A DNA stretch of 64,000 bases, from positions 248,001 to 312,000 of IMG/VR virus record IMGVR_UViG_3300045970_000794; one strand, written 5' to 3'. Each line of letters begins with the position of its first letter. The first letter of the stretch is position 1. Below, piece by piece: positions 1 through 64,000 of this stretch. The translations under genes were made by a program, and so were the position numbers. The notes beneath the pieces are model-generated. The model searched no databases. It was not told the DNA's origin and saw only the letters and a program-made list of their open reading frames with translations.

Positions 1-74
1 AAAGCATTTTTTATTTTACCAAAATTCTGCATAACATTTATTTATTAATAAATATTGTAATTACTCGAAAGAGC

Positions 75-2144
75 CTATATTTCTCTTAACTTTTTATTAA
101 TATCCTCAATCATATTGTTGATATTATCATTAATCTTTAGGTTTTTATCCGAAATCTTAGTAGTATGTTCACGAATTAATTTATCTTCTGGCACTTGTGA
201 ATTGATTAATCGGTCCATATACATCGATTGATACTTTGATGTTTTAGCATCTAATTTTTCACTAAGCAATTTTTTTTGCTCAGCTAATAATTTTTCAGCA
301 TTCTTTAATAATATTCTGTTAGATTCACCAAATGCTGGGACTTCAGTATCTTCAGCACCAGCTTCACCGCCAGCTTCTGTATCAGCACCAAATTCAGTTT
401 CTGCACCAGCTTCACCACCAGTATCTTCACCACCTTCAACAGGGGTTTCATCACCGAATCCACCACCCCCGAAGCCGCCTCCACCGCCGCCTCCACTAGC
501 ACCAGCATCACCACCAGCTTCTTCACCACCACCAACATCTTCACCAGCAGCAATTTTTTCTAAAGCTTTAGGGTCACCATAAATGTTGTCAACTTTATCA
601 AAGAAACCAGTTTGTTTAATAATAGAAGCTGTTTTAGCAAGTTCAGCAGCCGCAGCTTTTTCAATCCTTTGCTCAAGTAAATCTTGTTTAATTTCTTCAT
701 CACTAAATCCTAGGATTTCTTTTTTAGCTTTTGTCATTGACATTGCTTGGAAACCATTACCAGAATCACCAACTGCATCTCTATATAACGTGATTTTTTG
801 TTGTAAATGTTCAATTTTCAACATCTCAGCTTGAGTTGATGGGTTATTAAGTGTTAGAATGAAATTATCCAATTCATCATCAAAACCTAAAATGTATAAA
901 TGTATGATGGCAATTTTATTTAATTCCATCAATATAGCTTGTTGTATACGGTTAATTGTTCTAGAGAAACGAATATCCATCAATGCTAAATTTTTACCTT
1001 CACCAATAGCAGCATCAAAACCTAAAAATGGTTTTGGAATACGTAAAGCGGTAAATAATTTATTCTGTAAATATTCAATATCAGCAATTTCAGATAAGTT
1101 TGATGCACCTGGTAACGTATCAATTGGGCTTGGTGCGTTTTCATCACGAACTGGAACGAAAATATCTTGGTCTTGCCCTAGTTGATTATACCTTAAATCG
1201 ATTTGCCCTGTTGCTGAATCAACAACTGGTAAACGTTTGAATCTACTTGCAATCTCATTAACATAAGCTGCAACATCATTATCATCAATGTTACCAACAT
1301 ATATCTTATAAATTCTACGTTCTGGAGCTCTAGTAACACGATAAATTAACATCGCATCTTCCGATAACAATAATTGTTTCCAGATTCTACGAGCTTTTTC
1401 AAGTACTGATGTACCATATGGTAATTTTCTATCATCACCTAATAATCTGAAATGCGCTATTTGCCATGAATTGAATTCAACATCTTTGGTTTTCCAATAA
1501 AACTTAATCTTATTATCATACTCAGTTTTAGTACTATCAGAACCCATTACACGACTTCTAGCCAATAACATGTTATATAAATCACCTTCTCTACGTTCCA
1601 TTTCGAAATTAGGCATTTGTCTAGCACCAATAACGCCACCTTTTTCATCAACATTTAAAAACACAAAGTTATCACCATATTTACAAAGATTTCTAGCCCA
1701 TGCTGGTAAATTAGTATGACAATCTAAACGATTGAAGAATAAATCTTCCAATATTGTTTTAACTCTACTACTTTCAGAATAAATGTTTAGAATTTTACCT
1801 TTATCATTAGGTGTTGTTGATTCTTCCATCATAATATCCAATGCGGCCGCAATTTCTGGAAAAAATTCCATAGATTCAAAGTCACTATAAGAACCAATTC
1901 TAGTTACTTCATAATGAATTGATTGTTGATACATTTCTCCATCAACTTTTTGCCATAATTGGCTAAGATAACGATTTTGTTGTGCTTGTGTCTTAGCTAC
2001 ATCATATTCTTGTTTGGATGAAGTTTTTATAATTTCATCACGCCCAATACTATAACGATTAGTTTTTTCTTGAGGAACTTTAACACCTTCTGGACCAAAT
2101 ACTTTATTTAATCGTTGAAATACAGTTAATTTTTTTTCTGCCAT
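75..2144 (-). CDS. Portal protein (T4 gp20-like)
   Basis: YRVTRAPERRIYKIYVGN and AxIEYLQNKLFTALRIP motifs of gp20-type portals; next to TerL; Gly/Glu-rich C-terminal tail. Confidence 0.9.
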   Translation of the reverse strand: MAEKKLTVFQRLNKVFGPEGVKVPQEKTNRYSIGRDEIIKTSSKQEYDVAKTQAQQNRYLSQLWQKVDGEMYQQSIHYEVTRIGSYSDFESMEFFPEIAAALDIMMEESTTPNDKGKILNIYSESSRVKTILEDLFFNRLDCHTNLPAWARNLCKYGDNFVFLNVDEKGGVIGARQMPNFEMERREGDLYNMLLARSRVMGSDSTKTEYDNKIKFYWKTKDVEFNSWQIAHFRLLGDDRKLPYGTSVLEKARRIWKQLLLSEDAMLIYRVTRAPERRIYKIYVGNIDDNDVAAYVNEIASRFKRLPVVDSATGQIDLRYNQLGQDQDIFVPVRDENAPSPIDTLPGASNLSEIADIEYLQNKLFTALRIPKPFLGFDAAIGEGKNLALMDIRFSRTINRIQQAILMELNKIAIIHLYILGFDDELDNFILTLNNPSTQAEMLKIEHLQQKITLYRDAVGDSGNGFQAMSMTKAKKEILGFSDEEIKQDLLEQRIEKAAAAELAKTASIIKQTGFFDKVDNIYGDPKALEKIAAGEDVGGGEEAGGDAGASGGGGGGGFGGGGFGDETPVEGGEDTGGEAGAETEFGADTEAGGEAGAEDTEVPAFGESNRILLKNAEKLLAEQKKLLSEKLDAKTSKYQSMYMDRLINSQVPEDKLIREHTTKISDKNLKINDNINNMIEDINKKLREI

Positions 2145-2190
2145 AATATCTTTTTTATTAATTATAATCTTTTTTTAAATAAAATAAAGA

Positions 2191-2436
2191 CTATTTTACG
2201 TAATCACATGCAACATATGCTGACCTGTGTGTTATCACACCAACCAAATATGTATTATACACATAACTATTTGTATTATCATCACCTTGTGAATATGCTG
2301 TCGCATCACAACCTGTTTTAGGCCTTACATGACCAGTTGTTTTAGCACTTTTATCACTATCACTTGGTTGCCATTGGTAAACATACCCACGAGTAGGGGT
2401 CCTACCAAATATTTTTTTACTCTTATCTAACGCCAT
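2191..2436 (-). CDS. Hypothetical protein between terminase and portal
   Basis: 81 aa ORF co-oriented in the packaging cluster, ATATTTATA motif upstream. Confidence 0.6.
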   Translation of the reverse strand: MALDKSKKIFGRTPTRGYVYQWQPSDSDKSAKTTGHVRPKTGCDATAYSQGDDNTNSYVYNTYLVGVITHRSAYVACDYVK

Positions 2437-2459
2437 ATTAATATTATTTAATATAAATA

Positions 2460-4244
2460 TTATCTCATACCACTAAATAACCATAAGTAATCACCTTTAG
2501 GGTCTTGCATATTCTTAGATACGATTGGTGTGAACTTAGGTTTATTCATTGGCGTTTTGCTACCTTTTGGAACAAAACCAGTATTATATTCATCAGTAGT
2601 ATTTTTACCACCATTAACAACCCAGCTTTTTAGCATCGCCTTAGCTTGATTCTGGACTTTTTCTAAATTTTTAAATGAATGTTCTAACACCCATAATGCC
2701 ATACCTAATGCCATTAATAAATCATCGTGATGACCTTTCATATGGTCTGGCCTACCGTCACGATAAACAAATGTTTTCATTTCGGATGTTAATCTGATTG
2801 AACGTATTTTAACTAAATTCTGTCGGATGCTTTGTTCCAAATGCCCGATTAATGGTAAACGTATTGAATTTACTACTAAACCTGGTTTCTTATCATCATC
2901 CATCACGTGTTTAGCCAAATCTTTTTGGTCTAATAATTTATTACGTTCACTATAATGGATATTTTTATATTTCACTTCAATCAACTTCAATACTGTTGAC
3001 ACACCCCAACCACCAGTAACGTCAACTACTACATATGCATTATACAATAACCCATACTCTTCAACTATTTTTGCTAATAAATCTGGTGGGACTTTACCAC
3101 GATATTCAGCTACTTCTTCCATTGTCGTAAAATCGATAATAACAAAAGTTGAAAAATCGTCACCACCACCACTGGATACGTCAACACCCATTATGTAACG
3201 ATGACCTTCAATTGGTTTTTCCCAAATCCAAATTTCTTTTTTAATACCAGATAGATATTGTGGTTCTTTGCAATTATTTTTAACGTGGAATTCAATAAAT
3301 TCATCATCAATAACCTGACCCCCAGAACCTAGAAATGATACATCTAATTCTTGAGCAATCATTCGTTTATCACCATTCATACCACGACACATTGCTTCGT
3401 ACCATGAAGAAGTTGGTTTATAACCCGTATCTAATTTACTTTTATAGCTTTCAAATGTGAATTCCATTTCAGTGATTACTTCCTCACCTTTTAACCATTT
3501 TAAATCAATATTATAACGGTTATCTTCATACCACTTCATTTCAACAACATTAAAGTCATTATCACCTTTTAGCGAACCATCATATGATTTCCAATACAAT
3601 TCATCGTAACCATTTGGTGTTGAAATTAATGTTGCTTTACCCCCAGTACCTAGCGATGTTAGTGCGGCTCCGAATACTTCATCACCATTATCAATAAACG
3701 CAGCTTCATCCATAACAAGATATGTAGGAGTAAAACCCCTCAACGCATCTTTAGATGTTGCAACCGCTTTGATTTCACATTTATTTGGTAACATTAATTT
3801 TCTATTGGAATCAACTAAGAATATTGATTTTGCTTCTTTTTCAGCATCACCATAATAATCTTCACCCCAAACCCATCTAGGTAATTGTAATAGAAAATCT
3901 TTAATTTTGGCCAAAAATTCTTCGGCCATATCTCTTTTATTTGCTAATATAAGTATTTTTTCTGGACTTTCATCACTAGCAAAACCAACTTTTATCGCTA
4001 AATAAGCCGCCGTTGTGGTTGAAACCCCAGCTTGTCTTGGTTTTGTTACTAAATTAAAACGATGTAATTCATACGCTTGAATTATTTGTCTTTGTCTTGG
4101 AAATAAATAGAATTGTACGAATCCACCCCTACCTTCATTATATGTTTTATCGAACGTCTTAAAATAAGTTTCGATAGCATACGTTGGATTCATCAAACAT
4201 TTAGCATATTCTTGTAATATTTCACCACTAGTTAAATTATTCAT
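2460..4244 (-). CDS. terL: Terminase large subunit (T4 gp17-like)
   Basis: Walker A KPRQAGVSTT, Walker B LVMDEAAF, coupling motif STPNG, nuclease GVDVS and HDDLLMA. Confidence 0.95.
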   Translation of the reverse strand: MNNLTSGEILQEYAKCLMNPTYAIETYFKTFDKTYNEGRGGFVQFYLFPRQRQIIQAYELHRFNLVTKPRQAGVSTTTAAYLAIKVGFASDESPEKILILANKRDMAEEFLAKIKDFLLQLPRWVWGEDYYGDAEKEAKSIFLVDSNRKLMLPNKCEIKAVATSKDALRGFTPTYLVMDEAAFIDNGDEVFGAALTSLGTGGKATLISTPNGYDELYWKSYDGSLKGDNDFNVVEMKWYEDNRYNIDLKWLKGEEVITEMEFTFESYKSKLDTGYKPTSSWYEAMCRGMNGDKRMIAQELDVSFLGSGGQVIDDEFIEFHVKNNCKEPQYLSGIKKEIWIWEKPIEGHRYIMGVDVSSGGGDDFSTFVIIDFTTMEEVAEYRGKVPPDLLAKIVEEYGLLYNAYVVVDVTGGWGVSTVLKLIEVKYKNIHYSERNKLLDQKDLAKHVMDDDKKPGLVVNSIRLPLIGHLEQSIRQNLVKIRSIRLTSEMKTFVYRDGRPDHMKGHHDDLLMALGMALWVLEHSFKNLEKVQNQAKAMLKSWVVNGGKNTTDEYNTGFVPKGSKTPMNKPKFTPIVSKNMQDPKGDYLWLFSGMR

Positions 4245-4380
4245 AAGTTATACTTTTATACTATATAAGTATTTAGAAAAATAAAAATGTTGGTTTTATT
4301 AACTTTTACAATATTTCTTATATTTATTGTTATAACGTTGTATAAACAATTAATAATATTAAAATAAAAACTATTTAATT

Positions 4381-4755
4381 ATGAAAAATGAAACCATAAC
4401 AATTAGGATTGAAGATGAATTGAAAAATGATTTTCAATGTATTTGTAACGAAGAACATACTGATATGTCGGATAAATTATATGAGTATATTATTACTGAA
4501 ATTAAAGCCAAAAAAAATACTATAATTAATACTAATTTTGAAAATATATTTAAATCATTTGGTTATACTAATGTTTTCATAGTGAATTTAGTAATAAATA
4601 AAATAGATAATAAAGAATATCAATTAATGACATTACGATTATCACATGATTATACATTAAGTGATTTTTTAAAAGATAATCAAAATAAAAAAACTTATAT
4701 ATATTTATCTGGTTCAGATTTACCAATTATGATTAGATATTTTACAATTGATTAA
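4381..4755 (+). CDS. Ribbon-helix-helix (CopG-like) domain protein
   Basis: N-terminal TITIRIEDELKNDFQCIC..MSD pattern typical of RHH. Confidence 0.55.
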   Translation: MKNETITIRIEDELKNDFQCICNEEHTDMSDKLYEYIITEIKAKKNTIINTNFENIFKSFGYTNVFIVNLVINKIDNKEYQLMTLRLSHDYTLSDFLKDNQNKKTYIYLSGSDLPIMIRYFTID

Positions 4756-4760
4756 ATAAT

Positions 4761-5363
4761 ATGAAAACTGAAAAACAACAAATTCAATCACAAGAATCAC
4801 AACATAAATATTACATGAAAAATTGTGAAATTATTAAAGTTAAAAAGAAAAAATATTATAATGATAATCGTGAAACTGAGATTAAACGTAAAAGTGAATA
4901 TCAAAAGAAAAATAAAGAAAAGGTAAATGAATATAATCGAAAATATCGTGAAACTGAAAAATATAAATTATGGAAAATAAATAATAAAGAGAAAAATAGG
5001 ATTAATGATAAATTATCTGAAAATAATCGTTTAAAACATAATGCTTTATATAAGTTAAAACACAATATTAGGTCTTTAATTAGAAATTCATTTAAAAATA
5101 AAGAATTTAATAAAAAATCTAAAACAACTGATATACTTGGTTGTTCATTCGAAGAATTTAAATTACATTTAGAATCTAAGTTTGAATCATGGATGAACTG
5201 GGATAATCGTGGCTTATATAATGGCACACCAAATTATGGTTGGGATATTGACCATATTATTGCTCTTGCAACTGCATTGAGTGAAAATGATATAATTAAA
5301 TTAAATCATTATACTAATTTACAACCGCTATGTAGTTATATAAATCGAGATGTTAAAAGGTAA
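4761..5363 (+). CDS. HNH homing-endonuclease-like protein
   Basis: Lys-rich N-terminus, C-terminal WDIDHII..LNHYTNLQPLC..N. Confidence 0.75.
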   Translation: MKTEKQQIQSQESQHKYYMKNCEIIKVKKKKYYNDNRETEIKRKSEYQKKNKEKVNEYNRKYRETEKYKLWKINNKEKNRINDKLSENNRLKHNALYKLKHNIRSLIRNSFKNKEFNKKSKTTDILGCSFEEFKLHLESKFESWMNWDNRGLYNGTPNYGWDIDHIIALATALSENDIIKLNHYTNLQPLCSYINRDVKR

Positions 5364-5423
5364 TATCTCTCCCGATGTAAGCATATTGTATTATTTTATT
5401 AATAAATATGCGTAAAAACGTAA

Positions 5424-6173
5424 TTAGTACTTAAATGGCCAATTATCGGGGTCTCCTTGGGGTAATTTTGGGTCTACCATAGGGAATATAGTAAACTTAT
5501 CCACTGTATCCTTATCCGTCAATAAATTATAAAATAAATCATCACGACCATTATATGTTGATGACATAATCATTTGTCCACCACTTCTGAGTGAATTCGA
5601 TGCTACGTCAAACATTTCTGGGCCATTAATTAGGAATGCTGCATCTGAAATATAAACAATATCAGTCGTATAACCTCTAATTTCACCTGGGTTCACAACT
5701 GAAGTTATTGTACGACCACCAACACCAATAGATTTAATATTTTTATGTCTGAACTTTTCTTTATAATCATTAAAAAGATTATTCCGACTCATTAATATAT
5801 CGGCCATCATAGTGACTATCTGTATTAAATTATTACCAATAACTGATGTTGGTGAAATTATTATTACGTCATTACTATGATAATATGCTTGATAAATTAA
5901 ATAGACGCATACTATTAACCTTTCTCTGGTTCGTTGGTGCTTTGGTATTAGTATGTGCTTATTTGCCATTAGAAGGGTTAATAATACTAAATCTTGGTCA
6001 CCAAATTTATTAGATGATTTATCTAGTATTGTATTAAACTTATCTAATAAAAAATTAATACATTCATCCTTACCGATTGGTGTGAAAAATAATGCTGATA
6101 ATCTAATATTCTCAATAATTGTATCATTTAAAGTGATAAAACTATCGTTATTTAATTTTTCTAATAAATTCAT
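5424..6173 (-). CDS. Truncated, degenerate terminase-ATPase paralog
   Basis: IRGYTTDIVYISDAAFLINGPEMF..SSTYNG aligns with TerL LRGFTPTYLVMDEAAFIDNGDEVF..ISTPNG; no nuclease domain. Confidence 0.7.
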   Translation of the reverse strand: MNLLEKLNNDSFITLNDTIIENIRLSALFFTPIGKDECINFLLDKFNTILDKSSNKFGDQDLVLLTLLMANKHILIPKHQRTRERLIVCVYLIYQAYYHSNDVIIISPTSVIGNNLIQIVTMMADILMSRNNLFNDYKEKFRHKNIKSIGVGGRTITSVVNPGEIRGYTTDIVYISDAAFLINGPEMFDVASNSLRSGGQMIMSSTYNGRDDLFYNLLTDKDTVDKFTIFPMVDPKLPQGDPDNWPFKY

Positions 6174-6192
6174 TAATAAAACATTAAAGTAA

Positions 6193-6212
6193 AAAGCCCC
6201 TATTGGGGCTTT
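6193..6212. terminator. Intrinsic terminator hairpin
   Basis: AAAGCCCC-TATT-GGGGCTTT just after the 6216 stop. Confidence 0.75.
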
Positions 6213-6215
6213 ATT

Positions 6216-7463
6216 TTATAATCCGAAATCTGCTAAATCAATTCCATTAATACCATCCGAATCCAAATATTTTGTTTCTTCAAAGGTTTTTCTTCGTTCA
6301 TCAATAGCTTCATTGAATTCATCTTGTTTCATTTCTTTTTTAACTTGAGCAACAATATTGGTAATAATTTCTTTACCACTTGATGTTCCAGCGAAAATTT
6401 CTTTCATACTAGAATTGAACTCATCAACTGGTAATGATGCTAACTCCATATAAACTTGATGTTTAAGATTAAAATCTTCTGGTTCAAACAGTTTAGTAAA
6501 TCGTTCCCATAAAGCTGGTCCTAATCTCATATCCCATGGTTCAGCAGCTAAGAAATCAGCTTTACCTAATACATATTTTTGAATTTTCTCATCTTCTGGT
6601 AAACCATGTGATGATAATAATTCCATAGCACCTTTAGCTAATTCATGAATTAAAACTGGGAATATCAATGCTTGTGCATGAATCTTTGGTTTATCACCAT
6701 CTTTTTTAGGGAATTCAACACGTACAATACCACCTGGTACTCCACCCTCCATTTTATCAATAATGTAATACATATAATCAGCGGCCGCCATTGTTTTAGA
6801 ATATAAATTAGGGAGCCTAGGATTCATTTCAGATAATTCATTATCAACCATATGAAACATGTGGTGATTTTTCTTAGCGGCACCTTGAGTCATAGCATTT
6901 AATAATCTTCTTTTATAAACTTCAGCATTAGCGTTTTCTAAATCTTTATGACTCTTAAATTCCATACCTTCAACTGGTATTGGTTTAGGATTAAGTTTAG
7001 TACCTTCTAATGATATATTATCAACTAATTCAACTGTAATTTCAACATCTTCATCTGGTATATCAAACTCTTCACGAATCATTTTAATTGCTAATTCTTC
7101 AAGTTCTTTTCTATTAGCTTTTTCACTTACCATACAATCTTTAACCAATGGTAATTGAGCCGCTAATATCATTTCTGGTGTGATATTATCAGAATCAAAA
7201 TATTTTTTAGCATTTTTAACCACATCTTTGAATCTTTCACCAATAATTTTTTCTTCAAAATGTTGTTCATCACCTTCTGGAAATGCTGGGTGTTCACCCA
7301 ATGAGTGATTTCTACGTCTAAGCGCAATTTCTAATTCTGAAGCCATTCTTTCACTATGTTTATCATCATAAGTGATTCTAGATTCATTTAAATTATTATG
7401 ATTATTCTTAACATCGGTTAAGATTTTATCAATCATTTTTGAATATTTGTCTTGTTCTGGCAT
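6216..7463 (-). CDS. Hypothetical protein, probably virion/head cluster
   Basis: 415 aa ORF co-oriented with portal and TerL; no catalytic motif recognised. Confidence 0.7.
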   Translation of the reverse strand: MPEQDKYSKMIDKILTDVKNNHNNLNESRITYDDKHSERMASELEIALRRRNHSLGEHPAFPEGDEQHFEEKIIGERFKDVVKNAKKYFDSDNITPEMILAAQLPLVKDCMVSEKANRKELEELAIKMIREEFDIPDEDVEITVELVDNISLEGTKLNPKPIPVEGMEFKSHKDLENANAEVYKRRLLNAMTQGAAKKNHHMFHMVDNELSEMNPRLPNLYSKTMAAADYMYYIIDKMEGGVPGGIVRVEFPKKDGDKPKIHAQALIFPVLIHELAKGAMELLSSHGLPEDEKIQKYVLGKADFLAAEPWDMRLGPALWERFTKLFEPEDFNLKHQVYMELASLPVDEFNSSMKEIFAGTSSGKEIITNIVAQVKKEMKQDEFNEAIDERRKTFEETKYLDSDGINGIDLADFGL

Positions 7464-7466
7464 ATT

Positions 7467-8018
7467 CTATTTTTTTAAATTTTTAACTTTAATGGTTTCA
7501 ACAACCTTTAATTTGGTATTCTTTTCAATCAATTCAAGTAAATCCTTCTTTTTCATTTTAGGATTAACTTCAGTGCTTTCACCGATTGAAGTTGCCAAAG
7601 TATCAGCTATCATGGTTTTTAATTTATTAAGAGTATTACCATCCATCTGCAATCTTTTAATAAATTCATTAGCTATCGCTAGTTTATCTTTAGGTGCTTT
7701 AGCATTATTAGCAATTGCAACTAATGGCGCATTTTTATCTAATAACATGAAGAATTTTTCTGCTACTTGTGTTAATCCACCGAATTCTTGTTGGTTACTA
7801 GTATCAGTCGCTTGAGCTGGTATATCAGTAGCTTCAGACATACCAAGTGAATTTGTCACTGGTTTTGAAGAAGAAGCGTTATCATCAACCACATGTATTT
7901 CAGTACCAGGTTTTACTTTACTCTGAACATCCTTTACATCATTCTTAGTTGCATATACTACATCCTTAGTATCAGCTTCTTTTAGTTTCAACTTTATCTT
8001 TTCCTGTATGTTTTTCAT
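7467..8018 (-). CDS. Hypothetical protein
   Basis: ATG at 8018 (MKNIQEK) preferred over TTG at 8039. Confidence 0.65.
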   Translation of the reverse strand: MKNIQEKIKLKLKEADTKDVVYATKNDVKDVQSKVKPGTEIHVVDDNASSSKPVTNSLGMSEATDIPAQATDTSNQQEFGGLTQVAEKFFMLLDKNAPLVAIANNAKAPKDKLAIANEFIKRLQMDGNTLNKLKTMIADTLATSIGESTEVNPKMKKKDLLELIEKNTKLKVVETIKVKNLKK

Positions 8019-8418
8019 TTTTACTATTATTAAAGTCAAGTATTATATCTTTTTCATATAATTTATTAGTTACTGAACTAATAGGTTCAGCGAATCTGAA
8101 ACACATTCTAATATCTGGATATTCATCATATTCAGATATATCTTCCCAACCTAACGCAATTACATTGTCTATCGCATCCCACACAGCAAATGTATCACTA
8201 TTTTGGATTAGATTTAACTTAATATCTGATACTAATATCCCAATTTTTTTAACTAAATCTGCTCTAGGTGGTTCTGGATTTCCAGCGGCTGGGTAAACAT
8301 CCCAATCAACACCATCAACATCACTAGTTTTATCCGAAAATAAAAATTCGTATCGATATTGCCCTTCCCAAGTTTTACCAACTTCATTAATATAAATTAA
8401 AAATAATTCAGATTCCAT
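7972..8418 (-). CDS. Hypothetical protein
   Basis: 148 aa; start overlaps upstream stop (TAATG). Confidence 0.7.
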   Translation of the reverse strand: MESELFLIYINEVGKTWEGQYRYEFLFSDKTSDVDGVDWDVYPAAGNPEPPRADLVKKIGILVSDIKLNLIQNSDTFAVWDAIDNVIALGWEDISEYDEYPDIRMCFRFAEPISSVTNKLYEKDIILDFNNSKNEKHTGKDKVETKRS

Positions 8419-9524
8419 TACTTAATACTTGCTTTTGGGTCTGGATTTTCCTTAATTCTAGGAACTTTCCATGGTTTATTTCTTCTTGTTGGTTGACTAT
8501 CTGGTTCTTTAGTCTTAGTGTCTGGTTCTTTAACTGGTGTTTCAATTTCTGGTTCACCATTATCACTAGTACTATTACCTAATAAACTAAATACTTCCTC
8601 AACTGTTTCAGTTAGAAAATTTGCTTTATTGAATTTATCCATAATGATTTTTTCAACAAAGGTACTATAATTTTCACCAATTGGCAAGTTTTCTGCAATA
8701 TTTTGTTCATACTCAATAACAACACCATCTTCAGAATTCTCAGTTATATTAAGAAATGTTTTTCTAAACCATTTATAACCATATGTAACATCACCCGAAA
8801 ATGAATATACTGCGATATCATGTTTTCCATTAGGATATTCAGCCCAAACATATTGGAATTTCTTAGGACCATCTTGTGTATTGATAGTGAATGGTTGCTC
8901 TGTACCGTAATCTTTTAAATAACCAACATACATTTCACCCATTGGGTCCTTAGCTTCTGGTTCTATCCCATCAACTATCATATTTTCTTCAACGTCAGCA
9001 TCATTTGGTAATGCCTCATCACCGCTAAATGAATCTTCTTTATCATTGGTTGGTTCATCTGGATTATCAGTAGGTTCTGAATTTTCATCACCTTGGCCAG
9101 CTGTCTTAATTTTTTTGATTATTTCGTTTTGGTCTTGTCCATCCATATCACCAGTATGTGTTGCGGAAACAACTGAATTAACAGCGAATTTTTCTAGCTC
9201 AAAATCTGGTTGACCTTGAGTTTCACTATATTTTCTCATTGTGGTACCTAATTTACCAGCTAATTGTTGAATGAATTTTTTAGGGTCACTATCTTCGTCA
9301 GCTTCAACGCCAGCGTCAAATGGTTCATCTTCAAATGGCTTATCACCACCGTCTTCAGAACCGCCACCAAAATCACCTAAATCTTCGGAATTGTCACCAA
9401 AACTTGGTTCAGCATCTGGGGTATTTTCTTCACCGCCAGACATAAAATCAGCTGAAGGTGGAGTATCAGACTTTACCTTCAGCTTATATTTTAATTCATT
9501 GAGTTCTTGGACGGACTCAACTAC
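8418..9524 (-). CDS. Acidic low-complexity protein, C-terminal part of a probable -1 frameshift fusion
   Basis: Frame stays open from 9524 (VVESVQELNELKYKLKVKSDTPPSADF) into the Met at 9443. Confidence 0.7.
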   Translation of the reverse strand, partial: VVESVQELNELKYKLKVKSDTPPSADFMSGGEENTPDAEPSFGDNSEDLGDFGGGSEDGGDKPFEDEPFDAGVEADEDSDPKKFIQQLAGKLGTTMRKYSETQGQPDFELEKFAVNSVVSATHTGDMDGQDQNEIIKKIKTAGQGDENSEPTDNPDEPTNDKEDSFSGDEALPNDADVEENMIVDGIEPEAKDPMGEMYVGYLKDYGTEQPFTINTQDGPKKFQYVWAEYPNGKHDIAVYSFSGDVTYGYKWFRKTFLNITENSEDGVVIEYEQNIAENLPIGENYSTFVEKIIMDKFNKANFLTETVEEVFSLLGNSTSDNGEPEIETPVKEPDTKTKEPDSQPTRRNKPWKVPRIKENPDPKASIK

Positions 9525-9535
9525 TTTTTTTTTTT
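9499..9535 (-). other. Candidate programmed -1 frameshift site A_AAA_AAG with 3' hairpin
   Basis: 11 A then G; TTGAGT-N10-ACTCAA stem starts 4 nt downstream. Confidence 0.6.
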
Positions 9536-10162
9536 AATATCATCAAGTGATTCGAAAACATCCTCGATACCTTTTGGTAATACATGCATATTGCAATAGC
9601 CACCATCATCTTCATTTATAGCTTTAGCTATTGATGAACTTCTAGATTCAGTTTGATAAGTTGAACCACATTCGTCACAATCTTCTTCTTTCTCATTTTC
9701 AAGCTCTTCAACAACTTCAGTTACAGTTTCTTCGTCATCACAAGCTTCTTCTTCATAAACTGGATTTTCTTGTTCCATGTTTAATAAATGTTCATTAGCG
9801 AATGTATTGATTTCACTAGTAATACCATAAGATTCAGCAACTACAATAAGTTTACCATTTAAACGTTTAAGTGCTTTCGCATATGTTGGATAGGATTCAT
9901 CATGTTTATTTTGTAATCCACCAATATATTGAAAATCTTCGGTAACTAATGGTCCTTTTTTCTGAGCAGCAATTTTAATGAAATAGTTGTGATTTTCTCT
10001 AACTATTGCATAGATTTTACCATCGGCAGCTTTTTTAGTTAATTCTACCACTGAATTTCTAACACTTTCATTTATAGGAGTTAATTTGTGCATTAAATCT
10101 TGAATATGTTGAAGTTGCTCTTTACCCTTTAAACCTACTGGGTTTATTCTGTTTTGATTCAT
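9521..10162 (-). CDS. Hypothetical protein ending in IKKKK, N-terminal part of a probable frameshift fusion
   Basis: Ends ATT AAA AAA AAA AAG TAG. Confidence 0.75.
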   Translation of the reverse strand: MNQNRINPVGLKGKEQLQHIQDLMHKLTPINESVRNSVVELTKKAADGKIYAIVRENHNYFIKIAAQKKGPLVTEDFQYIGGLQNKHDESYPTYAKALKRLNGKLIVVAESYGITSEINTFANEHLLNMEQENPVYEEEACDDEETVTEVVEELENEKEEDCDECGSTYQTESRSSSIAKAINEDDGGYCNMHVLPKGIEDVFESLDDIKKKK

Positions 10163-10240
10163 ATGTTTATCTTTTTTTAACCATTATTTTTTAATAAATA
10201 TCCTCATAGTAATAAATATATCGATTTTAGCTAATATTCA

Positions 10241-10492
10241 TTATGGTAATGAGTAAGTTCCATTACTATTAACACAGTCCGATACATTAAGTGGACTACC
10301 AATTAAATAAACACTAGTTCCACCACTAATGCTTTGTATTTTTAGATTAATAGTTGTACCGCCAGCCAATGTCATTGCAGTTCCATTTACAACTGTTGTT
10401 GTATTAGCACCAATTACTAATTGACTATAAGTAAATGCGCTAAAATTAGCAGTTGCTGGTGTGTGTACGATACTATCATGTATTCCAATCAT
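10241..10492 (-). CDS. Hypothetical protein
   Basis: 83 aa, Thr/Gly/Ser-rich, beta-strand-like. Confidence 0.6.
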   Translation of the reverse strand: MIGIHDSIVHTPATANFSAFTYSQLVIGANTTTVVNGTAMTLAGGTTINLKIQSISGGTSVYLIGSPLNVSDCVNSNGTYSLP

Positions 10493-10514
10493 AATATTTC
10501 TTATTTAATATATA

Positions 10515-11300
10515 TTATTTATTTAATAAATATAGTGATTCATCCATAACTGTTATAGAATTGATTGAATCATATGCTCTATTTTTTAAATCTGTTAGTC
10601 TTTCTAGGTATTCACCACGCCTTAATACTTTAAAAACAATGTTTTCAATTGAGTATTCACCAGAATGGGTTAATCCTTTTTTTCTCATATCTTTAATCTT
10701 ATCCCAAAGTGGTTGATAAGCTTTCATTACATCATCATACTTTTCAGCCTTAAATAAATCCTCAATCTCATCAATCTCATCAATAATATCAGCAGCTTTC
10801 TGTTTCACAACTTCTTTATCGTATTTAGGCTTTTGTTTCTTAGGTTTTTTAATCCATTCATTATCTTCTAATGAATAAACACCACTAGCAACATGTGGCT
10901 CTTTATAATCTTGAGCGTATAATTCAACATCATAATCATTAACCGTTAAGTCGTGAAGGTCGTTCCAAGAATCTTTCTTTAATTTAAGATATTCTTTAAC
11001 TAAGTCAACATCATCATTAACATCTTTATAATCAATAATGACATGTAAATCAACATCCGAGAATTTGGACCAATTATAATTAGCTAAACTACCTGTTAAT
11101 CTAACATCTTTGATTTCAACCCATGGAATATCTAATGATTCAAAAAAATCATCAGCAATTTTCAATAATTGTTTCCTAACTTCTGGTCTGATTTTATTTT
11201 CAGTAGCCCAAAGTTTTGGATTCAATTTAGGTTTAATTTCAAATGAGTCCAAATTAACGTCTTCTGGATTTAATTTCTCCAATATTAAATGTTCTTTCAT
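10515..11300 (-). CDS. Nucleotidyltransferase (Pol-beta superfamily)
   Basis: GSLANYNWSKFSDVDLHV (GS..DxD) plus DVELY third acidic residue. Confidence 0.8.
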   Translation of the reverse strand: MKEHLILEKLNPEDVNLDSFEIKPKLNPKLWATENKIRPEVRKQLLKIADDFFESLDIPWVEIKDVRLTGSLANYNWSKFSDVDLHVIIDYKDVNDDVDLVKEYLKLKKDSWNDLHDLTVNDYDVELYAQDYKEPHVASGVYSLEDNEWIKKPKKQKPKYDKEVVKQKAADIIDEIDEIEDLFKAEKYDDVMKAYQPLWDKIKDMRKKGLTHSGEYSIENIVFKVLRRGEYLERLTDLKNRAYDSINSITVMDESLYLLNK

Positions 11301-11390
11301 TGATTTTTATTTATAAATATCACTTAACATATTAAAATTCTTAATATTAATTTTAAATATCATCATCATATTTATTATAAATTCTATACT

Positions 11391-11669
11391 ATGAAAAATC
11401 TTATTAAAAACTACAAAAAGAGAATATGTACCACATGGTCTGGTGCGATATTGCATTTAATTATTTTCAATAATCCAGCTAGGCTTGTATTTTTCATTCT
11501 ATTAGCCATTATCGGTTCTATTATTACTCATGCGTTTAATAATGATGCATTATTATTTAAAATTTTAACATTGACAGGAATTTTATATAGTTTCGGATAT
11601 ACTATTATCGTAACTATTATCGCAATAAAAAATTACTTTAATGAATTAATAAAAAAAGCCCTTAATTAA
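11391..11669 (+). CDS. Small membrane protein
   Basis: Two or three hydrophobic segments. Confidence 0.55.
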   Translation: MKNLIKNYKKRICTTWSGAILHLIIFNNPARLVFFILLAIIGSIITHAFNNDALLFKILTLTGILYSFGYTIIVTIIAIKNYFNELIKKALN

Positions 11670-11677
11670 GGGCTTTT
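11654..11677. terminator. Bidirectional terminator
   Basis: Perfect palindrome AAAAGCCCTTAATTAAGGGCTTTT between convergent genes. Confidence 0.8.
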
Positions 11678-11680
11678 ATA

Positions 11681-12643
11681 TTAAATAGCTATCGGTGCTT
11701 TTATTGCTGGGTGTGGGTCATACCCTTCAAATTTGATATCATCATATTTGTAATCAAATATGTTTTTAACTTCTGGATTCAACCAAAGCTTAGGCAATGG
11801 TCTTGAATCCCTACTTAATTGTTCAGCTACTTGGTCAAAATGATTCAAGTAAATATGTGTATCACCTAATGAACATATTAAATCACCCACAACCATGTTG
11901 GTTTGAGCTGCGAACATATGCAATAGGATGGCGTAGGATGCAATATTAAATGGAAGACCAAGGAAAGTATCAACCGAACGTTGATTCCACATTAAAGTGA
12001 GCTTACGAGTTGGGATATTTTTACCTTGTGGGTCGCTCAATATTGTTCTAATCTCCAAGTCAGCATCAATATTTTTACCATGATAGGTTTCTTCCATTGC
12101 TTTTTCATAATCAACACCAGCTAATTCACACATTTCTTTTGTCGTTAACTCATGCGTTTCCAATTGAAACCCATAATGGCAAGGTGTTAAAGCCATTTTA
12201 TCTAGGTCACCAACATTCCATGCACTTACAATCATTCTACGACAATCTGGATTAGTTCTTAATCGGTCAACCATCATTTCGATTTGGTTGATAGGGGTTT
12301 TTGGTATTTGACATACATTAAATGCAGACCAGCTTACCCATTGTTTACCATAGATTGGTCCTAGATTACCATCTTCATCAGCCCACTCATCCCAAATAGT
12401 AACACCATTTTCGTTAAGATACTTAATATTGGTATCACCTTTAAGGAACCATAATAATTCATGGATTACTGATTTCATATGAATTTTCTTTGTAGTTAAC
12501 AATGGAAATCCTTCACTAAGGTCAAACCTTAGCATGCGGCCGAATACTGAAATTGTACCAACGCCAGTGCGGTCTTTTTTTACAACGCCATTCGCTTGAA
12601 TGTCACGTAATAAATCTGTGTAAATTTTATCTGTTTTATTCAT
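11681..12643 (-). CDS. thyA: Thymidylate synthase
   Basis: DRTGVGT, GFPLLTTKK, catalytic PCH, NQRSVDTFLGLPFNIASY, HIYLNH. Confidence 0.97.
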   Translation of the reverse strand: MNKTDKIYTDLLRDIQANGVVKKDRTGVGTISVFGRMLRFDLSEGFPLLTTKKIHMKSVIHELLWFLKGDTNIKYLNENGVTIWDEWADEDGNLGPIYGKQWVSWSAFNVCQIPKTPINQIEMMVDRLRTNPDCRRMIVSAWNVGDLDKMALTPCHYGFQLETHELTTKEMCELAGVDYEKAMEETYHGKNIDADLEIRTILSDPQGKNIPTRKLTLMWNQRSVDTFLGLPFNIASYAILLHMFAAQTNMVVGDLICSLGDTHIYLNHFDQVAEQLSRDSRPLPKLWLNPEVKNIFDYKYDDIKFEGYDPHPAIKAPIAI

Positions 12644-12654
12644 ATTTTTAAATT

Positions 12655-13020
12655 TTATTGTTGATATCTATTATATCTTAATAAGATACCTTTAAAAGGT
12701 ATCATTTCTAACTCTTCTGGTCTATATATTGTTGGTGTTAAACCAACATAAAAAAATATTAATTTTCGACCTAAATCAATTTCATTTTTAAAACAATTAA
12801 TATCTTCATTAAATTCTGTTAATTTATTATTACCAACATCTAATAGTGTTTTCATCATTCGTGTATCCATGCAACGTACACCACTACCATGGATGCATGT
12901 AGTGGCTAGTGCTATAGCGGAATCTAATTGAGCTAATTCTCTGATAAATGGAAATAATGATTCAACCTGATTAACCATTGTATCGTTAAAAATATTAGAA
13001 TTTAGGTTTGATATAGCCAT
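12655..13020 (-). CDS. Hypothetical protein
   Basis: 121 aa ORF. Confidence 0.6.
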   Translation of the reverse strand: MAISNLNSNIFNDTMVNQVESLFPFIRELAQLDSAIALATTCIHGSGVRCMDTRMMKTLLDVGNNKLTEFNEDINCFKNEIDLGRKLIFFYVGLTPTIYRPEELEMIPFKGILLRYNRYQQ

Positions 13021-13086
13021 ATATTGTAATGTATTATAACAAAGTAACCCAGATTTACTTAGTGGGTCTAGTCCATCAATGCAACC

Positions 13087-13134
13087 CTGTAAATTATAGT
13101 GAAAAATTAATTAATTTTTCACTATAATTTACAG
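13087..13134. repeat. Perfect 48-bp palindrome
   Basis: CTGTAAATTATAGTGAAAAATTAA|TTAATTTTTCACTATAATTTACAG, no loop. Confidence 0.95.
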
Positions 13135-13160
13135 CCCATAAAATTGACTCTACAAACGAA

Positions 13161-13183
13161 ATGGGGGTAAAACTTACCCCCAT
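13161..13183. terminator. GC-rich hairpin / terminator
   Basis: ATGGGGGTAA-AAC-TTACCCCCAT. Confidence 0.7.
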
Positions 13184-13223
13184 CACATTTATATTTGGTG
13201 TTTGAAATAAATCCATGAGTGGA

Positions 13224-13664
13224 TTAAGCTAAAACTGCGTTTTTTGATTCTTTAACTTTGTTAATGAAATATTCAACGTTTTCCAAATCTTTAACATCAA
13301 TACTAGATTTGTTTTTACTAGCAATTAATAAAGCTTCCATTGTTGCAATAAGTTGCTTTTCTTCTTTTGACATTTCTTTTGGAGTGTATTTGTGGATTTC
13401 TCTAACTAATGTTGTTGTGTTAACATCAGTTAATCTTTCAGCTGGGTATTGTTTAATTCTACCATTAAGTTCTTTACCTTGACTATCAGATATTTCAAAT
13501 CTGGTATAATCAGTCATTCTAACTCCTTTATATTTGTACTGTGTTCCAGCGTTGAATACTACGGTTAATTCTTGTGTTGCTTTATCATATTTTGATGATA
13601 ATACGTTTGATGAGTTGAATAAACACTCAATTAATGTTCCATTTTCAATTTTTTTTACTAACAT
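13224..13664 (-). CDS. KTSC domain protein
   Basis: SSNVLSSKYDKATQELTVVFNAGTQYKY..S.GK..N..IK. Confidence 0.8.
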   Translation of the reverse strand: MLVKKIENGTLIECLFNSSNVLSSKYDKATQELTVVFNAGTQYKYKGVRMTDYTRFEISDSQGKELNGRIKQYPAERLTDVNTTTLVREIHKYTPKEMSKEEKQLIATMEALLIASKNKSSIDVKDLENVEYFINKVKESKNAVLA

Positions 13665-13689
13665 GGTTCTAAAATTTATTTATTTATTA

Positions 13690-13947
13690 TTATGATTTAT
13701 ATGTTCGATAACCAGCAATTTGGGATAAATGAAATATCCTACCAGTACTAGTTAATGAATGCTCTGGATGTACTTCGTCTTCAACAACGATAGCATAATC
13801 ACCTGTGATAATTAATCCAGCGTCAGTAAATTCTAGTCTAGTTGTTTGTGGGAAATCCTCAGTTTTAGGTATTAGCCCATCACTTTGTTTACTGGTATTA
13901 TTTTTCAATAATAATTCAACTTTACTATATTTTGGTGCTGTGTTCAT
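13690..13947 (-). CDS. Hypothetical protein
   Basis: 85 aa ORF. Confidence 0.6.
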   Translation of the reverse strand: MNTAPKYSKVELLLKNNTSKQSDGLIPKTEDFPQTTRLEFTDAGLIITGDYAIVVEDEVHPEHSLTSTGRIFHLSQIAGYRTYKS

Positions 13948-14054
13948 CGTCTATTTATATTAATTAATATTTATAGAAACAAATATACTAATAAAAATTA
14001 AATAAATCAATAGAAAACATTATAATTTAACTTGTTTTTTAAAAAAATAGTTTG

Positions 14055-14062
14055 TATCTTTG
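14055..14062 (+). promoter_or_regulatory. Bacteroidota-type -7 box for clpC
   Basis: TATCTTTG 22 nt before ATG. Confidence 0.65.
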
Positions 14063-14084
14063 TAAAAAAATAATAATTTAATTT

Positions 14085-16607
14085 ATGGGTAACAGAGAAG
14101 TCGATTCTAAAGTTCAAGAAATTTTACAAAAAGCAATTGCAGAGGCTGACCAATATAATGACACTAAATTTAGGCCAGAGCATATCGTATTATCAATTAT
14201 TGATGATTCGAATAATGAATGTGTTAATATACTTAAAAATTTAGGTATTAATTTAGATAGTTTATATGATTTATTATTAAATTCTGTTAGTAATAATCAA
14301 ATAACACCACGTGTTGGACCTAAATATAATGGTAAAGCACCCCCAAGTGAATTAACTATTAAAGTATTAAATTTTGCTGATAAAGAAGCCGAATTAATGA
14401 ATGACACTAGTATTAATTTAAAACACATCATGTTAGGTATTTTAGATACTGATACACCAGTTACTAGACTCCTTAATGATTTGGATATAACAAGAACATC
14501 GTTTTACGAACAAATTAAAACACAAAATATGAGAGAAGATTATGATTTTGAGGATGATAACAATTCAAAAAAGAACATCCCACCAAGTAATAGGGTGAAA
14601 AAGAATTCTAAAACCCCAGTACTGGACAATTTCTGTAGGGATGTAACCAAAGCTGCTGAGGAAAAAACATTAGACCCAATTGTTGGTCGTGAAAAAGAAA
14701 TCCGTAGGGTTTCTCAAATTCTTTCTCGTAGAAAGAAAAACAATCCAGTTCTTATCGGTGAACCTGGTGTTGGTAAAACTGCATTAGTTGAAGGATTAGC
14801 ACAATTAATCGTTGATGGTAAAGCACCTAGAATTTTATTAGATAAACGAGTTTGTACATTAGATTTATCAGCATTGGTTGCTGGTACAAAATATCGTGGT
14901 CAATTCGAAGAAAGAATGAAAGCTTTATTAAACGAATTGGAGACTAATCCAGATGTAATTATTTTTATTGATGAATTACACACTATTATTGGTGCTGGTA
15001 ATGCTTCTGGTTCGCTGGATGCTTCCAACATTTTTAAACCAGCTTTAGCCAGAGGTGAAATACAAATCATTGGTGCTACTACATTAGATGAATATCGTGA
15101 GAATATTGAAAAAGATGGTGCACTTACTCGTAGATTTCAACAAGTATTAATTGAAGAGCCTACTTTATTGGAAACCAAAACTATTCTTATGAATGTTAAA
15201 TGTAAGTACGAAGACCATCATAAAGTAATTTATACTGAAGAAGCTATTGATGAATGCGTTAAATTGGCTGAAAGATATATTACCGACCGTGCTATGCCAG
15301 ATAAAGCTTTGGATGTTATGGACGAAGCTGGTGCATCTACCAATGTTACTGTTGAAATCCCAGAAATCATTAAAGAATTGGATGAAAAGAAAAAAGCCAT
15401 TCAACAAAAGAAAATGGAAGTTGTTAGAGCTCAGAAATATGAAGAAGCTGCTAAATTAAGGGATGATGAAGGAAAATTGGATGTTGAAATAAAGGCTGCT
15501 AAAGATGCTTGGATTAAACGATTGGATAATAAGAAAACAATTGTTGATGGTGATTTAGTTGCTGAGACAATTTCAATGATGACTGGAATTCCATTAAATA
15601 AAATTTCCAATAAAGAAAATAAAAGGTTACTTCAAATGGAAAGTGAACTCACTAATAAAATCATTGGTCAGAATGAAGCTGTGAGTAAAATTTCTAAAGC
15701 AATTAAACGTAATCGACTTGGAATTAAAGATAAAAATAAGCCAATTGGTTCATTTATATTTCTTGGGCCTACTGGTGTTGGTAAAACATTTTTAGCTAAA
15801 ATGTTAGCCGAATACGTATTTGGTGATACAGATGCATTGGTTCGTATCGATATGAGTGAGTATATGGAAAAACATTCCGTATCTAGATTAATCGGTGCTC
15901 CTCCAGGTTACGTTGGTTATGAACAAGGTGGTCAATTAACTGAGAAAGTTAGAAGAAAACCATACTGTGTAATACTTTTCGATGAAATTGAAAAAGCTCA
16001 TGATGATGTTTTTAATATCATGCTTCAATTATTAGATGAAGGTCAATTAACTGATAGTTTAGGTCGTAAAGTTAATTTTAAAAATACATTAATCATTATG
16101 ACTTCTAATATTGGGGTCAAAGATGCCAATGAATTCGGTGCTGGTATTGGATTTGATACTAAAGCTGGTGGTATTGTTGATGATGATAGAATGCGTTCAA
16201 TCGTTGAAAAAGCGTTGAAAAAGAAATTCAAACCAGAATTCCTTAATCGTTTAGATGATATCGTTACCTTCAATACATTAACCCGTGAAGACATTAGTAA
16301 AATCATTGTAAATGAATTAGGTCGTTTAACTCTTCGTATTAATGAAATCGGTCATGATGTAAAATACAGTAAAGAAGCTGTTGAACATTTAGCTACGATT
16401 GGTTACGATGTTAATTATGGTGCTAGACCATTAGCTAGAGCCATTCAGAAATATGTTGAAGACCCAGTATGTGAGGAAATTCTATCAGATAACATTAAAA
16501 AAGGTGACCAAATCAAAGTTACTTTTGATAAAAAAACTGAAACTCTATTGATTAAAGGTGTTAAAGCTAAATCGGCTGATGTATCAGAACCAGAATCTGT
16601 TGAGTAA
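14085..16607 (+). CDS. clpC: ATP-dependent Clp protease ATP-binding subunit
   Basis: Clp-N repeats, GEPGVGKT and GPTGVGKT Walker A motifs, UVR-like [15 protein letters not shown]. Confidence 0.93.
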
Positions 16608-16609
16608 TA

Positions 16610-16626
16610 TCTGGAATCTCCAGACG
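16610..16626. repeat. 17-bp direct repeat, copy 1 (hairpin)
   Basis: TCTGGAATCTCCAGACG, identical to 17349-17365. Confidence 0.9.
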
Positions 16627-16632
16627 AAAATT

Positions 16633-16660
16633 AAAGAACCGCTAATATTAGCGGTTCTTT
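16633..16660 (+). terminator. Terminator after clpC
   Basis: Perfect palindrome AAAGAACCGCTAATATTAGCGGTTCTTT followed by T run. Confidence 0.8.
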
Positions 16661-16688
16661 TTGTTAATGGAACTATATTTATAGTTAA

Positions 16689-17336
16689 ATGTTTACGATG
16701 GAAGCAAAAAAAGAAAATCTTAAAGGTGGTAATGCTGATGGTCTTACAGCTATTGATTTAGCTAGAAAGCACTCATTATTTATCGGTACAATTGAGAATG
16801 AAATTGAATTAGGTACTAAAATTGAGTCTGAACACACTAAAAATAAAGCAACTGCTAGGGAAATCGCTATGGACCACATATTTGAATTCCCAGATTATTA
16901 TAGCAATAAAAAATTTGGTTTAAAATCTAACGAAAAAAAGTTTGAAAAATCAAAGGAATCTACATCGGAATCATTAAATCGATTAGGAGCGATTTTAAGA
17001 GAGAATATAGGTCTTAACGTAGTTGATGAAGCCTCGAGTGAGATAACGTATAATATCATGTCTAATGACATTGTAGCGGGTGAATTAACCATTAAGATTA
17101 ATCACCCAGATTTGGGTAATGATGTTATTGAAATTCTTAAATTTAATATGGACCCTAGATTTAAAACAATTAAATTGGCTTATGATACAATCAAAACAAT
17201 ATGGTTCATGTTTAAAAAGATAAATAAGATAGTTCTATCACCATCGGATGAATCACTTCAGTTTTGGACTAAGCTAGGTTTTAGTCGATTAAATAATGAT
17301 TATTATTTTATACTTAGAAGTCAAAAATTATTTTAA
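16689..17336 (+). CDS. DUF5661-like domain fused to a GNAT-like C-terminus
   Basis: ELGTKIESEHT..AREIAMDHIFEFPDYY; C-terminal LQFWTKLGF; start may be 16698. Confidence 0.55.
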   Translation: MFTMEAKKENLKGGNADGLTAIDLARKHSLFIGTIENEIELGTKIESEHTKNKATAREIAMDHIFEFPDYYSNKKFGLKSNEKKFEKSKESTSESLNRLGAILRENIGLNVVDEASSEITYNIMSNDIVAGELTIKINHPDLGNDVIEILKFNMDPRFKTIKLAYDTIKTIWFMFKKINKIVLSPSDESLQFWTKLGFSRLNNDYYFILRSQKLF

Positions 17337-17348
17337 CAAAAAAAAACG

Positions 17349-17365
17349 TCTGGAATCTCCAGACG
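17349..17365. repeat. 17-bp direct repeat, copy 2 (probable terminator hairpin)
   Basis: CGTCTGGA-ATC-TCCAGACG between convergent genes. Confidence 0.9.
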
Positions 17366-17373
17366 CTTTTAGT

Positions 17374-17829
17374 TTATTTATCACTCCATTTAGTTTTCGG
17401 TAAGAAACTAGTTAAATCACCCTTACTTTCAACTGCTTTAATAAAAGCATCCCAAGTTTCATCGGTGAAAGTTTCTTTCCAGTTATTCCAATGTTTTAAC
17501 CAATCCCAATATTCTTGACATGGTTGTTTAGTTTCTTCACTGGTGTCACCTTCTTTATTAACTAATTCAAAGTTAACACCGAAACGTTTAGTTTCTTGAG
17601 CGGCTTCACCTTGCATTCTGTTAATTGCCATCATATCTTTCATTACACCACCCATGCTATCTTCTGGTATTTGGCCATTTGCTGCCAAATGATTCATACG
17701 CCAGATGAACGCACCAGCTTCATCAATTACAAAATATAATTCATGTTCTTGACATGTCTCAATGAATTCTTTAAAATTCGCTTTGCCATTTTCTGACTGT
17801 TGTTCTTCATGTTGTTTTTGTTCTTCCAT
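17374..17829 (-). CDS. Hypothetical protein
   Basis: 151 aa, Trp-rich C-terminus. Confidence 0.65.
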   Translation of the reverse strand: MEEQKQHEEQQSENGKANFKEFIETCQEHELYFVIDEAGAFIWRMNHLAANGQIPEDSMGGVMKDMMAINRMQGEAAQETKRFGVNFELVNKEGDTSEETKQPCQEYWDWLKHWNNWKETFTDETWDAFIKAVESKGDLTSFLPKTKWSDK

Positions 17830-17849
17830 TGTTTAAAAATTTAAAATTA

Positions 17850-18533
17850 TTATATTCGTGAAACATCATACCCCGAAAATTTTACGAGATATGATTCTAT
17901 TAAACCTCTATTCTTTAATTTCATATCAGAATTGAAGTATCTCTTAATTGAGCCACCACCACCTAAGTGTGCGGCTGCTAATATGCCAGATTCAGTTATA
18001 AGGATTCCATTAAATATCTTACCGCAATAAGTTGAAATGTAATCATATAAATTTCTTTTATTAATTTTAATTAGTTTAACCATCGCCGCATCTTGTTCAA
18101 CATCAGACCAACATTTTGAACGTAAACTATCTGGTGATTTTGCAAATTTATCCCGAAATAATTTAGCATCATTAATATTGGTACATATCCCAACACCAAC
18201 CAATGTACTAGGTCCAAATTGATATTTACCAATATGACCATTTCGGCTAACAGTAGTATAATCATTATGAGATTCACTATGACCAATAGCATCAATAAAT
18301 TTTTTAATTGGTTTATTTGTAGTAACCGATACAGTTACTCGATTCATGCTATCTAATTTACTACTAACCTTATCTTGTAATAATTCAAATGTTTGAATTC
18401 GTTTTTGTGCACCCTCAATTTTTTCAACTCTAGACTCAATATTAACTAGTTTTATAACAATAACAATTGTTATTGCTATTACTGTGACGAAAAAAAGAAC
18501 TAATAATTTTTTTAATGTTAATAAATTTACCAT
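17850..18533 (-). CDS. Lysozyme-like / lytic-transglycosylase-like protein with N-terminal membrane anchor
   Basis: AIGHSES..Y..GHIGKYQFG..L, ITESGILAAAHLGGGG; ATG at 18533 followed by a TM segment. Confidence 0.65.
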   Translation of the reverse strand: MVNLLTLKKLLVLFFVTVIAITIVIVIKLVNIESRVEKIEGAQKRIQTFELLQDKVSSKLDSMNRVTVSVTTNKPIKKFIDAIGHSESHNDYTTVSRNGHIGKYQFGPSTLVGVGICTNINDAKLFRDKFAKSPDSLRSKCWSDVEQDAAMVKLIKINKRNLYDYISTYCGKIFNGILITESGILAAAHLGGGGSIKRYFNSDMKLKNRGLIESYLVKFSGYDVSRI

Positions 18534-18595
18534 TTGTTTTAGTTTTAGTTTATAGGCAAAATTAATAAAAATTTTTGTAACTACCAAATATTTTA

Positions 18596-19078
18596 TTACT
18601 TTTTTTGTCCTATGTACTCATGACTGAAGCAAATCCTCTCATTATCAGCGTAATGGTTTTTGAAAATATTTAAATGCTTAATATCAGTTCTAAGTTTTTT
18701 ATTTTTTGATGTTGGTTTCCATAGTGGTGACATTGTTCGATAATACCCCATTCTAGGATGTGCAGTCCTAGAGAAATAACGTTTTCCTTCATCTAAATGT
18801 ATTTCACCTATCGCATCTGAGAATCTAACACCGATACCCATACCTTGAAAATCTGGTAAAATAACTGTTCTATGTCCCCTCCAAGCTTGCTTTAAATAAC
18901 CATTCGGCATTGCTATTACCGAACCGAATGCGACTAATATGCCATTCCATAAACCAACGAAACATCTTGATGATTTATGTATATCATCCCTTAAATAGTG
19001 ATGTTCTTTAAACATTTCCCACGTACTGCGGTCTGTGCTATAAATTTCGAGATTGATTTCTGGTCGGACAAAAAAAAA
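18596..19078 (-). CDS. GNAT (Mom-like) acetyltransferase domain in the -1 frame of the ABC ATPase
   Basis: RPEINLEI..WEMFKEHHYL, RTVILPDFQGMGIG acetyl-CoA motif; frame open from the T run at 19070-19078. Confidence 0.75.
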   Translation of the reverse strand, partial: FFFVRPEINLEIYSTDRSTWEMFKEHHYLRDDIHKSSRCFVGLWNGILVAFGSVIAMPNGYLKQAWRGHRTVILPDFQGMGIGVRFSDAIGEIHLDEGKRYFSRTAHPRMGYYRTMSPLWKPTSKNKKLRTDIKHLNIFKNHYADNERICFSHEYIGQKK

Positions 19079-19677
19079 CCGTCATACATTTCACCAGTAT
19101 TCGTATTAATCACCCAATCTGGCTCCAGCCAGTCTAGTATATCCTCATGACATGTTGCTAGGACTAATCCTGTGATATTGGCTTGCTTCACATATCTAGA
19201 TAGTGCAACTGAAGCAGCTTTTGCTACATTACGGTCTACCACTGATGTAAATTCATCAATAACAGCATTATTTTTAACTCTTCTAGCTAATTCAGCTCGG
19301 AATTTTTCACCGTTTGATAATACATGATGTGGTTTATGCCATGCTGGTATTGAATTTAATCCAACAGCACCTAATTTATTTAGAGCATCATCTTCAGTTT
19401 CGAAATGAGATACGATGGCTTTATTTGGGTCCCAAGTTAATATTTCTTCAGTACCAAATTCATGAAGTAATGTAGTTTTACCACTACCACTAGCACCATA
19501 AATAACACCAATCTTAAAATCTTTTGGGATTGTAGGTTTTTCCCATGGATGAAATTTTGACTTACCATTAAACACTAAATCAAAAGCTTTTGATGAAGCT
19601 TTAGTATAGCTATCAATTTCAACAGTTGATGTTAATGGTTCAGATTTTCTAACTAATTTACCAATTATTTTTTCCAT
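18991..19677 (-). CDS. ABC-type ATPase (soluble, GNAT-associated)
   Basis: GASGSGKTT, LSNGEKFR signature, IDEFTSVVDR, ATCH; GFFL slippery tract near the end. Confidence 0.85.
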   Translation of the reverse strand: MEKIIGKLVRKSEPLTSTVEIDSYTKASSKAFDLVFNGKSKFHPWEKPTIPKDFKIGVIYGASGSGKTTLLHEFGTEEILTWDPNKAIVSHFETEDDALNKLGAVGLNSIPAWHKPHHVLSNGEKFRAELARRVKNNAVIDEFTSVVDRNVAKAASVALSRYVKQANITGLVLATCHEDILDWLEPDWVINTNTGEMYDGFFLSDQKSISKFIAQTAVRGKCLKNITI

Positions 19678-19795
19678 GTACAAATATACTTGATTAAAAG
19701 CAATAAAGCAAGTAAAATAATAAAAAAAACAAGAATAGCTCAGAGCGATATTATCACCCTAAGCTATGTCATTATTATAATTAAAAAGTATGCTA

Positions 19796-20011
19796 TTATT
19801 TTTTTCTTCTAATAACCACTTTTGAAAGCTGTTCTTTCAAAACTTTGTTAACTTGTTCTTCAATTACTGAAGCTTGTTTTTTTTCCATTTCAGTAATCCA
19901 TTCTTTTTTCTTTTCAGCTACTGCTTCAGCAACAATACCTTCAAGCATTTTTACCATGTCAGATTCTTTAACTCTAACAACTTTAACTGGATTTGACGTT
20001 TCTTTTGCCAT
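19796..20011 (-). CDS. Hypothetical protein
   Basis: 71 aa, charged helix. Confidence 0.6.
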   Translation of the reverse strand: MAKETSNPVKVVRVKESDMVKMLEGIVAEAVAEKKKEWITEMEKKQASVIEEQVNKVLKEQLSKVVIRRKK

Positions 20012-20107
20012 AATATGCGATTTTAATTAATTAATTTATAGTTATGCACTTAGTCATAAATAAATATAATCAATTAATTGAAAAATCACATACCATGAAA
20101 AAAAAAA

Positions 20108-20584
20108 TTATTTCTTAGCGTATCGGTCAGCGTTGAATGAAGCACAGAATGCGTCTGGTTTTACTTTGTAATCATAACCCATACCCATGATGTAACCTAC
20201 AGCTTGACTCATAGACTTATTTGAATCCCATTTTTCGTTTGAATTAATATCAACGTGGATTTCTAATTTAACATCATATAATTCAAGTAATGGATTAATT
20301 TCATAAGCAATTTCAATTGACTTATAAACTTCCTTCAATAATTTCTGATTAAGAGTTATCTTGTGAGGTTCAATGATTTCAGTATACATAAGTTTACCAC
20401 CTTTACCTTCAGATACTAAGGCAATCATCGTTACAAACTTATGACCACGGCCTTTTCGCTGTGCATCAGTTCCAACACATACTCTTACTTTATTACCTTT
20501 TTTTTGTTCGATAATAATTAATTTTTCTAAATAATCAATGATTGGTTCATTGATTGGTCCGTTTTCTGCTCTTGTCCATTTCAT
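20108..20584 (-). CDS. RNase H-like YkuK (DUF458) family protein
   Basis: VCVGTDAQ, EVYKSIEIA, EIHVDIN, ADRY. Confidence 0.75.
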   Translation of the reverse strand: MKWTRAENGPINEPIIDYLEKLIIIEQKKGNKVRVCVGTDAQRKGRGHKFVTMIALVSEGKGGKLMYTEIIEPHKITLNQKLLKEVYKSIEIAYEINPLLELYDVKLEIHVDINSNEKWDSNKSMSQAVGYIMGMGYDYKVKPDAFCASFNADRYAKK

Positions 20585-20618
20585 AATACAACTTTTTTAT
20601 TTATTTATTATTAAAAAA

Positions 20619-20639
20619 AAAGCCCCTAATTGGGGCTTT
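20619..20639. terminator. Intrinsic terminator
   Basis: AAAGCCCC-TAATT-GGGGCTTT; same family as 6193 and 11654. Confidence 0.75.
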
Positions 20640-22095
20640 AATTATTTTGTCCGTCCACTATATGTGTGGATGGTAGAAGTTTTTTAAGCTTCTTATAATT
20701 TGATTCACCAATATCTTTTTCACTTACCGTGATACGAAACAAGCTACCACCTCTCGTTTTATCTAGTTCCGCAATTTCATCTGGAATATTCTCAATAGGG
20801 TTACCTATTAAGTTCATAAAGTCCAAATTCTTTAATTTACCAATTTCTTTAGGTAAAGATTTAATTTTATTACCCGAAATTGATAATAATTCTAATTTTG
20901 TTAAATTACCAATTGATGGGTGTAATTCATGCATATCTAATTTCATTAATAGTAATGAATCTAAATTCTTAAATTTTGATATATCAGGTAATTTAGGTAC
21001 CACTCTATTTTGTAATTTTAACATTGGTATATCAGCATCTAAAAAATCGAATAAACTTTCAGTAAAACCAAATTGAATTAAAAAGTCTAAATATAAATTA
21101 TTATCTATCGTCTTTAATTGTCTAGCCATACTGTCTAGCTCAGCGTGAAAGAATTCTGAAACACCCTCACTCGTTGATAAAATTGGTTCATATATATTAA
21201 CATTTGAACCATTTGTTCTATCTTTTATTTGCCTAGTCTCAAAATGAATTTGATAACATTCTTTTGATTCACCAGTAAACAATTTATTATTTATTATAAT
21301 ATAAATATTCGAATTTTTACCATTAGGCTTTTTGCTATTTTTAGTGTAACTGTCGAACATTGAATTACCAGGTTTAGTTGTACACCAACCAGCAAAATTA
21401 TTCATAACACAATTCGCATCAGTAGTTAATGGAATGAAAATAGTCCATTTCCTATCACGATATGGAATAATCGCTTGACCTAAATTAACAAAATTATTCA
21501 TTTGCCTCTCTAAATTTGAAGCTTCTCTCTCCATAAATGGGTCTACAGCATCAAATAACTGTGATAAAGAACGATATTGATTAATGTTTGATGCGTTATA
21601 TTTTAAATCTTCCCATTTTAAATTCGTTTCATCTTTATGGTGATTAAGCCATTTCCGATGTTCATTCGTATTACACCACTCAATAAATTTATGTTTACGT
21701 TTATTTTTTTCAAATAAAATTAAATATTCTTTAGCTACAGTTAAATCTTCTTCCGAAAATCTAATTGCATCTGGAATTCGCTCATCTTTAATTAAACGTT
21801 TAAATGTATTCAACATCCATTGAAGATTAGTTTTATTAACAGTTGGGTCAGCAAGAATCATATTAGTGAATATTTTTGCACTAACAGATATTTTAACTGT
21901 TGGCTTTCTTTTATCCTCTAATGTAATTTTTTTAATCGCAATTATATCATTAGATAGTCCTCTAATAAATTCATAATGAATTATATTATTCTTATCATTT
22001 GCTGATTCCTCAATTGCTTTAGCTTCTTCTACTGTAAAAACATCAAATTCTTTTGCTAAATAAATTAAACGCTCTTTATTATTAACATTACTCAT
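20638..22095 (-). CDS. Protein with C-terminal leucine-rich repeats
   Basis: LHPSIGNLTKLELLSISGNKIKSLPKEIGKLKNLDFMNLIGNPIENIPDEI. Confidence 0.8.
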   Translation of the reverse strand: MSNVNNKERLIYLAKEFDVFTVEEAKAIEESANDKNNIIHYEFIRGLSNDIIAIKKITLEDKRKPTVKISVSAKIFTNMILADPTVNKTNLQWMLNTFKRLIKDERIPDAIRFSEEDLTVAKEYLILFEKNKRKHKFIEWCNTNEHRKWLNHHKDETNLKWEDLKYNASNINQYRSLSQLFDAVDPFMEREASNLERQMNNFVNLGQAIIPYRDRKWTIFIPLTTDANCVMNNFAGWCTTKPGNSMFDSYTKNSKKPNGKNSNIYIIINNKLFTGESKECYQIHFETRQIKDRTNGSNVNIYEPILSTSEGVSEFFHAELDSMARQLKTIDNNLYLDFLIQFGFTESLFDFLDADIPMLKLQNRVVPKLPDISKFKNLDSLLLMKLDMHELHPSIGNLTKLELLSISGNKIKSLPKEIGKLKNLDFMNLIGNPIENIPDEIAELDKTRGGSLFRITVSEKDIGESNYKKLKKLLPSTHIVDGQNN

Positions 22096-22111
22096 AATAA
22101 AATATTTTATA

Positions 22112-22142
22112 CAAATATACTATTTTATGTTCAAAATGTCAA
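22112..22142 (-). promoter_or_regulatory. Promoter for the LRR gene
   Basis: TTGACA-17-TATATTTG (TAnnTTTG -7 box). Confidence 0.6.
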
Positions 22143-23197
22143 CTTTTTTTATTTATTAATTCATTTATTACTTCAATAACTAAGTTTGGTGTTGTAACTA
22201 ATGTAGTTGAATAATCAACATTATTCAAATCTTGATTAGCAGTAATTCTACTGATACCAGATTTAAATTCATGCCACCATGGAGTTACATCACTAATCAT
22301 AACCACATGCGTTCCAACCGCCCACGATAGCCAAGCTAAACCAGAGCTAACACCAATATAAAATTCAGCACCCTCAATGTCTGAAATCCTATCTTTCAAT
22401 TCAATTGGACCCGTTTTATTAATTACATTATTTAATTGGGTTGGTTCCTTTGAAATTACTACCACTTTAAAACCGTTTTCGTTTAAGTAGTCAACAATTA
22501 ATTGCCAACCACCAGCATATTTCCACGATTTATCAGTTGAACTACCGAATTCCGAAATGCAGACATATTTCCCACCATAATCTTTTTTTGGTAAATCACG
22601 ATAACCAATTTTTGGTTTAACTTCCACATAATCTAAACCTAATGTTTTAGATGCGACCTTTTGTAATGTCACATTAGTTGATATTACAGGTGAATATTTA
22701 AAATTAATTTCAGTTACCGCACCAATATAGAATTGACTGTATAAGTTTTTAATTACTGTATTAGGTTCAACAAATAATATTTCTGGGTATTCGGTGTAGA
22801 ATAAATGGTTATGAAATGTTGAACATATCATATCACAATTATATTTCTTTCGATACTCTTCTACATACGGCATCCACGCTATGTTATCACCCAATGCATA
22901 AGCATCAATCTTAATATAAACTTTTTTAAATGTAGGGTCATATTCATTCGAATAAACAATCTCATTTTTAGAATTAATAACATGAATCAACCAATCAATA
23001 TGCCATTGCCTACTACCAATGATTGTATTATTTATAGCACAATCGCCACTAAAAATCAATTCATTGGTATTTTTATCGATGAATAAAACGTGAAATACTT
23101 CAGTATTATTTGGATTACCAAATATCGTGACTTTTGGATTATGGCCTTCTAATGGGTTAGTGACAACATAATCTACTTTAAAATTAACATCTAACAT
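22139..23197 (-). CDS. Glycosyltransferase, autotransporter O-heptosyltransferase/GT9-like
   Basis: ALGDNIAWMP, FYIGVSSGLAWLSWAVG..VMIS. Confidence 0.75.
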   Translation of the reverse strand: MLDVNFKVDYVVTNPLEGHNPKVTIFGNPNNTEVFHVLFIDKNTNELIFSGDCAINNTIIGSRQWHIDWLIHVINSKNEIVYSNEYDPTFKKVYIKIDAYALGDNIAWMPYVEEYRKKYNCDMICSTFHNHLFYTEYPEILFVEPNTVIKNLYSQFYIGAVTEINFKYSPVISTNVTLQKVASKTLGLDYVEVKPKIGYRDLPKKDYGGKYVCISEFGSSTDKSWKYAGGWQLIVDYLNENGFKVVVISKEPTQLNNVINKTGPIELKDRISDIEGAEFYIGVSSGLAWLSWAVGTHVVMISDVTPWWHEFKSGISRITANQDLNNVDYSTTLVTTPNLVIEVINELINKKS

Positions 23198-23207
23198 GAA
23201 ACAATAT

Positions 23208-23537
23208 TTAATGATTTATAGCGAAACTGATTATTTTTTGATGTAGTCTAACTAATTCTGGTGTATGATTAATTGATTTATTAATAACATCAATACAAAC
23301 TTTACTCGGGTTTTCATTATCCGTTAATCTATATTGCAATTCTTTAACTAACATCATATTTTTGATATTATTTTTTAACTCTAATATCACTTGATTATAC
23401 GTGGCCCACTCATCTTTAACACAAAACTCACCCAACAAAAGCTTTTCGGTAATTGTTTCCTCATACTTATGTTCCAAAAAGGTCTGAAATTCTCCATACC
23501 GTTCTCTTAGGGCTGATTTTATTCGAGTTGAGTCCAT
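23208..23537 (-). CDS. Hypothetical protein
   Basis: 109 aa ORF. Confidence 0.6.
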   Translation of the reverse strand: MDSTRIKSALRERYGEFQTFLEHKYEETITEKLLLGEFCVKDEWATYNQVILELKNNIKNMMLVKELQYRLTDNENPSKVCIDVINKSINHTPELVRLHQKIISFAINH

Positions 23538-23794
23538 TATGTTTTGATGTGAATATTCATTAACGTTTGATAAATCTCATTCTCATCTAGCTCTAGCTCA
23601 TTAGATAATATTTTCGATAATTCTTTAAATAGTTTAAGTACCCCTAGATATATCTTATCTTTAAGTTTATCATCCACTTCAGTTTTTTTAACCTTACCCC
23701 TAATTGAGTAATAATTTATCATACTACGGGCTATTAGCTTGGTCTCAACAGGATAATTTTTTTCACAGTATTTTATGATAAAGTCATTGCTCAT
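23537..23794 (-). CDS. Hypothetical protein
   Basis: 85 aa, coupled stop/start. Confidence 0.6.
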   Translation of the reverse strand: MSNDFIIKYCEKNYPVETKLIARSMINYYSIRGKVKKTEVDDKLKDKIYLGVLKLFKELSKILSNELELDENEIYQTLMNIHIKT

Positions 23795-24114
23795 TACATT
23801 GGAATATTAGCTGATAACTGGAAATTTCCGTCCTTAAACTTACCATTAATCCAATCATTTATTACTTGTGCTATGAATTTAATATCAACATTAGTGAATT
23901 TAGATTTAATGTAATCAATTAAATTATCTTTTAAAATCACTTCCCCATCAACCTTACTTACAATACTTGGTTCAGTACTATATTCGTCTAAGGTTTCATC
24001 CCGTTTTACGCCGATTTTAGGTTCGTATGATGTATTCAAAAACCTAACCATTTTCTCAATGACAGTTTGTTGATTTTCATTAACCAATTCCTTATAAATT
24101 TTTATGATATTCAT
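23794..24114 (-). CDS. Hypothetical protein
   Basis: 106 aa, coupled stop/start. Confidence 0.6.
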   Translation of the reverse strand: MNIIKIYKELVNENQQTVIEKMVRFLNTSYEPKIGVKRDETLDEYSTEPSIVSKVDGEVILKDNLIDYIKSKFTNVDIKFIAQVINDWINGKFKDGNFQLSANIPM

Positions 24115-24177
24115 ATTAATAATTACTTTATTATAAATATCAGATAATATAGGACAAATTCAATTTATACTTTAAAC

Positions 24178-24567
24178 TTACCTATTAAACACCTTTTCAA
24201 CTGAATTATAAAACAAATCAATTGAAATTTTAGCCACTTCTTCGAATTCAACATATGATTTATCGTAAAAGAAATGACTTATTAAATAATAAGCTTCATC
24301 AATATTGAATCCAAATATATCAATTATCTTTTCAATTAATTCAGCTTGAATATTAATAGTATCCTTAGATGCCCACACTGATTTATTATTAACACTTGCC
24401 AATGTATTAATTTCTAATCGTAGTTTATCGCACCAATGAGTGAAAGTCCTAAATTTACCTTTTTTTCTAAATATTTTAATTGCTTCTTCACAAATAAATA
24501 AATCAATACGGTTCCGCATTCTATTATTCATTTGATTAAACATTAATTCTATTTTATTATTTTCCAT
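24178..24567 (-). CDS. Hypothetical protein
   Basis: 129 aa; TATCTTTG box at 24577-24584. Confidence 0.6.
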   Translation of the reverse strand: MENNKIELMFNQMNNRMRNRIDLFICEEAIKIFRKKGKFRTFTHWCDKLRLEINTLASVNNKSVWASKDTINIQAELIEKIIDIFGFNIDEAYYLISHFFYDKSYVEFEEVAKISIDLFYNSVEKVFNR

Positions 24568-24627
24568 AATTATTCACAAAGATATTGATTTTTTAATTAA
24601 AAATCACTATATTTCAATAAAAAGTTT

Positions 24628-25041
24628 ATGGAAATCGATTTATATTTAAAAAATAAAGTTCAGTCATTCACCACAAAACACTATTATGTTGATGATGATA
24701 ATTATTTAAGAACATCTTCTGATGAATCTTGTTCACCAAGTAACCTTTATGATGATGTTATAAATATCTTTGGTTTGGATAATGATTTTGCGTATTTAGT
24801 AGTGGTTGAGTGGTTATTTATTAATGAAATGGCTAACATTAAACTTGAATGGTGTGGTAGATTCACATCACCTGGTGTCAGCACCATAGAACGTGATAAT
24901 AGTATATGTTTCTCTGGTACTAGCAACGTTGCAATTGGAATGTATGCTAGCTATGGTAATACTGGTGGTTATAGTCATGCTGAGGGTAATAGCTCAACTG
25001 CTGTTTATCATTATGACGATTGCTTTGTAGTTAAAGGATAA
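24628..25041 (+). CDS. Hypothetical protein
   Basis: 137 aa ORF. Confidence 0.55.
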   Translation: MEIDLYLKNKVQSFTTKHYYVDDDNYLRTSSDESCSPSNLYDDVINIFGLDNDFAYLVVVEWLFINEMANIKLEWCGRFTSPGVSTIERDNSICFSGTSNVAIGMYASYGNTGGYSHAEGNSSTAVYHYDDCFVVKG

Positions 25042-25046
25042 TTAAT

Positions 25047-25325
25047 ATGGCTCATGAAGACATTGAGGAAAGAGTTTATAAATATTTGTATCGTCATTTT
25101 CCAATTAAACGATTGAAAGATGATAGTACCAAACGTTTTAGACGTGGAATAGTAATTTACGATTCTTTTACAACTAAAAAAATGTTTTTTAATCCTAAAG
25201 AGAATGCCCATAAACTATATTCAGCAATTTATGATGATTTAGTATTGGTATTTGGATTAAATTCCGAAGATTTAACACCAATATTATTCAAATATCTATA
25301 TTTAAACAAATATTATAAATCTTAA
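25047..25325 (+). CDS. Hypothetical protein
   Basis: 92 aa ORF. Confidence 0.6.
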   Translation: MAHEDIEERVYKYLYRHFPIKRLKDDSTKRFRRGIVIYDSFTTKKMFFNPKENAHKLYSAIYDDLVLVFGLNSEDLTPILFKYLYLNKYYKS

Positions 25326-26269
25326 CCTTTATAATTTACAATAATTTTATCCAATAATGTTTTATTAGCTAAAACATCAATCCATTCAGCTGGAATATTA
25401 TCAACACCGTATAATATGGCCGCTAAGCCACCAGTTACTGCTGCGGTAGTATCAGTATCATCACCTAGGTTTACTGCCTTTAAAACAGCCTCAGAATAGC
25501 TATTACTGTTAATTATACACCAGATACTTGATTCCAATGTTGATATAACAAAACCACTACCCGATATATCATCTTCAACCACATCTTCTAATGTACCTAA
25601 TATCCTATCAAATGGTGACATATCCTTAATAATAGTTGGGTATTGGGTGATGAAATTTCGTATTTTATCTTCAGTTATAATTAATGCGACTAACTTTGCC
25701 ATTCCATAATTAATTTTATCCTTACAATTAATTAATGCGATTGCATATTCAACCAAAAAGAAACAAGCAAACTTACAATTAATATGAGCATGCGTTAAGC
25801 TTGAAACCTCACTAACAATTCGATATCGCTCATCTATTGTCATGTTTTTCACTAATGGAACTAATGCTAATGTCCTCATTAATGAACCATTACCTTGACT
25901 TCCTTGATGTACCCCACCGCATTCAGTCAATGGGTATCGCCTAGATTTAATATTATCAATACCATTGATTGTAGCAATCCCAGCATCGAAAACTTTATTA
26001 TGAGCCGTAAATTCAGCTCCATAATACCAATTAACAAAATTATTTGCGATTTTATCTAGATTATAGCCATCACTAATACCATCGGAAATTGCCAATAGGA
26101 GTGATGTATCGTCAGACCATGTACCAGCTACTTGATTATGACTGCCGTTACCGAACATAGTTGTTACTGGTTTATCTTTTAATCTACTTCGTTTAATAAA
26201 TTCAACTGGTACACCTAATGCATCACCAACTGCGGTGCCATAAACTATGGCATTCATCAATTTATTCAT
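25322..26269 (-). CDS. ADP-ribosylglycohydrolase (DraG/ARH family)
   Basis: GDALGVPVEF, WSDDT, GNGSLMR, GDDTDTTAAVTG. Confidence 0.92.
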   Translation of the reverse strand: MNKLMNAIVYGTAVGDALGVPVEFIKRSRLKDKPVTTMFGNGSHNQVAGTWSDDTSLLLAISDGISDGYNLDKIANNFVNWYYGAEFTAHNKVFDAGIATINGIDNIKSRRYPLTECGGVHQGSQGNGSLMRTLALVPLVKNMTIDERYRIVSEVSSLTHAHINCKFACFFLVEYAIALINCKDKINYGMAKLVALIITEDKIRNFITQYPTIIKDMSPFDRILGTLEDVVEDDISGSGFVISTLESSIWCIINSNSYSEAVLKAVNLGDDTDTTAAVTGGLAAILYGVDNIPAEWIDVLANKTLLDKIIVNYKG

Positions 26270-26280
26270 TTATATAAGAT

Positions 26281-26856
26281 TTAATTTATTTTCTGAAATA
26301 TTAGTTCATTAAAATATTTGCAATTATAACCATTAATATTTTCATATGCTTCCTGTACATAGAATTTAACAATGTTATTATTATAATCATCCAAATATGC
26401 TCTAATTACCCTAGAAGAACCACCAAGATTCATTTGATTTGGGTTCGTAATTGATGGGTCCTCAACGATAGTCCAATTATTTTGAGTTACATAAAACCCA
26501 TATAATTCAGTTGAATCACCATTTAAAATAAATTTACCATAACCTGGTACTTGATTAGGTTTAGTAAATTCCCAAGTAGTAATGTTTTTCTCAATAACTT
26601 CGAAATCAATCATAGCACCAGAATACCTTAAACTACTAGTTAGTTTAGTTGGGTTGAAATGCGAATATTTAATTTTTTGGCCAGTAGTCGAGTTTTCAAT
26701 ATACATGTACGCATCCAATAATAACCATTTACCATAAATGGATACGCTGGGTGTTTGTGTTGTATCTTGTGTTGTTGGAACTAGAGTTTCCTCTTTTTGA
26801 CAACTAACGAATACTGTCGTTAGTAATACTAAAAAAACTAATAAATACTTTTTCAT
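26281..26856 (-). CDS. Putative lipoprotein
   Basis: MKKYLLVFLVLLTTVFVSC lipobox. Confidence 0.7.
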   Translation of the reverse strand: MKKYLLVFLVLLTTVFVSCQKEETLVPTTQDTTQTPSVSIYGKWLLLDAYMYIENSTTGQKIKYSHFNPTKLTSSLRYSGAMIDFEVIEKNITTWEFTKPNQVPGYGKFILNGDSTELYGFYVTQNNWTIVEDPSITNPNQMNLGGSSRVIRAYLDDYNNNIVKFYVQEAYENINGYNCKYFNELIFQKIN

Positions 26857-26929
26857 GATTATAGCGTTTTAATTTGACTACAAAGATAAAAAAAATATTT
26901 GGAATAAAAAAATTTTTTAAGCTATTTTT

Positions 26930-27658
26930 TTATTTTTTTGATTCTTGGTATTGCTGAAGTATTGTTCTTCTAAGGTTAAGGTCATTTAAAATATCTAACA
27001 CACTCACACCATGCTTTAACGCATAATCTCTTAATGCTAATTTTTCTTCCATAGGACTTAATGTTAGTCTATTCTTCTTAGCATCATTCATTTTAGCTAA
27101 TTCAGAATCTTTCCTTTCTTTTTTTCTAGCTAATAAATAATCTTTCTGTTGTATTTCTTTAGAATCGGTTGTATACACATCCTCACCTTCAATATTATTA
27201 CTCAAAAATTCTAAGATATCATTCCCGAAGAAAGCTAATACTTTAATCACAGCATCTTCCATTGGTGATTTACCAACTGGTTTACATGTTTTTTCTGGCT
27301 GGTCTGGGTGTTGAATATTAGTACATGATTTAACGAAGAAAGTCCTTTTTTGACCATAACCACTATCATTATAAGTACCAGCCTCACGTTTATCTAAAAT
27401 TGAAGTCATTTTACCCATAAAGTTTCCATTAGGATATAAATCAATTTGATAAAGGCCGTCACCATGATATAAATCACCATAATTTGGGTTTGATGCAACT
27501 AATTTCATTGCATTAAAAATTCGTTCTTTGGCTTTTGTGATAACAGCATCACTTGATTTAGCGGTTATTTTACCGCCGCTAGGATTGGATGGTGTATGTG
27601 TGGATAGTCTACCCTCAGTTAATTTCCTTCTTAATATTTTCTGAATCAAATCATACAT
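26930..27658 (-). CDS. Hypothetical protein
   Basis: 242 aa; ATATTTATA upstream. Confidence 0.65.
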   Translation of the reverse strand: MYDLIQKILRRKLTEGRLSTHTPSNPSGGKITAKSSDAVITKAKERIFNAMKLVASNPNYGDLYHGDGLYQIDLYPNGNFMGKMTSILDKREAGTYNDSGYGQKRTFFVKSCTNIQHPDQPEKTCKPVGKSPMEDAVIKVLAFFGNDILEFLSNNIEGEDVYTTDSKEIQQKDYLLARKKERKDSELAKMNDAKKNRLTLSPMEEKLALRDYALKHGVSVLDILNDLNLRRTILQQYQESKK

Positions 27659-27689
27659 AGTTGATTATTTTCATATAAATATCTAGAAA

Positions 27690-27974
27690 TTAAAACAAAT
27701 CAACCTCTTCCTCATCTTTAATAAGAGTATGGCAACCAAGATATGGTGCTATTTTTTCGAGTGTTTCATCCTTACAATATAATAATGAATAATTATAGTG
27801 TATTAATATTTCACCCTCCATTATTTCATGTAATACTGTAGAAATTTCACTATGATTGAAGAATACCATTTCAATAACATTCCAATCTAGTCTATATAGA
27901 CAATAGTCATAATCGTCTAACCATTTAAAAGGGGTTGTTTCCCCATACTTTTGTTTTTTTCTTATTATTTTCAT
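27690..27974 (-). CDS. Hypothetical protein
   Basis: 94 aa ORF. Confidence 0.55.
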   Translation of the reverse strand: MKIIRKKQKYGETTPFKWLDDYDYCLYRLDWNVIEMVFFNHSEISTVLHEIMEGEILIHYNYSLLYCKDETLEKIAPYLGCHTLIKDEEEVDLF

Positions 27975-27982
27975 ATCCTAAT

Positions 27983-28501
27983 TTAACATTCGTTTACCCT
28001 ATCAATAGATTTTAATTTCATTTTAAGACGGTATACATACTTTTCATCCCAATCCACATTGTTTTTATCGCAGCAATCAGTACATGCTATACCATGTACC
28101 TTATTATACCTATATAATTTACCATTACATACTGGACATTCATACTCATAATTGTAACTAGGTACATTAATATCATTAGCATCAACGGTTGTTTTACCAT
28201 TACCACCTATTTTAATAAAGATTTTACGCCAATTATCACAATGTAATGCGCTTTTATATCTTATATATGCTAATGCATGAGCAATTTCATGAATTATAGT
28301 ATCAATAATCACATCCATATTATCATTTACATTACATAAAGAAACAGAATATGATAATGTAATCGTTTTATTAACAAAATCACAAGTACCGAAAGAAATT
28401 TTTGATGAATTAAACCCAAATTTCCAACCACGAGCTAATAATCCATGTTCATACATTAATTCCATAGCGTTTTTAGCGACATCTAATAATTTTTCTTTCA
28501 T
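27983..28501 (-). CDS. SprT-like zinc metalloprotease
   Basis: IIHEIAHA..H..W, C-terminal CxxC pairs; ATG at 28501. Confidence 0.8.
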   Translation of the reverse strand: MKEKLLDVAKNAMELMYEHGLLARGWKFGFNSSKISFGTCDFVNKTITLSYSVSLCNVNDNMDVIIDTIIHEIAHALAYIRYKSALHCDNWRKIFIKIGGNGKTTVDANDINVPSYNYEYECPVCNGKLYRYNKVHGIACTDCCDKNNVDWDEKYVYRLKMKLKSIDRVNEC

Positions 28502-28580
28502 ACTTTGCAAAGATACAACAATTTACTTCAATTTTCAAGATAAATAGTGAAAAATATTTGCATTTTAATTTTATTTATAT

Positions 28581-28588
28581 TATCTTTG
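28581..28588 (+). promoter_or_regulatory. Bacteroidota -7 box
   Basis: TATCTTTG with TTTG about 20 nt upstream. Confidence 0.65.
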
Positions 28589-28610
28589 CCATTAAATTAA
28601 TTAAAATATC

Positions 28611-29294
28611 ATGAAAAATAAAGAAATCGAAAGAAAATTCCTAATTAATGAGCTTGATTTACCAGACCTTTCATTATTATCCTATATGGATATAACCCAA
28701 GGGTATTTACCTGATATGTGTAACTCATATACCTATCGATTACGACATGTATTACATTATTCATGTGATAAAAGCGTTGTGGGTGAAGAATATTTCCAAA
28801 CTATTAAAGGTAAAGGTACCAAAATGCGCCCAGAATACGAAATTAATATGATGTATCAACAATTTCATGAACTATGGCCCCTATGTAGTGAAGTTACTAT
28901 ACATAAACATAGGTATATTATCAATTCACTTAATGACCCAACTGAACATTACTACTTAGACATATATAAAAATGGTGTATTAGGATTATATACTGTAGAA
29001 GTTGAGTTTAAAACATTAGAAGAATGTAATTCATTTATACCACCAGACTGGTTTGGTGTTGAATTAACCGAAGATTCTAGGTTTAGTAATTATTCATTAG
29101 CCATGAATGGGTTCTATGATATAATTGGTAATGGTTATATGTGGAAATGTGTTGACTGTGAAAAAGAATTCTTTAAAAAACCTAAACATATCTGCGTTAA
29201 TGGTGTTAAAAATAACTCACCAAAATTTTTATTCATACCATCTAATTTGAAGCCAGATATTGATTTAAATAAAGGGTTTAGAGCTTTAGAATAA
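28611..29294 (+). CDS. CYTH domain protein
   Basis: EIERKFL N-terminal motif, VEVEF, YSNxSLA-like motif. Confidence 0.85.
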   Translation: MKNKEIERKFLINELDLPDLSLLSYMDITQGYLPDMCNSYTYRLRHVLHYSCDKSVVGEEYFQTIKGKGTKMRPEYEINMMYQQFHELWPLCSEVTIHKHRYIINSLNDPTEHYYLDIYKNGVLGLYTVEVEFKTLEECNSFIPPDWFGVELTEDSRFSNYSLAMNGFYDIIGNGYMWKCVDCEKEFFKKPKHICVNGVKNNSPKFLFIPSNLKPDIDLNKGFRALE

Positions 29295-29335
29295 AAATTT
29301 ATCAATAAAAACTTGTTTATTAAAATTATTATTTA

Positions 29336-29343
29336 TATCTTTG
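29336..29343 (+). promoter_or_regulatory. -7 box for the envelope operon
   Basis: TATCTTTG 34 nt before ATG 29378. Confidence 0.6.
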
Positions 29344-29377
29344 CAGTTCAAATTGTAAAACTAAATTATTAAAATTT

Positions 29378-30091
29378 ATGGGATTCCTACAAAAATTAGG
29401 TCTGGTTGAAGAAACCGAACCTGTGGTAGAAGAAACTACCGAACAAATACCTTCAGAAACAAAAACTGTTGTGGCTAAAACTGAAGTAAAACAAACCACA
29501 CCTAAAAAATCAACTCTATCTTTTGCTCCATCAACTACAACATCATCAATTGGTGGTGCTATCGTTGGTAAAGTTAATAGCGACATATATGATAAGTTGT
29601 CAGTTGCTATTGAAGAAAACAATTTAGATGGTAATGATTTCTTAGAATTCATGCAGTCATTAACTAAAATGGCTAATCTTGTTGTTGATGAAAAAACCAA
29701 ATATAATATGGTTTTCGCAACATTAACTACTTCATCTGGTGGTATGACTTTAGACCATTTGATTGATTCTATCTCACATTATATTAATGTGATTAACAAT
29801 GAAAAATCTACATTTAAATCTGAAATGCAGAATGCATCCGCTGAAATGGTTGGTGAAAAAGAAAAAGCTGTTGAAACATTAACTAAAACTGCTCAAGAAA
29901 AAGCCGACCTTATCCAAAAATTAACCCAAGAAATTCAAGAAATTAATGGTGATATTAATACGCTTAAATCTGAATCCGAAGAATCGAAAGTTGTTATCGC
30001 TCAGAAAGAAGCTGATTTTGATGTTACCGTTAAACAATTAGAATCTCAAATTCTTGAGTTTAAAGATAAAATCGTTCAACATATCAAATAA
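29378..30091 (+). CDS. Coiled-coil protein, first gene of the envelope operon
   Basis: DFLEFMQSL motif, long heptad C-terminus. Confidence 0.7.
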   Translation: MGFLQKLGLVEETEPVVEETTEQIPSETKTVVAKTEVKQTTPKKSTLSFAPSTTTSSIGGAIVGKVNSDIYDKLSVAIEENNLDGNDFLEFMQSLTKMANLVVDEKTKYNMVFATLTTSSGGMTLDHLIDSISHYINVINNEKSTFKSEMQNASAEMVGEKEKAVETLTKTAQEKADLIQKLTQEIQEINGDINTLKSESEESKVVIAQKEADFDVTVKQLESQILEFKDKIVQHIK

Positions 30092-30125
30092 TTAAATAAA
30101 TTAAATAACTTAAAAAAAAGTAAAA

Positions 30126-31133
30126 ATGGAAAACAGTTTAGAACAAGGTGTGAAAAAGTTTTTCGACAAACCAGAAGGTAAAGTTGGAAAAGGATTTCTA
30201 GTATTAATTGGATTAGGTCTTTTATTTGTATTATACAAAGCATTACCTTATATCCTAATTTTATTAACAAATACATTGCATGCGATGTTATTGTTAGGTG
30301 CAATTCTTTTAATTATCTTTCTTGTAACCAACAAAAAGGTTCAAATGTTATTCTCATTTGGATTTCAAATGGTAATGAGGTGGATTACTGGGGTTTTTGT
30401 TGAATTAAATCCTATTGCGATTATCAGAATTCATATTGAAAATCTAAAACATAATCATAGTGCTATGGATGTTCACATTGGTGCGTTAGGTGGTGAAATA
30501 CGTGGACTTGAAGCTAAGATTAAAGATAATAAACAAAACATCGAAAAAAGTCTAAGAATAGCATCTTCAGCTAAAGAAAGCGACCAAAAAGGTCAAGCTT
30601 GGATTGAAGCTAGAAAAGCTGGTCGTAGAAAAGATGGTACTATTAAACTAACTGATTTATTAACTAAGCTTAAAAAAATCTATGATGTTTTAACTAAAAT
30701 GTATGAAATTTCTGGTTTCGTTATCGAAGATTTGGAAGATGACGTTCAAAATAGAGAAACTGAATATATTTCTATTAAAAAAGCCCATGCCGCTTTAATG
30801 TCTTCAATGTCAATCATTAAAGGTAACCCTAATGAAAGAGCTATGTTTGAATTAGCATTAGAAAAAATGGAAGAAGAAATTTCAACCAAACTTGGAACCA
30901 TGGACAGATTTATGGATATGTCAGCTAATTTAGTTGCTGGTATTGATATCGAACAAGGTATCTTCGCAGAAGATGGTATGCTTATGTTAGAAGAATACGA
31001 AAAAGGTGGTTTTGATGCTTTCTTAAATGATTTCGGTAAAATGCCTTCTGGTAATAACGTTGATGAAAATGAATCATTAAAGTCTACTGGTATTAAACCA
31101 TTGAAGAAAAATGCTGACGGTAAATATTTCTAA
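30126..31133 (+). CDS. Membrane-anchored coiled-coil (PspA-like) protein
   Basis: Two N-terminal TM segments then long amphipathic helices. Confidence 0.6.
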   Translation: MENSLEQGVKKFFDKPEGKVGKGFLVLIGLGLLFVLYKALPYILILLTNTLHAMLLLGAILLIIFLVTNKKVQMLFSFGFQMVMRWITGVFVELNPIAIIRIHIENLKHNHSAMDVHIGALGGEIRGLEAKIKDNKQNIEKSLRIASSAKESDQKGQAWIEARKAGRRKDGTIKLTDLLTKLKKIYDVLTKMYEISGFVIEDLEDDVQNRETEYISIKKAHAALMSSMSIIKGNPNERAMFELALEKMEEEISTKLGTMDRFMDMSANLVAGIDIEQGIFAEDGMLMLEEYEKGGFDAFLNDFGKMPSGNNVDENESLKSTGIKPLKKNADGKYF

Positions 31134-31161
31134 TAATTTAAACTTAAATAAAAATAAAACT

Positions 31162-31962
31162 ATGCAATATTTTAAAAGAAGATTCAAAACAAAGCGATTT
31201 ATAGTACTTATCGCATTAACTACTGGGTTAATTGTATTCCTATCGCTTACATCATCAGCACAGGAAGCTAAATTCCCAATCAAAGCTGATTCAACTATCG
31301 TTGATACAGTTAAAAAAGAATGCCTAAAACCAAGCTTATTCGGTAGCGGTATGCTTGTTAGTCAACACGTTTGGCGTGGAGTTTTACTCGATAGTAAACC
31401 AAATATTCAACCAAATATCGGTGTTGGTATCGGTGGTTTTGAATTTGGTGCATTTGGAACCGTTAGTTTCTTTAATGACTATTCTGAAGTAGATGTTTAT
31501 GCATCATATACTTATAAATCATTTAAGTTAATGGTAACAGATTTCTACATTGATTTAGGTGGTTCATCAAAGTCTCAAGATTATTTCGACTATTCTGATA
31601 CTGCTGGATATCATCACGTAATGTGTGATTTAATATTTATCGGTAGTGAAGCGATACCAGTTAGAGTTACTGCGTCAACTATGTTACATAGTGGATGGGA
31701 TGTAGACTCTCTAAATAAACCTAAATTCACAACATATTTAGAAGCTAGATACTTACGTAATGATTTCGAATTCTTTGTTGGTGGGATAACTGGTCAAAGT
31801 GATTTCTACCTTAACAAAAACAATGGATTTAATATAATTAATGTGGGTGCCGCATACAATTATCATTTAAGATTCAATGAAATTGAGATTCCATTATCCA
31901 CTCAATTGTGTGTTAATCCTCAATTGCAGAAAGCTTACCTAACTTTTTTAGTAATTTTTTAA
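31162..31962 (+). CDS. Outer-membrane beta-barrel (TorF/TIGR02001-like putative porin)
   Basis: Signal peptide, SQHVWRG..QP..G..FGAFG, EVDVYASY, terminal Phe. Confidence 0.6.
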   Translation: MQYFKRRFKTKRFIVLIALTTGLIVFLSLTSSAQEAKFPIKADSTIVDTVKKECLKPSLFGSGMLVSQHVWRGVLLDSKPNIQPNIGVGIGGFEFGAFGTVSFFNDYSEVDVYASYTYKSFKLMVTDFYIDLGGSSKSQDYFDYSDTAGYHHVMCDLIFIGSEAIPVRVTASTMLHSGWDVDSLNKPKFTTYLEARYLRNDFEFFVGGITGQSDFYLNKNNGFNIINVGAAYNYHLRFNEIEIPLSTQLCVNPQLQKAYLTFLVIF

Positions 31963-31980
31963 AAAAAAAGTGTTAAAAGA

Positions 31981-32012
31981 TTTGGAGAATAGAAATATTC
32001 TCCGTATCTTTG
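31981..32012 (+). promoter_or_regulatory. Promoter with a GAAA hairpin in its spacer
   Basis: TTTG-GAGAATA GAAA TATTCTCC-G-TATCTTTG. Confidence 0.75.
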
Positions 32013-32065
32013 CACTTCAGAATTAAACTAAAATGTTTTTTATTAACAATTAAAATTTTAAAACT

Positions 32066-33595
32066 ATGAGTAACACAATGTTAACAGTTAAAAAACCAGG
32101 TGGTATTACAACCCGTGGTAAAATCGTAATCGCAACTTTATTTGTTGGATTACTTGCAATCCTTTATTTCTCGTTCAGAGATAAAATTACTAAATTCGCT
32201 GGTGGTGCAACTAGTGGTGATGTGATTAAAATTGGCGTTGTTACATGGCCAGGTTATATCGGCGGTGAATACATGAACAACGGTTTTGCACCAAATATGG
32301 AATGCCGTTTCTATAAAGAATATGGTATTCAAGTTGAATTTAAAGTTCTTAACGATTTCTTAGCATCTAGAAAAGCTTTCGAATCTGGTGAAGTTGACCT
32401 TTTATGGTGTACTGCCGATGCTTTCCCAACTGAAATGGGTAGAGAAGGTACAATGGCTTTAAGTAATCCTAAATTCCTTTTCCAATCTGACTGGAGCCGT
32501 GGTGGTGATGCGATTGTTGTTGATATGTCTATCGATAAAATTTCTGACCTTAAAGGTAAAACTGTAGCTGTTGCTGAAGGAACTCCTAGTCACTCATTCC
32601 TTATTAACTTACTTAAAGCTAATAACATGACATTATCCGATATTGATGTGAAATCAGTACCAAGTGCTGTTGACGCTGCCGATGTTTTTAAACAAGGTGC
32701 ATGTGTAGCCTCAGTTGTATGGTCACCAGATGATATCGATTGTCTTAAAAAAGTTTCTGGTTCTAAAGTTTTAGCCTCTACTAAAGAAGCAACATATATT
32801 ATTGCCGATGGTTTTATTGCTAAAGACGAATATATTAAAAAGAACATTGAAAAATTACAAAAGCTTTACGATGGTTGGATGGTCGGTGCTGCTGAAATTA
32901 ATGCAAATAAAGATGGTGCTAGAAATAAAGCCGCAAAAATATTAGCCGATAATTTCCAAATGACTGAAAAAGATGCGTTAGCTTCACTTGATAACGTTAG
33001 ATTAGCCAATCACGGTGATAATAAAAATTTCTTCGGTCTTGGTGAATCAAATTGCGTAACTGGTGATATGTTATACACTACTATGTCTGGTGAATATCAA
33101 AAAATTAAAAAAGTTGAAAATCCTTTAATGTGGAGAGAAGTATCTGACGCAGTATTAGTTAAAGCATCAACCTTAACTGGTAACGGCCAATTAGCTGAAG
33201 TTAGTAAGAAATTTACCCCAGCTGGTTCAGATGTTAAAGAACGTAAAGCTTATTCTACTAAGAAAGTAACTATCAACTTCCCAAGTGGTTCTTATGCATT
33301 AACTGGTGAAGCTAAAGCTAAAATCAATAGAGAATACTCTGAAATTGCTAAAACCAATGGTGGTGCTAGAATTAGAGTAGAAGGAAATACTGATAACTCA
33401 GGTAATCCTAACTTTAACCAAACACTTTCTTATAATAGAGCTAAAGCTGTTGCAGAATATTTAACAAATCAATTTGGATTTGACTTCAATAGGTTCATTG
33501 TAATTGGAAATGGTTCTAAGCATGCAATAGATGCTGGTTCAAAAGGTGATGATGAAAATTATAGAACTACAGATTTCGGATTAATAAAAGAGTAA
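32066..33595 (+). CDS. ABC substrate-binding protein (SsuA/NMT1-like) fused to an OmpA-like C-terminal domain
   Basis: TWPGYIG, QSDWSRGGDAIV, DLKGKTVAV; IRVEGNTD..N..LS..RAKAV..YL. Confidence 0.85.
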   Translation: MSNTMLTVKKPGGITTRGKIVIATLFVGLLAILYFSFRDKITKFAGGATSGDVIKIGVVTWPGYIGGEYMNNGFAPNMECRFYKEYGIQVEFKVLNDFLASRKAFESGEVDLLWCTADAFPTEMGREGTMALSNPKFLFQSDWSRGGDAIVVDMSIDKISDLKGKTVAVAEGTPSHSFLINLLKANNMTLSDIDVKSVPSAVDAADVFKQGACVASVVWSPDDIDCLKKVSGSKVLASTKEATYIIADGFIAKDEYIKKNIEKLQKLYDGWMVGAAEINANKDGARNKAAKILADNFQMTEKDALASLDNVRLANHGDNKNFFGLGESNCVTGDMLYTTMSGEYQKIKKVENPLMWREVSDAVLVKASTLTGNGQLAEVSKKFTPAGSDVKERKAYSTKKVTINFPSGSYALTGEAKAKINREYSEIAKTNGGARIRVEGNTDNSGNPNFNQTLSYNRAKAVAEYLTNQFGFDFNRFIVIGNGSKHAIDAGSKGDDENYRTTDFGLIKE

Positions 33596-33612
33596 CAATC
33601 ATTAACTAAATG

Positions 33613-33642
33613 AAAAAGCACCTAAAATTTTGGGTGCTTTTT
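33613..33642 (+). terminator. Intra-operon hairpin/terminator
   Basis: AAAAAGCACC..GGTGCTTTTT between the binding-protein and permease genes. Confidence 0.65.
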
Positions 33643-33656
33643 TTAAAAACTTTAAT

Positions 33657-34619
33657 ATGGAAACATTCAAATCCCTTTTTAAATTAGGTGGAACAATCTC
33701 TAATAGATTATCTACCATTGTTGGAGTCTTAGGATTCGTATTCTTAATGGCTGTTTGGTATATTATTACCAGTGCAACTGGTTGGGTTAAACCTCAAACA
33801 ATTCCAAGCCCAAATAGTGTTCTATTCGCTTTTGTTGAAATGTTTTCAAAAGACCAGTTTTTACTTATGGTCTGGAAACCGTTATTGCTTTTAATTGGTA
33901 TTATTATTACATTATATTTCATACCATTCACAAAATTTTTAGTTAATTACGCCATTAGTGCTCTATTAATTTTATTCGCAATTTACCTTTTGATGGGTAA
34001 TTTCATAATGAAAGATGCACCAATTTCAATGAATATCTTATATTCACTACAACTAAATGTCGCTGGATATCTTAAAGCAATATTAATATCGATACCAATC
34101 GGATTCTTAATCGCATTATTCCCTTTACTAAGAAGTATGTTCAGTAAATATATCGATGCAATTAGATATGTTCCATTAACTGGTCTTATCGGTGTGTTCA
34201 TCGCATGGTTCGGAATCGCTTCTGGTATGAAAATTAATTTCCTAGCTTTTGGTATCATCGTATACCTATTACCTATCGTTGTTCAACGTGTTTATGAAAC
34301 TGAAAAAATTCACTTAGATACTATATTCACACTAGGTGCTAATAGCTGGCAAACGTTCCGTAAAATATACTGGCCATCCGTTATTTCTAAACTAATAACT
34401 GATATTAGAGTTATCACTGCAATATCTTGGACCTATATAATCGTAGCTGAAATGGCTAACAATGAAGGCGGTCTTGGTGGATTTGTATATACTTGCGCTA
34501 GACAAAGTAGATTGGATAAAATATTTGCTGTAATCCTTATTATCGTTATAATTGGATTCTTACAAGACATTCTATTCAAATGGTTAGATAAAAAAATTAA
34601 TAAATTTAAATACGTATAA
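33657..34619 (+). CDS. ABC transporter permease (NitT/TauT-like)
   Basis: Multiple TM segments; EAA-like TLGANSWQTFRKIYWP; SWTYIIVAE..GLG. Confidence 0.9.
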   Translation: METFKSLFKLGGTISNRLSTIVGVLGFVFLMAVWYIITSATGWVKPQTIPSPNSVLFAFVEMFSKDQFLLMVWKPLLLLIGIIITLYFIPFTKFLVNYAISALLILFAIYLLMGNFIMKDAPISMNILYSLQLNVAGYLKAILISIPIGFLIALFPLLRSMFSKYIDAIRYVPLTGLIGVFIAWFGIASGMKINFLAFGIIVYLLPIVVQRVYETEKIHLDTIFTLGANSWQTFRKIYWPSVISKLITDIRVITAISWTYIIVAEMANNEGGLGGFVYTCARQSRLDKIFAVILIIVIIGFLQDILFKWLDKKINKFKYV

Positions 34620-34621
34620 TC

Positions 34622-35530
34622 ATGGGTTATTTCGATTCAAAAAAAGATACTAAAGTAATTAGTGATATCGTTAGAGGTACTAGCGAAGAACCAACCGTTA
34701 AAGCCAAAACAATTAAATTTGATGAGTCAAAATATGACCCAATTGATAAAATTCAATTGAAGAATATCAATCAAGTTTATACTGATAAAAATGGTAATAA
34801 AAATGTTGTATTCAATGACTTTGACCTTGATATTAAAGATATTAAAGGTGGTGGTCAGTTCACAGTTATTGTCGGTGCCAGCGGTTGTGGTAAATCTACA
34901 TTGCTAAGATATATTGCTGGTCTTCAAAAACCAACATCTGGTGAAATATACCTTAATGGTAATCTAAGAACTAATAATGATAGAGTTGGTATGGTTTTCC
35001 AACAATACTCTTCAATGACATGGGCTACAGTACTTGAAAATGTTGCATTACCATTGCAGTTAAAAGGTGTTTCTAAAGCTGAAAGAGAAGAACAAGCTAT
35101 GGAAATGATTAAAATCGTTAACCTTGAAGGTCATGAAAATAAATTCGCACAATATCCAATCCTTAGTGGTGGTCAATTACAACGTGTAGCTATTGCTAGA
35201 AGCTTAATGGCTAATAGTGAAATGCTATTACTTGATGAACCATTCGGTGCCTTAGATATTAATACTAGATTGAGAATGCAAGATATGCTAATCGATATCT
35301 GGTCCAAAGTTAAAGGTGACCCAACATTCATTTTTGTTACCCACGATTTATCCGAAGCGGTTTATCTTGCTGATGAGATTTATGTGTTAAAGGCTAACCC
35401 AGGTGAAGTGTGTGAATTCATCGAAATTGATATCCCGATGAAAAGAACTTCAGCAATCAAAAGGACTCCAAAATTTATGGAATATGTTCACCACCTTGAA
35501 GATTTAATGATGAAGATTAATATCAAATAA
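34622..35530 (+). CDS. ABC transporter ATP-binding protein (NitT/TauT-like)
   Basis: GASGCGKST, LSGGQLQR, LLLDEPFGALD, VTHD. Confidence 0.95.
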   Translation: MGYFDSKKDTKVISDIVRGTSEEPTVKAKTIKFDESKYDPIDKIQLKNINQVYTDKNGNKNVVFNDFDLDIKDIKGGGQFTVIVGASGCGKSTLLRYIAGLQKPTSGEIYLNGNLRTNNDRVGMVFQQYSSMTWATVLENVALPLQLKGVSKAEREEQAMEMIKIVNLEGHENKFAQYPILSGGQLQRVAIARSLMANSEMLLLDEPFGALDINTRLRMQDMLIDIWSKVKGDPTFIFVTHDLSEAVYLADEIYVLKANPGEVCEFIEIDIPMKRTSAIKRTPKFMEYVHHLEDLMMKINIK

Positions 35531-35532
35531 TA

Positions 35533-36012
35533 ATGAATTTTAGAAGTAAACAAAATTTTAATTATTATGGTATTTTTAGATACATTAAAGCTGGGTCTCG
35601 ATTGCCACGTAAAATTAAAAAATGTGTATTAGGGTATAGAATGAGTAAAACGCAAATTAAAAAACATTATAATAATAGCGTTTTATTCGTTCACCAATAC
35701 CAATCTTCGACCTCATTAAGTGTTGATGTTATTTGCCCAGAATGTGGTTGTTATTGGACTATAACTGAAAATCATGGTGCCGAATATCCAGAAGTATATA
35801 TTACTGAATATTGCGCTAGATGCCACTGTTTGATTGGTAGTGCCGATAATTCACCAACATACCTTTTCTATGAATGTGATGATAATGAGTTCGTTAACAA
35901 ACATAAAATTAGAACCATTTTTATGATAAATCGTGAGAGATATGAGGGTAAATTAAAAGAAAAAGAACGCTCAATGAATAAAAATAACACCGATTTCTGT
36001 GACTTTTTTTAA
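35533..36012 (+). CDS. Hypothetical protein with CxxC pairs
   Basis: CPECGC and CARC. Confidence 0.6.
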   Translation: MNFRSKQNFNYYGIFRYIKAGSRLPRKIKKCVLGYRMSKTQIKKHYNNSVLFVHQYQSSTSLSVDVICPECGCYWTITENHGAEYPEVYITEYCARCHCLIGSADNSPTYLFYECDDNEFVNKHKIRTIFMINRERYEGKLKEKERSMNKNNTDFCDFF

Positions 36013-36026
36013 AATAGACGATTAAT

Positions 36027-36521
36027 ATGGCAATGAAACTAGATAAACCTATTGTAGTTGAATCAACTACATTGGTTAATAAACAAAATGTAATGGTTTG
36101 CTTACAAACTGACCAAACGATTAGACTTAAACTAAAATCAGCTGATTCAAAAGTGTTAACTATTAGTGTTGAAGATTTATATAAATTCCTTCAAACTAAA
36201 GATAATCCAATACCAATTAAAAAAGTTGAAGTAACACCATCAGTACCAGAAACTAAAATCAATAAATCTAATTTAGAAGTTAGAGACTGTAATGATAATG
36301 AACCATTATTCAATATGCAAGATTTTAGAAGTGCTTATATGATTCTTCCAATACCTTACGATGTTAAGGTCAAACTTGAAGCTAAAACATCAGAGTTATT
36401 AGGATTATATAAACGTAAAAAATCAGATAAAACTGAATCCACTGAGAAAAATAGTGTTCAAGTTGGTGTATCCGCTTCCGAAAGTACTACAACCGAAAAA
36501 AAGAAACGGAAAAAATCATAA
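36027..36521 (+). CDS. Hypothetical protein
   Basis: 164 aa ORF. Confidence 0.65.
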   Translation: MAMKLDKPIVVESTTLVNKQNVMVCLQTDQTIRLKLKSADSKVLTISVEDLYKFLQTKDNPIPIKKVEVTPSVPETKINKSNLEVRDCNDNEPLFNMQDFRSAYMILPIPYDVKVKLEAKTSELLGLYKRKKSDKTESTEKNSVQVGVSASESTTTEKKKRKKS

Positions 36522-36971
36522 TTCATAAACTTTAAAGTATTCTTTAAACTTACGTCTGGGGATGAGGTAGCCAACTGTATTGCTGTCTTTATCCCCAGAA
36601 TTAGTTACCTTCCGAAAATTATTATCATCAATAAGCTTACGTAAATCATTACTTAAAATATACCATATTTGTTTTCTAAAAGGTAAATAAAATACATACC
36701 AATCAGCTTTCGTTACACTTAAACCAGATGCCTTACCCCTACACTCAACTTCAACAAATAAATTACCATTATCAAACCCAGCTCTGCAATATTCATCAGT
36801 CTTTATTTCATACGTTTTATCAATGCCAGACTTTTTAACCATGAAATCAAATTTATTATCATTATTAACATCAACTAACGTTCCATTAGTCATACTTAAT
36901 ACATGCTCTAATACTACTTTCTCACCATCTTGCCCTGTGATTATATCCCTATTGAAATTATACTGTCCCAT
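36516..36971 (-). CDS. PD-(D/E)XK nuclease-like protein
   Basis: FDF..YEIKTD..GNLFVE..SGL..TKADW. Confidence 0.65.
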   Translation of the reverse strand: MGQYNFNRDIITGQDGEKVVLEHVLSMTNGTLVDVNNDNKFDFMVKKSGIDKTYEIKTDEYCRAGFDNGNLFVEVECRGKASGLSVTKADWYVFYLPFRKQIWYILSNDLRKLIDDNNFRKVTNSGDKDSNTVGYLIPRRKFKEYFKVYEL

Positions 36972-37041
36972 ACCTTTATTTTTATCTAATGATACGCATT
37001 TTTATTCAAATAGTCAAATATTTATCATTAAATAAACTATT

Positions 37042-37551
37042 ATGCAACGAATTAAACTAACAGAAAAACAAGCTTGTTTAGTACAAGAAATCATTAAAGA
37101 AGCCGAATCATTCGAAAATAATGATAATGAAACTAGATTCAATACTCTATTTAAAGGTTATACTAATATTATTAAAAAATATGTTAATGAAATCAACGTA
37201 TTATATAATAAAGTAAGCGTTGAACCAGTGGATTTAACACCAGAAGAATTACTAGATATCTTTAATAAATGTCATGGGATTATTAAAGCATCACATAATA
37301 TTGGAATGAAGTTCGAATATAGTCTTAAAACACTATCCGATGAAGAATTTAGTCAATTTGGTGATGATTTAGATATTGAAATGGATAATATTAGAATGCT
37401 TTTATCACATAAAGCTGATGTGGTATTAGATTTTGTTAATCTTTACGATAAAGCTAAAGATAATCCAGAAGAATTCGATGCAAAACTAGTTCATCTAAAT
37501 AGTTTAGGTGAAAAATATTTCTCAGATATCAAAACAATTAATATTGATTAA
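37042..37551 (+). CDS. Hypothetical protein
   Basis: 169 aa; ATATTTAT upstream. Confidence 0.6.
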   Translation: MQRIKLTEKQACLVQEIIKEAESFENNDNETRFNTLFKGYTNIIKKYVNEINVLYNKVSVEPVDLTPEELLDIFNKCHGIIKASHNIGMKFEYSLKTLSDEEFSQFGDDLDIEMDNIRMLLSHKADVVLDFVNLYDKAKDNPEEFDAKLVHLNSLGEKYFSDIKTINID

Positions 37552-37591
37552 AATAATCAATAAAATTCTTGCATATTAAATTTATTTATCT

Positions 37592-37599
37592 TATCTTTG
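37592..37599 (+). promoter_or_regulatory. Bacteroidota -7 box
   Basis: TATCTTTG before the YqeY gene. Confidence 0.6.
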
Positions 37600-37622
37600 C
37601 ACCATAATTTAAAAATTGTTTT

Positions 37623-38030
37623 ATGGGAAATCTTAAAAATACCATCATTGGCGATAGAGATATGGCTATGAAAATGCATGATGCAGCCTTAACCAGCGTT
37701 CTTAGAACACTTATTGGTGAACTTGACCGAGTAGATAAAAATCCATCCGATGATGTTGTACTTAAAACAATCTCAAAAATAGTTGATGCTAACATTGAAT
37801 TCAATATGAATGAATTCGAAACAGCTATCCTATCCCAATACCTTCCAAAAAAATTAAGTGAACTTGAAATTACTACTATAGTTAAACATCAAATCACTAC
37901 CAACCAATATACTGGTATGAAAGATATGGGTAAAATAATGAAATTCTTCCAAGATAACTACCCTAGTCAATATGATGGTAAATTAGTTAGTAACATTATT
38001 AAAACAGAACTCCTAATCCCCGCCAATTAA
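37623..38030 (+). CDS. GatB/YqeY domain protein
   Basis: E..IL..YLPKKLS, KDMGKIMK, DGKLVS. Confidence 0.85.
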   Translation: MGNLKNTIIGDRDMAMKMHDAALTSVLRTLIGELDRVDKNPSDDVVLKTISKIVDANIEFNMNEFETAILSQYLPKKLSELEITTIVKHQITTNQYTGMKDMGKIMKFFQDNYPSQYDGKLVSNIIKTELLIPAN

Positions 38031-38071
38031 ATGGAGGGGCTGGGGTGGTTTTTAATTTAGCTACCAAACAC

Positions 38072-39262
38072 ATGGAATATAAAGAATTAGCATCATACGG
38101 CGATGAAAGTGTTACGAAACTATTAGATATGTATCGAAATGATAAATATAATACTAGAGTCGTATACTATAATAGTCGTGAAAAAGCAATCAAATGTAGA
38201 TTAGCCGCTTTCATTAAAGAAGATAATACATTTGAATTAGCTATATTCAAAAAAACTTGGGGTATATCCAAAATTAATGTGATTTATAGTCGAGAAGTTA
38301 AAGAAATGTCAATATTTAAATCCAAAAAAGGATATTATACCGTTAAAGGTAAATTGATTAAACCATTAATTCTTAATGATATTTGGCTAAGTAGATTCTC
38401 AAAAGAAATATTGTTATTCATTAAAGATTATATACCTTTCATTGAACTACAAGTTAAACATAATCTACTTGTTCATAAATCATTTAACTATATCATTGAA
38501 CATAAATTAACTTCATTAAAGAGAATGACCATATTTGAGTATGGTATTCCTTATTCTAGAATTAAGAAACTAATGGAAAGACCATCATTCTATGACTCAT
38601 TACCCGATTTTAAAAGAGTGCTTTATTATAATAAAGAGTATATTACCAAACTAGAAAATATTAATCTGGAAATCTTTGATAAACAACATCATTTTCATAT
38701 ATTCAGCGATGCTGCCAAAATGGCCCGATGTCTTAATGTTAAAATCAATGCATCATGGTCAATTAAAAGACTTAAAGAAGAACATGATAATTTAGCGGTT
38801 ACATTAACCGAAATAGTATTCACAGCCGATAATCGAGAATTATCTATTAGTAAAGTATATAGAGACTTCTCAATATTCGCCAACTATCGACTATTACAAA
38901 CAACTAAAGAATTAGCACTAGAAAGCCAAAAACAAAAACATTGCATAGTGACTTATTCTAACAAAGTTAATATGCATGCTTGCGGTATCTATCACATTGA
39001 TGGATATACCCTAGAATTAATAATTAGCTCAAATAAATTAGTCATTAACCAATTCAGAGGATATGGCAATGATGATGCACCCGATGAATTAAAACAATCA
39101 GTTCAACTTAAATTGGATGAATATCACCAAAAACTTAATGGTGAAAATAAAAAAATTAATGACACAATTAATATCTTTAGTAGTGACTTTGATAATCTTG
39201 AACAAGTTCAACAAATTAATATGGTTAACCTTGCTAATGATGATATATTAAATATTTTTTAA
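38072..39262 (+). CDS. PcfJ-like domain protein
   Basis: ELALES..QKHCI.TY, TLEL, QFRGYGN. Confidence 0.65.
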   Translation: MEYKELASYGDESVTKLLDMYRNDKYNTRVVYYNSREKAIKCRLAAFIKEDNTFELAIFKKTWGISKINVIYSREVKEMSIFKSKKGYYTVKGKLIKPLILNDIWLSRFSKEILLFIKDYIPFIELQVKHNLLVHKSFNYIIEHKLTSLKRMTIFEYGIPYSRIKKLMERPSFYDSLPDFKRVLYYNKEYITKLENINLEIFDKQHHFHIFSDAAKMARCLNVKINASWSIKRLKEEHDNLAVTLTEIVFTADNRELSISKVYRDFSIFANYRLLQTTKELALESQKQKHCIVTYSNKVNMHACGIYHIDGYTLELIISSNKLVINQFRGYGNDDAPDELKQSVQLKLDEYHQKLNGENKKINDTINIFSSDFDNLEQVQQINMVNLANDDILNIF

Positions 39263-39281
39263 ACTATAAACATAAAAACAA

Positions 39282-39644
39282 ATGAAAAATTTACTCTGGA
39301 GAAAAAAAGGTCAAAGACTTTATCTTACTGAAAAAGCTGAAGAAGTTAAAGTATTAGCACCAGATGTTGTTGAAATTACTAACTTCAAAAAAGATGCTGA
39401 GGGAAATTCAATTAATGTTATTGATAAAGTATACATATTAAAAGTTGAAGAAGCTCGTAGCTACCATTATAACTACAAATTCAATAAAAATGATGACGAT
39501 GCAATCAACATCCATAACACAAATATGTTGGCCGAATCAGTTGAAGCTATACCATCAAAATATAAAATAATAAACCCAACAGCTAAATTAACTATTGAAG
39601 AACCTTCTTTCAATATCAGCGAAAATTTAACTAAAAGCAATTAA
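39282..39644 (+). CDS. Hypothetical protein
   Basis: 120 aa ORF. Confidence 0.6.
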   Translation: MKNLLWRKKGQRLYLTEKAEEVKVLAPDVVEITNFKKDAEGNSINVIDKVYILKVEEARSYHYNYKFNKNDDDAINIHNTNMLAESVEAIPSKYKIINPTAKLTIEEPSFNISENLTKSN

Positions 39645-39679
39645 TTCTAACAATAACAATTAATAAAAACAACAAAATT

Positions 39680-39961
39680 ATGCCAAACGTAAGAGAAGAT
39701 TATTACGAAACAAATTCCATTGCCTCTGGTAGAGCAAGCTATAGCTGCGAATGCTGCGGTGGTACAATTAAAAAAGGTGACCCATCTGATGTCCATAAAT
39801 TCTACCCAGAATTCGATTCACGCAGAACTCACCCTAAATGTTCCAAAAAATTCTTAGATGGATTTTATTGCCCAGAATGCGGGCAATGGTGCGAAAAACT
39901 TATAGAACATAATGGCGGCGAATTCTGTCAAGAATGCTTTGATGAAGTATCAAAATATTAA
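39680..39961 (+). CDS. Zinc-finger-like protein
   Basis: CECC, HxxC, CPEC, CQEC. Confidence 0.65.
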   Translation: MPNVREDYYETNSIASGRASYSCECCGGTIKKGDPSDVHKFYPEFDSRRTHPKCSKKFLDGFYCPECGQWCEKLIEHNGGEFCQECFDEVSKY

Positions 39962-39963
39962 TT

Positions 39964-40320
39964 ATGAGCGGAGGACGATATACCAAAAAAATACCACCAT
40001 ACGTTTATTTCGTTGGTGAAGATGGTAATTGGATTCAAGGCCCCTATGTTAATCCCCCTAAACGTGATGACTATCGGAAATTTAAGGTTTTCGAAATATC
40101 ATCACATATGGGGGTTGAGATAGTTAAAGCCGATGACCAATTTATTGACCTAGTGTTTAACTCAATCATAACTAAACTGGAAACAGAGGATAAACTTATC
40201 ACCGAAGCTATCGGTGATATAATCGTAATAGCTAAATTGAATGATTACGAAACAGCAATAGAATTAATTAAAAAACAATTTATTGTTATTGATAAACAAG
40301 ATATACACAATGGAAAATAA
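39964..40320 (+). CDS. Hypothetical protein
   Basis: 118 aa ORF. Confidence 0.6.
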   Translation: MSGGRYTKKIPPYVYFVGEDGNWIQGPYVNPPKRDDYRKFKVFEISSHMGVEIVKADDQFIDLVFNSIITKLETEDKLITEAIGDIIVIAKLNDYETAIELIKKQFIVIDKQDIHNGK

Positions 40321-40510
40321 CGAAATACTCAAAACTTCAGATGTGTGGCAAAAAGAATACCCACATATCACAGTTCTCGACTCAGATGGTTGGGATAGGA
40401 AAAATTATCAATACTCTTGGTTCGAAGAAAAAATAACCTATGCGGAATATACTAATAGACTAATGATGTCAACTTGTATGGGATTTAACCCAGAAATGAA
40501 ACAGCAATAA
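40310..40510 (+). CDS. Hypothetical protein
   Basis: ATG 40310; DSDGWDR motif. Confidence 0.6.
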   Translation: MENNEILKTSDVWQKEYPHITVLDSDGWDRKNYQYSWFEEKITYAEYTNRLMMSTCMGFNPEMKQQ

Positions 40511-40654
40511 TCCCCATGAGGAAAATTTTCCCAAAAAAATTTTTTGTCATCCAGAAAAAATAAAAAAATAGGGTCGATATATAGGCAAAAACACTATACC
40601 CCAAAATTTCTAAAAAAATTTTTCCGAGGGTCCGACCCCCAACCTTACGGGCGT

Positions 40655-40712
40655 GGGAGGGGGGGTGTAAAAGGGGGGATACGGGAGGTAGGGGTAACGG
40701 AGGGGAGGGGGG
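40655..40712 (+). other. G-run tract with G-quadruplex potential
   Basis: GGG-A-G7-TGTAAAA-G6-ATAC-GGG-AGGTA-G4-TAACGGA-G4-A-G6. Confidence 0.8.
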
Positions 40713-40783
40713 TATATTTATTTTTAATATACTCTTTACTTTTTAATTTTTATTAGTATTTATAATATATAAATTAATATATT

Positions 40784-41401
40784 ATGGAGAATAAGATAAA
40801 GAAAAAATTAAAGAGAAGAGGAAATAAATTATATCAAACATATTTTTTTAATCCTGACAATATCATCAATGAAATTATCAATCAAATTGATAATAATGAA
40901 ATAATTAATGAAAATAATTGTGAAACTGTTTTTAATATTAGTGATAAAAATATTCCATTAGTATATGAATTGATTTCTTATTATCCTAAAAAGTTAAAAG
41001 AATTAAAATATATAAATGATGAAACGATAAATGAATTGTATAAAGTATATGGTGAAACTATATCAATAATAAAAGAGAATAGAGATGGTCGAACAAATGT
41101 ACGTGGTAAAATAACTAATAGTGCATTGTCACGAGCAAAGTTATATAATTTACCATGTGATATTATAAGTGAAGATATTATTTTAGTACGGACTTGTAAA
41201 TATTTAAACATACCAATTCAATACGGAAATTCATCATCAGCAAATAATTCACCTTCAATAGATAAAATAAATCCAAATTTAGGTTATGTAAAAGGTAATA
41301 TTGAAATAATATCAATGTTAGCTAACAATATGAAGAGTTCAGCAACTATTGAAGAGTTATTAACTTTTTCAAAGAACGTATTAAAAATTTATCAAAGATA
41401 A
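40784..41401 (+). CDS. HNH-like (His-Me finger) endonuclease
   Basis: C..L..P...SPSIDKINPNLGYVKGNI.IIS..AN.MKS. Confidence 0.7.
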   Translation: MENKIKKKLKRRGNKLYQTYFFNPDNIINEIINQIDNNEIINENNCETVFNISDKNIPLVYELISYYPKKLKELKYINDETINELYKVYGETISIIKENRDGRTNVRGKITNSALSRAKLYNLPCDIISEDIILVRTCKYLNIPIQYGNSSSANNSPSIDKINPNLGYVKGNIEIISMLANNMKSSATIEELLTFSKNVLKIYQR

Positions 41402-41475
41402 AAAGCTAAAAATATAATAATTATTGCAAATAGACTTAATAACAGTTTAAGGTTAAATTTTTCAATATTATTCAT
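41392..41475 (-). CDS. 27-aa hydrophobic peptide (not in ORF track)
   Basis: MNNIEKFNLKLLLSLFAIIIIFLAFYL directly behind promoter module P1. Confidence 0.4.
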   Translation of the reverse strand: MNNIEKFNLKLLLSLFAIIIIFLAFYL

Positions 41476-41489
41476 GATAATAATTTTTA

Positions 41490-41560
41490 ATTAATATGTT
41501 ACAAAGGTAATAAAAATAAAGTTACCAAACAAATTATTCAGTAACTTTATTTAATATATT
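41490..41560 (-). promoter_or_regulatory. Module P1 (with inverted repeat)
   Basis: -7 box TACCTTTG 41509-41502. Confidence 0.7.
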
Positions 41561-41563
41561 AAT

Positions 41564-41908
41564 TTAAGCAATCATTGATTTTCGTTTAACTAATCTACTT
41601 TCAACCACATCGAATGCTTTAGTTTTATGAACGTCTTCGCTAACTTCATCGATAGAAAGGATAGCAATTAAAGATTTTTTAACTAGAGGACTTTCAACCA
41701 CATCAAATGCTTTAGTACTTTGTTTATCGGCACTACATTCATCGATAGAAAGGATAGCCACATCGATATTGGTGCTGGGATTAATCGAAGGCAAAGCGGT
41801 ATCGTAGCTGAATGATACGAAAGTATCATCATTAGATGTTTGTACTTGTGCATTAGCACAGAAAGTTAGAGTAAATAAGCAAATTGCGAACATGATTAAG
41901 TTTTTCAT
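41564..41908 (-). CDS. Secreted protein with two 31-aa internal repeats
   Basis: Signal peptide; AILSIDE..TKAFDVVES twice (93-bp period, 41597-41758). Confidence 0.65.
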   Translation of the reverse strand: MKNLIMFAICLFTLTFCANAQVQTSNDDTFVSFSYDTALPSINPSTNIDVAILSIDECSADKQSTKAFDVVESPLVKKSLIAILSIDEVSEDVHKTKAFDVVESRLVKRKSMIA

Positions 41909-41920
41909 AATTTTAAAATT

Positions 41921-41988
41921 TTAGGTTAATAATATAATACAAAGGTAAATAAAATAAATGAGAAAAACAAATATTATTTAATATATTT
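41921..41988 (-). promoter_or_regulatory. Module P2
   Basis: -7 box 41947-41940. Confidence 0.8.
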
Positions 41989-42312
41989 TGCTAAATAATT
42001 ACGATAATTTTGTCTATATTTTTTATAGTATTGTTTTTTAATAATATTAAGATTATAACCAATGGATTCCAATTCATTTTTTAAATCATTATATTCGGTT
42101 TCAGTAGCTAATTTGGATATTGAAACGCAATGCAAATACATTGCTTCAGAGTGTTGTCCGTTATGCATATATGATAATATATTACCACGACTTGATTCTA
42201 TTTCATAAGGGAATAAAGCAATAATATCACCTTCTTTAAATTTTCTGAAAATTACATCAGTTTTATTAATATCTTTTTTAAACGGGAATAAAGTAATATT
42301 ATCTTTTTTCAT
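41974..42312 (-). CDS. Hypothetical phage protein
   Basis: VIFRKF..IIALFP..SY.H.GQHS; follows P3. Confidence 0.7.
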   Translation of the reverse strand: MKKDNITLFPFKKDINKTDVIFRKFKEGDIIALFPYEIESSRGNILSYMHNGQHSEAMYLHCVSISKLATETEYNDLKNELESIGYNLNIIKKQYYKKYRQNYRNYLAKYIK

Positions 42313-42324
42313 GGTGTTTTGGTT

Positions 42325-42394
42325 TTAGTATTGATTAATATAATGCAAAGGTAATATAAATAATTGAGAAAAACAAATATTATTTAATATATTT
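42325..42394 (-). promoter_or_regulatory. Module P3
   Basis: -7 box 42353-42346. Confidence 0.85.
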
Positions 42395-42589
42395 TTAAAT
42401 ATAATATTTATCAGCTGTAAATTGTTTATCAAAAACGACCATACTATTTGATTTTGAAGGGTATTTATTAACTAAATTAATAGCTTCATCACGTGTTAAG
42501 CCTCTTCTTATTATTTCACGTCTTCTTGAAACTCTGAACACTTTATATACTTTATAAGTTCCAATGTATTTTTTTTCAATTGTTTTCAT
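42395..42589 (-). CDS. Hypothetical protein
   Basis: 64 aa; follows P4. Confidence 0.65.
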   Translation of the reverse strand: MKTIEKKYIGTYKVYKVFRVSRRREIIRRGLTRDEAINLVNKYPSKSNSMVVFDKQFTADKYYI

Positions 42590-42600
42590 AGTGGTTTGTT

Positions 42601-42670
42601 TTAGTATTGATTAATATAAGACAAAGGTAATATAAATAATTGACAAAAACAAATATTATTTAATATATTT
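42601..42670 (-). promoter_or_regulatory. Module P4
   Basis: -7 box 42629-42622. Confidence 0.85.
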
Positions 42671-42730
42671 TTATTTTTATTTTATATTGCTTGGTATCAT
42701 TGTATTATAGAGAAAAGATGAAAATAAATT

Positions 42731-42800
42731 GAAAATAATTGCATTTTTATTTGGTAGATTAAAATAATTGTTGTAGATTTGCAATATCAAATTAATCAAT
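42731..42800 (+). promoter_or_regulatory. Module P5 (class B upstream element)
   Basis: -7 box TAGATTTG 42774-42781. Confidence 0.75.
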
Positions 42801-42822
42801 TTAACCACTAAAACATATTATT

Positions 42823-43395
42823 ATGAAAAACGTAGAAATTCAAATTATCGCTTCTGACAATGCAACTAGAGTTATTAACACTTTAAAAAATGCAGTTAGA
42901 AAATCACCTACAGGCGTTTCAATGATTAGCATTAGAAATTATACTAATAGTTACAATGAAATTAGTAACTCACGTATTAACATTGGTGCAAGTTACGAGA
43001 ATGCAAAACAAAAAGATATTAACTTTTTGAAAGCCCTTGACATCACTACATTAGAGAATAGAAAATCTGACGTTGTTACTTTAGAAATGGCAAGAATTGA
43101 ATTAATCAAATCTTTTGAAACACCCGATAAAAATCGTTCTAATGGTCAAATCGATGCTTATACTCATATTGTAAGCGGTTTAAAAGTACATAATGAAACT
43201 TCTAGGGTATATATTTATGGTTTGAGAGTAGCAAAGGAAGTTATTGTAAAAGGTGAATATCCAGTAGTGAATAGCAAACCACTTACTATTGCAAAAAATG
43301 AATTGAGAAAATTGTTAAAAACTAATGAATTTGTAAATTTTGCAATTGATATGACTGAAAGTATTCGTGCAAATGGTGAAGAGTTAACATTCTAA
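42823..43395 (+). CDS. Hypothetical protein
   Basis: 190 aa with own promoter and terminator. Confidence 0.75.
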   Translation: MKNVEIQIIASDNATRVINTLKNAVRKSPTGVSMISIRNYTNSYNEISNSRINIGASYENAKQKDINFLKALDITTLENRKSDVVTLEMARIELIKSFETPDKNRSNGQIDAYTHIVSGLKVHNETSRVYIYGLRVAKEVIVKGEYPVVNSKPLTIAKNELRKLLKTNEFVNFAIDMTESIRANGEELTF

Positions 43396-43412
43396 GCTAA
43401 TCAACTAAAATT

Positions 43413-43444
43413 AAAAGGGGTGAATTTATTCACTCCTTTTTTTT
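43413..43444 (+). terminator. Intrinsic terminator
   Basis: AAAAGGGGTGAA-TTTA-TTCACTCCTTTT plus T run. Confidence 0.8.
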
Positions 43445-43603
43445 GTTCTTATAAATTTAAGCTATTAATTAAATAGGTAATAATATAAATTAGGCTTCAT
43501 TAGATAAGCTATAAACGACTTTAATAATGTTTTAATATTTGGATATAGTTTGGATATTGGAGTGCCTTAAATCGCTTTAAAATGCTTAATGAAAATAATT
43601 ATA

Positions 43604-43669
43604 AAATATATTAAATAATATTTGGAATTATAGATTTTAATTTGTACCTTTGCATTATATTAACCAATA
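43604..43669 (+). promoter_or_regulatory. Module P6
   Basis: -7 box TACCTTTG 43645-43652. Confidence 0.85.
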
Positions 43670-43682
43670 AACCTTTTATATT

Positions 43683-43958
43683 ATGGAAACTACATTGAAT
43701 ATGAATGAACACAAATTTTATGTCTTAACTGATGATACTGGTAAAATAGTTGCTATCATTAGGACTGAAAGTATTCCACCATTTTGGAATAAGATTGAAC
43801 AAGCTATTAGAGAAGACCTTTGTTTAGAAAAGGATGTTAAAGTTAAATTAGTATCTAGTATTAGTCAGAATGAGAATACAACTATTTTCATTGATATTGA
43901 ATTTGGTGGTGGTATATGGGTTGGTAGTTATGAGTTAACGCAAACGGCGGTATATTAA
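43683..43958 (+). CDS. Hypothetical protein
   Basis: 91 aa with own promoter and terminator. Confidence 0.65.
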   Translation: METTLNMNEHKFYVLTDDTGKIVAIIRTESIPPFWNKIEQAIREDLCLEKDVKVKLVSSISQNENTTIFIDIEFGGGIWVGSYELTQTAVY

Positions 43959-43964
43959 ACAAAG

Positions 43965-43988
43965 AAACCCAGTAGAGATACTGGGTTT
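43965..43988 (+). terminator. Intrinsic terminator
   Basis: AAACCCAGTA-GAGA-TACTGGGTTT plus T run. Confidence 0.85.
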
Positions 43989-44028
43989 TTTTTTGGTATG
44001 ATACACAATTTAAAAGATACACAATTTA

Positions 44029-44042
44029 TACACAAATGTGTA
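44029..44042. promoter_or_regulatory. TACAC-N4-GTGTA palindrome 1
   Basis: TACACAAATGTGTA, preceded by two ATACACAATTT half-sites. Confidence 0.6.
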
Positions 44043-44099
44043 CTTTCTGAAAAATATTAGTATTTATTAGTAAATAATATATTATTAATATTTTAATTT

Positions 44100-44738
44100 A
44101 TGCCATATAAAGATAAAGATAAAGAAAAACAATACCAAAAGGAATACAGAGAAAAGAATAAAGAATATTTCGAAGAATATCGAAAAATACATAAATATAA
44201 AAATAATAAATCGTATCAGGAATATAGTGAAAATAATAAAGAATCGTCCAAAAAATATTATAAAACTAAGGATAAAATTGTATTACAAAAAAAAGAATAT
44301 TATGAAAATAATAAAGAAAAATTAAAGCAATCTCAAAAGGAATGGCGAGAAAATAATAAAGATTATACGAATAAAATTGCTCGTAATAAATATAAAACAG
44401 ACCCATTATTTAAACTTAAACGAAGTATAAGGCGTATAATTGCTTTCAGTCTTAAAAATAAAGGACTCAAAAAAACCAGTAGAGCACACCTTATTTTAGG
44501 CTGTTCTTTTAATGATTTTAAAACTCATATTGAATCGAAATTTGAATATTGGATGACTTGGGATAACTATGGTTTATATAACGGTACGTTAAATTATGGA
44601 TGGGATATTGACCACATTATACCATTAGCAACGGCAATAAATGAAGATGAAGTGATTAGATTAAATCATTATACTAATTTGCGACCATTATGTAGTCATA
44701 TTAATCGGGTAATAAAACGTAATAAAATTGTGTATTAG
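44100..44738 (+). CDS. HNH homing-endonuclease-like protein (paralog of 4761-5363)
   Basis: GLYNGT.NYGWDIDHII.LATA..E.....LNHYTNL.PLCS.IN shared with 4761. Confidence 0.75.
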   Translation: MPYKDKDKEKQYQKEYREKNKEYFEEYRKIHKYKNNKSYQEYSENNKESSKKYYKTKDKIVLQKKEYYENNKEKLKQSQKEWRENNKDYTNKIARNKYKTDPLFKLKRSIRRIIAFSLKNKGLKKTSRAHLILGCSFNDFKTHIESKFEYWMTWDNYGLYNGTLNYGWDIDHIIPLATAINEDEVIRLNHYTNLRPLCSHINRVIKRNKIVY

Positions 44739-44944
44739 GTATAGCGTTTACTAACTTCCTCCACGTATTTAATAACCATTTGAGAATGTTCTGTGGCTTT
44801 TTTCACGTAGTCGACATTAGGGTAATAGATTTTTCTATTAGGGTAGTTTTTCTTAACGAATTCAATAAGTTCCATAAGAACATCATTAGTATTATCGAGA
44901 GCGGTAAGAATGAGTTCACGTTCATCTATTTCTAATTGATTCAT
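44735..44944 (-). CDS. Hypothetical protein
   Basis: 69 aa; follows P7. Confidence 0.6.
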   Translation of the reverse strand: MNQLEIDERELILTALDNTNDVLMELIEFVKKNYPNRKIYYPNVDYVKKATEHSQMVIKYVEEVSKRYT

Positions 44945-44954
44945 AAGATTATTG

Positions 44955-45000
44955 GTTAAAGGTTAATGCAAAGATAAGGATAATATTTCTATTATCCAAA
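44955..45000 (-). promoter_or_regulatory. Module P7 with GAAA hairpin spacer
   Basis: TTTG-GATAATA GAAA TATTATCC-T-TATCTTTG. Confidence 0.75.
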
Positions 45001-45011
45001 TTTTTTTGCAT

Positions 45012-45404
45012 TTATTTTAATTGGTTATAAAAAATACCTTTTTCAGCATTTTCAAGGTCTTTACCAGTTGCTCCACGAAACCAAGCATCCCAATAAGTTC
45101 TTTGACAACTAGAATCCATTAAACGACCAATAATGATTTCTCTAATGTTTTCTTTATATGCTTGCATATCGCTTAATAAGTGGTCTGCAATGTCTTCATT
45201 TGATAACATAATATTTTTTACTGTAACATCTTTATTTAGTTTTAAAAATGTTTCCTCATACTTAGCTTTAGCTTCTTCTAATGTTTTAGCATCCACAATA
45301 CACCATTCTTCGGAGTTAAAAGAAGCTTCTTCAACTGTATTGTACTGTGTTAATGTTTCACACTTACAATCATCATCAATATCATATCCTAATATAAATT
45401 TCAT
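45012..45404 (-). CDS. Hypothetical protein
   Basis: ATG 45404 (MKFILG); the track start is a promoter TTG. Confidence 0.6.
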   Translation of the reverse strand: MKFILGYDIDDDCKCETLTQYNTVEEASFNSEEWCIVDAKTLEEAKAKYEETFLKLNKDVTVKNIMLSNEDIADHLLSDMQAYKENIREIIIGRLMDSSCQRTYWDAWFRGATGKDLENAEKGIFYNQLK

Positions 45405-45414
45405 AGCAGTAAGT

Positions 45415-45484
45415 TTTAATTGGTTAATACTTTGCAAAGATACTACAAATAATCCACATTACCAAATATTATTTAATATATTTT
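45415..45484 (-). promoter_or_regulatory. Module P8
   Basis: -7 box 45442-45435. Confidence 0.85.
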
Positions 45485-45500
45485 ATTCCAGTAAATGGGG

Positions 45501-45532
45501 AAAGGCTGTCCCCCACTACAAGGACAGCCCTT
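45501..45532 (-). terminator. Terminator hairpin
   Basis: GGCTGTCC..GGACAGCC stem. Confidence 0.7.
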
Positions 45533-45563
45533 TAACAAAATAATCAACCTTAAAAATAATCAC

Positions 45564-46109
45564 TTATTTAAATAAATCAAAAATAATTTCTTCTTTACAA
45601 TAACTTGGTACTTCAATTTCCAGACTTATCACATCCCTAGCCCATGTACCAATTAATTCAACATTACCTTTTTTTGCTTCGTGGTTAATATGATAATCAC
45701 CGCCGCCACGTCCGTTGCCTTCGCAAGTCATTAAAGGAAGTGGGTGTATAATCCAACCGTCAACATCAACACATTTTCTTTTATCAATGAATTGATTTTT
45801 GCTGTGGTTAACCAAGTAAGGGAATATTTCTCTTTTGATAACTGTATCAACTGGATTAACTTTTGTTTTATCAGCACATCTACCATATACATTGGATTTA
45901 AGACCTTTGCATTCATCAGCATAATCACCAGCCCAAACAACCCTTTGTGGCTTCTGCATTATTAAACTTTCGAATGCACCAACAAATCTGTTTAACAACC
46001 AAGAATGTTCCATAAGGTTAAGACCATTGTCATAGTCATGAGAATATATCCATGCTTTGACTGTTCTTTTATTGTCGCCTAAAATGGCGGGGTTATAATA
46101 CTGTCCCAT
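45564..46109 (-). CDS. Hypothetical phage protein
   Basis: ATG 46109 (MGQYY); LMEHSW, HPLPLMT..GNGRGGGD. Confidence 0.7.
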   Translation of the reverse strand: MGQYYNPAILGDNKRTVKAWIYSHDYDNGLNLMEHSWLLNRFVGAFESLIMQKPQRVVWAGDYADECKGLKSNVYGRCADKTKVNPVDTVIKREIFPYLVNHSKNQFIDKRKCVDVDGWIIHPLPLMTCEGNGRGGGDYHINHEAKKGNVELIGTWARDVISLEIEVPSYCKEEIIFDLFK

Positions 46110-46119
46110 AATATAAAGT

Positions 46120-46171
46120 TTTAATTGGTTAATATGATACAAAGGTAAGTAAAATATTTTAATAAACCAAA
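46120..46171 (-). promoter_or_regulatory. Module P9
   Basis: -7 box 46147-46140. Confidence 0.75.
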
Positions 46172-46551
46172 CTTTTTAACACTTTTCTTTCAATTACTTC
46201 ACTTTTTGCAAAGAAACATTGTTTACCCGATAAACTTGGAACATAGTCACTAACAACATACTCAACTAATACGAATCCATGTTTTAAGATTTCTCTATTA
46301 TACCCTTTAAACCATTTACGCAATTTATTAATGGTATCACAAGTGGAATAATATTTACTAATCATACCACGATGTGAGACTGGTAAATCTTCATATAATA
46401 TTGGGTGCCCATCTGATTTCCAACTATGTTCACGACAAACCTTACGTTGAAAATCCAATACCTCCTCAACATTATTGAATGGTTTCTCATCTGCTCTATA
46501 AAAACCATCCTCATCGAATGGGCTTTCATAACGATATATAGTCATTTCCAT
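46159..46551 (-). CDS. Hypothetical protein
   Basis: 130 aa; carries the leader motif but no promoter. Confidence 0.65.
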   Translation of the reverse strand: MEMTIYRYESPFDEDGFYRADEKPFNNVEEVLDFQRKVCREHSWKSDGHPILYEDLPVSHRGMISKYYSTCDTINKLRKWFKGYNREILKHGFVLVEYVVSDYVPSLSGKQCFFAKSEVIERKVLKSLVY

Positions 46552-46584
46552 AATACGATTGGTTTAATTGATTAATACTAACAC

Positions 46585-47175
46585 TTATTTGTTATAAAAC
46601 GTTGTGTATGCTTTATAGCTTTTTGAAATTGTATTATGATAATCGTCTTCATTTTTTAAACTTAAAGCAGTTATTAAAACATTCAGAATTTGAACGAGTG
46701 AATATAATTTTAAATTTTCTTGGTTATTACAATCAATATAATTGGTTTTATTATTATAATAATAACCGTATGCGCTTGTCCTTGTAAGTTTATTAAATAC
46801 TTCATAAAATCTAATTAACAATTCATTTTCATTATAAAGTTCTTTAAACTCTGTTGCTAACTTGTTTTTTATATCATTAGTCCAATTATCAACAATCAAT
46901 GAGTAAATAACGCCAAAAAAATAGTTTGGATGTTCCCTTAATCCCATATCCCAACATCTTTGTATAAAATCTGAATGTGTGAAACCTCCAAAAGTATTTT
47001 TATTTCCAATTGTCATTGTTGGAATGAGTAAAAACCCATAATTTCGTTTATCCCTTTTAATACGATTATTTTCATCTAATAAGAATTTTGCTTCATTAAC
47101 ATTTGCAAATAACACCCAAAAAGGATTTGGGCTAAATGATTTACATAATAATAAACCGCTTTCAATATTTTCCAT
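46585..47175 (-). CDS. Hypothetical protein
   Basis: 196 aa; follows P10. Confidence 0.6.
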   Translation of the reverse strand: MENIESGLLLCKSFSPNPFWVLFANVNEAKFLLDENNRIKRDKRNYGFLLIPTMTIGNKNTFGGFTHSDFIQRCWDMGLREHPNYFFGVIYSLIVDNWTNDIKNKLATEFKELYNENELLIRFYEVFNKLTRTSAYGYYYNNKTNYIDCNNQENLKLYSLVQILNVLITALSLKNEDDYHNTISKSYKAYTTFYNK

Positions 47176-47186
47176 GATTTTTGGTT

Positions 47187-47275
47187 TTAGTATTGATTAA
47201 TATAATGCAAAGGTAATAAAAAAAAGTTGCTATCCAAATTTTTTAGCAACTTTTTTCATATTATTTAATATATTT
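47187..47275 (-). promoter_or_regulatory. Module P10 (13-bp inverted repeat over the -33 box)
   Basis: -7 box 47215-47208; arms 47220-47232 and 47244-47256. Confidence 0.8.
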
Positions 47276-47792
47276 TACCAACTTGAACCATATTCACAAT
47301 AGCTAGAAATACCATTTATCTCATCAGCTTTCAATTCTCTAATGATAGGTGCTAACATTTTAACGGTATCTTTAAGGTCACCAAAATAGCTTTCATCATA
47401 TTGAGTACCACCAAAAAAGAAACCACTTTGACTTGGCAATAATCTTTCAGCTACCTTTGGGCTTTTTGATTTAACAACTCTTCTACAAAGTTCAATCAAT
47501 GTTTCTAATTGATTTAAACTAACTTCATAATCGCCACAATCGTCATTACCCTCTTGAACGTTCTGAACAAACCAAGCATGAATTTGATTAGATTTGCACC
47601 AGTAAGCAACGTTTTCAGTGATTTCAGTTACTCGTTTGAATTTGATGTTAATTTGATGTTAATTTTGACTTTCTTTTCACCTTCATTTTCGATGTAAACT
47701 TTTCTTGAAATGTCAATAACACCTTTAACCTTATTGTGTTCGTATTGAGCACCAATGTAGGTTTTTTTACTTAAATACATATCTAGTCCCAT
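47275..47792 (-). pseudogene. MGLDMYL-type phage gene frameshifted by an 11-bp tandem duplication
   Basis: TTTGATGTTAA x2 at 47641-47662; removing one copy gives a 168-aa ORF with YWCKSNQIHAWFV. Confidence 0.8.
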
Positions 47793-47803
47793 AATATAAA
47801 GTT

Positions 47804-47874
47804 TTAGTATTGATTAATATAATGCAAAGATACAAAATATAATTCAAATAAACAAATATTATTTAATATATTTT
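47804..47874 (-). promoter_or_regulatory. Module P11
   Basis: -7 box 47832-47825. Confidence 0.85.
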
Positions 47875-47886
47875 TAATTATTTTAC

Positions 47887-48082
47887 ATAAATAATGGGTT
47901 AGGTAACCACACCTAACCCAAATAATCAATTAATCAATATACTAAACACACTATGAAGACGTACTCAGTTTCTTTAAATAGTTAGTAGCTACCTCCGAAT
48001 TCAACCCTTAGTAAATCTATTAAGTACAAGTCAGTAGAAAGTTATGTACTTCGAGGGTAATTGCTATCTAACTATAATTTCT
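47887..48082 (-). ncRNA. Candidate structured small RNA (about 195 nt)
   Basis: Own promoter P12, no ATG, long bulged stem (48068-75 with 47978-85; 48050-66 with 47986-99), terminator 47895-47920. Confidence 0.55.
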
Positions 48083-48087
48083 TTTTG

Positions 48088-48119
48088 CAAAGATACAACA
48101 AATAATTTACTTTACCAAA
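48088..48119 (-). promoter_or_regulatory. Module P12 (core only)
   Basis: TTTG 48119-16, N20, TATCTTTG 48095-88. Confidence 0.7.
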
Positions 48120-48514
48120 TATAATTGCAACGATTTATTAATTTCTTTTAAATAAGCTTCTGCTTCTGTTTTATTATATAAAGCATATCTATCCATTTGC
48201 TTACCATTATAAGGTTTTAATGTAACAACATCAATTACTTTGCCATCTCTATTAACAAAATAATAATAAGTTGAGCAAGCTGGCATTCCACTTGCTAATG
48301 ATTTACCCCTAGATGGAATGTATTGATTTGATTTCAATTCAAACTGTGGCGGTATTGCTGCTAAATAAAATACTACTTTTGATACATCAGATTTACATAC
48401 TACAGTTCTGAATTTTCTACCTGTGATTTTAACATCCTCTTTAGTGAAATTACTCTTTTCATAAGTGATTCCTTTTCTTGTAAATTTCTCGGGTAATACT
48501 GTAAATGTTTTCAT
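48107..48514 (-). CDS. Hypothetical protein
   Basis: ATG 48514 (MKTFTV). Confidence 0.65.
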   Translation of the reverse strand: MKTFTVLPEKFTRKGITYEKSNFTKEDVKITGRKFRTVVCKSDVSKVVFYLAAIPPQFELKSNQYIPSRGKSLASGMPACSTYYYFVNRDGKVIDVVTLKPYNGKQMDRYALYNKTEAEAYLKEINKSLQLYLVK

Positions 48515-48523
48515 GGTATAAAG

Positions 48524-48594
48524 GTTTAATTGATTAATATAATGCAAAGATACAATAAATAATTTAATCTACCAAATATTATTTAATATATTTT
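48524..48594 (-). promoter_or_regulatory. Module P13
   Basis: -7 box 48552-48545. Confidence 0.85.
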
Positions 48595-48622
48595 TAATAT
48601 ATTTTTAATTATTTTTCAAAAT

Positions 48623-48653
48623 AAAAGGGTTAGTCTACGGAACCAACCCTTTT
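48623..48653 (-). terminator. Terminator hairpin
   Basis: AAAAGGGTT..AACCCTTTT. Confidence 0.65.
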
Positions 48654-48690
48654 AACTCGACACCTGCCGCCAACTGAGTAATTAAATTAC

Positions 48691-49062
48691 TCAATATTTT
48701 GAATCCTTAACAGCCTTTTGAATTAGCTTAATAGCTTCAATACACTGCTCGGGAGTAATAGCCTTATACTTTTTATTACATTTGATATGATTGTAAATTT
48801 TTTCAGCTTCACAACCACTTGGTAAATTGGTATTCCAATCCTTTTCTTTTGCAAATCCAACTCCAATTCGTGTGAATTTTGGAAAGCCAACAATAGCTTG
48901 GTCTTTATGTAACTTCACTCTGAAAACCCAATAGTTTTCATCGATTGGTGGGGTTATCATTATAACTCCACGGTTGCCATTACTGAAAATTGAACTCACA
49001 TCACCTTTGAAATATTCATTGAATTCAACTACTAACTTAGGTACTTCTGTTTTTGTTTCCAT
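48691..49062 (-). CDS. Hypothetical phage protein
   Basis: 123 aa; TPPIDENYW..GFPKF..DWNTNLP. Confidence 0.7.
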   Translation of the reverse strand: METKTEVPKLVVEFNEYFKGDVSSIFSNGNRGVIMITPPIDENYWVFRVKLHKDQAIVGFPKFTRIGVGFAKEKDWNTNLPSGCEAEKIYNHIKCNKKYKAITPEQCIEAIKLIQKAVKDSKY

Positions 49063-49073
49063 GATAAATAGTT

Positions 49074-49142
49074 TTTATTGATTAATATAATGCAAAGATA
49101 AGTAAAATATTTTAACCCACCAAATAAAAATGCAATTATTTT
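49074..49142 (-). promoter_or_regulatory. Module P14 (class B)
   Basis: -7 box 49100-49093. Confidence 0.85.
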
Positions 49143-49480
49143 TACATTGTTGAAATTATTTCCTCAAGTATAGCAATCCTTTTTTTAGTATAGAATATAT
49201 TATGTGGGAACCAATTAAGGTTTTTATCCCTTTTACGTTTCGGACAATATTTGTCTAACTCTATATAAACGTTTTCATCCTCATAAAAGCTAAAAACTTT
49301 AGATTTAGCATCCCATGTATCTATATTCAATATTTCACAAGCACGACTAATAGCAAGACATATACCATTATAGTAAATAGGGTACCCTTTTTGAATTTTA
49401 TTATCTTCAACACGTTCTTTAATAAACTTTAACGCCTCTTGATAAATCTTTTTCCTTAATTTAGTTGTATTTCTTGGCAT
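49142..49480 (-). CDS. Hypothetical protein, paralog of 60826-61185
   Basis: LRK.IY..L....G.C..I..IEL..Y.P..WFP..KRI.ILE. Confidence 0.65.
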   Translation of the reverse strand: MPRNTTKLRKKIYQEALKFIKERVEDNKIQKGYPIYYNGICLAISRACEILNIDTWDAKSKVFSFYEDENVYIELDKYCPKRKRDKNLNWFPHNIFYTKKRIAILEEIISTM

Positions 49481-49492
49481 GATATAAAAGGT

Positions 49493-49579
49493 TTATTGAT
49501 TAATACTTTGCAAAGATAATAAAAAGATAGTTACTAACCTAATTTTTTAGTAACTATTTTTCATATTATTTAATATATT
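49493..49579 (-). promoter_or_regulatory. Module P15 (11-bp inverted repeat)
   Basis: -7 box 49518-49511; arms 49527-37 and 49547-57. Confidence 0.8.
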
Positions 49580-49886
49580 ACCAAACACTTCCAAATAAGT
49601 TTTTGTTAATATCAACTTTAGTCTTACACCAGTCAATTATTGTTTCAGCATAATAACTTGTTGTTAAGTCACTAAGGAACATATACAATTCTCTATATGT
49701 ATTACCAGTACCAACTGTTACAACCCTACGTGTAAACTCTTCAGCTTTACTTTGGTCACTGGAACTCCTTGTACCTTTTGAATAGTCCCATTCTTTTCCA
49801 ATAACAGTAATTGCTTTTTTTGTTGTTTCTACAGTGATAATGCCACCTTTAGCATATTCACCAATTTTCCAAGTCTTTGTTGCCAT
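49578..49886 (-). CDS. Hypothetical protein
   Basis: ATG 49886 (MATKTWK). Confidence 0.65.
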   Translation of the reverse strand: MATKTWKIGEYAKGGIITVETTKKAITVIGKEWDYSKGTRSSSDQSKAEEFTRRVVTVGTGNTYRELYMFLSDLTTSYYAETIIDWCKTKVDINKNLFGSVW

Positions 49887-49895
49887 AATATAATA

Positions 49896-49966
49896 GTTTA
49901 ATTGATTAATATGATGCAAAGATAAAACAAATAAATGAGAAAACCTAATATTATTTAATATATTTT
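49896..49966 (-). promoter_or_regulatory. Module P16
   Basis: -7 box 49924-49917. Confidence 0.85.
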
Positions 49967-49980
49967 TATGCGCACACATG

Positions 49981-49994
49981 TACACCTTTGTGTA
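49981..49994. promoter_or_regulatory. TACAC-N4-GTGTA palindrome 2
   Basis: GTACACCTTTGTGTAC. Confidence 0.6.
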
Positions 49995-50185
49995 CGTGAT
50001 TGTTAGCTTTTAATAATAGCCAAATAAAAATAAATACATCCCTACAACCAACGATAATAGAGCGGTAAATAATATACTGCATTTAACAACCAAACAACTT
50101 GGTTAATCGGGTGGAAGTGGTATAACTAATGTCCCTAATGAAAAAACAATTGCTAATACTAATAGAAATAATATAAGTCCCATGA

Positions 50186-50554
50186 TTAAAGAATATTAGT
50201 TGAAATAAAAATTGCGGCTGGTTTAACATCTAAATAGATTACTAATCCATTACCACGTTTAATACCATACTTAGCATATGGCATATTAACAACACGCACC
50301 AATGGCTTTCTTACACCACTTGCTCTCCAAATGGCTTCGAGGTCTTCTTGAGAAAGAACATGGAATGTATTTCTACCTTCGGTTCTGAATATAGGTTTAC
50401 CCCTTTCAGCATCTTTAATTATCCTTAATTCAATTGATAACTTATTTGCTTTATTAGCATTAGATTTCCATTTAAAAGAATCCACTGTTAACTTTTCCCT
50501 TTTCTTATCGAGTGCCTTTATTTCAGCAGTCAATTCATCAATGTTCTTTTTCAT
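50186..50554 (-). CDS. Hypothetical protein
   Basis: ATG 50554 (MKKNIDE). Confidence 0.6.
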   Translation of the reverse strand: MKKNIDELTAEIKALDKKREKLTVDSFKWKSNANKANKLSIELRIIKDAERGKPIFRTEGRNTFHVLSQEDLEAIWRASGVRKPLVRVVNMPYAKYGIKRGNGLVIYLDVKPAAIFISTNIL

Positions 50555-50558
50555 ACCT

Positions 50559-50732
50559 TTATGTTGTTTTAAAATTACCACACGATTTACATCCATTTTT
50601 ACGACCATCACCTGGTGCATATAAACACCCTCGACATTCATACCAATCAATCACTCTAGGATTTTTTTTAGGTTTGATTTTAATACCCTTTATATTTGCT
50701 ACAATGCTTGGTTTAATTATAATACCTTCCAT
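50559..50732 (-). CDS. 57-aa Cys-rich protein (not in ORF track)
   Basis: MEGIIIKP..WYECRGC..GCKSCGN; fills the gap between neighbours. Confidence 0.5.
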   Translation of the reverse strand: MEGIIIKPSIVANIKGIKIKPKKNPRVIDWYECRGCLYAPGDGRKNGCKSCGNFKTT

Positions 50733-50737
50733 GATTT

Positions 50738-51205
50738 CTATTTTTTAAGTAATTGAATATAACCAACCCAATATTCCATAACATCAAATTTTTCGCTTGG
50801 TTCTGTATCATCGTCAGTATCATTACACAAATCTTGAAAATCATTTAATGAGTATACATCAACTATACAATTAAATGCACTATGAACATCTTTTAATGTA
50901 TTGAACTTTTCATTTGCATATGTTTCAACAATCTTACGACCACTACGATTATCTCTAATTGGAACTAAAGCAATATGTGTTTCATATACCTTTTCTTTTT
51001 CATCAATGGTAATACCATGTCTATTAAGAAAAGTAGTCCATTGATGATATAATAAAGGGTGACAAGCTGTAGCCCCAACAAATTTACCGTCTTTAAGACG
51101 AATTTCACCCATTGAATCCCCAACTTTGAATCCAGTTCCTTCTAACTCGACATCACCTTTTTCAGCGAAGGCAACTATTTTTGTTTTGGTTGTTTTGAAT
51201 TTCAT
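50738..51205 (-). CDS. Hypothetical protein
   Basis: 155 aa; follows P17. Confidence 0.65.
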   Translation of the reverse strand: MKFKTTKTKIVAFAEKGDVELEGTGFKVGDSMGEIRLKDGKFVGATACHPLLYHQWTTFLNRHGITIDEKEKVYETHIALVPIRDNRSGRKIVETYANEKFNTLKDVHSAFNCIVDVYSLNDFQDLCNDTDDDTEPSEKFDVMEYWVGYIQLLKK

Positions 51206-51214
51206 AACAATTTA

Positions 51215-51285
51215 GTTTAATTGGTTAATAATACTACAAAGATAATAAATTAAATTGACATTACCAAATATTATTTAATATATTT
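51215..51285 (-). promoter_or_regulatory. Module P17
   Basis: -7 box 51244-51237. Confidence 0.85.
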
Positions 51286-51291
51286 TAATTA

Positions 51292-51489
51292 TTATTTTAA
51301 TTCTTTTACATCCTTTGATATCACTACATATTCTTTAAGAAGCTCCTCATATAATGCCTCATCTTGCTCATGCAGCTTATTAAATAATACGCCAATGTTG
51401 CTATCTTTGGGGGTTAATGATTTATTTTTAATTGCTCCCATTTTACCCCGAATAAGGAATTCCAGTTTTTTAAGGTCTTTACTACTCAT
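51292..51489 (-). CDS. Hypothetical protein
   Basis: 65 aa ORF. Confidence 0.6.
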   Translation of the reverse strand: MSSKDLKKLEFLIRGKMGAIKNKSLTPKDSNIGVLFNKLHEQDEALYEELLKEYVVISKDVKELK

Positions 51490-51501
51490 CGCTAATAATA
51501 T

Positions 51502-52107
51502 TTAAACGTTATCAATTTTCTTTAACTCATTATCAATGTAATCATATACCTCCTTGGCAATGTCACCTGTAACTTCTGAATAAACGCCAGTTCTGAACCG
51601 CTCTTCTGTAGCATTAACATGAACCTCAAGCTTTTTTCCATTATAATCCACATCGTAAATCTCAATCTTAGTGGTAAGAGTCATTGAACTATTTTTAGCT
51701 TTCTTTTCTTTTACCCTAGCCAAGACATCCATAACACCTCGCTTTGCGATATAATTAACATCCATTACCGTGAAACCATTAGCATACATTAAAATGATTT
51801 CTGATATTGGAACGGAGGTTACAATTAATTTATCTGGATTTCTCCAATCTGAACCCATTATTAACGTTTGTCCATCATCCTCTGGATTAGGAATCAAATT
51901 CACATATTGGAAATTGTATGTTACTGTGTCACCACTCATGTCGTCATCAATCTGAACATCAAATAACGGCTCATCATTCATATCGTTAACCGTGTCCCAA
52001 TCCGAAAAACTTTCGAACTCTATAACTTGAACAGGTAAGTTGGTACCCACTACTAAATATTGTTTCTCCTTAACATTTAGGTATACTTTATCAATTGTTG
52101 CATCCAT
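51502..52107 (-). CDS. Hypothetical protein
   Basis: 201 aa; follows P18. Confidence 0.6.
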   Translation of the reverse strand: MDATIDKVYLNVKEKQYLVVGTNLPVQVIEFESFSDWDTVNDMNDEPLFDVQIDDDMSGDTVTYNFQYVNLIPNPEDDGQTLIMGSDWRNPDKLIVTSVPISEIILMYANGFTVMDVNYIAKRGVMDVLARVKEKKAKNSSMTLTTKIEIYDVDYNGKKLEVHVNATEERFRTGVYSEVTGDIAKEVYDYIDNELKKIDNV

Positions 52108-52119
52108 GGTTTATATTGT

Positions 52120-52183
52120 TTTAAATGATTAATTACAAAGGTATGTAAAATAATTCTTATTACCAAATCTTATTTAATATATT
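52120..52183 (-). promoter_or_regulatory. Module P18
   Basis: -7 box 52143-52136. Confidence 0.75.
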
Positions 52184-52519
52184 ATCAGTTTTTTCCACGG
52201 GCTTCTTTATGCTATTCAACTCAATTCTTTTTGGTTCAATTGTTACCTTTACATATTCACCAATAATTAATGTATTCTGGTTTTTAACATATGCATTAAC
52301 ACCATTACGAATATATTTTTCGGCACTATCCAATTGAACTACATTGGTACAACTGTCCACAACCTTTTTAATCCGTAAGGAATAACGCTTGAGGAATTCA
52401 TCCAATTCAATTTTATACTTCGCTTGTCTGACCTCAGAATCAAAACTATTAAATGTATCGCTAATTGTTTTAATTACACTATCAAACGTATCATTCGCTT
52501 TATTAAGAAGACTTTCCAT
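52160..52519 (-). CDS. Hypothetical protein
   Basis: 119 aa; follows P19. Confidence 0.65.
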   Translation of the reverse strand: MESLLNKANDTFDSVIKTISDTFNSFDSEVRQAKYKIELDEFLKRYSLRIKKVVDSCTNVVQLDSAEKYIRNGVNAYVKNQNTLIIGEYVKVTIEPKRIELNSIKKPVEKTDNILNKIW

Positions 52520-52531
52520 AGTGTAAAAAAG

Positions 52532-52601
52532 GTTAATTGGTTAATATGATGCAAAGATAAAACAAATAAATGACAATTCCAAATATTATTTGATATATTT
52601 T
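52532..52601 (-). promoter_or_regulatory. Module P19
   Basis: -7 box 52559-52552. Confidence 0.85.
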
Positions 52602-52714
52602 TTATAATGTGAAAATTATTAAATTTCCCTAGGGGACAAAACTCTTACATCCCTTGATAACCCATTATATACATTTTATCTATATCCTTCTGAAAGCCCA
52701 TATGAAAATAAATT

Positions 52715-52765
52715 GAAAATAATTCACTTTTTATTTGGTAGTTTAATTTATTTTTTGTACCTTTG
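52715..52765 (+). promoter_or_regulatory. Module P20 (class B)
   Basis: -7 box TACCTTTG 52758-52765. Confidence 0.8.
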
Positions 52766-52918
52766 TTCTGTCATTATAAGACATGTTGGTACCACCACAG
52801 TACCAAGAGGTATACTCCAACCTACACCATATTTTTTTTACCATATATTTAGATATATACATAACCTACATACGTATCAATAACAAAAAGGGAATGAGTA
52901 TTACACCCACCCCCTTAA
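52766..52918 (+). ncRNA. Candidate small RNA, copy A
   Basis: TGTCATTA..AGAC.TG and AGGTATACTCCAAC shared with 54922-54976; TTGGTAC-N7-GTACCAA hairpin. Confidence 0.4.
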
Positions 52919-52940
52919 AGAAAATAATATTAACTAAAAA

Positions 52941-53921
52941 CTATCTTAATACATAATCATTTTGACCTGTAACTTCTAATGCAAAATTAAATGATTGCAT
53001 ATTAGTTCTATAATTAGTACCAACACTTAAACTTTCAAGTTGACCATTCTCACGTTTTGGGTGTGATTTAGCATGATTAGTCCAACTAGTTACCCCATTG
53101 TGTAATCCAAAAATTGTATTACCTTTTTGGTTCATTTCTTTTTTAATGTGGGAATATAATGTGTCCATTGCATTTAAAGTTTTACCACTATCAACACCAA
53201 CCTTAGCAGTCAATCTATCAACACCTAATAATTCTCTTACTAAACCATCAACTAAATTTTGTGTACAGGCTGTTGAGTGGAATTTATTATAAATCTCAAT
53301 TTGTTTCATACTTTCGTTTAATGCTAAACGAATTAAACTTGGTAACTCAACCATTTTACCCTCTAACGACGCACTATGTTTTAACTTCATTTCACCCCTT
53401 TTATAAAAACGAAAAAATTGATTTGAACAGCTCATTACCATATCTGAAATTCCTACACCTAATCCAGTGCTACCATCATTAGAATCAATAATGGTAATGT
53501 ACTTTTTAATGCTATCATTACCAACTTTTGAAAATCCATCAATAGCTAACTGAATAAACGTTTTACGCCCACCATTCAAACAACCAGCTTTGCTTACATT
53601 TAACTCACCAAAACCATTCATACCACGTAACACCAATTCAACAACATCATCATTTTGGCTCACATGATAACTAGCTTTGGTAGTGTTAATGATTTCCATA
53701 CTTTGAGTATTTAATAACCCAAAATATGTGGTGCGAATTGATTTCTGTTTTTTAGCTTTACCAAATAAGCCAACCATTGGAACTTTCTCAATACGAAAAT
53801 TTAAACCATTGTCAACCAAGATTTTTTTCACTTGATTTTTAAGTGCTCTTTCTTGCTTTTTAGCATTATTAGTTTTTTGTGCCATAGCTTCTTTTTCAAA
53901 ATTTACGATTTCTGTTTTCAT
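52941..53921 (-). CDS. DUF932-family protein
   Basis: AGCLNGGRKTFIQL, DSNDGS..G..MVMSCSNQF, KHSAS; ATG 53921. Confidence 0.75.
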   Translation of the reverse strand: MKTEIVNFEKEAMAQKTNNAKKQERALKNQVKKILVDNGLNFRIEKVPMVGLFGKAKKQKSIRTTYFGLLNTQSMEIINTTKASYHVSQNDDVVELVLRGMNGFGELNVSKAGCLNGGRKTFIQLAIDGFSKVGNDSIKKYITIIDSNDGSTGLGVGISDMVMSCSNQFFRFYKRGEMKLKHSASLEGKMVELPSLIRLALNESMKQIEIYNKFHSTACTQNLVDGLVRELLGVDRLTAKVGVDSGKTLNAMDTLYSHIKKEMNQKGNTIFGLHNGVTSWTNHAKSHPKRENGQLESLSVGTNYRTNMQSFNFALEVTGQNDYVLR

Positions 53922-53930
53922 GATATATAG

Positions 53931-54000
53931 TTTTAATTGATTAATATAATGCAAAGGTAAGTAAAATATTTTAATCTACCAAATATTATTTAATATATTT
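53931..54000 (-). promoter_or_regulatory. Module P21
   Basis: -7 box 53959-53952. Confidence 0.85.
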
Positions 54001-54013
54001 TCAAATTATTTTA

Positions 54014-54676
54014 CTAATGTTGTACGAAACACACGTTATTCTTAGTTATACAGTAAGTACACTCCAAACCACATTTAATGTTTTTACTACTTGTAACAGG
54101 GCAAATAAATGATTTATGATTTGCTTTTAACTCATTGCAATACTCAATACTACCAAAATTCAATTTACCATTGATGAAACTACTTATTAAATTGAAATTG
54201 CTATTAGTCTTAATAACACTAAAATCTAATAAACTTTCTACCTTGGTATATACATAAAATTTAATATGTGGAAATAAACCAATAATATCATTCCAAAAAT
54301 CAATATATGATTGACTGAAAAAGTCACCACTAGAATGAATCCTTACCACAGTCCTTTTTGTTTCACTTAATTGTGTTACAATTAATTCCTTTAATAAACT
54401 TGGATTGTTTAAAAACAATTCATGATTAACAGTACGATACAATTCAGTATCTACATATTGAACCTCAGCCTTTTTTGCATAGCAACTTGCTTTGCAGTCC
54501 ACACAATTTAAACAAGTTTTTACACTTGGTAAATCAAAGATAAGAATATTATGTAACTTGCTATTACCATTAACTAATCTATTCTTATTAATATAGATGT
54601 AATTAAATAGTAATTCACGAGTATTGGTTTGTTTGCTGTAATCTCTGAATGTCCTAGATAAATCAAAATTGTTCAT
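54014..54676 (-). CDS. GP88-like (phage Gene 88) Cys-cluster protein
   Basis: FDLPSVKTC..C..C..CYAKK, VRIHSSGDF, FYVYTK, C..C..C; ATG 54676. Confidence 0.6.
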   Translation of the reverse strand: MNNFDLSRTFRDYSKQTNTRELLFNYIYINKNRLVNGNSKLHNILIFDLPSVKTCLNCVDCKASCYAKKAEVQYVDTELYRTVNHELFLNNPSLLKELIVTQLSETKRTVVRIHSSGDFFSQSYIDFWNDIIGLFPHIKFYVYTKVESLLDFSVIKTNSNFNLISSFINGKLNFGSIEYCNELKANHKSFICPVTSSKNIKCGLECTYCITKNNVCFVQH

Positions 54677-54689
54677 AGTGTTTCGGTTT

Positions 54690-54759
54690 AAGTGATTAAT
54701 AACATATTGCAAAACTACAAAAAATATTTCATATAAACAAATATTATTTAATATATTTT
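54690..54759 (-). promoter_or_regulatory. Module P22
   Basis: -7 box TAGTTTTG 54717-54710. Confidence 0.75.
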
Positions 54760-54870
54760 TCATATACTATATAAGATATTAATTGTTGGCTCAAACCCTC
54801 TGAAACCCCTATGGCAACTCAAAAACATTCTTATTCCGTGAATAAGAATGATAGCAAATTAAAATATTTT

Positions 54871-54921
54871 GAAAATAATTCACTTTTTATTTGGTAGATT
54901 AAATTATTTTCACTACCTTTG
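54871..54921 (+). promoter_or_regulatory. Module P23 (class B)
   Basis: -7 box TACCTTTG 54914-54921. Confidence 0.8.
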
Positions 54922-55020
54922 TATTGTCATTAAGACGTGACGATACCCACAACGGTCTCGGAAGGTATACTCCAACATGCAATGTTGTCGGTGGAACACT
55001 CCAATATGCCCGCTATTTTC
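54922..55020 (+). ncRNA. Candidate small RNA, copy B (3' end uncertain)
   Basis: Shares motifs with copy A; CAACAT-GCA-ATGTTG hairpin. Confidence 0.4.
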
Positions 55021-55278
55021 CTATGGGGAAATATTTGGAATTGTAAATTATTATTTGTAAGTTTGCATATGATTTAAATGGGACTGCGGTCCCACTGAAT
55101 TTGCTCGCTCATTAAATAAATGGGTTAGCCTTGCCATTCCTATTACTGAATATATCAGCGATACGGATTCCTATACCCATTTTTTTGCGAATTTGGGCAT
55201 CGGCATAGCTATTTCCAAAAATTTCTGGCGAAAAATATTAACAAAAATTTTTGCACAAGTCCGATTCCTATTAGAATA

Positions 55279-55314
55279 TACTATGGAATCTACTGTGGAA
55301 TATACTATGGAATA
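55279..55314. repeat. 12-bp tandem repeat x3
   Basis: TACTATGGAATC TACTGTGGAATA TACTATGGAATA. Confidence 0.85.
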
Positions 55315-55425
55315 TATTGTAAATTCCCTATAGGTGTAGGTAATTTTCTTAGGGGCTATAAAGGTGATTTTATATCATTTTTATGGGGAGTTATAGCTAT
55401 GGGAAAAATAAAACGATGAAGCATA

Positions 55426-55439
55426 TACACAATTGTGTA
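55426..55439. promoter_or_regulatory. TACAC-N4-GTGTA palindrome 3
   Basis: TACACAATTGTGTA. Confidence 0.6.
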
Positions 55440-55626
55440 CTTATGCTGGCATAGAGGCTCTTAGGAATCTCCATTTTTTACCACATTTTCCCACAAAGCC
55501 CCATACTTACCCCCATATAGTAAGGGGAACGTGGTTTAGAATGTATAGGGGCATATCTTATTATATTAGGCTATATAAAGCTCTGTAATGGATTAAAAAG
55601 TATATGGTGGGGCAGAAGTATAAAGA

Positions 55627-55640
55627 TACACATTTGTGTA
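55627..55640. promoter_or_regulatory. TACAC-N4-GTGTA palindrome 4
   Basis: TACACATTTGTGTA. Confidence 0.6.
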
Positions 55641-55650
55641 TTAGAGGGGC

Positions 55651-55932
55651 TTAAAATGAGTTAGTATTATCTAGTTCATTTTGTATAAATTGTATGGCTT
55701 CCATGGGTGACAATTTATTAATATCTCTATATAGCAGTTCATGAGATTGTCTAAGGAGGTGTTTTTGTATAGTTGATTCATCGAATGATTTGGATATAGA
55801 TTTAATGGACTCCAAGTACCTTACCCAATTAGAGTTGTTATTATAGTAGCCTAAATTTTCAGAGAATGTTTTAGCTATTCTATCATACTCGATATATTTG
55901 AATAGATTATATTGTTTATCTTCAAGTGCCAT
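55651..55932 (-). CDS. Hypothetical protein
   Basis: 93 aa, bracketed by palindromes 4 and 5. Confidence 0.6.
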   Translation of the reverse strand: MALEDKQYNLFKYIEYDRIAKTFSENLGYYNNNSNWVRYLESIKSISKSFDESTIQKHLLRQSHELLYRDINKLSPMEAIQFIQNELDNTNSF

Positions 55933-55953
55933 AATAATTTTTTATTGAATAAG

Positions 55954-55967
55954 TACACATTTGTGTA
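55954..55967. promoter_or_regulatory. TACAC-N4-GTGTA palindrome 5
   Basis: GTACACATTTGTGTAC, 21 nt upstream of ATG 55932. Confidence 0.6.
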
Positions 55968-56213
55968 CCATGGGATGGGTATTATTCGGTAATATATATA
56001 CCATCAAATTCTTCATCACAAATACAATCATAGTCTTTAATAAATCTTTTTGATTGTGCTATTATTTTATGACCATTGACGACCATTGAAAATTCTATGT
56101 AGTAATACATTTTTCTTCTCTAAGAACTTTAATTTCGAAAAATTCTTGGGTTTTTCTTTGACCTTCTTCTGAGTCAAGGAACTTTTTTAATTCATCTATA
56201 TAGCTCATAATAT

Positions 56214-56387
56214 TTATTTATTTTCGATATGATTATGCATTAATTTCAATACCCAAGCGTTTTCAAACTCATACAGTCCACATTCTTCATTAGCTTTTTC
56301 TTCGGTATCATAATATTTTATTTTACCTTCTTTATTTTTCATGAAGTCCATATTTCTAAGGTCTATTATTACAAATTGTCCTTTCAT
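56214..56387 (-). CDS. 57-aa hypothetical protein (not in ORF track)
   Basis: MKGQFVIIDLRNMDFM..; TAATG-coupled to the upstream ORF. Confidence 0.5.
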   Translation of the reverse strand: MKGQFVIIDLRNMDFMKNKEGKIKYYDTEEKANEECGLYEFENAWVLKLMHNHIENK

Positions 56388-56536
56388 TATAATAATTCTT
56401 CATTTTTATGTACATTCAATCTAAGAAAATCATTACAAACTCTTTCACCTTCATCGTTATAATAAAGTAAATGAATATAGTCATCAGTTTTAAGTGCTTT
56501 CAAGTCACTCATTTTTAAAACTTCACCTTTTCTCAT
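56387..56536 (-). CDS. 49-aa hypothetical protein (not in ORF track)
   Basis: MRKGEVLKMSDLK..; directly behind P24. Confidence 0.45.
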   Translation of the reverse strand: MRKGEVLKMSDLKALKTDDYIHLLYYNDEGERVCNDFLRLNVHKNEELL

Positions 56537-56560
56537 AAGATTATGTATTTGATTAGAGCA

Positions 56561-56592
56561 CAAATTTACAACAAATAATTTAAATAACCAAA
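56561..56592 (-). promoter_or_regulatory. Module P24 (core only)
   Basis: TTTG-N20-TAAATTTG. Confidence 0.6.
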
Positions 56593-56595
56593 TTT

Positions 56596-56964
56596 TTATT
56601 CAACTATTTTAATTTGCCCTCTCATTTCATTGAGTTTATCGTAATGTTCTATCATAATTTTACAGCTATGCGTATGATTGAGCTCACAATTATAATGTAT
56701 GTCATCCCAATGGTCTTTTTTATTAATTGTGCATGTGGTACATGGGTTATTTTTCTCATGCCATTCTTGTATTGGTTTATGTGCAATAGCCCACTTTTCA
56801 TTATAAGCATCACGTTTATCCCATGAATCGGTTAATGATACTCTGGTTTCATCATTACCAACATTCGTGATATCAATCTTAATGTATTTGAGCATTTGTT
56901 CTAGAAAATTCAAATTATTTTCTTTTTCGATTACTTCTATGATTTTATCTTTATAACTTCCCAT
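56596..56964 (-). CDS. Hypothetical protein with Cys/His cluster
   Basis: CTTC..HYNC..H.HSC. Confidence 0.6.
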   Translation of the reverse strand: MGSYKDKIIEVIEKENNLNFLEQMLKYIKIDITNVGNDETRVSLTDSWDKRDAYNEKWAIAHKPIQEWHEKNNPCTTCTINKKDHWDDIHYNCELNHTHSCKIMIEHYDKLNEMRGQIKIVE

Positions 56965-57394
56965 TTTCCATTAGTTTTTCGATTAATATTTTACCTTCAT
57001 TAAAGGTAGTATCTTTTAGTGTGTCACAGATTTCAGCATAGAACTTTTTGATATAGATGATAGCTTCATCAAAAGGAAGGTTGAACATATCTTTAAGCTC
57101 TTCTGTTGCTGCTACGACATATAAATACTCATGTTCAATTGGTTTTTCTGCATTTACTATATTATCGTATATTGTATCGATAGTAGATTTAAATAAATCA
57201 TTATCACCATGGACTTGAGTGGTTAAATAATTGAATAGATAGTTATAAAACCAAGTTAATTCGGTTTGTCTGAACAATTGATATTGTTTATCATCAATCA
57301 ATTTAGCATCTTCTGGAAAATTAAACATAGGTTGCCAATCAGTTCTGATACAACCATACTTCATTCTCATTCCCTCACCATTAAAATCTCTCAT
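56951..57394 (-). CDS. Hypothetical protein
   Basis: 147 aa ORF. Confidence 0.6.
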   Translation of the reverse strand: MRDFNGEGMRMKYGCIRTDWQPMFNFPEDAKLIDDKQYQLFRQTELTWFYNYLFNYLTTQVHGDNDLFKSTIDTIYDNIVNAEKPIEHEYLYVVAATEELKDMFNLPFDEAIIYIKKFYAEICDTLKDTTFNEGKILIEKLMENGKL

Positions 57395-57396
57395 GG

Positions 57397-57606
57397 TTAT
57401 TGTTCTTTATGGAAGACAGTATTGCCGATGATGATAATATTATAACCATATTCTCTCATTCGATAGTCAGAGATACCCATAGCGGTTCTGAGTTGGTCGA
57501 ATTCGTCTTTAGTTAGTTGATGCACTTCACCTTCGAAAAATTTTGAAGGAAGTAGCTCCAATATTGGCATGCTTAATGCTTTTTGTAATGCTTCGTCTTT
57601 AGTCAT
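57397..57606 (-). CDS. Hypothetical protein
   Basis: 69 aa ORF. Confidence 0.6.
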   Translation of the reverse strand: MTKDEALQKALSMPILELLPSKFFEGEVHQLTKDEFDQLRTAMGISDYRMREYGYNIIIIGNTVFHKEQ

Positions 57607-57618
57607 ATTGTTTAGTAT

Positions 57619-57918
57619 TTAAGATTTTCTTTGAAAATTTAGTGAACCACTGGCAACGCAACCCCATACATGATATTTTTTACCATAAAATAGCGTAATA
57701 TCATCAATTAATGACCAATCCATATCGCAACCATTAACATTTCCTAGGATATTTGTACTAGAAGTTTTGGAACCGATTATCATATCCAATACCGCATCAA
57801 TTGTATATGGTGCAATTTCACTATGGTAATGATAGTATTCACCCATTTTCAAGTGAACCAATTCAGTCATTATGTCATTCCTAATAATCTCATATTTTTT
57901 CTTCTCTTCACTAGTCAT
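57619..57918 (-). CDS. Hypothetical protein
   Basis: 99 aa ORF. Confidence 0.6.
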   Translation of the reverse strand: MTSEEKKKYEIIRNDIMTELVHLKMGEYYHYHSEIAPYTIDAVLDMIIGSKTSSTNILGNVNGCDMDWSLIDDITLFYGKKYHVWGCVASGSLNFQRKS

Positions 57919-57930
57919 AGTCTATAGTAT

Positions 57931-58179
57931 TTACCATTTACGTTTAAATTTATCAATAGCTTCACCGATACGATTAAAATTACCTAGTCGTTTGCCATCT
58001 GAATCATCATATACACCACCACCACCATAATGATATGTTCTATTAGCGTCCTTATATTGTTGGGTGAACTCTTTAAATCCGAATAATTTTTCAAACCAAT
58101 TGGGTGTAAATGTTACCTCAAAAATCAGTCGATTTGATGGTCTAACCTCCACTACTTGTTTAACATTAGTTATTTTCAT
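57931..58179 (-). CDS. Hypothetical protein
   Basis: 82 aa, coupled start. Confidence 0.6.
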   Translation of the reverse strand: MKITNVKQVVEVRPSNRLIFEVTFTPNWFEKLFGFKEFTQQYKDANRTYHYGGGGVYDDSDGKRLGNFNRIGEAIDKFKRKW

Positions 58180-58388
58180 TAGATTTCAGTTAATAATTGA
58201 TTAATAGTCTCATCAATATCTTTACGAATACCTATGTTTTCTTCTAACATAGATTTAAAAAACTCTCTATAAACAACATCTGTCATTATGTTTTCTACGT
58301 TTACCTCTGAGTAACCAAATTCTTTTAGGTTTTTTACACCACCCTCTAACAAATGTTTTCTAATACCTTTGCTTGTTGTTAAATCCAT
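58179..58388 (-). CDS. Hypothetical protein
   Basis: 69 aa ORF. Confidence 0.6.
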   Translation of the reverse strand: MDLTTSKGIRKHLLEGGVKNLKEFGYSEVNVENIMTDVVYREFFKSMLEENIGIRKDIDETINQLLTEI

Positions 58389-58395
58389 AATATTA

Positions 58396-58743
58396 TTACT
58401 TTACGATTTCTTTTAATCTTTTTAATTCAGCACGCAATGTTGCTTCCCATTGTGTAATATGATGTTTTTGCAATCTTATTGCTTCATCCTTATTGAGGGT
58501 GAACCATTTATTTATTTTAGTAGGACCATAAAGAAAGACATATAATACATTTTCACTATCATCATAGTTATTATGATAATTCCAGCTACCGTTATTAGCT
58601 ATCAATCCTTTACATTCAATAATTTCCAAGTCATCATCTAAAGTGAAAACTGGGTATTCAGTATTAGCTTTCAATACTTTAAGATAGTCTTCAACTATTT
58701 GACCTCTATTAGAGGGTAATATTACTTTATGTTTTAATTCCAT
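58396..58743 (-). CDS. Hypothetical protein
   Basis: 115 aa ORF. Confidence 0.6.
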   Translation of the reverse strand: MELKHKVILPSNRGQIVEDYLKVLKANTEYPVFTLDDDLEIIECKGLIANNGSWNYHNNYDDSENVLYVFLYGPTKINKWFTLNKDEAIRLQKHHITQWEATLRAELKRLKEIVK

Positions 58744-58778
58744 TGGTATTATTTTATTTTAAGTAAATAATTTAATAT

Positions 58779-58997
58779 TTAATCTCTTGGAATATTCTTT
58801 AAAATGAATGCTTTGTTTTCCTGTTGGCAGTGAGGACAATCAAGCCCGATATATGCATAAGGTCCATTAGGACATCCACATGGCATGTCACAATCGCATA
58901 CGAAGTAATCAGTTCTAAATTCAGCATCGCCAGTGAATGGTTGACCACATTTGGAACATTCAAGTTCAAGAGTTATTTTTGTTATTTTATTTGCCAT
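58779..58997 (-). CDS. Cys-rich zinc-binding protein
   Basis: CSKC, CDCDMPCGC, CPHC; ATG 58997. Confidence 0.6.
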   Translation of the reverse strand: MANKITKITLELECSKCGQPFTGDAEFRTDYFVCDCDMPCGCPNGPYAYIGLDCPHCQQENKAFILKNIPRD

Positions 58998-59214
58998 CGC
59001 TATTTTTTTTAAAAGATAATTTACCAATCTTTTTAACTGGTGTACATACATCACACCTAGTATATTGTGTTTGTTCTAGGTCACCAGTATTATTAGGCTC
59101 ATGATTACCTTTACGTCCAATACCAATTGAGTAATTCTCACTTATTTTAATGAAAATATTTCCATTTGGTGACTCCCAAACATCATAAATGTCTAAATCT
59201 TTTTCTAGTTTCAT
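58987..59214 (-). CDS. Hypothetical protein
   Basis: 75 aa; follows P25. Confidence 0.6.
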   Translation of the reverse strand: MKLEKDLDIYDVWESPNGNIFIKISENYSIGIGRKGNHEPNNTGDLEQTQYTRCDVCTPVKKIGKLSFKKNSDGK

Positions 59215-59235
59215 GGCTATAGTATTAATTTTTTA

Positions 59236-59267
59236 CAAAGATATATAAAATAAATTAAAAAACCTAA
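59236..59267 (-). promoter_or_regulatory. Module P25 (core only, weak -33)
   Basis: TATCTTTG 59243-59236. Confidence 0.5.
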
Positions 59268-59272
59268 TAAAA

Positions 59273-59455
59273 TTATTTTTTTCTTGTGAAAAAATGTTGT
59301 ATTATTTGTAATGGGAATACCCAAGGGCCAATAAGTGCTAACCACCCATCATTTTTAGATGGTGGTGATTTAGTTTTGCTAGATAATCTATAATAATAGA
59401 TAAAATAGATAGAAACAATTAAACCTATTAGGTAATAAGAAATTAAGTAAATCAT
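59273..59455 (-). CDS. Small membrane protein
   Basis: Two hydrophobic segments. Confidence 0.55.
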   Translation of the reverse strand: MIYLISYYLIGLIVSIYFIYYYRLSSKTKSPPSKNDGWLALIGPWVFPLQIIQHFFTRKK

Positions 59456-59483
59456 AATTTTAAAACTTTAAATTGTTAATATT

Positions 59484-59696
59484 TTAAACGGTACCTAATG
59501 TATCACCACAATCATTTACAATCCATATAACACCATTTTGATTATCATCAATGTATTTGATTCGATTTCTACACGGTTTATCAGTAAAGCCATCGGCGAA
59601 CATAAGCCCAAAGAAGAATAGGAATGCAATTGTTATTATCATTATTTTACCAGTTAATGTTAATCCATCACCGATATCAAAGCTTGATTTCTTCAC
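59484..59696 (-). CDS. Small membrane protein
   Basis: One TM segment, GTG start. Confidence 0.5.
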   Translation of the reverse strand: MKKSSFDIGDGLTLTGKIMIITIAFLFFFGLMFADGFTDKPCRNRIKYIDDNQNGVIWIVNDCGDTLGTV

Positions 59697-60150
59697 GTTC
59701 TTTTAGTCTTTTTTTATGTTTTAACATTCGTCTATATAATTCTTCAACAATATCGAATGATACCTGAGTACATCCAATAATAAACTTATCAATACCAAGG
59801 TTTACAATATGTTCACCAATTTTAATTGGAAGGTCTGGTACTTCATAACCTTCTGGCATATCTGATAATTCTAGATTTTTTACAGAATAACTTACGTTTG
59901 CAAGGTCATCAGTAGTTTTAACATCAGCATAATCAACTGGGTATGCACTGAAAAAGCCAAGTCTTCTTAACTCATCATGAGCTGATTCAATAGCATTTTG
60001 GCAAAGGTATATTTTTTTATGTTCAACATCATTGAAGATTAAACCATCTATCATCTTTGACCGATACATAGCAGTAAAATAGGTACCACTGGGTACTTTA
60101 TCCCAATGTATCACATGAACAGTTTCTTCTGTTAAATATTTTTTATCCAT
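59677..60150 (-). CDS. Hypothetical protein, tandem paralog A
   Basis: Aligns over its length with 60155-60598; ATG 60150. Confidence 0.65.
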   Translation of the reverse strand: MDKKYLTEETVHVIHWDKVPSGTYFTAMYRSKMIDGLIFNDVEHKKIYLCQNAIESAHDELRRLGFFSAYPVDYADVKTTDDLANVSYSVKNLELSDMPEGYEVPDLPIKIGEHIVNLGIDKFIIGCTQVSFDIVEELYRRMLKHKKRLKEREEIKL

Positions 60151-60154
60151 GGGA

Positions 60155-60598
60155 TTAATCTTTTTTATCAATTAAGTTATCAGCGATTTTACGTACCAAA
60201 TCATTGTCAATAGTTGTACAACCAACTTTGATGTGACCTTCCTTTATTTCAAGTTTATAGTCACCAATTCTTATTGGTAAGTCTGGTGTAACAAAACCTT
60301 CTTGTACATCAAGAATTTCAATATTTCTCATACTACCATAACCACCAAATTCCAATTCAGCAACAGTTCTTATAGTGTTATAATTTAAAGTGAATCCAAA
60401 TTTATACCCTAAATTGTTTGGTGCATCTGAACCTTGAGCAAAATCTTGGCATAAAATTATCTTTTTATCATCTACATTATTAAATATAAGACCAGATATT
60501 GGGTTTTCGTTATAAATCGCTCTAAATTCAGTACCAGTTGGTACATTTTCCCATCTGATATATTCAGTAACTTGTTTTCTAATACAATTTTCATTCAT
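60155..60598 (-). CDS. Hypothetical protein, tandem paralog B
   Basis: I.W..VP.GT.F.A.Y....I.GLIFN.V..KKI.LCQ; PDLPI.IG; GCT. Confidence 0.65.
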   Translation of the reverse strand: MNENCIRKQVTEYIRWENVPTGTEFRAIYNENPISGLIFNNVDDKKIILCQDFAQGSDAPNNLGYKFGFTLNYNTIRTVAELEFGGYGSMRNIEILDVQEGFVTPDLPIRIGDYKLEIKEGHIKVGCTTIDNDLVRKIADNLIDKKD

Positions 60599-60610
60599 AA
60601 TATTATAGTT

Positions 60611-60823
60611 TTAAAGGTTAACGTATTTGTTAATAAATTTCATGTTGCACGTTATATTGGCTAATGCAAAACAAACTGGAATTGATATTAACATAAGGAA
60701 CATCCAGTTTGGATTCTCAGTAATTAACATAAGGATTGCTGGTGCAACTCCAATGATAAATGGTGTTAAAATACAAAATAATATCCAATAAAAAGAAACC
60801 ACTCCTAATAAAAATTTTTTCAT
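60611..60823 (-). CDS. Small membrane protein
   Basis: Two TM segments. Confidence 0.6.
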   Translation of the reverse strand: MKKFLLGVVSFYWILFCILTPFIIGVAPAILMLITENPNWMFLMLISIPVCFALANITCNMKFINKYVNL

Positions 60824-60825
60824 AA

Positions 60826-61185
60826 TTATTTTTTAAAGGTTAATAATATTACTTCAAGTATATGAATTCTTTTTAGAATATCTTCACTAGTATATGATGG
60901 AAACCAGAAGCATGAGCTATTGAAGTGTGGGTCATAGTAATTAACATATGGTTTATAAGCCATTAGTTCAATGAGCCAGCAATCGTTACTCTCTAGGTCA
61001 AATCTATTCTCATTAGCATCCCGCCAATTTACTATTGGTCTGGCACCGTATAGAATACCATTACAAAATCCTTCACCAAATACATCATTCTCTTTAAGTT
61101 TCACTATAAGATATTTGAGCATTGCTTTATAGATTCGTTTCCTTAAAGCTGGAGTATTTTTAGTGCTTTTAGTTAGTCGTATCAT
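60826..61185 (-). CDS. Hypothetical protein, paralog of 49142-49480
   Basis: ATG 61185 (MIRL). Confidence 0.6.
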   Translation of the reverse strand: MIRLTKSTKNTPALRKRIYKAMLKYLIVKLKENDVFGEGFCNGILYGARPIVNWRDANENRFDLESNDCWLIELMAYKPYVNYYDPHFNSSCFWFPSYTSEDILKRIHILEVILLTFKK

Positions 61186-61371
61186 TGCAAACGGCTTTAT
61201 CTTTAAGTTGAAAATCCATTTCATTAATGATGGTTTTCAATATTTTAATTCTTTTTGTCATACCACGCTTATTATCATTGAACCAGTATCCAAAATAACC
61301 ACCATAATTATTTTTTGGCTTATATTTAAGAAGCCCAGTAAAAATAATACTCTTGATAAAAAATTTTTCAT
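61169..61371 (-). pseudogene. Frameshifted or truncated third member of the 49142/60826 family
   Basis: ATG AAA AAT TTT TTA, then -1 frame GLLKYKPK..YWF..TKRIKILKTII. Confidence 0.45.
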
Positions 61372-61373
61372 AA

Positions 61374-61610
61374 TTATTTAGTTTTATTACGTTTAGCACA
61401 GAATTTACAATTACCTTTGTGAGCGGCCCAGTCATTGTTTTGACCATAAATAGAGCCAACATACTCACAGCCATCAATGACATATGTATTGATAGGAGTA
61501 TAGTTAACAGAATAGCCACTAGGCTTTGTAGCCACATTATCCTCTTGCCGTTTTGGTAAACAAGATGTGATTAAGATTGATATAAGAATCAATGGAATGT
61601 ATCTTTTCAT
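61374..61610 (-). CDS. Putative lipoprotein
   Basis: MKRYIPLILISILITSC lipobox; HKGNCKFC. Confidence 0.6.
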   Translation of the reverse strand: MKRYIPLILISILITSCLPKRQEDNVATKPSGYSVNYTPINTYVIDGCEYVGSIYGQNNDWAAHKGNCKFCAKRNKTK

Positions 61611-61611
61611 A

Positions 61612-61956
61612 TTAGTTTACGATTTGTGATTTCTTTGCTACGATGATACTATCATTTTCTGATATGATGGATTCAATATTAATAACCTTACCAGTGTTTT
61701 GGTTATTGATGATAATAGTTGATTGGTGGCTTTTACCAACGCTATAGGTTGTTGAGTTAACAGCTCCATTAAGTACAGCAACTTTAACATAACTACCGCT
61801 ACCAGTTGACATATCATAAATTTTAAGACCTTTTAATTCTTGAGAAAGCTTTTCTTCAGCACCATTTAATGTATTTCTAGTGGTACCAGCATCTTCACAA
61901 GAAGAGAAAGCGATTGCTAATAATAATACACCTAAAACTAATGTAATTTTTTTCAT
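61612..61956 (-). CDS. Putative lipoprotein
   Basis: ATG 61956, MKKITLVLGVLLLAIAFSSC lipobox. Confidence 0.7.
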   Translation of the reverse strand: MKKITLVLGVLLLAIAFSSCEDAGTTRNTLNGAEEKLSQELKGLKIYDMSTGSGSYVKVAVLNGAVNSTTYSVGKSHQSTIIINNQNTGKVINIESIISENDSIIVAKKSQIVN

Positions 61957-61969
61957 AGGATATAAGATT

Positions 61970-62036
61970 TTAAGTATTAATTTGATGCAAAGATAAATAA
62001 AATATTTTAATCTACCAAATAAAAATGCAATTATTT
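61970..62036 (-). promoter_or_regulatory. Module P26 (class B)
   Basis: -7 box 61995-61988. Confidence 0.8.
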
Positions 62037-62047
62037 TTATAGCTATA

Positions 62048-62419
62048 TTATTTTTTATGTTTAACTTCACTTGCTCTACGTTTAATATCAGCATCAAGCC
62101 ATATCATATTAGTATGTTTTATAATTGCCTCATTAACCCATTTAAGGACATCAGTTGGGTTATAATAATGCACATGATTAATATATTCGGATTCTATTTT
62201 ATCTTCAAACATTGCATTAGTACCAATTAAATAATCATCACACCAATCAACAACTTTAATTTTAAACCATAATATCTTAACGATTTTATACGCTTTTAGA
62301 TTAACATAATGGCTTGTTGACCAATCTCTAGTCCAAAACTTACTACGCATGTGAGCTTTATAAAGAACACCATCAATTGTTGTGGTGAACGTCTTATTTT
62401 CTTCAATTAGTTCTTTCAT
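62048..62419 (-). CDS. Hypothetical protein
   Basis: 123 aa ORF. Confidence 0.6.
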   Translation of the reverse strand: MKELIEENKTFTTTIDGVLYKAHMRSKFWTRDWSTSHYVNLKAYKIVKILWFKIKVVDWCDDYLIGTNAMFEDKIESEYINHVHYYNPTDVLKWVNEAIIKHTNMIWLDADIKRRASEVKHKK

Positions 62420-62420
62420 A

Positions 62421-62633
62421 TTAGCAATGTAGTACTAGACAAGATACCATCCAATAAATTAAAAAACAAATAGCTAAACATGCCGCAATACCAAACCAGC
62501 ATAATATACCAAACAAGGTATTTATAATGCGTTCCTCTAAATCTTCATCAAATGTATGTAATACACCGTTACCCATATAATAGGCCCCAACAAAGAATAT
62601 TGCAATGCCTATAAACGTTAAAATTGCTACCAT
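62421..62633 (-). CDS. Small membrane protein
   Basis: Two TM segments. Confidence 0.55.
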   Translation of the reverse strand: MVAILTFIGIAIFFVGAYYMGNGVLHTFDEDLEERIINTLFGILCWFGIAACLAICFLIYWMVSCLVLHC

Positions 62634-62644
62634 AGTTTTAATTT

Positions 62645-63562
62645 TTAAATTTTATTATTTCTTACTGAATCTTTTATTTCGATATAAATGGTTGATGCCA
62701 TTGGATATTTCTTCGTGACATCAAGTTTGATTTGCTCAATAGTATCTTCAATATCATAAGCTACTTCATCATCTTCAATATCCAATGATAATAATAACAT
62801 GAACTGGTTTTTACCTATGAACATTGTTTGAATCTTATTGATATGTTTTACCATATGATATTGCCCGATAATATGTTTAATATCATTTCTTATTTCCCTC
62901 GGGGCACTCTCACCAATAATTAACTTTCTGAGCTCATTAGAGAGCGTATAAGCGATTATCATCAGAATTAGACCTACAACTATGGAACCGATTGCATCGA
63001 ACACTGGAGAGACTGTAACAGCTAAAATTGTGGTGATGGCTACAACGATTAATCCGAATAATGCAACCATATCTTCTAGGATAATAACCAATAGGTTTGT
63101 ATCACTAGTATCAATGATTTTACGGAAGAATGAATCCTTACTGATTGTTTTGAATTGATTATAAGCAACTCTGAATGAGTTGAACTCTAAAATGATACCA
63201 ATACCAAGAACGATGAAGGACCAATAAACATGATGTATTGGTTCTGGCTTTGATAGTTTTTCAATTCCCTCATAAAGCGAATAGAATCCACCAACAAAGA
63301 ATAATAGTATTGCTACCATGAATCCCCAGAAATATTCTTCCTTACCATAACCGAATGAATGTAGTTCGGTTGGAGCTTTAGATGTTCTTTTATTACCAAT
63401 CAACAAGAACACTTGATTGCAACAATCAGCTGTTGAGTGAATGGCTTCGGCCAACATAGCAGTACTAGTAGTAACGACAGCTACAACGAATTTTATGGCT
63501 GCGATGATTGCATTACCAATAAGTGCGACCATAACGGCCTTCATTGAATTAGGTTTAGACAT
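62645..63562 (-). CDS. Cation diffusion facilitator (CDF) transporter
   Basis: SxAMLAEAIHSTAD, H.FGYGKEEYFW, EDMVAL, C-terminal dimerisation domain. Confidence 0.9.
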   Translation of the reverse strand: MSKPNSMKAVMVALIGNAIIAAIKFVVAVVTTSTAMLAEAIHSTADCCNQVFLLIGNKRTSKAPTELHSFGYGKEEYFWGFMVAILLFFVGGFYSLYEGIEKLSKPEPIHHVYWSFIVLGIGIILEFNSFRVAYNQFKTISKDSFFRKIIDTSDTNLLVIILEDMVALFGLIVVAITTILAVTVSPVFDAIGSIVVGLILMIIAYTLSNELRKLIIGESAPREIRNDIKHIIGQYHMVKHINKIQTMFIGKNQFMLLLSLDIEDDEVAYDIEDTIEQIKLDVTKKYPMASTIYIEIKDSVRNNKI

Positions 63563-63866
63563 TTTGTTTAAGTATTTCTATTAGTTTAATACGCTTAGCT
63601 AGGAACCAAAGGCCACCTTGATTAGTAGGTCTTTTAAATTCTTCGAACTCTTCAATTTCAAGTTTAATCCAGACTCTACCTTTTTCGGATAGATGTGGTG
63701 CCACTGGCTCTGATGTACAATGCCAAAACGGTCTCACTTTATAACCATTTGTTGGATGACATTCAGCTTCCATCCATTCATTAAATGGAAGGACCTTTGA
63801 TTTATTAATGAAGAGTGGTGTTATATCACCATTCTTTTTTACTCTACAAAGTTTATATGCTAGCAT
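63555..63866 (-). CDS. Hypothetical phage protein
   Basis: 103 aa; AECHPT.G..VRP.WHC..APHLS. Confidence 0.65.
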   Translation of the reverse strand: MLAYKLCRVKKNGDITPLFINKSKVLPFNEWMEAECHPTNGYKVRPFWHCTSEPVAPHLSEKGRVWIKLEIEEFEEFKRPTNQGGLWFLAKRIKLIEILKQNV

Positions 63867-64000
63867 TATCTATATATTTTTCTAGTTTGACTATTAATAC
63901 ATTTTGGGTTGATGCATTTGTATTCACCGAATATCCCTAGGAATCCGCTACGAACAACTGATGAGCCACATCTAATACAACATTTAGTACTACCTTCACG

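What the first reader, a model, noticed from the sequence alone, without database searches (positions are those of the whole stretch)
5424..6173. Catalytically dead terminase-ATPase paralog beside the real terL
Seen: the 249-aa protein aligns with the TerL N-terminal domain, but Walker A KPRQAGVSTT reads PKHQRTRER, Walker B DEAAF reads SDAAF and STPNG reads STYNG. It has no nuclease domain, yet the ORF is intact. Inference: a pseudo-ATPase that could be a regulatory or decoy subunit of the packaging motor, or a decoy for host sensors that recognise terminase (Avs-type STAND NTPases are established terminase sensors).
Basis: partly seen in the sequence, partly recalled or inferred. Interest (0 to 1): 0.7.

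Follow-up and report, generated by a model that had tools for sequence, protein, structure and literature searches.

The report
Dead terminase-ATPase paralog upstream of terL
A jumbo phage from a pond metagenome carries, just upstream of its real DNA-packaging enzyme gene, a conserved but fast-evolving 249-aa copy of that enzyme's ATPase core with ruined catalytic motifs, and similar copies have arisen independently at the same spot in several other phage lineages.

Summary
Window 5424-6173, on the minus strand, encodes a 249-aa protein homologous to the TerL ATPase core. The family profile matches the phage's own TerL at hhalign E 1.7e-16. The AF2 model's best PDB match is the T4 gp17 ATPase domain.

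It is not an orphan or a relic. Ten 235-256-aa orthologues exist. In every context recovered they lie directly 5' of a full-length terL. They keep their length and some family-specific residues. Their dN is about 3-4 times that of TerL, with omega below 1. Catalytic residues decay stepwise across the family, and P0001 is the most degenerate.

Independent look-alikes sit at the same place in other lineages:
- CBB_274 of Rak2-like phages, noted in 2017.
- P0022.
- P0028, which carries an N-terminal MerR helix-turn-helix.

Best reading: a non-catalytic TerL-derived partner of terminase filling the small-terminase (TerS) niche. This is inferred, not shown. The Avs-decoy idea is weak. The 1.2-kb gap to terL is a later HNH homing-endonuclease cassette that invaded terL's first codons.

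The parts
5424..6173 (-). P0001: 249-aa stand-alone TerL ATPase-core paralog (pseudo-ATPase).
   Evidence: ORF and translation. Homology to TerL. gp17-ATPase fold. Orthologues P0006-P0013, P0015 and P0033.
5913..5951 (-). Former Walker A / P-loop, residues 75-87, LIPKHQRTRERLI. K78 is kept. The TerL-invariant R70, Q71, G73 and S75 read Q, R, R and R. E84 is the family-specific Glu.
   Evidence: Column table against 24 TerLs and 10 paralogs. Coordinates checked.
5634..5663 (-). Former Walker B strand, residues 171-180, DIVYISDAAF. The Walker B Asp is Ser and the catalytic Glu is Asp.
5547..5564 (-). Former C (coupling) motif, residues 204-209, SSTYNG, where TerL has ISTPNG.
5433..5495 (-). Family-specific conserved C-terminal segment FTIFPM..DPDNWPF, with low pLDDT at the tail. 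It is probably the counterpart of TerL FNVVEMKWYEDNRYNIDLKW.
   Evidence: Alignments A2 and A3, hhalign, C-termini listing.
6193..6212 (-). Terminator-like hairpin after the 415-aa gene. It is conserved with compensatory changes in relatives, and P0001 starts 19 nt after it.
6216..7463 (-). P0003: conserved 415-aa protein of unknown function, the usual upstream neighbour of the paralog-terL pair.
   Evidence: Model and fold searches.
5402..5411 (-). GCATATTTAT box, conserved just upstream of terL in relatives. Here it precedes only the stranded terL remnant.
5328..5384 (-). Stranded original 5' end of terL: MLTSGEIL plus 10 junk codons and a stop. 23 of the first 25 nt match the terL start of L083.
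4761..5363 (+). P0004: HNH homing-endonuclease-like gene (DIDHIIAL...NLQPLC..N; phrog_1035). Its stop codon is the insertion junction.
4381..4755 (+). P0005: 124-aa ORF co-inserted with the HNH gene. No family match.
2460..4244 (-). terL, 594 aa, with all catalytic motifs. Its first roughly 10 codons (MNNLTSGEIL) and its promoter region are supplied by the cassette.
75..2144 (-). T4-type portal (gp20 family), downstream of terL and an 81-aa ORF at 2191-2436.

Best explanation
P0001 belongs to an orthologous family of about 250-aa proteins. The family arose by partial tandem duplication of the 5' half of terL in one subclade of uncultured T4-superfamily jumbo phages.

The family keeps the RecA-like ATPase core of TerL. 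It has lost the lid subdomain, the nuclease domain and, step by step, the catalytic residues. P0001 is the most degenerate member.

I propose that it no longer hydrolyses ATP and works as a non-catalytic partner of the terminase. It would contact TerL through surfaces inherited from the TerL-TerL ATPase interface. Its role would be to regulate or scaffold assembly or activity of the packaging or cutting enzyme, which is the genomic and functional niche normally held by the small terminase (TerS).

Shown here: homology, fold, motif loss, conservation, synteny and recurrence.
Inferred: loss of ATPase activity, binding to TerL and the TerS-like role.
For: 1. Homology and fold.

2. Family. An exhaustive HMMER search found full-length 235-256-aa homologues at 28-46% identity, E 5e-55 to 2.5e-7. 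P0033 is a further basal member.

3. Synteny. In every context recovered, the paralog lies directly 5' of a full-length 584-606-aa terL on the same strand with gaps of about 40 nt. This includes L085, where the upstream context differs.

4. Constraint. All ORFs are intact and length is kept. Residues K78, E84, Y91, L92, A178, S205 and G209 are invariant within the family. The most conserved blocks are the former motif regions. dN is 0.50-0.76, against 0.17-0.25 for TerL and 0.15-0.17 for the 415-aa neighbour. NG86 omega is below 1 in all 10 pairs.

5. Motif decay is graded. P0015 still has DE and STPNG. P0009-P0013 lost the Walker B Asp. P0006-P0008 also lost the catalytic Glu. P0001 further lost the P-loop Gly, Arg and Ser. 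A Glu sits at the canonical Walker-A lysine position in 9 of 10 members.

6. Recurrence. Independent truncated, motif-degenerate TerL-N paralogs occupy the same position in other lineages:
- CBB_274 in phage CBB, which groups with the T4/CBB TerLs and not with this family.
- P0022, which groups with its own TerL clade at 99/94 support.
- P0028.

7. P0028 carries an N-terminal MerR HTH (PF00376, E 3e-12). That is a typical small-terminase architecture: a DNA-binding HTH plus an oligomerising or TerL-binding body.

8. No recognisable TerS family was found in the complete 362-kb genome (PF11053, PF03592, PF12728).
Against: - No physical interaction is shown. The one TerL + P0001 complex prediction returned 'no answer'.
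- Close relatives with 54-60% identical TerL (L003, L004, L006, L007) lack the paralog at the syntenic site.
- Two 93%-complete genomes with about 41-44% identical TerL lack it anywhere. It therefore cannot be an indispensable TerS of the whole lineage.
- P0001 itself has no detectable HTH.
- The fast evolution would also fit an arms-race or relaxed-constraint protein.
- dS is saturated, so omega is only roughly bounded.
- P0001 follows a terminator-like hairpin with no evident promoter of its own, and expression is unverified because only DNA runs were found.
Confidence: 0.45

Rival explanations
1. Immune decoy or sponge. The paralog binds host sensors that recognise the TerL ATPase domain (Avs1-3, Upx) and shields the real TerL.
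For: It evolves 3-4 times faster than TerL in dN and has a patchy distribution. The TerL ATPase domain alone is sufficient for recognition by EcAvs2 and Upx (Evans et al. 2026 preprint). The model resembles TerL bound in Avs3 (8dgc_E).
Against: In the same preprint, TerL ATPase domains and the TerL-like T4 vs.8 activate EcAvs2. A binder would therefore be expected to trigger the sensor, not damp it. EcAvs2 contacts the terminase-bound ATP and a bridging ATP, and P0001's P-loop and Walker B are destroyed. Strict linkage to terL and the HTH-fused analogue are not explained by a decoy role. The gene sits in the late structural operon, which is not a typical place or time for anti-defence genes.
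Confidence: 0.1
2. Functionless relic. A partial terL duplicate is drifting towards loss, and P0001, the most degenerate copy, is effectively already a pseudogene whose frame is still open.
For: P0001 has the most eroded motifs of the family and a longer branch than its nearest orthologues (0.93 vs about 0.6). The paralog is absent from related phages. It follows a terminator-like hairpin and lacks an obvious promoter.
Against: Eleven family ORFs, ten complete and one cut short, are intact at 25-46% identity in AT-rich genomes. A 249-codon open frame has chance probability about 2e-10. Length, N- and C-terminal family motifs and invariant residues are kept. Omega is below 1 in all pairs. The same arrangement was fixed independently at least four times.
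Confidence: 0.15
3. By-product of the homing-endonuclease cassette. The partial terL copy was carried in, or created, by the HNH element next to it.
For: The HNH gene lies 60 nt from P0001's stop. The region has lower GC, and a short stretch of terL 5' coding sequence really was duplicated by the insertion.
Against: Eight orthologues sit in the same place next to terL with no HNH or orf124. The cassette's boundaries lie wholly downstream of P0001, running from the HNH stop codon to the new terL start.
Confidence: 0.02
4. Still a nucleotide-binding or slow ATPase switch subunit with a non-canonical site.
For: K78 is invariant. Most family members keep K-x-R-Q-x-G-x-T and half keep the catalytic Glu. 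The former active-site blocks are the best conserved.
Against: P0001 itself lacks the P-loop Gly, Arg and Ser, the Walker B Asp and the catalytic Glu. An acidic residue sits at the canonical Lys position family-wide. To my own knowledge, in T4 gp17 even conservative changes at the Walker B Asp and catalytic Glu abolish function (Rao laboratory mutagenesis; not re-read here).
Confidence: 0.08

Closest known systems
TerL N-terminal ATPase domain (T4 gp17 type; Pfam PF03237 Terminase_6N)
   Same: Same RecA-like ASCE core. The best structural matches are gp17 2o0h, 2o0j and 3cpe. The family profile matches TerLs at E 1e-13 to 1e-17.
   Different: No lid subdomain and no nuclease domain. Walker A, Walker B, the catalytic Glu and the C-motif are degraded. 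It falls below Pfam's threshold. The N-terminal 53 residues are family-specific.
CBB_274 and its homologues in Rak2-like jumbo phages. Buttimer et al. 2017 (PMC5259590) also report the feature for Sinorhizobium phages phiM12 and phiN3.
   Same: A 235-aa truncated gp17-like protein directly upstream of the real terL. By my reading its motifs are also degenerate (IRGAGLST; IIYDS). The function is unknown and it was only noted as 'unusual'.
   Different: Independent origin. CBB_274 groups with the T4/CBB TerLs and not with this family. hhalign to the family gives only 86% probability, E 5e-6, against 98.7% for the window's own TerL.
T4 vs.8, a stand-alone TerL-like ATPase (Evans et al. 2026 preprint)
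   Same: A small stand-alone protein homologous to the TerL ATPase domain in a T4-type phage.
   Different: Its Walker A and B are intact (GGRQSGKS, YIIDE). It is not adjacent to gene 17. It is not specifically related to this family (hhalign probability 6.7%). It activates EcAvs2.
Small terminase (TerS; e.g. T4 gp16, HTH-type TerS)
   Same: The gene lies immediately 5' of terL. It is fast-evolving and small. The analogue P0028 has an N-terminal MerR-type HTH, as many TerS do.
   Different: There is no sequence or fold relationship to any TerS family. No HTH is detected in P0001. Oligomeric state and DNA binding are unknown.
P0022 (L101) and P0028 (L102): metagenomic truncated TerL paralogs found here
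   Same: They are 260-296 aa, have degenerate motifs (both P0022 and P0001 read SDAAF at Walker B), and lie directly 5' of a full-length terL.
   Different: They come from separate duplications of their own TerLs (34% and 29% identity to it). P0028 adds a DNA-binding domain.

Membership tests
Large terminase TerL (T4 gp17 type) | ASCE/RecA-like ATPase fold homologous to gp17 N-subdomain I | tested here: met
   Foldseek 2o0h E 2e-9, TM 0.60. hhalign to own TerL E 1.7e-16.
Large terminase TerL (T4 gp17 type) | Functional Walker A (here K-x-R-Q-x-G-x-S-T, invariant in 24 of 24 TerLs) | tested here: not met
   P0001 reads K-H-Q-R-T-R-E-R-L.
Large terminase TerL (T4 gp17 type) | Walker B Asp plus catalytic Glu (hhhhDE) | tested here: not met
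   P0001 reads VYISD. Asp is replaced by Ser and Glu by Asp.
Large terminase TerL (T4 gp17 type) | C-terminal RNase-H-like nuclease domain | tested here: not met
   The protein ends at about TerL residue 250. There is no nuclease match.
Large terminase TerL (T4 gp17 type) | Pfam Terminase_6N at gathering score | tested here: not met
   No Pfam hit for P0001 at E<=0.01. Only the relatives P0015, P0033 and P0036 reach it.
Truncated TerL paralog 5' of terL (CBB_274 kind) | About 235-300-aa protein homologous only to the TerL N-terminal ATPase region | tested here: met
Truncated TerL paralog 5' of terL (CBB_274 kind) | Encoded immediately upstream of, and co-oriented with, a complete terL | tested here: met
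   Orthologues lie about 40 nt from terL. In the window the pair is split by a later 1.18-kb HNH cassette.
Truncated TerL paralog 5' of terL (CBB_274 kind) | Common descent with CBB_274 | tested here: not met
   The trees place CBB_274 with the T4/CBB TerLs, and the family is monophyletic elsewhere. Long branches make this provisional.
Small terminase (TerS) | Gene directly upstream of terL | tested here: met
Small terminase (TerS) | Match to a TerS family or an N-terminal DNA-binding HTH | tested here: not met
   No Pfam or PHROG TerS or HTH hit for P0001. Only the independent analogue P0028 has a MerR HTH.
Small terminase (TerS) | Ring oligomer that binds TerL and modulates its ATPase and nuclease | not testable with these tools
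   The complex prediction gave no answer. This needs biochemistry.
Anti-defence decoy for terminase sensors (Avs/Upx) | Binds the sensor without triggering it, or relieves defence | not testable with these tools
   Literature context only, and it argues against rather than for.

The most novel reading that the evidence does not exclude
Tailed phages have repeatedly (at least four times) built a new kind of small or regulatory terminase subunit. They duplicated the 5' half of terL and killed its ATPase. The dead TerL core supplies TerL-binding and oligomerisation, and in some lineages an added HTH supplies DNA recognition. Many jumbo phages with 'no TerS' would then actually use a TerL-derived pseudo-enzyme.
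Probability: 0.3. Interest if true: 0.75.

Novelty: new member of a known kind. Interest (0 to 1): 0.5.

Why it matters
The small terminase is the least understood and least recognisable component of phage packaging machines, and many jumbo phages have none annotated.

A conserved, catalytically dead TerL-core protein fixed independently at the TerS locus in several lineages gives a concrete, testable candidate for that missing partner. It would also be an example of pseudo-enzyme evolution in a viral motor.

It matters for annotation too. These genes are routinely labelled 'terminase large subunit', which inflates TerL counts and can mislead TerL-based phylogeny and packaging-type prediction.

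It is also relevant to immune sensing, because stand-alone TerL-like ATPase domains can be ligands of Avs2 and Upx.

Tried and rejected
- **Homologue searches that found nothing.** The word-indexed protein search, INPHARED tblastn and megablast and pattern scans of IMG/VR and JGI metagenomes found no homologue of P0001. Only the exhaustive HMMER search did. A profile run through the word index recovered few members.
- **Complex prediction.** Complex prediction on TerL + P0001 gave 'no answer' (score 0.00). It is evidence neither for nor against binding.
- **Microdiversity and expression.** Only three DNA runs (pond and sediment) hold the sequence. One is probably the source. The contigs gave no usable variants over P0001 and there is no RNA.
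- **Synonymous-only variation.** The three contigs encoding P0010 are identical.
- **dN/dS.** dS is saturated (1.1-2.5), so only omega below 1 and relative dN can be stated.
- **C-terminal mimicry idea.** I considered that the paralog's C-terminal DPDNWPF mimics TerL's conserved extreme C-terminus (..DYLWLFSGMR). I downgraded it. The segment aligns more simply with the internal TerL motif D241-x-R243...W250.
- **HEG-carried origin.** The idea that the paralog was brought by the HNH cassette is rejected.
- **The 415-aa neighbour as TerS.** The model is confident (pLDDT 83.8), but it has no PDB match and only uncharacterised AFDB matches.
- **TerS Pfam families** PF11053, PF03592 and PF12728 are absent from the genome. 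TerS proteins are too divergent for this to prove absence.
- **The GCATATTTAT box** is not a general promoter motif in the window.

Full report
**Setting.** The window is bases 248,001-312,000 of a 362,102-bp IMG/VR phage genome with direct terminal repeats. The genome was seen in pond metagenomes. GC is about 30%. On the minus strand, the left end of the window encodes in this order:
- a conserved 415-aa protein (P0003, 6216-7463);
- the finding (P0001, 5424-6173);
- a full-length TerL (P0002, 2460-4244; Pfam Terminase_6N, phrog_2);
- an 81-aa ORF;
- a T4-type portal.

No cultured phage has a TerL more than 30% identical.

**Observation.** Otherwise everything it described is there.
- P0001 is 249 aa.
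- The frame is open against a chance expectation of about 2e-10, and it has coding-type positional GC.
- BLASTP to the neighbouring TerL gives 40% identity over 52 residues spanning Walker B to the C-motif, E 3e-10.
- A PHROG TerL family is hit at E 1e-5.
- The AF2 model (pLDDT 82.8) has the T4 gp17 ATPase domain as its best PDB match (E 2e-9, TM 0.60).

I aligned 24 real TerLs of this group. Positions K68, R70, Q71, G73, N102, P122, R169, G170, D179, E180, S208, T209, P210 and G212 are invariant in all of them. At these positions P0001 reads K, Q, R, R, P, M, R, G, S, D, S, T, Y and G. So the P-loop Arg, Gln and Gly, the Walker B Asp, the catalytic Glu and the C-motif Pro are all gone. The protein stops at about TerL residue 250. 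It is the RecA-like core only, with no lid subdomain and no nuclease.

**It is a family, not an orphan.** An exhaustive HMMER search of 1.84 billion representatives found eight full-length 235-256-aa homologues (P0006-P0012 and P0015) at 28-46% identity, E 5e-55 to 2.5e-7, plus P0013, a 197-aa member cut short. Below them only real TerLs matched, and weakly. P0033 is a further, basal member. I looked up the genomic context of eight members, seven from this set and P0033. In all eight the gene lies immediately 5' of a complete 584-606-aa terL, on the same strand, with gaps of about 40 nt. Usually it follows the 415-aa gene. In L085 the upstream context is different, yet the paralog-terL pair is kept.

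The family has features of its own:
- an N-terminal LNxxSYxxL segment;
- a Glu right after the P-loop Gly, at the canonical Walker-A lysine position, in 9 of 10 members;
- a Pro replacing TerL N102;
- a C-terminal FTxFPMxNP..DPDNWP segment.

**Rate and constraint.** Within the paralog-bearing clade, amino-acid identity is as follows:

| Protein | Identity |
|---|---|
| TerL | 65-80% |
| 415-aa neighbour | 73-79% |
| Paralog | 28-44% |

- Tree branches are 0.6-1.6 for paralogs and 0.1-0.25 for their TerLs.
- NG86 dN is 0.50-0.76 for the paralog, 0.17-0.25 for TerL and 0.15-0.17 for the neighbour.
- dS is saturated, but omega is below 1 in all ten pairs.

The gene is therefore under purifying selection that is several-fold weaker than on TerL, or is mixed with diversifying selection.

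**Graded loss of catalysis.**
- P0015 still has Walker B DE and STPNG.
- P0009-P0013 have lost the Walker B Asp but keep the Glu.
- P0006-P0008 have lost both.
- P0001 has in addition lost the P-loop Gly, Arg and Ser and the Q-motif register.

The former motif regions remain the best conserved blocks, probably as core strands.

**Distribution.**
- Relatives with 54-60% identical TerL (L003, L004, L006, L007) have the 415-aa gene, the same hairpin and then terL about 45 nt later. They have no room for the paralog.
- Two 93%-complete jumbo genomes with about 41-44% identical TerL contain no match to the family profile other than TerL itself.

The family is confined to one subclade.

**Recurrence elsewhere.** Buttimer et al. 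2017 noted that phage CBB has a truncated gp17-domain protein (CBB_274) beside its real TerL. They said the same holds in other Rak2-like phages and in phiM12 and phiN3, and called it unusual (PMC5259590). I fetched the CBB region.
- CBB_274 is 235 aa and overlaps the start of terL.
- By my reading it is also degenerate (IRGAGLST for Walker A, IIYDS for Walker B).
- In trees it joins the T4/CBB TerL group, not the P0001 family, despite its very long branch.
- Its profile match to the family (86%, E 5e-6) is weaker than the window TerL's match (98.7%, E 1.7e-16).

Among the weak hits, two more short degenerate proteins sit directly 5' of complete terL genes:
- P0022 has GFRGAYVTT and FISDAAF. 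It is 34% identical to its own TerL and groups with that TerL's clade at 99/94 support.
- P0028 has HQKQEVDVTT and VFVDNADF. It carries an N-terminal MerR-type HTH above Pfam's cut-off (E 3e-12).

Together this makes at least four independent origins of the same arrangement.

**Mechanism.**
- Shown: a conserved, TerL-linked, catalytically eroded TerL core.
- Inferred: it acts with TerL.

Four things point to a TerS-like or regulatory partner built from a dead TerL core:
- The locus is where TerS genes normally sit.
- TerS-type proteins are small and fast-evolving.
- One independent analogue has acquired the DNA-binding HTH typical of TerS.
- No TerS family is detectable in this complete genome.

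Three points count against it. The paralog is absent from sister clades. P0001 has no HTH. The single complex prediction gave no answer. I put this reading at about 0.45.

**The decoy idea.** A 2026 preprint (10.64898/2026.04.30.721860) reports three relevant things:
- The TerL ATPase domain alone activates EcAvs2 and Upx.
- EcAvs2 contacts the terminase-bound ATP plus a bridging ATP.
- T4 vs.8, a stand-alone TerL-like ATPase with intact Walker motifs, is itself toxic with EcAvs2.

A TerL-like binder would thus be expected to trigger the sensor, not to damp it. A protein without an ATP site lacks part of the recognised surface. vs.8 is not specifically related to the P0001 family. I keep the decoy or sponge reading at about 0.1.

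**The gap between P0001 and terL.** It is a separate, later event. Right after P0001's stop comes the GCATATTTAT box that precedes terL in relatives. Then comes ATG CTT ACA TCG GGA GAG ATA TTA (MLTSGEIL), which matches the terL start of L083 at 23 of 25 nt. After that the sequence runs into junk and a stop.

The junction is exactly the stop codon of an HNH endonuclease gene on the other strand (P0004). Together with a 124-aa ORF, that gene forms a cassette. The cassette also supplies a new upstream region and a new terL start, MNN-LTSGEIL, with different synonymous codons.

P0004 has eight further copies in the genome at 27-67% identity. HNH-free orthologous loci show that the paralog predates this insertion and is independent of it.

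**Verdict.** The pseudo-ATPase reading is supported. The regulatory-partner reading is plausible and strengthened by comparative evidence. The Avs-decoy reading is weak. The kind of gene has been noticed before but never characterised. This is a new, independently evolved family of that kind.

Noticed in passing
window 4215-5384 (cassette); remnant 5328-5384 (-): An HNH homing-endonuclease cassette (orf124 + HNH on the + strand) inserted after codon 8 of terL. The original promoter box and MLTSGEIL start are stranded behind P0001. The cassette provides a new terL start (MNNLTSGEIL) with different synonymous codons, which may make the resident site uncuttable.
   Followed up: partly
window 44250-44720 (+); genome coordinates 348112, 51787, 105242, 194230, 75679, 241774, 180888: Eight further copies of the HNH protein P0004 (27-67% identity) are scattered through the 362-kb genome. 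One of them (near genome 194230) lies beside a partial copy of orf124's N-terminus at 193473.
   Followed up: no
window 6193-6212: A terminator-like hairpin after the 415-aa gene is conserved with compensatory stem changes in the window, L083, L084, L088, L003 and L006. The paralog, where present, always starts 15-30 nt after it.
   Followed up: partly
window 6216-7463 (-): P0003 is a highly conserved (73-79% identity), acidic (net charge -22), mostly helical 415-aa protein, found upstream of terL throughout this phage group. The AF2 model is confident, but it has no PDB match and only uncharacterised AFDB clusters.
   Followed up: partly
window 2460-2510 (-), TerL C-terminus: The extreme C-terminus of TerL (..NMQDPxGDYLWLFSGMR) is conserved across the whole TerL group down to 41% identity, suggesting a docking peptide. 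It loosely resembles the paralog's C-terminal DPDNWPF. This is unexplained and may be coincidence.
   Followed up: partly
window 4020-4050 (-), TerL residues 66-76: All 24 TerLs of this group have a deviant Walker A, K-x-R-Q-x-G-[VI]-S-T. It lacks the canonical GK[ST] lysine and has an invariant Lys five residues upstream of the Gly.
   Followed up: no
L102:2732-3514 (P0028) and L102:3541-5361: A MerR-HTH domain fused to a dead TerL ATPase core lies directly upstream of a 606-aa TerL in an unrelated metagenomic phage. This is a TerS-like architecture built on a TerL scaffold.
   Followed up: partly
L101:74-964 (P0022) and L101:1003-2757: A 296-aa recent duplicate of the TerL N-domain, 34% identical to its own TerL, has degenerate Walker A and the same SDAAF Walker B as P0001.
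   Followed up: partly
L088:7573-8001: One relative has an extra 142-aa ORF between the 415-aa gene and the paralog. It was not characterised.
   Followed up: no
L100:1254-1913 (T4 vs.8): T4 vs.8 gives a weak Terminase_6N match (E 0.01) and has intact GGRQSGKS and YIIDE motifs. This fits the preprint's description of it as a stand-alone TerL-like ATPase.
   Followed up: partly

What the first reader, a model, noticed from the sequence alone, without database searches (positions are those of the whole stretch)
8418..10162. Probable programmed -1 frameshift joining two head-cluster ORFs
Seen: ORF 9521-10162 ends in A11-G-TAG, which contains A_AAA_AAG. The -1 frame is open for 27 codons into ORF 8418-9443, and a TTGAGT/ACTCAA hairpin follows the slip site. 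This gives a 213-aa product and a fusion of about 580 aa. Established: A_AAA_AAG is the classic bacterial slippery heptamer (dnaX, IS elements); phage recoding is best known in tail chaperones and capsid genes. Inference: sets the stoichiometry of a scaffold-like protein. Transcriptional slippage on A11 is an alternative mechanism.
Basis: partly seen in the sequence, partly recalled or inferred. Interest (0 to 1): 0.75.

Follow-up and report, generated by a model that had tools for sequence, protein, structure and literature searches.

The report
Conserved poly-A recoding site in jumbo phages
Two neighbouring reading frames of an uncultured 362-kb T4-like phage are really one gene that is read into a short and a long protein by slipping on a run of eleven A's, and the same split at the same A-run is kept in more than a hundred distantly related phage lineages, so it is deliberate and not an error.

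Summary
ORF 10162..9521 (minus strand, 213 aa) ends ATT AAA AAA AAA AAG TAG. The A11 (9535..9525) is the longest homopolymer in the 362-kb genome. The -1 frame opens inside the run and continues through ORF 9443..8418.

Comparative evidence shows programmed recoding, not an error:
- Of 85 related loci, 79 are split at the same place.
- All 79 have a -1 relation and an A9-A12 run (mode A10).
- 102 of 119 ORF1-type cluster representatives end in KKK plus at most 8 residues.
- The codons between the run and the first ATG are conserved protein (KYKLK[LV] motif in 61 of 62 loci; about 20 loci have no ATG there).
- ORF2 is under strong purifying selection in split lineages.
- A few lineages are naturally fused and differ by exactly one A.

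The conserved feature is run length. It is not an in-frame A_AAA_AAG heptamer (at most 5 of 62) and not a flanking hairpin (no enrichment). I therefore favour RNA-polymerase slippage that adds one A, as in Citrobacter tssM1. Ribosomal -1 slippage may contribute or be the alternative.

The hairpin is clade-local, and 12 or 9 A's, not 10 or 13, would give a continuous ORF. Protein function is unknown. This is a new member of a known kind.

The parts
9521..10162 (-). ORF1 (0 frame), 213 aa. It has an N-terminal globular domain and an acidic linker, and ends IKKKK-stop. This is the short product.
   Evidence: The family holds 762 clusters at E<=1e-3. The start has the genome's usual A-rich leader.
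9773..10153 (-). Conserved N-terminal domain of ORF1 (residues about 4-130).
   Evidence: Alignment A1. In the AlphaFold model of the natural fusion P0007 it has pLDDT 87-97 and folds as helix, 3 strands, helix. No informative fold match.
9525..9535 (-). A11 tract: the slip site.
   Evidence: It is the longest homopolymer in the genome. The same length is seen in contigs of two samples. The homologous tract is A9-A12 in 62 of 62 non-redundant split relatives. Elsewhere in these genes only 2 of 52 KKK tripeptides are encoded as A9.
9524..9530 (-). A_AAA_AAG heptamer in the 0 frame.
   Evidence: It is in frame here and in L003 and L006, but in at most 5 of 62 relatives.
9521..9523 (-). 0-frame stop (TAG), directly after the heptamer.
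   Evidence: In relatives the 0-frame stop lies 1-6 nt after the run in 48 of 62 and is mostly TAA, so TAG reassignment is not the explanation.
9534..9536 (-). TAA that closes the -1 frame just upstream, confining any shift to the run.
9444..9533 (-). Junction segment in the -1 frame upstream of ORF2's first ATG (KKK + 27 codons). It is translated only after the shift.
   Evidence: It aligns to uninterrupted homologs P0039 and P0007. Differences between relatives in the run-to-motif stretch (part of this segment) fall preferentially on the third codon position, 323/353/577.
9474..9491 (-). KYKLKV motif, preceded by L-N-E.
   Evidence: The motif occurs after the run in 61 of 62 split loci and lies upstream of the first ATG in 42. 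[LIVM]xE ends 0-3 aa before it in 60 of 61 loci, against 15% background.
8418..9443 (-). ORF2 as called from its first ATG (341 aa). It is the C-terminal part of the long product.
   Evidence: Its ATG lacks the genome's A-rich leader.
9096..9338 (-). Highly conserved central helical domain (PFDAGVEADE...FIQQLAGKLG...LEKFAVNSV.SATHT...).
   Evidence: Alignment A2. Mean amino-acid identity is 75% and codon-position differences are 17798/9673/44028 among 52 split loci. The model shows a three-helix unit at pLDDT about 76-82.
9498..9521 (-).
   Evidence: It is kept, with some two-sided changes, in the 4 close relatives. No enrichment across the family.
9450..9484 (-). Stronger hairpin, AGCUGAAGGU/ACCUUCAGCU, ending 6 nt before ORF2's ATG.
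   Evidence: 80 nt fold: -24.3 kcal/mol, z -5.9. The arms are nearly invariant in the 4 close relatives. Its role is unknown.

Best explanation
ORF1 and ORF2 are one gene of a T4-like jumbo phage, and it is expressed as two proteins.

Short product. Standard decoding gives the 213-aa protein: an N-terminal globular domain plus an acidic linker, ending KKKK.

Long product. A fixed minority of expression events shifts into the -1 frame on the conserved poly-A tract. This gives a protein of about 581 aa that adds the KYKLKV segment, the conserved central helical domain and the C-terminal PTRRNKPW...PDPKA motif.

Mechanism. The most likely step is RNA-polymerase slippage on the A11/T11 tract. This adds one A to part of the transcripts (A12), which are then translated normally. 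In this phage, -1 ribosomal slippage on A_AAA_AAG next to UAG may add to the yield.

What is shown and what is inferred:
- Shown: one gene, an obligatory shift, a conserved site, and selection on the downstream part.
- Inferred: the level at which the shift occurs (RNA polymerase or ribosome), the ratio of products (by analogy about 3-4 short to 1 long) and the protein's role.
For: (1) Some homologs are single ORFs spanning both parts.
- P0039 (648 aa) aligns to ORF1 at 43% identity and to ORF2, including the pre-ATG codons.
- P0007 (505 aa, 70% identical to ORF1) has the junction DDIKKK-NLAENTQELDEIKYKLKV.

(2) The split is conserved.
- The closest relatives L003/L004, L005 and L006 (58-70% identity, other samples) carry A11-G-TAG or A10-GTC-TAA at the same codon.
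- Of 85 loci, 79 are split. All have a -1 relation; none has +1.
- 102 of 119 N-only cluster representatives end in KKK plus at most 8 aa.
- The split state covers the whole tree.

(3) The downstream part needs the shift.
- KYKLK[LV] follows the run in 61 of 62 loci and precedes the first ATG in 42. About 20 loci have no ATG before the central domain.
- ORF2 is under purifying selection in split lineages.

(4) Run length is the conserved element.
- Run lengths are A10 in 50 loci, A11 in 6, A9 in 5 and A12 in 1, and never below 9.
- Only 2 of 52 other KKK tripeptides in the same genes are encoded as A9.
- An in-frame A_AAA_AAG occurs in at most 5 of 62 loci.
- No 3' or 5' structure is enriched.
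- Nine nucleotides is the RNA:DNA hybrid length used in slippage analysis (PMC5574713) and the run length at which selection against slippery runs becomes evident in many bacterial genomes (PMC1088944).

(5) Natural fused alleles differ by one extra A and keep the hidden GTC-TAA stop.
- Examples are L089 and L040/42/48 with A11, and L087/88 with A10 in the other phase.
- Within one lineage, A10 split (L095/96) and A11 fused (L040/42/48) coexist with ORF2 intact.
- This mirrors Citrobacter tssM1 (A11, 20-25% slippage, both forms needed) and Yersinia tssM3 (in-frame run, short form made by slippage) (PMC4256274).

(6) Insertions predominate in transcription through A/T runs (PMC5574713). This matches the exclusive -1 (= +1 A) arrangement.
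Against: - There is no RNA or protein evidence. No RNA run was listed, and the DNA evidence is at contig level only.
- Every run of 9 or more A's also contains an in-frame A_AAA_AAA heptamer, so ribosomal -1 slippage is never excluded.
- The window's own clade has the optimal A_AAA_AAG followed by a stop, plus a small 3' hairpin kept in 4 relatives.
- The host (probably Bacteroidota-like) and the polymerase that transcribes this gene are unknown, so slippage rates are extrapolated from E. coli, Citrobacter and Thermus.
- Homopolymer lengths in short-read assemblies can be wrong by one. A systematic error cannot, however, produce 79 -1 cases and no +1 case.
Confidence: 0.58

Rival explanations
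1. A purely translational programmed -1 ribosomal frameshift. Ribosomes slip back one base on A_AAA_AAG (A_AAA_AAA in most relatives), helped here by the adjacent UAG and the small 3' hairpin. The mRNA carries A11 only.
For: - The heptamer is in the 0 frame, and the overlap is confined to the run.
- The direction is always -1.
- Hairpin 9521..9498 is kept in the 4 close relatives, with a few two-sided changes.
- A_AAA_AAG is among the most efficient E. coli shift motifs (PMC4066793).
Against: - Seven nucleotides would be enough, yet no relative has fewer than 9 A's and the mode is 10.
- In-frame A_AAA_AAG occurs in at most 5 of 62 loci.
- In most lineages one sense codon separates the run from the stop, so a 'shifty stop' is not general.
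- No 3' structure is enriched.
- There is no SD-like 5' element, and the genome does not use SD at all.
- The window's hairpin starts only 2-3 nt after the heptamer.
Confidence: 0.27
2. A DNA-level phase-variable (contingency) homopolymer. Replication slippage switches genomes between split and fused states, and the long protein is made only by the fused subpopulation. There is no recoding.
For: - Fused and split alleles that differ by one A occur at least three times on the tree and within one lineage.
- Long A/T runs are hypermutable (PMC1088944).
Against: - The split state is the assembled majority in 79 of 85 loci.
- Only one of the two possible out-of-frame states is ever seen: 0 of 79 are +1.
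- ORF2 is under strong purifying selection in split lineages.
- The fused state is stable across 8% nucleotide divergence.
- Two samples of this phage show the same A11.
Confidence: 0.07
3. Two independent genes. ORF2 starts at its own ATG (9443) or at a nearby alternative start, and the A-run is only the lysine-rich end of ORF1 or an A-rich leader.
For: - Other A8-A9 runs between genes in this genome are A-rich leaders 5-15 nt before the next ATG.
- The genome uses A-rich leaders instead of SD.
Against: - Here the first ATG is 81 nt after the run and lacks the A-rich -14..-10 context.
- The 27 intervening codons are conserved protein and align to fused homologs.
- About 20 relatives have no ATG before the central domain.
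- The Leu codon of the motif is never ATG.
Confidence: 0.04
4. A broken gene (recent frameshift mutation) or an assembly error in a homopolymer.
For: Homopolymers are error-prone, and some homologs are uninterrupted.
Against: - The same interruption occurs at the same codon in 79 loci from many samples and in over 100 clusters at 50% identity.
- The length is identical in two samples.
- ORF2 shows no decay.
Confidence: 0.02

Closest known systems
Citrobacter rodentium tssM1 / Yersinia pseudotuberculosis tssM3 (transcriptional frameshifting on poly-A; PMC4256274)
   Same: - A run of 11 A's lies just before a stop.
- Adding an A to the mRNA restores the frame.
- A truncated and a full-length variant come from one gene.
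- A relative has the run in frame, so slippage there gives the short form. This matches the A10-split and A11-fused alleles seen here.
   Different: - Those are bacterial secretion-system genes, and poly-A sites are rare among tssM genes.
- Here the site is the rule across a very large phage protein family.
- Slippage, product ratio and requirement were measured there and not here.
Thermus thermophilus dnaX (A9 transcriptional slippage) and E. coli dnaX (A_AAA_AAG -1 ribosomal frameshift), as described in PMC1088944
   Same: - Two products share an N-terminus.
- A stop lies close to the run.
- The pair shows that the same outcome can arise at either level of readout on an A-rich site.
   Different: - In dnaX the standard product is the long one and the shift gives the short one.
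- E. coli dnaX has an SD-like 5' element and a strong 3' stem-loop (from general knowledge). Neither is conserved here.
IS-element orfA-orfB fusions made by A-run slippage (PMC1088944; Roseiflexus IS630 in PMC5009743) and Shigella mxiE/spa13 (PMC5009743)
   Same: Two overlapping ORFs are fused through a run of about 9 A's or T's, and the run is conserved among copies or homologs.
   Different: - Those are transposase or regulator genes.
- A nascent-RNA hairpin stimulates slippage in IS630, but no upstream hairpin is enriched here.
Phage lambda G/GT tail chaperone and T7 gene 10A/10B capsid frameshifts (general knowledge; G/GT in PMC5009743)
   Same: A phage morphogenesis-region gene gives a major short product and a minor C-terminally extended product at a set ratio.
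   Different: - Those use short heptamers and ribosomal slippage.
- The gene here is neither a tail chaperone nor a capsid protein by any search run.
- It sits upstream of TerL and portal, not between tail tube and tape measure.

Membership tests
Programmed transcriptional slippage sites | Homopolymeric A or T run of about 9 nt or more at the junction of the two frames | tested here: met
   A11 at 9535..9525. All 62 non-redundant split relatives have A9-A12.
Programmed transcriptional slippage sites | Adding or removing run nucleotides joins the frames | tested here: met
   A12 or A9 gives a continuous 581-aa ORF. Natural +1-A alleles are fused.
Programmed transcriptional slippage sites | The run is conserved in homologs against synonymous drift | tested here: met
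   62 of 62 loci have at least A9 at the site, against 2 of 52 KKK tripeptides elsewhere in the same genes.
Programmed transcriptional slippage sites | mRNA population heterogeneous in run length while the DNA is homogeneous | not testable with these tools
   No RNA run was listed. The DNA was seen only as contigs.
-1 programmed ribosomal frameshift sites | X_XXY_YYZ heptamer in the 0 frame inside the overlap | tested here: met
   A_AAA_AAG at 9530..9524. Relatives have A_AAA_AAA, and an in-frame A_AAA_AAG occurs in at most 5 of 62.
-1 programmed ribosomal frameshift sites | Conserved 3' stimulatory structure about 5-9 nt downstream | tested here: inconclusive
   A weak hairpin at 9521..9498 starts 2-3 nt after the heptamer and is kept in the 4 close relatives. 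There is no enrichment family-wide: median z is -0.41 and the percentile test gives p 0.37-0.78.
-1 programmed ribosomal frameshift sites | 5' SD-like stimulator (dnaX/IS type) | tested here: not met
   None lies upstream. SD-like tetramers sit before only 3% of ORFs, which equals background.
-1 programmed ribosomal frameshift sites | Trans-frame protein made from an unaltered mRNA | not testable with these tools
   No proteomic or RNA data are available.
Phase-variable contingency homopolymers | Length polymorphism among close genomes | tested here: met
   L095/L096 have A10 (split) and L040/42/48 have A11 (fused) in one lineage.
Phase-variable contingency homopolymers | OFF states in either frame, and relaxed constraint on the downstream part when OFF | tested here: not met
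   0 of 79 split loci are in the +1 state. ORF2 is under strong purifying selection in split lineages.
Tail assembly chaperone G/GT-type frameshift | Position between the tail tube and tape-measure genes, with chaperone homology | tested here: not met
   The neighbours are thymidylate synthase, an NTase-like protein, TerL and portal. There is no family hit.

The most novel reading that the evidence does not exclude
The poly-A tract may be an evolvable stoichiometry dial for a prohead-associated protein, used across a whole, so far uncultured clade of about 350-kb T4-like jumbo phages of SD-less (Bacteroidota-like) hosts.
- A10-type alleles would make mostly the short form, and A11-type alleles mostly the long form.
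- Lineages would switch between the two by one-base changes.
- The invariant [LIV]-x-E just before KYKLK would be a cleavage site for the phage's T4-type prohead protease. The ORF1 part would then act as a scaffold-like propeptide that loads the conserved C-terminal part into the head and is then cut off.
Probability: 0.15. Interest if true: 0.75.

Novelty: new member of a known kind. Interest (0 to 1): 0.6.

Why it matters
- Annotation. Every gene call seen for this family splits the gene or starts the second half at an arbitrary internal ATG, so hundreds of jumbo-phage records misannotate it.
- Breadth. This would be an unusually broad case of poly-A-run recoding: over 100 clusters at 50% identity. 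In bacteria such sites are mostly sporadic (tssM, mxiE, IS copies).
- A natural experiment. The family offers many run lengths and phases, plus paired split and fused alleles. These can be used to separate RNA-polymerase slippage from ribosomal slippage, and to ask how the product ratio is tuned in hosts that do not use Shine-Dalgarno pairing.
- A target for study. It marks an abundant, conserved protein of unknown function beside the head and packaging genes, suited to virion proteomics.

Tried and rejected
- GenBank phages hold no DNA or protein relative of either ORF. A single-protein scan of IMG/VR with ORF2 also failed; an alignment query worked.
- Stop-codon reassignment is rejected. Reading TAG through hits TAA ten codons later, and most relatives use TAA.
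- Function searches found nothing usable. These were Pfam, PHROGs, NCBIfam, PDB profile searches, ESM Atlas features, VIA-align against PDB (best Z 5.8) and BFVD (only uncharacterised Myoviridae proteins). The AlphaFold model is confident only for the N-domain, the central three-helix unit and one C-terminal helix.
- Rfam gave no match near threshold.
- A family-wide 3' stimulator is not supported. Neither is a 5' nascent-RNA hairpin.
- Other A8-A9 runs between long ORFs in this genome (genome 355849, 346574, 223919, 78254, 292287, 307003) turned out to be ordinary A-rich leaders 5-15 nt before the next ATG.
- On the plus strand, hairpin 9499-9520 followed by T11 scores as terminator-like. No plus-strand gene ends there, so I treated it as a by-product of the same sequence.
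- RNA runs: none was listed, so transcript heterogeneity could not be examined.
- DNA for the closest fused homolog P0007 is not held.
- The 190-aa ORF 7467-8039 is shorter than its 370-aa L003 homolog but is intact at both ends, so it is not a second split gene.
Full report
**What is in the sequence**

The window is bases 248,001-312,000 of a 362,102-bp IMG/VR virus record with direct terminal repeats. It is a 30% GC jumbo phage.

On the minus strand, ORF1 (10162..9521, 213 aa) ends ATT AAA AAA AAA AAG TAG. The run is A11 (9535..9525). ORF2 (9443..8418) lies in the -1 frame. That frame is closed by TAA at 9536..9534 and open from 9533. After KKK it carries 27 sense codons before the first ATG. 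The two frames therefore overlap only across the run.

A continuous ORF would need 12 or 9 A's.

The A11 is the only homopolymer of 11 or more in the genome. Contigs from two pond metagenomes cover it without any difference or gap. That is contig-level evidence only, and one of the samples is probably the source of this record.

**One gene, not two**

A search with the stop-to-stop ORF2 frame found 562 relatives. A full HMMER scan with ORF1 found 762 clusters at 50% identity.

Some relatives are single proteins that hold both parts:
- P0039 (648 aa, from a 352-kb contig) aligns to ORF1 at 43% identity. It also aligns to ORF2, including the codons upstream of ORF2's ATG.
- P0007 (505 aa, 70% identical to ORF1) reads DDIKKK-NLAENTQELDEIKYKLKV across the junction.

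**The interruption is conserved**

The three closest relatives come from other samples and are 58-70% identical in ORF2. They are split at the same codon: A11-G-TAG in L003/L004 and L006, and A10-GTC-TAA in L005. All have a -1 relation.

I fetched 80 IMG/VR loci with an alignment of the N-domain and scored the junctions by script.
- Of 85 loci holding both domains, 79 are split. Every one has a -1 relation and an A-run in the short overlap. Six are fused.
- In 62 non-redundant split loci the run is A10 in 50, A11 in 6, A9 in 5 and A12 in 1.
- The 0-frame stop follows within 1-6 nt in 48 of the 62 and is usually TAA.
- Among cluster representatives, 102 of 119 proteins that hold only the N-domain end in KKK plus at most 8 residues.
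- On a tree of the N-domain the split state covers all major branches.

**The downstream part needs the shift and is under selection**

- A KYKLK[LV] motif follows the run in the -1 frame in 61 of 62 loci. It lies upstream of the first ATG in 42 of them.
- About 20 loci have no ATG at all before the central domain.
- Differences between relatives in the segment between run and motif fall mostly on third codon positions, 323/353/577.
- In the central domain of 52 split loci the codon-position counts are 17798/9673/44028, with 75% mean amino-acid identity.
- The genome does not use Shine-Dalgarno sequences: 3% of ORFs have an SD-like tetramer, which equals background. Instead it has an A-rich signal at -14..-10.
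- ORF1's ATG has that leader and ORF2's ATG does not.

Independent initiation, a pseudogene and an assembly error are therefore all poor explanations.

The conserved feature is a run of at least 9 A's.
- An in-frame A_AAA_AAG, which this phage has, occurs in at most 5 of 62 relatives. Most read TTA AAA AAA AAA Gxx TAA.
- Elsewhere in the same genes, 50 of 52 KKK tripeptides are interrupted by AAG.
- No structure is enriched 3' of the run. The median z over 60 nt is -0.41, and percentile tests against the same genes give p 0.37-0.78.
- No structure is enriched 5' of the run either (median z -0.10).
- There is no SD-like element.

The literature fits this pattern.
- Nine nucleotides is the RNA:DNA hybrid length used in slippage analysis, and insertions predominate at A/T runs (PMC5574713).
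- Nine is also the run length at which selection against slippery runs becomes evident in many bacterial genomes (PMC1088944).

A heptamer would be enough for a ribosome, so the missing 7-8-nt runs argue for RNA-polymerase slippage that adds one A.

Ribosomal -1 slippage cannot be excluded.
- Every run of 9 or more A's contains A_AAA_AAA in frame.
- The window's clade has A_AAA_AAG followed by UAG, plus a small hairpin (9521..9498) kept in its four members with some two-sided changes.

I put about 0.9 on programmed recoding as such. Within that, I put roughly 0.6 on the RNA polymerase as the main source and 0.3 on the ribosome.

**Natural one-A variants**

Fused alleles that keep KKK also keep a long run. 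They differ from split alleles by one A, and most retain the hidden GTC-TAA stop in the other frame (L090 does not).
- L089 (P0039) and L040/42/48 have A11 in phase 2.
- L087, L088 and L090 have A10 in phase 0.

They occur in at least three places on the tree. Within one lineage, A10 split (L095/96) and A11 fused (L040/42/48) coexist with ORF2 intact.

A second kind of fused relative has no run at all. L043 reads AAA AAG AAA, and 20 representatives have no KKK.

This mirrors Citrobacter tssM1 and Yersinia tssM3 (PMC4256274). In tssM1 an A11 run gave 20-25% frameshifting and a truncated-to-full-length ratio of 3-4 to 1, and that ratio mattered for function.

Pure DNA-level phase variation is unlikely for two reasons. 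Only one of the two out-of-frame states is ever seen, and ORF2 stays under selection in split lineages.

**What the protein is**

Function is unknown. Pfam, PHROGs, NCBIfam, PDB, the Atlas and fold searches gave nothing usable.

The AlphaFold model of P0007 shows three ordered parts separated by long acidic disordered linkers:
- a confident N-domain (helix, three strands, helix),
- a three-helix central unit,
- one C-terminal helix.

The gene lies on the same strand and just upstream of a T4-type head module. That module holds TerL (2460-4244), portal (75-2144), a Peptidase_S77 prohead protease and a gp23-type capsid protein. 'Head cluster' is therefore a reasonable description, but 'scaffold-like' is untested.

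An [LIVM]-x-E ends 0-3 residues before KYKLK in 60 of 61 loci, against 15% background. T4-family prohead proteases cleave after Glu at short x-X-E motifs, and giant-phage head proteins can carry propeptides of more than 100 residues (PMC5694885). This suggests cleavage at the junction, but it is only a lead.

**Verdict**

- It is a new and very widespread member of a known kind.

Noticed in passing
window 9474-9491, and the same motif in L003-L086: The KYKLK[LV] motif has odd codon use. Its last Lys is AAG in 54 of 61 loci, against 21.6% AAG gene-wide. The final Leu is CTG in 19 of 61, although CTG is about 0.4% of Leu codons in these genes. The middle Leu is often TTG or CTG. This points to a nucleotide-level constraint that I could not explain.
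   Followed up: partly
window 9450-9484: A 10-bp stem, AGCUGAAGGU/ACCUUCAGCU, ends 6 nt before ORF2's first ATG. The 80-nt fold has z -5.9. The arms are nearly invariant in the four close relatives despite loops of different length. It lies too far from the run for a classic frameshift stimulator, and its role is unknown.
   Followed up: partly
whole genome (G000); for example window 10163-10185 upstream of ORF1: No Shine-Dalgarno use: 3% of ORFs of at least 150 aa have an SD-like tetramer, which equals background. There is instead a strong A-rich signal at -14..-10. The closest cultured portal relatives include Flavobacterium phages. The host is probably a Bacteroidota-like bacterium.
   Followed up: partly
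window 44287-44294 and 59003-59010; genome 355849-355857, 346574-346582, 223919-223926, 78254-78261: Other A8-A9 runs between long ORFs in different frames look like the finding at first sight. They are A-rich translation leaders 5-15 nt before the next gene's ATG.
   Followed up: yes
window 75-4244; genome 242111-246100 (L091, L092, L094): A T4-type head module lies on the minus strand: TerL, portal (Portal_T4, E 1e-74), a Peptidase_S77 prohead protease and a gp23-type major capsid protein. A second short gp23-like match lies at genome 52615-52761.
   Followed up: partly
L095/L096 compared with L040/L042/L048: One phage lineage (95% identical N-domain) has an A10 split allele in two runs and an A11 fused allele in three IMG/VR contigs. 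The downstream part is intact in both.
   Followed up: yes
window 8418-8422: ORF2's stop overlaps the start of the next gene (TAATG; the 148-aa ORF 8418..7972). Translation of that gene could be coupled to ribosomes that have shifted. Relatives have a 3-7 nt gap instead.
   Followed up: no
window 10515-11300: A conserved neighbour (phrog_36119, E 2e-47) has weak nucleotidyltransferase-fold matches to Polbeta and the MTPAP-like palm domain, at E about 1e-3 and below Pfam's thresholds. The synteny thymidylate synthase, this gene, an 80-aa gene, then the split gene is kept in relatives.
   Followed up: no
alignment A2 (P0015, P0048, P0068 and others): The part of the protein after the central domain is modular and differs between lineages. 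Some carry a Cys-containing CW.GYKQ.GMK.K.GK.VPNCVP motif. Some match PHROGs of unknown function, such as phrog_727 and phrog_38880. Only the final P.R.NKPW...PDPKA motif is shared.
   Followed up: no

What the first reader, a model, noticed from the sequence alone, without database searches (positions are those of the whole stretch)
18596..19677. ABC-ATPase and Mom-like GNAT joined by a -1 slippery site: a recoded DNA-modification candidate
Seen: GGT TTT TTT TTG (T9 at 19070-78). The -1 frame reads FFVRPEINLEIYSTDRSTWEMFKEHHYL and runs into the GNAT, so a protein-like segment lies upstream of the first Met. Predicted products are the ATPase alone and a fusion of about 360 aa. Established: Mu Mom is a GNAT-fold adenine modifier, and ABC-ATPase/GNAT fusions are proposed phage base-modification enzymes. 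Inference: frameshifting limits the dose of a toxic modifier used against restriction.
Basis: partly seen in the sequence, partly recalled or inferred. Interest (0 to 1): 0.75.

Follow-up and report, generated by a model that had tools for sequence, protein, structure and literature searches.

The report
Recoded phage ATPase–acetyltransferase gene
Two neighbouring open reading frames in a 362-kb pond phage are really one gene, read in two ways at a conserved run of nine T's, giving an ATPase alone and an ATPase–acetyltransferase fusion; related phages use other slippery sequences at the same spot.

Summary
On the minus strand an ABC-type ATPase ORF (19677..18991, 228 aa) contains GGT TTT TTT TTG (T9, 19078..19070). 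From that run the -1 frame is open into a GNAT domain ending at 18596.

It is neither an assembly error nor two separate genes:
- A phage family profile covers both halves colinearly.
- The conceptual -1 product (360 aa) aligns without gaps to natural in-frame fusions.
- All 120 closest protein clusters (64-100% identical) keep the same split.
- 83 of 84 related contigs with the same flank carry exactly T9.

Close relatives replace T9 at the same codon with A_AAT_TTT followed by a covarying 10-12 bp hairpin 6 nt downstream, or with T_TTT_TTA. Other lineages use A_AAA_AAG, A_AAG_GGC, C_CCT_TTT plus hairpin, A9 or T9. The ATPase tree needs at least 7 changes of state.

This is programmed -1 recoding at a domain boundary. 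For T9 I cannot tell ribosomal slippage from RNA-polymerase slippage, because no RNA data were available.

"Mom-like" is not supported: this is a generic GNAT of the known ABC-ATPase–GNAT family, predicted but untested as a DNA-base acylase. I found no published report of the recoding.

The parts
18991..19677 (-). 0-frame ORF. It encodes the ABC-type ATPase-only product: 228 aa plus TAA, made of a folded ATPase (residues 1-201) and a 26-27 aa trans-frame tail.
   Evidence: ABC motifs are visible in the sequence: Walker A G61-T68 (GASGSGKT), signature L120-E124 (LSNGE), Walker B D141-E142, H-loop H177; these are invariant in A1. Matches phrog_11143 positions 8-194 at 9.7e-65. AF2 model: residues 1-201 are confident and 202-228 have pLDDT below 50.
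19072..19078 (-). In-phase slippery heptamer U_UUU_UUU (GG U UUU UUU UUG).
   Evidence: The same codon position carries A_AAT_TTT or T_TTT_TTA in close relatives.
19070..19078 (-). The full T9 tract (U9 in the mRNA). It is also a candidate RNA-polymerase slippage site.
   Evidence: T9 in 26 of 30 distinct clade junctions, 28/28 viral contigs and 55/56 homologous metagenome contigs. PMC5009743 on runs of 9 A or T.
18596..19072 (-). -1 frame segment (158 codons plus TAA) that encodes the linker and GNAT domain of the fusion. Fusion CDS = join(19677..19072, 19072..18596) = 360 aa.
   Evidence: Matches phrog_11143 positions 200-352 at 8.4e-39, and Pfam Acetyltransf_1. Aligns without gaps, 1-360, to the natural fusion L036 at 62.8% identity. 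GNAT motif A QGMGIG lies at 18830-18847.
18994..19069 (-). Region where both frames are open. Synonymous-site variation is suppressed here. The first 18 nt (19052-19069, GTCCGACCAGAAATCAAT) are nearly invariant.
   Evidence: third-position entropy is 0.63 here against 1.11-1.15 in the flanks, and none of 158 control windows is as low. For the first 18 nt the value is 0.33. Based on 14 sequences found by protein similarity.
19013..19015 (-). First ATG of the -1 frame. Gene callers use it as the start of a 139-aa 'GNAT' ORF; it is probably an internal Met, not a start.
   Evidence: Homology to fused proteins extends 20 codons upstream. L005 has TTG/Leu at this position. In the fusion model, GNAT strand beta1 (residues 210-215) lies upstream of this Met.
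19735..19767 (-). Terminator-like hairpin followed by a T-rich tail, upstream of the gene. It marks the likely start of a new transcription unit.
   Evidence: a consensus scan only.
17342..17370 (-). Terminator-like hairpin after the two downstream ORFs (245 aa with a weak match to a baseplate-hub/tail-lysozyme family; 151 aa unknown). It marks the likely end of the unit.

Best explanation
The two ORFs are one recoded gene of the phage ABC-ATPase–GNAT family.

Standard decoding gives a 228-aa ATPase-only protein (S), which ends 26 codons after the T-run in a disordered trans-frame tail. A programmed -1 shift on GG U_UUU_UUU UUG, exactly at the domain boundary, gives a 360-aa ATPase–GNAT fusion (L) that reads ...MYDGFF-FVRPEINLEIY...

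I take ribosomal tandem slippage on U_UUU_UUU to be the main route. The reason is that sister phages carry bona fide -1 frameshift cassettes at the same codon. RNA-polymerase slippage that adds one U on the U9 tract would give the same protein and may contribute.

Shown: the anatomy, the conservation, the frames, and the fold of the fusion.

Inferred: that both products are made, and by which mechanism. Also inferred: because ABC ATPases work as dimers, the shift efficiency would set the S:L ratio, and therefore how many GNAT domains each ATPase dimer carries. The enzyme's target is unknown; the Iyer/Aravind proposal of acylation of a DNA base is untested.

My odds that this is a selected recoding site of either mechanism are about 0.9. 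My odds that the ribosomal route is the main one are about 0.6.
For: 1. One gene. phrog_11143 (357 positions) covers the ATPase ORF at positions 8-194 and the -1 frame at 200-352. tblastn with the fused PX29 protein gives two HSPs in frames n and n-1. The 360-aa conceptual fusion aligns 1-360 without gaps to the natural fusion L036.

2. Conservation of the split. All 120 best clusters (64-100% identical) are about 229 aa and end in the same [TNSV]I[TI]I tail. Of these, 113 read GFFL-type, 5 read GNF and 2 read G[SD]FLN. Among 30 distinct junctions, 26 are T9, 2 are A_AAT_TTT and 2 are T10 in frame.

3. True frameshift cassettes at the same codon. Six A_AAT_TTT relatives each have a 10-12 bp stem that starts 6 nt after the heptamer. 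Stem pair 2 is A-U, C-G or G-C, and stem pair 8 is C-G or U-A. T_TTT_TTA occurs in L200 and L201.

4. Independent lineages shift by -1 at the same junction using other sites. These are A_AAA_AAG plus hairpin (Enterococcus phage 9184), A_AAG_GGC (Oenococcus), C_CCT_TTT plus a downstream fold of -32.6 kcal (90-nt window; L140), A9 (L138), T9 (L141), a G5 run (Thomasclavelia TR-TP1) and GGTTTTTC (Streptococcus/Lactococcus). The tree needs 10 changes of the -1 state by parsimony, and well-supported branches force at least 7.

5. Frame usage. Third-position variability follows the 0 frame upstream and the -1 frame downstream. In the overlap the second position of the -1 frame is the least variable and synonymous sites are suppressed.

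6. Structure. The fusion model has pLDDT 91 and pTM 0.86. GNAT beta1 is encoded upstream of the first Met. The 0-frame tail is disordered and is not conserved between distant lineages.

7. Stoichiometry idea. Among 150 representatives, 57 are ATPase-GNAT, 48 are ATPase-ATPase-GNAT and 39 are ATPase only.
Against: - There is no RNA or protein evidence. No RNA run was listed, and the DNA runs are held only as contigs, so read-level heterogeneity of the T-run could not be seen.
- The T9 class, the window included, has no conserved 3' hairpin: z-scores are near 0 and the alifold result is trivial. This weakens the ribosomal reading for this class.
- Nine T's are conserved where seven would do, and two other lineages carry A9 or T9. 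That is what RNA-polymerase slippage would select.
- U_UUU_UUU was much less shift-prone than A_AAA_AAG in E. coli constructs (PMC5009743).
- Three in-frame T10 variants sit inside the clade, so the split is not obligatory.
- The S:L dimer idea is untested.
Confidence: 0.6

Rival explanations
1. The same two products arise, but by transcriptional slippage. RNA polymerase (host or phage) reiteratively adds one U on the U9:A9 hybrid. Ribosomes then translate the U10 mRNAs normally into the fusion and the U9 mRNAs into the ATPase alone.
For: - A run of 9 A or T is the length at which bacterial RNA polymerase slips efficiently, as in Thermus dnaX (PMC5009743).
- The run is exactly 9 in 83 of 84 related contigs, although a heptamer would suffice for ribosomes.
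- Independent lineages have T9 (L141) and A9 (L138).
- The T9 class has no conserved 3' stimulator.
Against: - Close relatives use A_AAT_TTT plus hairpin or T_TTT_TTA at the same codon. These runs are too short for polymerase slippage and are classic ribosomal signals.
- A conserved 18-mer lies downstream of the run, not upstream, whereas the RNA structures known to promote slippage act upstream of the run (my own knowledge).
- No RNA data exist either way.
Confidence: 0.3
2. DNA-level phase variation. Slipped-strand mispairing switches T9 (off) to T10 (on) in the phage population, so only a subpopulation carries an active fusion gene.
For: In-frame T10 variants exist inside the clade. L160 is sister to the T9 member L038, and L035/L036 are nested among T9 members.
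Against: - T9 is found in 83 of 84 contigs that share the flank, from many samples. A contingency locus would show more length variation.
- The A_AAT_TTT and T_TTT_TTA relatives cannot phase-vary, yet they keep the same split.
- The window's run assembles as T9 at word depth 56.5.
Confidence: 0.04
3. Two separate proteins are made: the ATPase ORF, and a 139-aa GNAT that starts at ATG 19015 by coupled or internal initiation.
For: The ATG is present in 26 of 27 T9 sequences, and gene callers annotate two genes in the deposited phage records and the assembly gene calls seen here.
Against: - Homology to fused proteins runs 20 codons upstream of the ATG without a gap.
- The Met is equally conserved in natural fusions (L035, L036), so it is an internal residue.
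- L005 has Leu at this position.
- A GNAT starting there would lack strand beta1.
- Slippery heptamers in phase at the same spot in many lineages would be left unexplained.
Confidence: 0.04
4. It is an artefact or decay: a homopolymer sequencing or assembly indel, or a recent frameshift mutation that made a pseudogene.
For: Homopolymers are error-prone, and a single extra T would restore the frame.
Against: - The same split is found in 120 of 120 clusters down to 64% identity.
- The run length is identical in 83 of 84 contigs from many projects.
- An independent assembly agrees.
- The -1 frame downstream still shows purifying selection.
- Variants with non-homopolymer slip sites keep the split.
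Confidence: 0.02

Closest known systems
Phage lambda G/GT tail-assembly chaperone -1 frameshift (and its relatives across tailed phages)
   Same: A phage gene in which a conserved in-phase slippery heptamer lets a fraction of ribosomes shift -1 near the end of a short ORF. This makes a longer fusion next to the short product. Different phages use different slippery sequences at the same position.
   Different: The gene family and function differ: an enzyme (ATPase + GNAT) rather than a structural chaperone. Many family members are plain in-frame fusions. A homopolymer of nine is the commonest site here.
dnaX tau/gamma recoding: E. coli -1 frameshift on A_AAA_AAG plus hairpin; Thermus thermophilus transcriptional slippage on a 9-mer run
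   Same: One gene gives two P-loop ATPase isoforms that share the N-terminal ATPase and differ at the C-terminus. The same outcome is reached by ribosomal frameshifting in one lineage and polymerase slippage on a 9-mer in another (PMC5009743). The Enterococcus phage 9184 homologue uses the same A_AAA_AAG plus hairpin.
   Different: In E. coli dnaX the shifted product is the shorter one; here the shifted product is the longer fusion. No upstream Shine-Dalgarno-like stimulator was looked for or shown here.
ABC-ATPase–GNAT fusion family (phrog_11143; JGI name 'ABC-type ATPase with predicted acetyltransferase domain'; Iyer et al., predicted DNA-base acyl modification)
   Same: The window's gene is a member. 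Both halves match the family profile colinearly. The ABC motifs and GNAT motif A are intact. The modelled fold matches uncharacterised cellular two-domain proteins at TM 0.84.
   Different: The family was described as a fusion. Here, and in several other lineages, the fusion exists only through a -1 shift. In my searches I found no paper that mentions this.
Bacteriophage Mu Mom (Pfam PF25680)
   Same: GNAT superfamily fold, phage-encoded, and linked in the literature to DNA base modification.
   Different: No family-level similarity. Mom has no ABC ATPase. It uses Gly-tRNA(Gly) and has an HTH-like insertion (PMC13219725). Mom expression is controlled by Com, not by frameshifting.

Membership tests
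Programmed -1 ribosomal frameshift cassette | Slippery X_XXY_YYZ heptamer in phase with the upstream (0) frame | tested here: met
   GG U_UUU_UUU UUG at 19078..19072.
Programmed -1 ribosomal frameshift cassette | The -1 frame continues a conserved protein directly from the shift site | tested here: met
   Colinear match to phrog_11143. Gapless alignment of the 360-aa fusion to natural fusions. Codon-position pattern.
Programmed -1 ribosomal frameshift cassette | The site and the frame arrangement are conserved among diverged homologues | tested here: met
   120 of 120 clusters; 30 distinct junctions; independent lineages.
Programmed -1 ribosomal frameshift cassette | Stimulatory RNA structure 5-9 nt downstream of the heptamer | tested here: not met
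   No conserved structure in the T9 class, the window included. The feature is met in the sister A_AAT_TTT class (6-nt spacer, 10-12 bp stem, covariation) and in L140 and L132. A stimulator is common but not obligatory.
Programmed -1 ribosomal frameshift cassette | The trans-frame protein is detected, and the mRNA sequence is unchanged | not testable with these tools
   No RNA run was listed and there are no proteomic data.
Transcriptional slippage site | Homopolymeric A or T run of about 9 or more in the coding strand | tested here: met
   T9 at 19070-19078. The length is fixed at 9 in 83 of 84 contigs. Threshold taken from PMC5009743.
Transcriptional slippage site | mRNA population heterogeneous in run length, relative to the DNA | not testable with these tools
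   No RNA runs. The DNA runs are held as contigs only.
ABC-ATPase–GNAT fusion family (phrog_11143) | N-terminal ABC nucleotide-binding domain with Walker A, signature, Walker B and H-loop | tested here: met
   GASGSGKT, LSNGE, IDE and H177 in P0001; invariant in A1. Foldseek top hits are ABC nucleotide-binding domains.
ABC-ATPase–GNAT fusion family (phrog_11143) | C-terminal GNAT domain with motif A (Q/R-x-x-G-x-G/A), colinear with the family profile | tested here: met
   QGMGIG in P0002. Pfam Acetyltransf_1 at 21.0 bits against a cut-off of 20.7. phrog_11143 positions 200-352. GNAT structures among the Foldseek hits.
ABC-ATPase–GNAT fusion family (phrog_11143) | Acyl modification of a DNA base (predicted function) | not testable with these tools
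   This is only a published prediction (PMC7824862). The gene neighbourhood in this window is uninformative.
Mom family (Pfam PF25680) | Sequence match to the Mom profile | tested here: not met
   Mu Mom scores 2.4e-75. L036 and the window's GNAT give no Mom hit at E up to 1. hhalign probability is 0.6%.
Mom family (Pfam PF25680) | HTH-like insertion in the GNAT fold, needed for momylation (PMC13219725) | not tested
   The insertion is described. The model was not superposed on Mom.
Phase-variable contingency locus | Run-length polymorphism among close relatives or within a population | tested here: not met
   Among contigs that share the flank, 83 are T9 and 1 is T10. Two further T10 members have other flanks. 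Within-population reads were not available.

The most novel reading that the evidence does not exclude
Within one enzyme family, two different recoding mechanisms have been swapped repeatedly at the same codon. These are RNA-polymerase slippage on 9-mer homopolymers (T9 or A9) and ribosomal -1 frameshifting on heptamer-plus-hairpin cassettes. Both would serve the same purpose: a fixed ratio of GNAT-less and GNAT-bearing ABC subunits. Those subunits would assemble into an asymmetric dimer (two ATPase domains, one GNAT), the same unit that cellular relatives encode as a single ATPase-ATPase-GNAT chain, and this dimer would acylate phage DNA.
Probability: 0.25. Interest if true: 0.8.

Novelty: new member of a known kind. 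Interest (0 to 1): 0.62.

Why it matters
1. Annotation. In the deposited phage records and assembly gene calls examined here, this gene is listed as an 'ABC transporter ATP-binding protein' followed by a short hypothetical or GNAT ORF. The real product is a fusion enzyme, and the family is large: 5148 proteins at E <= 1e-5 in one search.

2. Recoding biology. At least seven changes between split and fused states are needed, and about nine kinds of slip-prone site sit at the same domain boundary. This makes an unusually rich natural comparison of slippery sequences. It includes close relatives that differ as 'homopolymer of nine without a hairpin' versus 'heptamer with a covarying hairpin'. That makes the question of ribosomal versus polymerase slippage directly testable.

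3. Function. The S/L isoform pair and the natural ATPase-ATPase-GNAT tandems suggest how this uncharacterised, predicted DNA-modifying enzyme is built. They also say which construct to express when looking for the modification.

Tried and rejected
- RNA evidence: no RNA run was listed for the gene. The two DNA runs are stored as contigs, so they confirm the consensus T9 but cannot show heterogeneity.
- Complex prediction of the ATPase-only product with a natural fusion: no verdict, because the score was not specific against the controls. It counts neither for nor against binding.
- Downstream RNA structure in the T9 class: RNAalifold and per-sequence z-scores found nothing conserved. An upstream pairing with ACUGGU is not supported, because those bases vary while the downstream partner does not (by eye).
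- Gene neighbourhood in the window: thymidylate synthase, KTSC, a ClpB-like protein, DUF5661, an RNaseH-like protein, an LRR protein and an ADP-ribosylglycohydrolase give no functional clue.
- Mom relationship: rejected at family level.
- Sequence search of solved structures: only generic ABC and GNAT hits.
- Literature: searches for a frameshift in this family found nothing in the held library. This is not proof that none exists.
It was rerun without them.
- The first entropy analysis included loci that had been picked by an exact 15-mer just downstream of the run. I repeated it on 14 sequences found by protein similarity only.
- Slip sites in the Streptococcus/Lactococcus phages (GGTTTTTC, G_AAA_AAG or a C-run) and in TR-TP1 (a G5 run) remain candidates only.
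Full report
**What is there**

The window belongs to a 362,102-bp virus record with direct terminal repeats. It comes from a pond metagenome, has 30% G+C and carries 40 tRNA genes. Both features of the finding lie on the minus strand.

- An ORF runs from ATG 19677 to TAA 18993..18991 and encodes 228 aa.
- Near its end it reads GAC GGT TTT TTT TTG TCC, with nine T's at 19078..19070.
- Read from the T-run, the -1 frame gives FFFVRPEINLEIYSTDRSTWEMFKEHHYL... and stays open for 160 codons to the stop at 18598..18596. Its first ATG is only at 19015.

**Is it one gene?**

Yes, on four lines of evidence.

- The phage family profile phrog_11143 (357 positions) matches the ATPase ORF at positions 8-194 (9.7e-65) and the -1 frame segment at positions 200-352 (8.4e-39).
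- Pfam finds only generic P-loop/ABC and GNAT signals.
- tblastn with the fused protein of Aeromonas phage PX29 gives two colinear hits in the window, in frames n and n-1. Most relatives give a single hit in one frame.
- A tandem -1 slip on U_UUU_UUU predicts a 360-aa protein...GEMYDGFF-FVRPEINLEIY... This aligns residue 1 to 360 without a gap to the natural in-frame fusion L036 at 62.8% identity, junction included (DGFFFVRPEINLEIY against HGFFFKRPSIDIEVY).

**Is it an error, a pseudogene or chance?**

A T9 alone is unremarkable in this genome, which has 41 A/T runs of 9 or more. Only 8 of them lie inside ORFs of at least 120 aa, although such ORFs sum to about 79% of the genome length. The conservation of this particular run, however, is decisive.

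- The 120 best protein clusters are 64-100% identical to the ATPase ORF. Nearly all are 229 aa, and all end in the same tail.
- In DNA, 30 distinct junction sequences from this clade comprise 26 T9, 2 GG A_AAT_TTT and 2 T10. The T10 genes are natural in-frame fusions reading GFFFVRP or GFFFKRP.
- Pattern scans that allow any run length found T9 in 28 of 28 viral contigs and in 55 of 56 homologous metagenome contigs. The one exception is T10.
- An independent Logan assembly, probably of the same sample, reproduces the region exactly at word depth 56.5.
- Upstream of the run, third-codon-position variability follows the 0 frame; downstream it follows the -1 frame. Both halves are therefore under purifying selection in their own frames.

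**Evidence that the shift is programmed**

At exactly the codon where most clade members have GG T_TTT_TTT, others have different slip sites.

- *GG A_AAT_TTT* (six sequences). Each has a 10-12 bp stem that begins 6 nt after the heptamer. The second stem pair is A-U, C-G or G-C, and the eighth is C-G or U-A, which are compensatory changes. This is a textbook -1 frameshift cassette, and its runs are too short for polymerase slippage.
- *T_TTT_TTA* in L200 and L201.

Outside the clade, the same -1 split at the same domain junction occurs with other in-phase sites:

| Phage or locus | Slip-prone site |
|---|---|
| Enterococcus phage 9184 | A_AAA_AAG plus hairpin |
| Oenococcus phage Vinitor-27 | A_AAG_GGC |
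| L140 | C_CCT_TTT, downstream 90-nt window folds at -32.6 kcal |
| L138 | A9 |
| L141 | T9 |
| Thomasclavelia phage TR-TP1 | G5 run (weaker candidate) |
| Streptococcus and Lactococcus phages | GGTTTTTC (weaker candidate) |

On a maximum-likelihood tree of the ATPase domain, the -1 state needs 10 changes by parsimony, and well-supported branches force at least 7. The window's clade has 100/98 support. Its T10 members are nested inside T9 members.

The -1 frame keeps the family's conserved residues (R-P, W, F, HHYL) in every lineage. The 0-frame tails share only the ITI/III ending, which the HHYL codons impose.

**Structure**

An AlphaFold2 model of the natural fusion L036 is confident: pLDDT 91, pTM 0.86.

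- It shows an ABC nucleotide-binding domain up to about residue 200, followed directly by a GNAT domain.
- The first GNAT strand (residues 210-215) and the start of its first helix lie upstream of the Met that gene callers use as a start. A GNAT beginning at ATG 19015 would therefore be truncated.
- The ATPase-only product folds confidently to residue 201. Its trans-frame tail (202-228) is modelled as disordered.
- Foldseek finds ABC nucleotide-binding domains and ordinary GNATs in the PDB. In the AlphaFold DB clusters it finds uncharacterised cellular proteins with the same two-domain fold, at TM 0.84.

**Which mechanism acts on T9?**

Both routes give the same protein.

- *For the ribosomal route.* The heptamer is in phase. 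Sister phages use undoubted ribosomal cassettes at the same codon. Synonymous variation is suppressed in the overlap: 0.63 against 1.11-1.15 in the flanks, with none of 158 control windows as low. The 18 nt after the run are almost invariant.
- *For polymerase slippage.* The run is fixed at nine where seven would do. Nine is the length at which bacterial RNA polymerase slips efficiently (PMC5009743). Two other lineages carry 9-mers. The T9 class has no conserved downstream hairpin. In the window only the Pro CCA and Trp UGG codons could pair; in relatives these form the core of the hairpin.

I put the ribosomal route at about 0.6 and the transcriptional route at about 0.3. Only RNA data can settle it, and none was available.

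**What is the protein for?**

The family is the one that Iyer and colleagues described as a GNAT coupled to an ABC ATPase. They predicted that it makes an uncharacterised acyl modification of a DNA base, and they noted it in a few jumbo phages such as pT24 (PMC7824862).

It is not Mom. Pfam's Mom model and a profile comparison both fail.

Gene context elsewhere is suggestive but not decisive.

- Upstream in Streptococcus and Oenococcus phages and L141: DNA methylase or ParB-like genes.
- Next to the gene in several phages: DNA polymerase.
- Directly downstream in Mu-like Burkholderia and Porphyromonas phages: a PurN-like formyltransferase.

Context in this window is uninformative.

Why two isoforms? 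ABC ATPases hydrolyse ATP as dimers; this is established knowledge of the fold, and the Walker A, signature, Walker B and H-loop motifs are all intact here. Among the 150 best family representatives at 50% identity, 57 are ATPase-GNAT, 48 are ATPase-ATPase-GNAT in one chain, and 39 are ATPase only. A dimer of two ATPase domains carrying one GNAT is thus a common natural unit. A mix of S and L subunits would reproduce it. This is an inference; the one complex prediction I ran gave no verdict.

**Novelty and verdict**

Programmed -1 recoding in phage genes is a known kind of mechanism; lambda G/GT and dnaX are the examples. The ABC-ATPase–GNAT family is also known. I found no report that links the two. 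The deposited phage records and gene calls I saw annotate two genes.

I rate this a new member of a known kind. It has added interest because of the many independent slip sites at one junction and the homopolymer-versus-cassette contrast among close relatives.

The main caveats are these:
- There is no RNA or protein evidence.
- The mechanism on T9 is unresolved.
- The function of the enzyme and of the conserved 18-mer is unknown.

Noticed in passing
L002:1636-1638 (Tenacibaculum phage pT24, LC168164.1): In pT24 the ATPase and GNAT halves are in one frame. An in-frame TGA replaces the conserved Gly of the V-G-F motif inside the GNAT, and the record annotates two 'ABC transporter ATP-binding' CDS. 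It could be a mutation, an error or read-through; I made no claim about the genetic code.
   Followed up: partly
G000:C1:71732-71807 (outside the window): The phage genome carries 40 tRNA genes in a cluster region. They include three tRNA-Phe(GAA) and one tRNA with anticodon CUA, which ARAGORN labels 'Pyl'.
   Followed up: no
window 19052-19069 (minus strand): The 18 nt after the T-run (GTC CGA CCA GAA ATC AAT) are almost invariant at synonymous sites in the T9 class, although no hairpin is conserved there. In A_AAT_TTT relatives the same stretch forms the 5' arm of the stimulatory stem, with Pro CCA pairing with Trp UGG.
   Followed up: partly
L080:1761-2192, L084:2682-3161, L096:2703-3179: In three viral contigs an in-frame ATPase-GNAT gene is followed closely by a second, stand-alone GNAT paralogue of the same family.
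   Followed up: no
L135:2019-2633 (Burkholderia phage phiE255 gp30) and L136:2013-2486 (Porphyromonas phage007a): In two Mu-like phages from different phyla the fused ATPase-GNAT gene is directly followed, with overlapping ends, by a PurN-like formyltransferase. This suggests a conserved two-gene module.
   Followed up: no
G000:C1:214118-214127 (outside the window): An A10 on the plus strand lies inside a 190-aa minus-strand ORF, giving U10 in the mRNA. It is one of only 8 long A/T runs inside ORFs in this genome. I did not examine it for a second slippage site.
   Followed up: no
window 17850-18587 (minus strand): The ORF that starts 9 nt after the GNAT stop (245 aa, with an N-terminal hydrophobic segment) has only a weak match to a baseplate-hub/tail-lysozyme phage family. 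It seems to be co-transcribed with the recoded gene.
   Followed up: partly
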